16,160 bases of DNA, taken from a virus. Taxonomy: Duplodnaviria; Heunggongvirae; Uroviricota; Caudoviricetes. The stretch lies in IMG/VR virus record IMGVR_UViG_2744054631_000001; one strand, 5' to 3'. A model generated the notes under the pieces. That model saw nothing but the letters and a program-made list of their open reading frames with translations. It had not been told where the DNA came from and did not search any database. Shown here piece after piece: positions 1 to 16,160 of the stretch. The position numbers and the translations under genes are program-made. Position 1 is the stretch's first letter. Each line of letters starts with the position of its first letter.

Positions 1-105
1 TTTCACACGAAGGTCGATGCGGCGGCCAAATCGTTGTAAATCCCCGTAAAGGCAGATGCGCGCCATGCCCGGTGACGCCAGAGGGAGTGTGTGCGTCGCT
101 GCCAT
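1..105 (-). CDS. I: tail assembly protein I, N-terminal fragment (gene runs off the window start)
   Basis: Minus-strand ATG at about 103-105 translates MAATHTLPLASPGMARICLYGDLQRFGRRIDLRVK, matching the lambda gpI N-terminus as recalled. It overlaps the 3' end of K in another frame, as in lambda. Only 35 codons are in the window, so it is absent from the ORF track. Confidence 0.6.
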   Translation of the reverse strand, partial: MAATHTLPLASPGMARICLYGDLQRFGRRIDLRVK

Positions 106-746
106 TTGTCGGTGTACCTCTCTCGTTTGCTCAGTTGTTCAGGAATATGGTGCAGCAGCTCGCCATCACCACAGTAAATGGCGGCATGATTCGGCACCGA
201 TGAACCAAAACAGCACAGCAGCACATCGCCCGGTTGTGCTGATGACAACGGCACCTGATACAGCCCTGTGGCCTCCAGATTATCCAGATAGAGATTCTGG
301 CCGTTACGCCACCAGTCATCCTCACGATGAAAGTCCGGCATCTCAATCCCCGCCAGATGATAAGCATCCCGGAACAGTGTGTAACAGTCCGTCACACCGT
401 GCTCAAAGCGCCGCCCGGTGAGATGCGGCACACAGCGGAACTTATGAATCGTCCCCCGGCAGACCAGCCACCACGGCAAATCACTCTGCACCTGCAGCCG
501 CCGGTCGGCCTCACTCAGCCAGGGCAGACCACCGGGATGGCTGTGCACCAGCGCCACAATCTCACCCTGCATTTCTGCCCGCAACCAGTCCTCCGGCGAC
601 ATCCGGAAATACTCCTCCGGCTCACCAGAGATATTTACGCAGGGAAGATATCTGTCTCCCTCCGGCGTTCTCACCACAAAGCCGCACGACTCCGCTGGCG
701 CACATCGCCGGGCGTGCGCCAGAATCGCTGATTCTGTCTCTGTCAT
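3..746 (-). CDS. K: tail assembly protein K (MPN/JAB metalloprotease-like domain plus NlpC/P60-like domain)
   Basis: 247-aa ORF in the track. It carries a JAMM-type motif (HSHPGGLPWLSEAD, i.e. HxH-x7-S-x2-D) and a C-terminal Cys/His peptidase-like region, and sits directly downstream of L. The canonical lambda annotation, as I recall it, starts at the internal Met (coordinate 602, 199 aa); the longer form is needed for a complete MPN fold. Confidence 0.85.
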   Translation of the reverse strand: MTETESAILAHARRCAPAESCGFVVRTPEGDRYLPCVNISGEPEEYFRMSPEDWLRAEMQGEIVALVHSHPGGLPWLSEADRRLQVQSDLPWWLVCRGTIHKFRCVPHLTGRRFEHGVTDCYTLFRDAYHLAGIEMPDFHREDDWWRNGQNLYLDNLEATGLYQVPLSSAQPGDVLLCCFGSSVPNHAAIYCGDGELLHHIPEQLSKRERYTDKWQRRTHSLWRHRAWRASAFTGIYNDLAAASTFV

Positions 747-751
747 GGGAT

Positions 752-1450
752 TTACTGCGAAAGTTTGTTAATGGAAAGGAAGCCGCCAAAGTTGCCGACG
801 TTATTGCGGAACTTACAGCCACTCAGGCATTTGCTGCATTTATCCTTCGTGATATCGGACGTCGGCTGGTCATATTCATCCGCGACCGCCGGACCGTTAT
901 AACCGCACTCATCACCGCGATAGGTCCAGGTGCAGGTATTAGCCAGCATGATGCGCCCCGGAAAAACGGCACCATCCGTTTCCGTCGGTGTGGACAGTAC
1001 AAAAGAGGCACTGACCGCGCTCAGTTCGCTGCACTGCTCGATGCGCCAGCGGCTGATCACCTCCTGCTCCGGATCGGCGTCGCTGTTTCCGTTGACGAAG
1101 TTCACCGCATCCAGAAAACGGGCGTAAACCTTACGCCGGACCACCGTTCCGCCGACCAGACTCTGCAGATCTTCCGCCATCCCGGTGACCATACCGTACA
1201 GGTTAGAAACCGTCAGCGTGGGGCGCGTACTGGTGCCTTTACCATTCAGTTCAAAACCACTCCCCTGAATGGGATACGCCTGATACTGCCGCCCCTGCCA
1301 GGTGACCGGCTCACCTTTTTCGTTCTGCTCATTACAGAAAAAATAACGTTCTCCACCAACCTCTGTCAGATCGATTTCCCAGAGCACCACGCTGGCCGAC
1401 TGCTCCGCACGGGTGCATTCATTCAGTGTTTCCTGTCGGATATCCTGCAT
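752..1450 (-). CDS. L: tail tip assembly protein L
   Basis: 232-aa ORF matching lambda gpL in length and sequence as recalled (MQDIRQETLNECTRAEQSASVVLWEIDLTEV...). It has the C-terminal Cys cluster and overlaps M by 1 nt. Confidence 0.9.
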   Translation of the reverse strand: MQDIRQETLNECTRAEQSASVVLWEIDLTEVGGERYFFCNEQNEKGEPVTWQGRQYQAYPIQGSGFELNGKGTSTRPTLTVSNLYGMVTGMAEDLQSLVGGTVVRRKVYARFLDAVNFVNGNSDADPEQEVISRWRIEQCSELSAVSASFVLSTPTETDGAVFPGRIMLANTCTWTYRGDECGYNGPAVADEYDQPTSDITKDKCSKCLSGCKFRNNVGNFGGFLSINKLSQ

Positions 1451-1779
1451 CAGTTCACCACCTGTTCAAACTCTGCGCTGAACTCAACACGCAACATACT
1501 GACCCGCGACGACCATTTTGCGCAGGTCACCTTTATCTGCCGGTAGCCATAAGGCGGCGTCCACAGAAAGGCCTTCCAGCCCCCGTGCTCAGCCAGAAAC
1601 GACTCCAGCGCCGCGGCCTCCCAACGGGGAACAGAAAGCGTCACGCTGTACGTTTTCAGGTCAGTGTTCAGCCCGGCAGGCGCTCGCTGGGAATAGCCAT
1701 CACCAAAGCGCACCTTTCTTACGGAAGGGGCCGAAGCCACATCCATACCGGGTTTCACTTTCCAGCGGAAGGTTTTCAT
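1450..1779 (-). CDS. M: tail tip protein M
   Basis: 109-aa ORF (MKTFRWKVKPGMDVAS...) matching lambda gpM in length and position. It overlaps the H stop by 4 nt. Confidence 0.9.
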   Translation of the reverse strand: MKTFRWKVKPGMDVASAPSVRKVRFGDGYSQRAPAGLNTDLKTYSVTLSVPRWEAAALESFLAEHGGWKAFLWTPPYGYRQIKVTCAKWSSRVSMLRVEFSAEFEQVVN

Positions 1780-4322
1780 CGTCCACCTCCGGAGAACAGA
1801 CCACCATCGCGCATCTGCCCGGTCACAACATCCATTGCCGCCTTACGGGCTACGTCATAAACAGTCTTCAGCGCCTGTGGCCCTATCTGACCGTTCGTGC
1901 CGTCGTTGTTAATCACCACATGGTTATTCTGCTCAAACTTCCCGGACGCCTGCGACCGGCTGTCCGCCATACTGCCCGGTGTACCGACATAACCACCGGT
2001 GGCATAGCCGCGCATAAGCCGGTAGAGATTCCCCACGCCAATCCGACTGGTTGCCTCCTTCGTGAAGACAAATTCACCACGGTGAACAATCCCCGCTGGC
2101 TCATATTTGCCGCCGGTTCCCGTAAATCCTCCGGTCGCAAAATGGAATTTCGCCGCAGATGCCTGAATGGCTGTACCGCCTGACGCTGATGCACCGCCAA
2201 TGACACTGCCGACACTCCCGACGATCCCCACCATTGCCTGCTTAAGCAGAATTTCTGTCATCATGGACAGCACGGAACGGGTGAAGCTGCGCCAGTTCTG
2301 TTCACTGCCGGTCAGCATCGCCGCCATATTCTGTGCAATACCATCAAAGGTCTGCGTGGCAGCACTTTTAACCTGCGACATACTGTCCGTGGCACTCTCT
2401 TTCCACTCGCTCCAGCCGGACTTCAGGCCAGCCATCCAGCTCCCGCGAAGCTGGTCTTCAGCTGCCCAGGTCTTTTTCTGCTCTGACAAGACGTTATTCA
2501 GCGCCAGCGGATTATCGCCATACTGTTCCTTCAGACGCTGTTCCGTAGCTTCCCACGCTGCCTGCCGGTCAGTCACCCCCCGGCTTTTCGCATCAATGGC
2601 TGCCCGTTTTGCCCGTTGCTGCTGTGCGAATTTATCCGCCTGCTGCGCCAGCGCGTTCAGGTGCTCCTGATACGTGACCTTATCGCCAAGTGCAGCCAGC
2701 TGGCGTTTGTACTCCAGCGTCTCATCTTTATGCGCCAGCAGGGATTTCTCCTGTGCGGACAGCTGGCGACGTTGTGCCGCCTCCTCCAGTACCGCGAACT
2801 GATTTTCCGCCTTCCATAAATCCCGGCGCTGCTGGCTGATTTTCTCATTCGCTCCGGCATGCTTCTCCAGCGTCCGGAGTTCTGCCTGAAGCGTCAGCAG
2901 GGCCGCATGAGCACTGTCTTCCTGACGATCGCCCGCAGACACCTTCACGCCGGACTGTTTCGGCTTTTTCAGCGTCGCTTCATAATCCTTTTTCGCCGCC
3001 GCCATCAGCGTGTTGTAATCTGCCTGCAGGATTTTTCCGTCTTTCAGTGCCTTATTCAGTTCTTCCTGACGGGCGGTATATTTCTCCAGCGGCGTCTGCA
3101 GGCGTTCGTAAGCCTTCTGCGCCTCTTCGGTATATTTCAGCCGTGACGCTTCGGTATCGCTCTGCTGCTGCGCATTTTTGTCCTGTTGAGTCTGCTGCTC
3201 AGCCTTCTTTCGGGCGGCTTCAAGCGCAAGACGGGCCTTTTCACGATCATCCCAGTAACGCGCCCGCGCTTCATCGTTAACAAAATAATCATCCTTGCGC
3301 AGATTCCAGATGTCGTCTGCTTTCTTAAACGCAGCCTCTGCCTTAATCAGCATCTCCTGCGCGGTATCAGGACGACCAATATCCAGCACCGCATCCCACA
3401 TGGATTTGAATGCCCGTGCTGTCCTGTCTGCCCAGGTCTCCAGCGTGCCCATGTTCTCTTTCAGGCGGCGGGTCTGGTCATCAAATCCTTTCGTTGCGGC
3501 CTCGTTCGCCGCCTGCAATGCCCCGGCCTCATCGCCGGAACGCTGCAACTGAGCAACATACGCAATCTGCTCCGCCGTCACGTTATGGAACTGACGCGCC
3601 ATCGCTGTCAGCCCTGACGTCGGGTCTGTGGTCAGCTTCCCGAAGGCTTCAGCGACCTTGTCCACCTCCACGCCGGATGCAGAGGAGAAACGCGCCACAC
3701 TCTGGCTGATGGACGCAATCTGAGCCTCACCGCTTACCCCCGCCTTAACCAGTGCGCTGAGTGACTCGCTGGTCTGGTTAAACGTCAGCCCTGCCGCCTG
3801 CCCGGCTCTGGACAGGGCCAGCATACGATCTGCCGTCAGTCCCGCCTGATTACCGGAAAGGACCAGCGTTTTATTGAAATTGGACAGGGTTGAGTCACCC
3901 TGATACCAGGCATACGCCAGCGCACCGGTCGCCACCGCCAGCGAGGTGGCCCCCACCATCGGCAGGGTGATCGCACCGGCAAGCCCCCTGAACATGGGGA
4001 TCATCCCGCCGAAGGAGTCCTTCACCTGACCACCCTGTTGCAGCAGGATAAGCCACGGATTCTGCCCCCCTGCAAGCTGCGTGGCCACGTCGGTGAACTG
4101 CGCAGGCAGCATACGCATGGCAGCTTTATACTGCCCGACGGAAATCCCCGCTTTCTGTGCAGCCAGCGCCTGCCGGTTCATTGACTGTTCAACGACTGCC
4201 GCTGTTTTTTTCGCATCACTTTCCGTACCGGAAAAATGACGCCTGACTCTGGCCATCTGCTCGTCAAATCTGGCCGCATCCAGACTTAAATCAACGACCA
4301 GATCGCCTACCGGTTCAGCCAT
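1776..4322 (-). CDS. H: tail tape measure protein H
   Basis: 848-aa ORF with the long coiled-coil, Ala/Gln/Lys-rich composition and Gly-rich C-terminal region typical of tape measure proteins. The N-terminus (MAEPVGDLVVDLSLDAARFDEQ...) matches lambda gpH as recalled; lambda is 853 aa. Confidence 0.9.
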   Translation of the reverse strand: MAEPVGDLVVDLSLDAARFDEQMARVRRHFSGTESDAKKTAAVVEQSMNRQALAAQKAGISVGQYKAAMRMLPAQFTDVATQLAGGQNPWLILLQQGGQVKDSFGGMIPMFRGLAGAITLPMVGATSLAVATGALAYAWYQGDSTLSNFNKTLVLSGNQAGLTADRMLALSRAGQAAGLTFNQTSESLSALVKAGVSGEAQIASISQSVARFSSASGVEVDKVAEAFGKLTTDPTSGLTAMARQFHNVTAEQIAYVAQLQRSGDEAGALQAANEAATKGFDDQTRRLKENMGTLETWADRTARAFKSMWDAVLDIGRPDTAQEMLIKAEAAFKKADDIWNLRKDDYFVNDEARARYWDDREKARLALEAARKKAEQQTQQDKNAQQQSDTEASRLKYTEEAQKAYERLQTPLEKYTARQEELNKALKDGKILQADYNTLMAAAKKDYEATLKKPKQSGVKVSAGDRQEDSAHAALLTLQAELRTLEKHAGANEKISQQRRDLWKAENQFAVLEEAAQRRQLSAQEKSLLAHKDETLEYKRQLAALGDKVTYQEHLNALAQQADKFAQQQRAKRAAIDAKSRGVTDRQAAWEATEQRLKEQYGDNPLALNNVLSEQKKTWAAEDQLRGSWMAGLKSGWSEWKESATDSMSQVKSAATQTFDGIAQNMAAMLTGSEQNWRSFTRSVLSMMTEILLKQAMVGIVGSVGSVIGGASASGGTAIQASAAKFHFATGGFTGTGGKYEPAGIVHRGEFVFTKEATSRIGVGNLYRLMRGYATGGYVGTPGSMADSRSQASGKFEQNNHVVINNDGTNGQIGPQALKTVYDVARKAAMDVVTGQMRDGGLFSGGGR

Positions 4323-4749
4323 ACCGGACTCCTCCTGCGATCCCTTCTGATACTGTCATCAGCATTACGTCATCCTCCGTCATGTCCGCCACATACGGGG
4401 AAGCGGGGATAACTTCATTCCCGTCCGGGCCAAAACGAACGCCTCCGGCAAGCCCTGCCGCTTTCTGCATCAGCACATCATCTTCAGGCTCTTCGTCAGC
4501 CTCACGCCGGTTCAGCAGACTGAAATCCAGCGGATGCATCTCCGGATCGCTGAAAAACAGGCTGAGCACGGTGTACGTCAGCCCGGAAAAGTGCATATCC
4601 AGCAGAACATCATGAAAATAATGGGTACTGTAAAAACGGTGCCAGTCGGCATACTCCGTGGATGACATCCCGGCAAGCATGGCGCGCCAGTCGGGTCGCC
4701 CCATCTCACGCGCCAGTTTCAGGGCAAAACTCAGCTCACCGTCGAACAC
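4315..4749 (-). CDS. T: tail assembly chaperone T frame, made as the G-T fusion by programmed -1 ribosomal frameshift
   Basis: 144-codon ORF in the -1 frame relative to G, beginning at the G slippery site and overlapping the start of H. The track labels its first codon M, but it is GTG at the slip site, so this is not an independent start. Confidence 0.85.
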   Translation of the reverse strand: MFDGELSFALKLAREMGRPDWRAMLAGMSSTEYADWHRFYSTHYFHDVLLDMHFSGLTYTVLSLFFSDPEMHPLDFSLLNRREADEEPEDDVLMQKAAGLAGGVRFGPDGNEVIPASPYVADMTEDDVMLMTVSEGIAGGVRYG

Positions 4750-5153
4750 TTTCCCGCAGAAACAGGCTCTGCAGGCCCGGCGTCATCTGCCTGTTCAGGG
4801 GAATTATTCACCACAAACTCAGACATTCCGGACAGACGTAACACCACGTTTTCAGCCTGAGCAATTGCCTCCGTGGGCCAGGTGGTAAGCACTTCCTGCT
4901 CAATCTGCGTAATGGCTTCATTCATGGACGGCAGCTTTGTCTTCTGCGGATGGTTATGCCACAGAGACATCGCCACCAGAAACGCCCCGCCTCTGATAAG
5001 ATCCTCTACAGACACCTGCAGGTTGCCGCTGGATTCAGCCTTTTTTTCCTGCTCTTTCAACCAGGCAAGATGCTCAATACGCTGCAGGGCTGACAGTTCA
5101 GAAAGCGTGACGGTCACGCCGTTATATTCAAATGATTCGGTTTTCAGGAACAT
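4731..5153 (-). CDS. G: tail assembly chaperone G
   Basis: 140-aa ORF (MFLKTESFEYNGVTVTLSEL...) matching lambda gpG in length. The slippery heptamer G GGA AAG lies 6 codons before its stop. Confidence 0.9.
   Translation of the reverse strand: MFLKTESFEYNGVTVTLSELSALQRIEHLAWLKEQEKKAESSGNLQVSVEDLIRGGAFLVAMSLWHNHPQKTKLPSMNEAITQIEQEVLTTWPTEAIAQAENVVLRLSGMSEFVVNNSPEQADDAGPAEPVSAGKCSTVS
4749..4755 (-). promoter_or_regulatory. programmed -1 frameshift slippery heptamer GGGAAAG (G to G-T recoding site)
   Basis: Plus strand reads ctttccc at 4749-4755, which is GGGAAAG on the coding strand in G frame G GGA AAG. The downstream ORF T is in the -1 frame. Confidence 0.85.
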
Positions 5154-5168
5154 CGCTGACTCTCCGGA

Positions 5169-5909
5169 TTAGCTGGCGGTGACGGTGATTTCTGCAACCG
5201 CAGCAAACTCACCATTACCGGATACAACCGGAATGTTGACCTTGCCTGCGGCAACGCCGTTCACGGTGATGGTCATACCACTGACCGACACGGTGGCTTT
5301 TGTTTTATCCGAAGACACCGCACGGAAGCTCTTGTCGGTTACGCCTTCCGGCTGGAATGCCACGGTCAGCGTGGTGCTCTGCCCTTTCACTACGGACGCA
5401 CTGGCTGGCGTTACCGTCATGCCGGTTGCCGCCGTCACCGTACTGCGATCTTCAGCCATCGACGGGCGTCCCACATTGGTGACCTTCACCGTGCGGGTGA
5501 TCACTTCCTTCGCCGTCACCGCCTTACCGATACTGCTGACCCAGCCACGGAACACATCGACCGTGCCGTTCGGAAAGCGGATTTTATAGGCACGGGTATC
5601 ACCTTCATTAAACCACGCCAGCAGCGCCTGCTGCCCCTGCTCTCCGGGCATCCACGCCAGCGTGAAGCTGGTATCTCCGGCAGATTTCTGCCCCTGCCCG
5701 GTCGCAGTCCAGTCCGCATCCTCATCATCGAGATAGCTGTCTTCATAGGACTCAGCGGTCAGTTCGCCGGGCGTCAGGTCTTTAACTTTTGCCAGACGCG
5801 ACCAGTCAACGTCTGAAAGCGGGTTCGCATAAGGGTCACCGTTCCCCTTATAAACCCACAGTGTGGTCCCGGCACCTTTCACCGGCATTGTTGGATTTGG
5901 TACAGGCAT
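5169..5909 (-). CDS. V: major tail tube protein V with C-terminal Ig-like domain
   Basis: Track ORF is 5169..5939. I place the start at the internal [22 protein letters not shown] (246 aa, the lambda gpV length), which is preceded by a GAGGA Shine-Dalgarno. The C-terminal roughly 90 aa are Thr/Val-rich, consistent with the known Ig-like domain of gpV. Confidence 0.9.
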
Positions 5910-5916
5910 AGCGTCC

Positions 5917-6312
5917 TCACATTTCATAGGTAATGACATAAGTCAGATCGGCTGAACTCCACAGGCCCGCATCATCGTCGCGCCGGTAGTCATAGCCACT
6001 GGCCACCATACTGGTGATCAAATCTGACAGTGCCGGGACATCGCTCATCACCGGATAAATTCGGGACTCCATCCACGAATCCAGCTCTGAATCCGGCACC
6101 TGAGCAGGCAGGAAAACTTCAATATGCAGCTCCGCCTGCCAGGTATCACTGTCCAGCTCTTCGCCCGTGTATTCAGCGCCGGTGAGATAAACGGCAATTG
6201 CCGGAAAATCCGCCTCATCAAAAACAGCGGGGCGACCATCAAAAAGCGTCGCCCCGGTGTCATGCTTCTCCAGTGCATCCAGTACGGCTGCACGGAGTTC
6301 AGTATGTTTCAT
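5917..6312 (-). CDS. U: tail terminator protein U
   Basis: 131-aa ORF ([26 protein letters not shown]...) matching lambda gpU in length. Its start overlaps the Z stop (ATGA). Confidence 0.9.
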
Positions 6313-6887
6313 CGCTTTATTACCATCCTCAGTTGATGCTGCAGCGCATAGCCCAGCTCTTTCGGAAGACGTTCACGCCGTATCCGTTCAATATTCTGTT
6401 TAAACGCCGTGGTCAGCGGCACCGCCATCGGGATTTTCACCACATCAATGGGGTAACGGTTTTTCCCGGCCACACGCTGCATGACATGCCACCGGCCATT
6501 TTTCAGTTGCTGAATAAACGCGCCGGGAATACGACGGTTTCCCACCACAAGCACGCTGCCGCCACCTTTCAGGGATGAACGCTGCCCCTTTTTACGACGT
6601 CTGCGGCGGGAAAGGACAACCCGCGCGTTACCCAGCTTGATTACGGGCAAATCCCCCCGGTTAACCCTGATTCTGGCCTGCGGATTTTTGACCGTGGCCC
6701 TTTTCAGCCTGGCCCTTTCCTTTACCAGTTTCCGGCGTACCTTTGTCTCACGGGCAACCTGTGCCACCGACTGCGATATCGCGGATGAAGCAACGCGGTT
6801 AATGGCCATTGCGGCGGCACCGGGCACCGCCGTTCTGCTGATACGGCTTAGGTTTTCAACGGCCTGCTCAAGACCTTTTATGGCCAT
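6309..6887 (-). CDS. Z: tail completion protein Z
   Basis: 192-aa basic ORF (MAIKGLEQAVENLSRISRTAVPGAAAMAINRV...) matching lambda gpZ in length and position. Confidence 0.9.
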   Translation of the reverse strand: MAIKGLEQAVENLSRISRTAVPGAAAMAINRVASSAISQSVAQVARETKVRRKLVKERARLKRATVKNPQARIRVNRGDLPVIKLGNARVVLSRRRRRKKGQRSSLKGGGSVLVVGNRRIPGAFIQQLKNGRWHVMQRVAGKNRYPIDVVKIPMAVPLTTAFKQNIERIRRERLPKELGYALQHQLRMVIKR

Positions 6888-6898
6888 ACATCCCCCTT

Positions 6899-7252
6899 TC
6901 AGCGGCGACGGTTAACGGCAGGCGGTACGCCCCGCCCAAGCCAGAGATGACAGCTTCCGCCATCATCCGGCGAAACCCGGTCTATCCAGAAGTTTTCCTC
7001 ACCGATGGTCAGCGTGTCGCCGCGCCGCAGCTGCCGCACCTCATCAGTCCGGACAAACAGGGACGGGCTGGAGCCTTCAACGCGCACGCCCTGTCCGGCA
7101 TAGCTGATATTTTCAGGGTCATCAAAAACACCACGTATCACAGCACCGGACTGCTCACCGGATGTCATGGTGGCTGACGTTCCCATGTACCCGCGTATCG
7201 TTTCATCGGCGCAGGCAATGGCAGCATCGAACAGGTTATCGAAATCAGCCAC
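6899..7252 (-). CDS. FII: head-tail connector protein FII
   Basis: 117-aa ORF (MADFDNLFDAAIACADETIRGYMG...) matching lambda gpFII in length. It lies 12 nt downstream of FI. Confidence 0.9.
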   Translation of the reverse strand: MADFDNLFDAAIACADETIRGYMGTSATMTSGEQSGAVIRGVFDDPENISYAGQGVRVEGSSPSLFVRTDEVRQLRRGDTLTIGEENFWIDRVSPDDGGSCHLWLGRGVPPAVNRRR

Positions 7253-7263
7253 AGCGCCTCCCG

Positions 7264-7659
7264 TTATTGCATTCTGGCCAGGCCGCGCTCTGTCATTTCA
7301 GCTGCCACACCGGCAGAGACACGGAACGCCGTTCCCGGCAGCACAAATGCCACAGCCTCATCCCGCGTGGCGTGAAGTGCATCAGTATGCAGCGTCACCA
7401 GTGCCACAACCGTGACCAGATCAGCCGTATCAGTCACGGTATCCGGCTGCGCTGATACCACCTCATTTTCATGCCCGGTCAGCGCATTTTCCGGGCTGAC
7501 AGATGTGTCCTGACCGGCAGCGTCATCCGTGTCATTAAGCTCCTCTTCCAGCTCTGCCACACGGAGTGCCAGTTCTTCTTTCGTCCCCGTTAGGCTGACA
7601 TCACGGTTCAGTTGCTCACCCAGCACCTGAAGACGGGCAATCAGTTCATCTTTCGTCAT
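7264..7659 (-). CDS. FI: head completion / DNA-packaging accessory protein FI
   Basis: Track ORF is 7264..7698. I place the start at the internal MTKDELIARLQVLGEQLNRDV..., which is preceded by a strong GGAGGAG Shine-Dalgarno and matches the lambda E-FI spacing of 42 nt. Confidence 0.85.
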   Translation of the reverse strand: MTKDELIARLQVLGEQLNRDVSLTGTKEELALRVAELEEELNDTDDAAGQDTSVSPENALTGHENEVVSAQPDTVTDTADLVTVVALVTLHTDALHATRDEAVAFVLPGTAFRVSAGVAAEMTERGLARMQ

Positions 7660-7700
7660 GGACTCCTCCACAGAGAGAAAATGGCCCCGAAGGGCCATGA

Positions 7701-8725
7701 TTACGCCAGTTGTACGGACACGAACGCATCAGGGTCAGCCAGCAGCATCAGCGGTGCTGACTGAATCATGGTGAACTCACGCGCCGGATCGCCGGTGGTC
7801 ACCCAGTTTTTCGGGTAGCGGGCAGAGGCGTTAATACCTTCGCGCTGTGCGTCCGCATCCTGAATGCAGCCATAGGTGCGCAGACCGCGTGCCTGAGTGT
7901 TCCCCAGCACCATCGTGTTGTCCGGCAGGAAGTTCTTTTTGACGTCGTTTTCCACGTACTGTCCGGAATACACGACGATCGCCGTATCGCCATACCTCCC
8001 CTTATAGGACACCGCTTCGCCCAGGTCTTTTACCGCAGTCTCCAGCTCGGAATTAGAGCCGCGACGGGTATCCAGCTTCTCCTTGACGGCTTTGAAGGAA
8101 CGGAACAGCGCCCAGCCTTTCGGATCAAACACGATGATGTTCACCACACCGCTGGCGTTCAGCGCGTAGGCTTCGATATCGTCGGTCGGGTCATACGTGG
8201 ACTTGTCACGCTTGCTCCACTCCGTGCCACCGGACTGTGTGATGTTGTTCGCCGCACTGCGGCCCATATCCACCTCAACCGGATCGAAGGCTTCACCGGT
8301 CATGGTGTATTTGCCCTTGAGCACAGCAGAAACTGCCTGCATCTCTTCGACCTGAGCAATGGCAAGCTCCTCATCACGCATGTTTTGCATGATGATGCGA
8401 CGGCGGCGGTAAGCCGGATCCGCCAGATTCTGTGGATCTTCATCCGGCAGGCGACGCAGGGTCATCTGCGGATTCACCTCATGCTTCGGCTTGACATATC
8501 CCGGCGTAAATTCAGAGGTGGAGCCACCACGGGAGCGGATAACCTCACCGGAAACAATTGGCGAAACGTACAACGCCATGTTTACCAGTCCCGGAATTTG
8601 TGAGAGATAGACTTTCTCCGTGGTGAAGGGATAGCTCTCACGGAAAAGAGACGCAGAAACAGCGGATCAAACTTAAATTTCTTCTCATTTGCCGCCAGCA
8701 GCTGGGCGGTTGTGTACATCGACAT
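7701..8725 (-). pseudogene. E: major capsid protein E, reading frame disrupted by a 1-nt deletion near codon 27
   Basis: The track ORF 7701..8579 (292 aa) begins at the Met that is residue 50 of lambda gpE (MALYVSPIVSGEV...). The true N-terminus (MSMYTTAQLLAANEKKFKFDPLFLRLF...) is encoded from an ATG at about 8725 in a different frame and stops after 47 codons. The D-E spacing (56 nt) matches lambda, but the gene spans 1025 nt instead of 1026. The shift maps to the A-run at about 8644-8647 on the plus strand (T4 on the coding strand where T5 is needed). Confidence 0.7.
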
Positions 8726-8738
8726 AAAAAAATCCCGT

Positions 8739-8759
8739 AAAAAAAGCCGCACCGGCGGC
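8739..8759 (-). terminator. GC-rich hairpin followed by a U-run between D and E (intrinsic-terminator-like)
   Basis: Minus-strand RNA would read AAAGGCCGC-CGGU-GCGGCUUUUUUU: a 5-bp GC stem (extendable by A-U and G-U pairs), a 4-nt loop and a 7-U tract. It lies between the D stop (8781) and the E start (8725). Confidence 0.35.
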
Positions 8760-8780
8760 CTTTAGTGATGAAGGGTAAGG

Positions 8781-9113
8781 TTAAACGATGCTGATTGCCG
8801 TTCCGGCAAACGCGGTCCGTTTTTTCGTCTCGTCGCTGGCAGCCTCCGGCCAGAGCACATCCTCATAACGGAACGTGCCGGACTTGTAGAACGTCAGCGT
8901 GGTGCTGGTCTGGTCAGCAGCAACCGCCAGAATGCCAACGGCAGCACCGTCGGTGGTGCCATCCCACACAACCAGCTTACGGGTGGAGGTGTCCAGCATC
9001 AGCGGGGTCATTGCAGGCGCTTTCGCACTCAATCCGCCGGGCGCGGTTGCCGTATGTGCCGGGTCACTGTTGCCCAGCGGCTGGTAATGGGTAAAGGTTT
9101 CTTTGCTCGTCAT
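8781..9113 (-). CDS. D: head decoration protein D
   Basis: Track ORF is 8781..9119. I place the start at [27 protein letters not shown]... (110 aa, the lambda gpD length), 10 nt after the C stop with an AAGGGA Shine-Dalgarno. Confidence 0.9.
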
Positions 9114-9122
9114 AAACATCCC

Positions 9123-9728
9123 TTACACTGGTGTGTTCAGCAAATCGTTAACGGCATCAGATGCCGGGTTACCTGCAGCCAGCGGTGCCGGTGCCCCCTG
9201 CATCAGACGATCCAGCGCAGTGTCACTGCGCGCCTGTGCACTCTGTGGTGCAGCTGCCAGAATGCGGCGGGCCGTTTCCACGGTCATACCGGGGGTTTCG
9301 GCCAGCACGCGTGCCTGTTCTTCGCGTCCGTGAGCCTCCTCACAGTTGAGGATCCCCATAATGCGGCTGTTTTCTGCCGCAACCGCTGCGGTGATCTGCG
9401 CGTTCACATCCGGCTGCGCCGCGCTGGCGTTTTTGCCCTCCGTCGCTTGCACCACGCCAGTAACGTCAGCCTGCGAAGCAGTGGCTGAAACAGTTGTTGA
9501 TTGAGTCTCTTTGGTCATTCGCCCTCCTGAGAGACGGGATTTACGTGTATCCAGTGCATCACGCATGACGGTGATCGCATCGGTACTGTTAACAAGTTCA
9601 TCAGCCAGTCCGGCATCAATGGCCTCCTGACCGCTGTACACTGCAGCCTCGGTATCCAGCACAGCCTGCACGGACAGGCCGGTATATGCCGATACCTTCT
9701 GTGCAAACATCCGGCGGGTTGCATCCAT
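9123..9728 (-). CDS. Nu3: scaffolding protein Nu3, nested in-frame in the 3' part of C
   Basis: An internal in-frame ATG at 9726-9728 (MDATRRMFAQKVSAYTGL...) lies 714 nt after the C start, as for lambda Nu3. It shares the C stop and has an acidic, Ala-rich composition typical of scaffolds. Confidence 0.6.
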   Translation of the reverse strand: MDATRRMFAQKVSAYTGLSVQAVLDTEAAVYSGQEAIDAGLADELVNSTDAITVMRDALDTRKSRLSGGRMTKETQSTTVSATASQADVTGVVQATEGKNASAAQPDVNAQITAAVAAENSRIMGILNCEEAHGREEQARVLAETPGMTVETARRILAAAPQSAQARSDTALDRLMQGAPAPLAAGNPASDAVNDLLNTPV

Positions 9729-10422
9729 CCGGGACTGCAGTGTTTCCCGGACATCATCCGGTAGATGGCTGTAGGGGTTGCCATCCACCTTATGGCTGCC
9801 GCTGTAAATCAGCGTGATTTCCACGCCCTGTTTCTCCAGCGCAGCGCCGTAATTACTGTGAGCCATCATGACGCCGATGGAGCCTGTCCGGGCGGTCTGC
9901 GTGACCAGACGCCGGGAGGCGGCACTGGCAAGCAGCTGACCTGCACTGCAGTTCATGTCGTTGGCCAGCGCCCATACCGGTTTTATGTCACGCACACGGG
10001 CGATGATGTCAGCGCAGTCAAATGCCCCCGCCACCATCCCGCCGGGCGTGTCCATATCGAGCAGAATGCCGTCCACCATCGGATCGCTGGCAGCCTGTTG
10101 CAGACGGGCGATAATGCCGTTGTAACCGGTCATCCCCGAATACGGCTGCAGCGCCCGCGTCCGGCTGACCAGCGTGCCGGAAACCGGCAGCACGGCGATG
10201 CCGTTCATGACCTGATAACTGCGGGCCTGTCGTGGTCCGTCATCATCACCGGATAACGCCAGCGTCGCGGGTGTCTCCGGGGCAGTCAGGCTGTCACCGG
10301 ACACCGCATCTGTCAGGCGGCTGATCCCAAGCTGGCCTGCTAGCGCACAAAAGAAAACCCGCGCATAGGCGGGTTCAAGCATCAGCGGCTCATTAAAGGC
10401 CATGCTGGCAATATGCGGGAGA

Positions 10423-10442
<20 letters not shown>
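9123..10442 (-). CDS. C: head maturation protease C
   Basis: Track ORF is 9123..10556. I place the start at the GTG of VTAELRNLPHIASMAFNEPLMLEP..., which is preceded by AGGAGG 6 nt upstream. This gives 439 aa (the lambda gpC length) and the lambda-like 20-nt overlap with the B stop. Confidence 0.85.
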
Positions 10443-14123
<3,681 letters not shown>

Positions 14124-14149
<26 letters not shown>

Positions 14150-14669
14150 TCAGCAACCCCGGTATCAGTTCATCCAGTGCGGCTGCTTTGTTCATGGCTT
14201 TGATGATATCCCGTTTCAGGAAATCAATATGTCGGTTTTCCAGTTCCGGAAAACGCCGCTGCACCGACAGGGGGATCCCGTCGAGAATACTGGCAATTTC
14301 ACCTGCGATCCGCGACAGCACGAAAGTACAGAATGCGGTTTCCACCACTTCAGCGGAGTCTCTGGCATTCTTCAGTTCCTGTGCGTCGGCCTGCGCACGC
14401 GTAAGTCGATGGCGTTCGTACTCAATAGTCCCTGGCTGGAGATCTGCCTCGCTGGCCTGCCGCAGTTCTTCAACCTCCCGGCGCAGCTTTTCGTTCTCAA
14501 TTTCAGCATCCCTTTCGGCATACCATTTTACAACGGCGGCAGAGTCATAAAGCACCTCATTACCCTTGCCACCGCCTCGCAGAACGGGCATTCCCTGCTC
14601 CTGCCAGTTCTGAATGGTACGGATACTCGCACCGAAAATGTCAGCCAGCTGCTTTTTGTTGACTTCCAT
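14124..14669 (-). CDS. Nu1: terminase small subunit Nu1
   Basis: 181-aa ORF (MEVNKKQLADIFGASIRTIQNWQEQGMPVLRGGGKGNEVLYDSAAV...) with an N-terminal winged-HTH DNA-binding region. It is the first gene downstream of cos, as in lambda. Confidence 0.92.
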
Positions 14670-14689
14670 TGTTCATTCCACGGCCAAAA

Positions 14690-14895
14690 ACAGAGAAAGG
14701 AAACGACAAAGGCCAAAAAGCCCGTTTTCAGCACCTGTCGCTTCCTTTCTTTTCAGAGGGTATTTTAAATAAAAACATTAAGTTATGACGAAGAAGAACG
14801 GAAACGCCTTAAACCGGAAAATTTTCATAAATAGCGAAAACCCGCGAGGTCGCCGCCCCGTAACCTGTCGGATCGCCGGAAAGGACCCGCAAAAT
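14690..14895 (-). other. cos packaging site (cosB with R-type terminase-binding repeats, cosN, cosQ)
   Basis: The plus strand reads aggtcgccgccc at about 14847-14858, the reverse complement of the lambda 12-nt cohesive end GGGCGGCGACCT. It is flanked by cgtaacctgtcg (right-end side). Nu1-binding-type repeats lie between cosN and Nu1: ggaaacgacaaagg at about 14698-14711, its inverted copy acctgtcgcttcc at about 14733-14745, and gacgaagaagaacggaaacgcc at about 14788-14809. Confidence 0.85.
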
Positions 14896-15057
14896 GATAA
14901 TAATTATCATCTGCATGTCACAACGTGCATCTACGCCATCAAACCACGTCAAATAATCAATTATGACGCAGGTATCATATTAATTGATCTGCATCAACTT
15001 AACGTAAAAACAACTTCAGACAATACAAATCAGCGACACTGAATACGGGACAACCTC

Positions 15058-15291
15058 ATGTCAACGAAGAACAGAACCCGCAGAACAACAACCCGCAACA
15101 TCCGCTTTCCTAACCAAATGATTGAACAAATTAACATCGCTCTTGATCAAAAAGGGTCCGGGAATTTCTCAGCCTGGGTCATTGAAGCCTGCCGCCGAAG
15201 ACTGTGCTCAGAAAAAAGAGTTTCGCCTGAAGCAAACAAAGAAAAGAGTGACATTACTGAATTGCTCAGAAAGCAGGTCAGACCAGATTGA
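15058..15291 (+). CDS. small hypothetical protein, possible ribbon-helix-helix DNA-binding protein
   Basis: 77-aa ORF on the strand opposite the late operon. After a very basic N-terminus (MSTKNRTRRTTTRN) it shows a beta-strand / helix / G-S-G turn / helix pattern (IRFPNQMIEQINIALDQKGSGNFSAWVIEACRRRL) resembling an RHH fold. The assignment rests on pattern only. Confidence 0.5.
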   Translation: MSTKNRTRRTTTRNIRFPNQMIEQINIALDQKGSGNFSAWVIEACRRRLCSEKRVSPEANKEKSDITELLRKQVRPD

Positions 15292-15348
15292 AGCAATTTA
15301 GATAATCGTGCAGACTAGGTACCTTCATATCACATGGAAGGTACTACA

Positions 15349-15759
15349 ATGGCTCAGGTTGCCATTTTTAAACAAATATTCGATAAAGTGCGAAATAATT
15401 TAAACTATCACTGGTTTTATTCTGAACTAAAACGTCACAATGTCTCACATTACATTTACTATTTAGCCACAGAGAATATTCATCTTGTTCTTGAAAACGA
15501 TAATACGGTTTTAATAAAAGGACAGGGTAAGGTTGTAAATGTAAGATTTTCAAAAAATAAATGCCTTATAGAAGCCACATTAAAAGGATTCAAATCAGGA
15601 GAGTTATCATTTTACGAATACAGGAAAAATCTTGCTACAGCAGGGGTTTTCAGATGGATTACAAATATCCACGAAAACAAAAGGTATTACTATACCTTTG
15701 ATAATTCATTACTCTTTACTGAGAACATTCAGAACACTACACAAATATTTCCGCACTAA
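15349..15759 (+). CDS. hypothetical protein from an AT-rich accessory (moron-like) gene
   Basis: Track ORF is 15334..15759. The likely start is the second ATG ([17 protein letters not shown]...), preceded by GGAAGG about 8 nt upstream. The region is markedly AT-rich and rich in Asn/Tyr/Lys/Ile compared with the GC-rich structural genes. It may correspond to the uncharacterised protein family found beside bor in lambdoid prophages, but I recall this only vaguely. Confidence 0.55.
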
Positions 15760-16160
15760 ATCATAACGTCCGGTTTCTTCCGTGCCAGAACCGGACTCGC
15801 TGGCATGATGAAATATGTGTACCCGGTAACCCCGGTGTGCATCGTTTTTGATTATTCCCGCACACTCGCGCAGAAGGAGTTCCCCGTCGGGCTACGGTCT
15901 CTGTTAATACGGGAATACGGCGACGATACAGCGCATGATGTGTCAGGCTTGAATACCTTTATCCTTTAAAAGGGATATCAGTTAAGTTATCCCGTGTAGG
16001 TATAAGCCATTATCAAAGCCACTCTGTAGGGAATGGCTTTTGTGATGGCATCACTTACTCTTTACGCTGCTATCCCACTCATCCCGGAATTTTGATGGGT
16101 TATTGAAACCTTCTGCTGACATAACAACTCCTTCAATGTTTGAACCGCCCCGGAAATCCT

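Follow-up and report, generated by a model that had tools for sequence, protein, structure and literature searches.

Point mutations, deletions and IS insertions all contribute to the decay of cryptic and defective lambdoid prophages in Escherichia coli, which usually carry many lesions or deletions. In phage lambda, whose morphogenesis genes provide the closest described system for the locus considered here, the capsid is built from about 400 copies of the major capsid protein gpE, the product of gene E. This protein has the HK97 fold (PDB 7VI9, 7SJ5), and a strand of its N-terminal arm combines with the N-terminus of gpD and the E-loop of a neighboring subunit in a four-stranded sheet that staples the capsomers together (PMC5701804). 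We have analyzed a stretch of 16,160 nucleotides (hereafter, the window) that carries the head and tail genes of a lambda-like prophage in the same minus-strand order as lambda itself (Nu1, A, W, B, C, D, E, FI, FII, Z, U, V, G/T, H, M, L, K). It departs from lambda in gene E, which is 1025 rather than 1026 nt long and loses its reading frame past codon 27.

Results

The source contig and its closest relatives

The window is the complete 16,160-bp contig LSBW01000136.1 of the draft assembly GCA_001641925.1, from E. coli TN1. A literature search on LSBW01 and TN1, for a primary paper or the platform used in sequencing, returned only a citing paper, which gives the name and origin of the strain, isolated from a human in Vietnam and carrying mcr-1 (PMC5324782). 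The same prophage segment is found in three complete E. coli chromosomes, AP021944, CP123260 and CP114592, whose BLAST matches span positions 1-16142 of the window at about 100% identity. AP021944 was aligned with the window base by base, while CP123260 and CP114592 were compared by BLAST summary only, their scores placing them as close to the window as AP021944. Over the 16,142 bp, window and AP021944 are distinguished by four small differences, two one-base deletions and two transitions.

When the annotation of AP021944 was mapped to the window (K, L, M, tape measure, G/T, V, U, Z, FII, FI, D, C, portal, W and Nu1), 17 of the 18 coding sequences other than E translated identically, the large terminase subunit being one residue off (R141W). 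This bears out the statement of an earlier note on this DNA that the other morphogenesis genes are intact. The FI frame (7264-7698, minus strand) opens at an ATG 2 nt past the E stop and encodes 144 aa, in agreement with the source record; in RefSeq relatives FI is annotated from an internal start as a protein of 131 aa, leaving the start site ambiguous.

Anatomy of the break in gene E

Four features describe gene E as deposited:

7701..8725, minus strand: gene E, encoding a lambda-type major capsid protein, in two frames; 1025 nt versus 1026
8644..8647, minus strand: T4 run (plus-strand A4; T5 in relatives) with a one-base loss, at codons 27-28; alignment gap after 8643
8582..8725, minus strand: 47-codon N-terminal fragment, consisting of 27 gpE codons and 20 out-of-frame codons, then TAA
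7701..8579, minus strand: 292-codon open reading frame, whose start ATG corresponds to gpE Met50 and lies 2 nt past the premature stop

Translation from the ATG at 8725 yields MSMYTTAQLLAANEKKFKFDPLFLRLF, which corresponds to residues 1-27 of a lambda-type gpE. The break site reads cTCTTTTCCg, with TTTT at 8647-8644, and continues CCGTGAG, where relatives have TTTTT-CCGTGAG. Past the T4 run the frame reads SVRAIPSPRRKSISHKFRDW and ends at the TAA at 8584-8582. The ATG at 8579-8577 then opens the 292-codon frame, which reaches the normal E stop at 7703-7701, such that stop and restart are arranged as TAA-AC-ATG. A single unbroken open reading frame of about 341 codons is therefore absent from the deposited E, its place being taken by frames of 47 and 292 codons.

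The identity of the product as a member of the lambda-type capsid family is supported by both profile and gpE matches. The 292-aa frame matches positions 47-328 of the 329 in Pfam Phage_cap_E (PF03864) with an E value of 4e-60, while a Pfam search with the 47-aa N-terminal piece found no match; the base-restored orthologue covers profile positions 1-328. With the base restored, E encodes the same 341-aa protein as AP021944; the alignment of this protein with lambda gpE (PDB 7VI9) runs from end to end, over residues 1-341, with 9 substitutions (E value 1e-223). The orthologue is 1026 nt long in every E. coli genome and phage record among the matches listed, including 25 of 25 phage records.

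Most of what the earlier note had read from the letters is upheld by these comparisons. Its proposal that E is split by the loss of one base agrees with the finding that the only E-internal difference from AP021944 is A5 to A4; the span of 1025 nt that it set against an intact 1026 is matched by orthologues of 1026 nt in every listed relative; and the gap is placed by base-by-base alignment at the plus-strand A4 run (8644-8647) that it had named. Two details need correction. The number of codons matching gpE before the break, given as 26, is 27 by translation. The 292-codon open reading frame exists as described, but the second frame does not begin at residue 50: it is open from the run itself, that is, from residue 28 on, and residue 50 is its first start codon.

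Differences private to the contig

Beyond the break in E, four further features set the contig apart from its relatives, all of them placed by alignment with AP021944:

11008, minus strand: plus-strand C to T, synonymous at portal L339
13729, minus strand: plus-strand G to A, giving R141W in the large terminase subunit
15999..16000, no strand assigned: intergenic one-base run deletion, GG versus GGG in relatives
16143..16160, plus strand: contig end that diverges from all relatives, (TG)AACCGCCCCGGAAATCCT

The terminase change R141W is non-conservative and falls in the N-terminal half of the large subunit. A search of 5,426 complete E. coli genomes with 61-66-mers centered on each small difference showed all four differences to be private to the window contig, the T4 allele of E having an exact match in one of 3,056 complete-genome records (CP017251, considered below). 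The A allele at 13729 matched none of 2,166 records exactly, the T allele at 11008 none of 2,751, and the GG allele at 15999-16000 had no full-length exact match in 2,496 (best 98.5%, with one gap). A 44-mer with T4 found no match in IMG/VR, where the corresponding T5 45-mer matches at least 120 contigs, and the T4 allele was likewise not found in metagenome contigs or species-representative genomes. With one occurrence in 3,056 E. coli records and none in the other collections, T4 is ruled out as a segregating allele. Exact protein look-up returned nothing for the 292-aa E frame and, for the R141W terminase, the source contig alone, with no independent copy or assembly of the TN1 lineage.

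The possibility that the contig is a collapsed-repeat consensus of two prophage copies was also rejected, because alleles of a second copy should recur among thousands of copies, yet all four are private.

The window thus contains private indels and private substitutions in a ratio of 2:2. In E. coli mutation-accumulation studies the ratio of indels to substitutions is about 1:10; at that ratio, about 0.2 indels would accompany two substitutions, and two or more indels have a Poisson probability of about 0.02. The window has 15 runs of 6-7 bases, each of which agrees with the relatives. Error and genuine slippage alike favor long runs, and run-length statistics therefore do not tell the two apart.

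The contig closes about 18-20 nt into sequence that has no counterpart in the relatives, the junction being at 16142/16143. This terminal sequence, (TG)AACCGCCCCGGAAATCCT, bears what we take to be a resemblance to the terminal inverted repeat of an IS3-family (IS629-like) element, and the contig would break at 16143-16160 on account of this apparent IS end. None of the 128 complete E. coli genome records with the same flank contains the junction, and a 41-mer across it is absent from the metagenome and species-representative genome collections. Judged from its sequence, the contig end implies a putative private insertion with the DUF1398 gene on one side and the lysis-side genes on the other.

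The other T4 record

The only other record with T4 in E is CP017251, from E. coli O157:H7 strain 86-24. Its annotation lists four head genes as frameshifted, namely large terminase, W, portal and E; in RefSeq, where the record is labeled "complete", the prophage head module with these four annotated pseudogenes lies at NZ_CP017251.1 2599554-2605994. Comparison with CP038408, an independent assembly of the same strain, revealed nine single bases missing from CP017251 over 6.4 kb, all of them in mononucleotide runs and the E run among them. Because these nine run losses are absent from the second assembly of strain 86-24, the T4 of CP017251 is an assembly artefact, and the four head pseudogenes are almost certainly artefacts as well. 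It follows that the same run of E has been undercalled before in a public assembly. The change there is identical to that in the window, T5 to T4 at the identical site of an orthologous E, although the density of losses differs, with nine run deletions in 6.4 kb there versus two in 16 kb here. Across thousands of sampled copies, these records provide no verified case of a natural T4 allele.

Discussion

The base missing from E was probably lost in base calling or consensus building, as an undercall of the five-base T/A run in a draft assembly. According to this proposal, the real TN1 prophage would carry an intact 341-codon E, like its relatives, and no biological mechanism would be needed, the loss being purely technical. 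We infer a technical cause from a deletion that is present in the contig, lies in a run, is private to the contig and is accompanied there by a second deletion of the same kind. An artefact is favored because the contig is unfinished and comes from a single source, because two private run deletions, one of which lies in neutral DNA, occur within 16 kb, because the private indel to substitution ratio is 2:2 where about 1:10 is expected, because T4 is otherwise seen only in the artefactual CP017251, and because the remaining head/tail module is intact and matches that of relatives with a working E. Two marks of a homopolymer artefact are thus found in the one contig examined, a run indel that is private to a single assembly and a further like indel, GGG to GG, in neutral DNA.

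The principal rival is that the frameshift is genuine and very recent, having arisen by replication slippage in the T5 run and left a capsid-null but otherwise intact lambda-like prophage; we regard this as possible, though less probable than the technical explanation. The deletion is, after all, present in the deposited sequence, and the same copy bears other private changes, namely R141W, the synonymous portal change and the 16142/16143 junction. The two transitions and the insertion junction are not readily dismissed as errors, and they argue for a real private history of this copy. Mismatch-repair deficiency yields a spectrum of transitions and run indels, so that a host of this kind would account for the two transitions and two run deletions by one cause, although no more than a few percent of natural isolates are mutators. 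Slippage in runs is the main source of genuine indels, and the location of the loss in a run therefore suits a real mutation too. The sequencing technology may bear on the question in the same direction: if the contig derives from high-coverage Illumina data, consensus indel errors at its 5-base and 3-base runs would be unusual, as a well-covered consensus from that platform rarely errs at runs of these lengths, and the 15 runs of 6-7 bases match those of the relatives, whereas flow-based platforms make most of their errors at long runs. Against a genuine mutation stand the excess of indels over substitutions, the location of the second run deletion in neutral DNA, and the fact that T4 is shared by no relative and is artefactual in the sole other public record. 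The earlier note had offered a defective prophage as its lead reading and homopolymer error as the alternative. The anatomy on which both depend is confirmed and both outcomes are possible, but the lead reading is the less likely of the two because the allele is private, a second run deletion is present, the indel to substitution ratio is 2:2 and the only other T4 is an artefact. A defective prophage would be recognized by a lesion that inactivates an essential gene and is verified as biological, for which the lesion in E, as present in the deposited sequence, is a candidate; multiple lesions were not found in the window, which otherwise shows one missense substitution and, outside the structural genes, an apparent IS junction. 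If the change were real, a single inactivating frameshift with an apparent IS end nearby would resemble the first step in the decay of cryptic lambdoid prophages, while the many lesions or deletions usual in those elements contrast with the 17 of 18 other coding sequences that are identical here to those of intact relatives.

A further possibility, that full-length gpE is restored by ribosomal −1 frameshifting or by transcriptional slippage at the E run, as occurs in G/G-T, is extremely improbable, and programmed recoding was rejected on the grounds that the arrangement is not conserved and a slippery site is lacking. On paper, a −1 shift after TTT does restore the E frame, and the same window contains a true shift site, the canonical lambda G/G-T −1 site GGGAAAG (4749-4755, minus strand), in the overlap of the open reading frames at 4731..5153 and 4315..4749. 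The split E is not a conserved arrangement among the relatives, however: apart from the artefactual CP017251 (one of the 3,056 records), other copies have T5 and a continuous 1026-nt frame. The break site itself, CUC UUU UCC, contains no slippery heptamer of the form X XXY YYZ, C-UUU-UCC failing to fit the pattern, and a run of four is too short for the polymerase to slip efficiently. Furthermore, a capsid that needs about 400 copies of gpE could not be served by a trace product.

If the frameshift is nevertheless real, the translation product of E would be a 47-residue peptide, and re-initiation at the ATG 2 nt past the stop could yield a gpE without residues 1-49. Such a protein would lack the N-terminal arm and would not be expected to be assembly-competent. 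The prophage would then act as an inducible killer, able to lyse its host but not to package anything, except where gpE came from another resident lambdoid prophage; such a co-resident could also repair E by recombination. The complete-genome search found up to 5 copies of the E segment per E. coli genome, and complementation in trans is therefore conceivable. Genes for E that are about 99.5% identical to that of the window also occur on separate records of some complete assemblies, NZ_CP055252.1 (46,914 bp) and NZ_JBRAXZ010000005.1 (35,995 bp), and the gene has 23 places on plasmid-classed records; the separate 36-47 kb records may be lambda-like genomes that were assembled as free circles.

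Neither an artefact nor a recent mutation would be new, and the case is ordinary either way; it is relevant to those who would induce the TN1 phage or score prophage intactness automatically, and little beyond. If the missing base is an artefact, a lone run frameshift in a draft contig is poor ground for calling a prophage defective. If instead it is real, which we consider rather unlikely, E would have taken the first lethal hit, just arisen, in an otherwise perfect lambda-like prophage of a human, mcr-1-carrying and perhaps mismatch-repair-deficient E. coli, and the event would represent routine prophage decay by slippage.

Follow-up and report, generated by a model that had tools for sequence, protein, structure and literature searches.

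In the Qin prophage of Escherichia coli K-12, nohA adjoins ynfO (b4533) and ydfO (b1549), genes of 234 and 411 nt separated by a 57-bp spacer. The right arms of lambda and of prophage DLP12 carry the series ylcI, ybcW (lambdap79), ybcV (lambdap78), and bor, and phage BP-4795 has YnfO without a DUF1398 protein. The structure of YdfO, structural-genomics target ER251, was solved by solution NMR (PDB 2HH8), an entry that carries no functional annotation. For the orthologous K-12 DNA, the documented regulatory sites are those bound by the host factors Fur and PdhR. The "nohA −233" site was chosen by Chen et al. as a predicted Fur-controlled promoter and verified by gel shift (PMC2189734), and AACAGGTCAGACCAGAT is listed among PdhR sites from genomic SELEX, in the region ynfO>ydfO<gnsB (PMC7660256). 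We present here the analysis of a cos-adjacent gene pair in a 16,160-nt stretch of tailed-phage DNA (IMG/VR record IMGVR_UViG_2744054631_000001), referred to as a whole as the window. By its sequence, the pair is the already named and annotated ynfO and ydfO of lambda-like prophages and not a new system.

Results

The phage to which the window belongs appears intact: Nu1, A, and the portal and head genes are all complete. A (12224 to 14149) and Nu1 (14124 to 14669; Pfam Phage_Nu1, 2e-100) lie on the minus strand, Nu1 directly left of cosN, whose 12-nt cohesive-end sequence (AGGTCGCCGCCC, the reverse complement of the lambda cohesive end) was located at 14847 to 14858 by exact string match. cosN forms the boundary between the minus-strand late operon and an accessory region, and beyond it ynfO and ydfO are carried on the strand opposite Nu1 and A. 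An initial annotation of this DNA had described two ORFs here, opposite to the late operon, of 77 aa and then 136 to 141 aa, the second rich in Asn and Tyr; both were confirmed, and the features it listed are present at or near the positions it gave. The GC content is 0.57 at 1 to 14669, 0.40 at 14860 to 15057, 0.45 in ynfO, 0.31 in ydfO, and 0.47 at 15760 to 16160. The switch to AT-rich DNA that had been placed immediately beyond cos is therefore real in extent (0.57 to 0.31), but it is graded, with the sharp fall in ydfO, the only strongly AT-rich gene, and not right at cos. Both ORFs are real genes and not chance, given the probability of a stop-free run of 136 codons at ydfO's own base composition (1.3e-5), matches to curated families, and dN/dS values of 0.08 to 0.35.

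The first gene, ynfO (15058 to 15291, plus strand), encodes a 77-aa basic protein (pI 10.55; 11 Arg, 6 Lys) of the YlcI/YnfO family (DUF3950), with matches above the family cutoffs in Pfam (PF13132, 5e-21; 74.6 bits versus 25) and NCBIfam (NF041551, 6.7e-9; 35.7 bits versus 30). Its context, a lambdoid prophage with the gene on the opposite strand in the interval between lysis and terminase genes, is typical of the family. The protein is 96 to 97% identical to E. coli YnfO clusters, and the gene is under purifying selection (dN/dS 0.08 against the BP-4795 copy, dS 0.92). The N-terminal 50 residues are almost invariant, and the C-terminal tail is variable and differs between lineages.

Residues 13 to 50, approximately, are probably a ribbon-helix-helix (RHH) DNA-binding domain. 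A single-chain AF2 model places helices at 19 to 32 and 37 to 54, preceded by an extended basic N terminus; hhalign sets the YnfO motif NIRFPNQ in register with FNLRWPRE of Arc (P = 0.0075), and a PHROG search returned a HicB-like match at 0.007. Sequence and profile searches of YnfO against the PDB gave no match, and Foldseek with the YnfO model gave nothing significant, the best being TCP-domain proteins at E of about 7. Relative to Arc/Mnt/CopG-type RHH repressors and RHH antitoxins, YnfO thus lacks a statistically significant sequence or structure match, and the RHH fold, which the initial annotation had guessed from the residue pattern, is moderately supported.

The second gene, ydfO (15349 to 15759, plus strand), encodes a 136-aa protein of the DUF1398 (YdfO/YbcV/YcgX) family with 15 Asn and 10 Tyr residues. 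It matches Pfam PF07166 over its full length (3e-43; 147 bits, cutoff 22; profile positions 1 to 119 of 119) and PDB 2HH8, of the same family and length, over residues 1 to 140 (E = 1.4e-69). An alternative start at 15334 would give 141 aa, so that the gap to ynfO is 42 bp at the first ATG and 57 bp at the second. The second ATG (15349) is the likely start, since it is preceded by a GGAAGG Shine-Dalgarno sequence at 15336 to 15341 and RefSeq annotates the 136-aa form. A 9-bp spacer hairpin that would sequester this Shine-Dalgarno sequence was dismissed as chance (z = −1.6; not conserved in Qin). Copies of ydfO are 100% identical in 80 IMG/VR contigs, and comparison with diverged copies indicates purifying selection (dN/dS 0.21 to 0.35).

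No catalytic residues are conserved across DUF1398, which makes a binding or modulator protein more likely than an enzyme. A function based on fold was abandoned: the AF2 model of YdfO is poor (pLDDT 54) and reproduces 2HH8 badly (TM 0.41), and all other Foldseek matches of the model had E values of 0.7 or more. An internal duplication, in which the protein would consist of two units of one helix and three strands as the AF2 secondary structure hinted, was also rejected (halves score 29 against a shuffled mean of 25.7; p = 0.25). The listing of ydfO as "essential only by TraDIS" (PMC5821084) was not taken as essentiality, since paralogues of ydfO exist and no explanation in its support is offered in that paper.

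Several database labels would instead make the DUF1398 protein part of the virion. PHROG 413 is labeled "head protein," and the lambda orthologue appears as "head protein" in RefSeq phage records and as "putative envelope protein" in older ones. Against these labels, ydfO is not part of the head gene block and runs counter to the late operon, and the DUF1398 gene is nonessential for lambda plaque formation. YdfO also has neither a signal peptide nor a hydrophobic segment (maximum Kyte-Doolittle 19-residue mean, 0.39) and is predicted to be soluble and cytoplasmic. DUF1398 homologues also occur as lone chromosomal genes far from phage genes, and the protein is not known as a component of the lambda virion. 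Both labels are unsupported, and we regard a structural or envelope role as scarcely credible.

Annotated prophages match the window at 99.9% identity. The ynfO-ydfO junction is present in 2,173 of 5,426 complete E. coli genomes (about 40%), and DNA from the ynfO-ydfO region matches 4,894 of the 5,426. Qin has the same gene order, orientation, gene lengths, and spacer as the window, and in both the two genes share one reading frame. Nucleotide identity from cos to ydfO is 93%; YnfO is 97% identical (75 of 77 residues) and YdfO about 76%, the window ydfO being a diverged allele (dS 0.70). Qin also has the Fur-box palindrome at −233 from the nohA/Nu1 ATG and the hairpin after the genes. The two differ in that Qin is a remnant and the window phage apparently intact, and their downstream DNA is unrelated (gnsB in Qin). 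The expectation of a conserved but uncharacterized lambdoid right-arm region, and nothing new, was borne out as a Qin-type ynfO-ydfO pair.

A YnfO-YdfO fusion protein (P0134, 233 aa, 761 members; also P0130) was set aside, as it equals Qin DNA with the ynfO TGA read as Trp. The Qin ynfO-ydfO frame has no other stop, whereas the window spacer has an additional in-frame TAG. The P0134 "fusion" was most likely caused by gene calling with an alternative genetic code on short contigs.

In lambda and DLP12, as in the window, homologous DUF3950 and DUF1398 genes adjoin cos opposite the late genes, and the noncoding DNA from cos to the first gene and after the DUF1398 gene is homologous. Unlike the window, they carry ybcW/lambdap79 on the opposite strand between the pair, a shorter YlcI (64 aa) whose tail is different, and a downstream bor gene. 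BP-4795 differs further, with an HNH plus TerS/TerL packaging module and unrelated DNA upstream of ynfO. The genome scan for distant DUF1398 loci used a narrower alignment, the broad DUF1398 alignment being too diverse.

Between cos and ynfO lies a Fur-box cluster (14890 to 14914) containing the perfect palindrome ATGATAAT-A-ATTATCAT (14894 to 14910), orthologous to the K-12 "nohA −233" site, with coordinates transferred from K-12 by alignment. It matches 16 of 19 consensus positions, the best site of the whole window on both strands, and its center at 14902 is 233 bp from the Nu1 ATG, the distance reported for nohA (PMC2189734). A consensus scan placed a predicted sigma-70-like site, GTGACA-16-TATCAT (14894 to 14921, minus strand; 10 of 12 matches), over the Fur box, directed at cos and Nu1 and away from ynfO. 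Because this site faces Nu1, Fur may control the opposite direction, on the Nu1 side, and not ynfO. A PdhR-box-like palindrome, AGCAGGTCAGACCAGAT (15272 to 15288), was found by string match inside ynfO at its 3′ end, 61 bp ahead of the ydfO start codon, and differs by one base from its K-12 orthologue. The cassette had been credited with signals of its own; consensus scans of the plus strand found no sigma-70-like promoter upstream of ynfO or ydfO and no canonical intrinsic terminator after ydfO, where the hairpin lacks a T-run, so the sequence by itself does not show such signals.

The inverted repeat noted earlier after the larger ORF is present at 15768 to 15796. It forms a plus-strand hairpin directly after the ydfO stop (GTCCGGTT/AACCGGAC, 15768 to 15775 and 15789 to 15796), with a perfect 8-bp stem, a 13-nt loop, and no T-run, and folds at −15.2 kcal/mol (z = −2.0). 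The Qin stem is kept by a compensatory T>C/A>G pair (−21.7 kcal/mol, z = −5.4); the hairpin is weaker in lambda and DLP12 (about 6 pairs) and does not form in BP-4795. The single Qin pair is the only covariation evidence, as the 80 loci retrieved from IMG/VR are essentially identical. The hairpin is possibly a 3′-end or stability element. Alignment with HK629, DLP12, and BP-4795 defined a conserved noncoding block at 15797 to 15940, which in lambda and DLP12 lies between the DUF1398 gene and bor and is retained here despite the absence of bor. The block covers the stretch of a promoter annotated in HK629 (1784 to 1810 of the HK629 sequence compared, with bor at 1940) and is unlikely to be coding, since copies differ by single-base indels. 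An Rfam search of 14600 to 16160 returned only a chance miRNA match (E = 0.1).

Discussion

The initial annotation had likened the pair to a toxin-antitoxin (TA) or regulator-effector cassette. Read as a type II TA system, the locus would have YnfO as both RHH antitoxin and autorepressor, and its toxin would be the DUF1398 protein. This agrees with the gene order, in which the small RHH-like protein precedes the larger one, and with the C-terminal tail of YnfO, which differs between lineages in the manner of antitoxin tails. However, the genes are separable. Homologues of YnfO are found in 155 phage records, against only 43 for DUF1398, and most YnfO-bearing records, BP-4795 among them, lack DUF1398; conversely, none of 20 distant DUF1398 loci has YnfO within 4 kb. 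The two genes are 57 bp apart here and in lambda/DLP12 are split by an opposite-strand gene and about 650 bp, which leaves neither the tight operon nor the constant co-occurrence of type II pairs. No PADLOC or TA-family model matched YnfO or YdfO (YdfO-Csx23, 0.023, is chance level), so the second protein is not of a known toxin family, and the cognate toxin of RHH antitoxins is absent from this locus. YdfO was also produced for NMR structure 2HH8, presumably in E. coli, the consortium's usual host, and ybcV in the ASKA overexpression screen gave a metabolic phenotype and was not lethal. A toxin-antitoxin pair is not supported, and we consider it very improbable; an obligate regulator-effector cassette is likewise unsupported.

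Another reading gives YnfO a role in cis on phage DNA at the lysis/terminase junction, for example in read-through across cos or in packaging, and not as a regulator of cargo genes. YnfO is constant at the junction despite differing packaging modules (lambda Nu1/A here, HNH plus TerS/TerL in BP-4795), its N-terminal 50 residues hardly vary, and capsid-forming PICI satellites are listed as further carriers of YlcI/YnfO genes (PMC13612085). The unrelated DNA upstream of ynfO in BP-4795 leaves no conserved operator evident, however, and neither NC_001416 nor J02459 so much as annotates the lambda copy. Lambda vectors from which the ynfO-ydfO region has been deleted or substituted are known to package normally. 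We hold such a role to be quite unlikely.

A phage-host conflict, in which YnfO or the DUF1398 protein acts as an anti-defense factor, a superinfection-exclusion factor, or a decoy and the cos-adjacent slot is a conflict hot spot, is somewhat less improbable than a role in cis, though still unlikely. The slot is mosaic, with cargo varying past about codon 50 of ynfO. The ybcW homologue lambdap79, located between the pair in lambda, triggers the Vulcan NADase defense, and lambda-vir escapers delete it by recombination with Qin, giving exactly the window layout (bioRxiv 10.64898/2026.09.04.749371). On the other side, YnfO and YdfO have no homology to known defense or anti-defense families, lambdap78 knockdown caused no plating defect on the strain of the CRISPRi screen (PMC10695390), and the chromosomal orphan homologues of DUF1398 suggest a role in host physiology.

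We favor, as reasonably probable, a Qin-type accessory-gene slot that is host regulated, expressed from the prophage, and of benefit to the lysogen under stress. The moron-like character proposed at the outset agrees with the atypical composition (GC of 0.31 versus 0.57), the orientation against the late genes, and the dispensability of the lambda orthologue of the DUF1398 gene, lambdap78, which is nonessential by CRISPRi (PMC10695390). This slot lies between the lysis cassette and cos of lambdoid phages and is read opposite to the late operon. The N-terminal 50 or so residues of YnfO would most likely form an RHH dimer that binds DNA, making YnfO a small transcriptional regulator whose C-terminal tail would differ with the adjoining cargo and which might regulate ydfO. 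Both genes would be dispensable for lytic growth and retained through prophage expression under host control, and the lysogen would gain from them under stress.

Host control and a stress benefit are suggested by the Fur and PdhR sites in orthologous K-12 DNA and by ydfO and ybcV mRNA that changes strongly under stress. An ionic liquid raised ydfO mRNA 117-fold, and cells overproducing YdfO are reported to resist oxidative stress better (PMC4077768); deletion of pdhR lowers ybcV mRNA 10-fold (PMC7660256), and ybcV ranks among the genes changed most by copper stress and has a higher level in a sabinene-evolved strain. These expression data all come from cryptic-prophage orthologues of K-12 and not from the window phage. 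Gene identity, conservation, purifying selection, separability, and ubiquity were shown here; Fur and PdhR binding, stress induction, and nonessentiality are drawn from published work on orthologues; and the fold and DNA binding of YnfO, any control it has over ydfO, and any gain for the host are inferences.

Both genes already have names and annotations, YdfO even has a solved structure, and many annotated prophages match this copy at 99.9% identity, so the locus has little discovery value, and nothing in the window makes the functional question newly tractable. Its value is a corrected interpretation: the pair is no TA cassette, the "head" and "putative envelope" labels of DUF1398 are unsupported, the documented inputs come from host Fur and PdhR, and the promoter predicted to be under Fur control is directed at the terminase genes. 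DUF3950 and DUF1398 are among the most widespread uncharacterized E. coli prophage genes, and a functional assignment would be broadly useful. It is conceivable, at long odds, that YnfO is an RHH regulator sensing or relaying host state in a region with Fur and PdhR inputs, that the variable cargo behind it, DUF1398 with or without ybcW/lambdap79, marks a conflict and stress hot spot near cos in which DUF1398 modulates a host pathway or defense, and that loss or gain of the intervening gene sets sensitivity to abortive infection such as Vulcan. If true, this would give a function to a family found in about 90% of E. coli genomes.

The window contains, on the minus strand, a lambda-type late operon whose 5′ end is formed by terminase A (12224-14149) and Nu1 (14124-14669; Pfam Phage_Nu1, 2e-100), bounded on its right by the 12-nt cohesive-end sequence, cosN (14847-14858). 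Beyond cosN, two plus-strand genes, ynfO (15058-15291; 77 aa, pI 10.55) and ydfO (15334 or 15349 to 15759; 141 or 136 aa, the shorter form having 15 Asn and 10 Tyr), run opposite to the late operon and precede an inverted repeat (15768-15796; perfect 8-bp stem, 13-nt loop), all at or near where the initial annotation had placed them. The likely ydfO start is 15349; a GGAAGG Shine-Dalgarno sequence is located at 15336-15341, and RefSeq has the 136-aa form. The switch to AT-rich DNA past cos, also described there, holds as a real drop in GC content, from 0.57 in the late genes to 0.40 between cos and ynfO, but strong AT-richness is confined to ydfO (0.31), with 0.45 in ynfO and 0.47 beyond ydfO. 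At the composition of ydfO, the chance probability of a 136-codon open frame is 1.3e-5. An imperfect 19-nt inverted repeat (16006-16049; 79% complementary, 6-nt spacer) lies in non-coding DNA before a minus-strand GIY-YIG nuclease gene, located just past the window end as placed in the matching prophage L001.

The ynfO product was assigned to the YlcI/YnfO family (Pfam DUF3950, 5e-21; also NCBIfam NF041551). The larger protein matched Pfam DUF1398 (3e-43) and PDB 2HH8, "ydfO protein from E. coli" (1.4e-69). Many complete E. coli genomes contain 99.9% identical prophage DNA with the genes annotated ynfO and ydfO. Some part of 14700-16160 is matched in 4894 of 5426 genomes, the Qin-type ynfO-ydfO junction is present in 2173, and ybcW is present in 1984. 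The K-12 cryptic prophage Qin displays the window's arrangement (nohA-ynfO-ydfO; 234 nt, 57-bp spacer, 411 nt), whereas the cryptic prophage DLP12 and lambda/HK629 contain both families but with the opposite-strand gene ybcW (lambdap79) between them and bor after them. As first proposed, this is a conserved lambdoid right-arm region rather than a new one: an accessory region that is well known and heavily annotated in lambdoid prophages but functionally uncharacterised. Lambda's 64-aa YlcI homologue (NC_001416 48139-48303, minus strand; J02459; HK629, L002, 389-583) is conserved and under purifying selection, yet neither the reference lambda records nor HK629/HK630 annotate it.

Both ynfO and ydfO are real genes. 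For ydfO, dN/dS is 0.21-0.35 at dS 0.38-0.70 (versus Qin and DLP12); for the N-terminal 50 codons of ynfO, it is 0.08 at dS 0.92 (versus phage BP-4795). The N-terminal ~50 residues of YnfO are almost invariant, whereas its C-terminal tail comes in several unrelated forms; it is therefore within ynfO that a recombination boundary separates the cos-proximal block from the variable cargo. An 85-aa plus-strand ORF (14785-15042) spans cosN and matches PHROG 9395 (5e-26), so some phage annotations list it as a protein. This ORF is probably spurious, because it crosses the cohesive-end site and overlies highly conserved non-coding DNA.

The two genes had been likened to a toxin-antitoxin or regulator-effector cassette, and they prove separable. 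By tblastn over phage records, YnfO homologues were found in 155 and DUF1398 homologues in only 43; of the two genes, Stx-converting phages and BP-4795 have ynfO only, lying between Rz and an HNH/TerS/TerL packaging module. Distant DUF1398 homologues, ~30-35% identical to the window protein, occur at 20 loci (L085-L104) in Kluyvera, Klebsiella, Pseudocitrobacter, Raoultella, and Salmonella diarizonae, surrounded by ordinary chromosomal genes; within 4 kb of them, neither YnfO nor Nu1 has a homologue. In K-12, ycgX is a further DUF1398 paralogue that stands alone (PMC3509220). The distant genes (e.g., L096 4001-4393 and L099 4001-4396) are single and preceded by long ORF-poor stretches, and their unrelated chromosomal contexts (Kluyvera, Klebsiella, Salmonella diarizonae, Raoultella) suggest that the DUF1398 gene inserted by itself repeatedly and independently. 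Neither YnfO nor YdfO matched defence or toxin-antitoxin models, which together with separate occurrence speaks against a two-gene functional unit or toxin-antitoxin pair.

The two genes share one reading frame (15058-15759, frame 1), separated in Qin by the ynfO TGA alone and in the window by a second in-frame stop as well (TAG, 15316-15318). Metagenome-catalogue "fusion" proteins (cluster P0134, 761 members) have Trp at the ynfO TGA. A YnfO-YdfO fusion was rejected: gene calling under an alternative genetic code is the probable source of these proteins, and stop-codon read-through in Qin may be an alternative one.

YnfO is quite probably a ribbon-helix-helix (RHH) protein, on evidence consistent in direction and weak in statistics. 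AF2 (pLDDT 67) predicted that the basic N-terminus is extended and that helices 19-32 and 37-54 come after it. Using hhalign against a small, manually entered Arc/Mnt/CopG/NikR/ParD/RelB alignment, T-R-N-I-R-F-P-N-Q of YnfO fell in register with Q-F-N-L-R-W-P-R-E of Arc with the Gly turn aligned, at a P of only 0.0075, and PHROGs gave a weak HicB-like match (0.007). These three analyses lean towards the RHH-like pattern first noted; sequence searches of PDB and Foldseek found no match. By tblastn, two small satellite-like elements, L106 (2501-2659; Pasteurella Pmp7) and L107 (2501-2674; vB_KppS-Ant), gave weak matches to YnfO (38-40% identity, E = 1e-4 to 2e-7). These lie on the strand opposite the annotated genes and may reflect either chance similarity or small RHH genes that have escaped annotation.

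DUF1398 proteins are labelled "head protein" (PHROG 413, RefSeq phage records) or "putative envelope protein" (older lambda records). Neither label fits: the gene runs antisense to the late operon, CRISPRi showed its lambda copy to be non-essential (PMC10695390), no hydrophobic segment is present in the protein, and homologues are also found outside prophages. Upon ionic-liquid shock, ydfO mRNA rose 12-fold (array) and 117-fold (qPCR), and YdfO overexpression is cited as raising oxidative-stress resistance (PMC4077768); ydfO was among four Qin genes responding to DicC induction (PMC11430063). Overexpression of ybcV altered glycogen accumulation (PMC2853380). Expression of ybcV was among the most strongly changed under copper stress and was up in a sabinene-adapted strain. 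These studies, all of orthologues, do not define a biochemical function.

The cassette had been credited with its own signals; simple scans found neither a plus-strand sigma-70-like promoter nor a canonical terminator. A perfect palindrome, ATGATAAT-A-ATTATCAT (14894-14910), at the start of the interval first delineated, matches the Fur consensus (16/19) better than any other site in the window, where it is unique, and is part of an overlapping cluster. It is centred 233 bp from the Nu1 ATG, precisely where K-12 has the "nohA" Fur site, which has 22.3 bits and was confirmed by gel shift by Chen et al.; the DLP12 copy, "nohB", has 25.3 bits (PMC2189734). The window cluster is orthologous to both of these gel-shift-verified sites. 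A minus-strand sigma-70-like site, GTGACA-16-TATCAT (10/12), overlaps the candidate Fur site and faces cos and Nu1; cluster and promoter-like site together span 14890-14921. If they act in the intact phage, transcription starting in the prophage and entering the terminase and head genes might respond to iron. Inside the ynfO 3′ end, AGCAGGTCAGACCAGAT (15272-15288) resembles a PdhR site; the orthologous K-12 sequence is a PdhR site by genomic SELEX, and DLP12 ybcV mRNA is 10-fold lower in a pdhR mutant (PMC7660256). The hairpin after ydfO, which lacks a T-run, is preserved in Qin by a compensatory change (−21.7 kcal/mol, z = −5.4) and has weaker counterparts in lambda and DLP12. A non-coding block of ~140-170 nt (window 15797-15940; L002 1690-1830; L105 3440-3590) is common to the window phage, lambda/HK629, DLP12, and BP-4795 whatever the flanking genes, including where bor is absent (window and BP-4795). 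It has no Rfam match, and its lambda version covers a stretch with an HK629-annotated promoter upstream of bor.

The ynfO-ydfO region is most probably neither a toxin-antitoxin module nor a structural gene; it is a named, annotated accessory region of lambdoid prophages. Most likely, YnfO would act as a small RHH-type regulator, and the DUF1398 protein would be cytoplasmic cargo, mobile independently of YnfO, with expression of both genes controlled by the host and lytic growth depending on neither. Every lambda-vir escaper of the Vulcan NADase defence lost lambdap79 via recombination with Qin (bioRxiv 10.64898/2026.09.04.749371), and this recombination leaves ynfO and ydfO adjacent, as they are in the window. 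The Vulcan trigger is lambdap79, the gene that the window lacks, and not ynfO or ydfO. Since escapers recombine with Qin at this slot, it is an actively mosaic region on which host defences exert selection.
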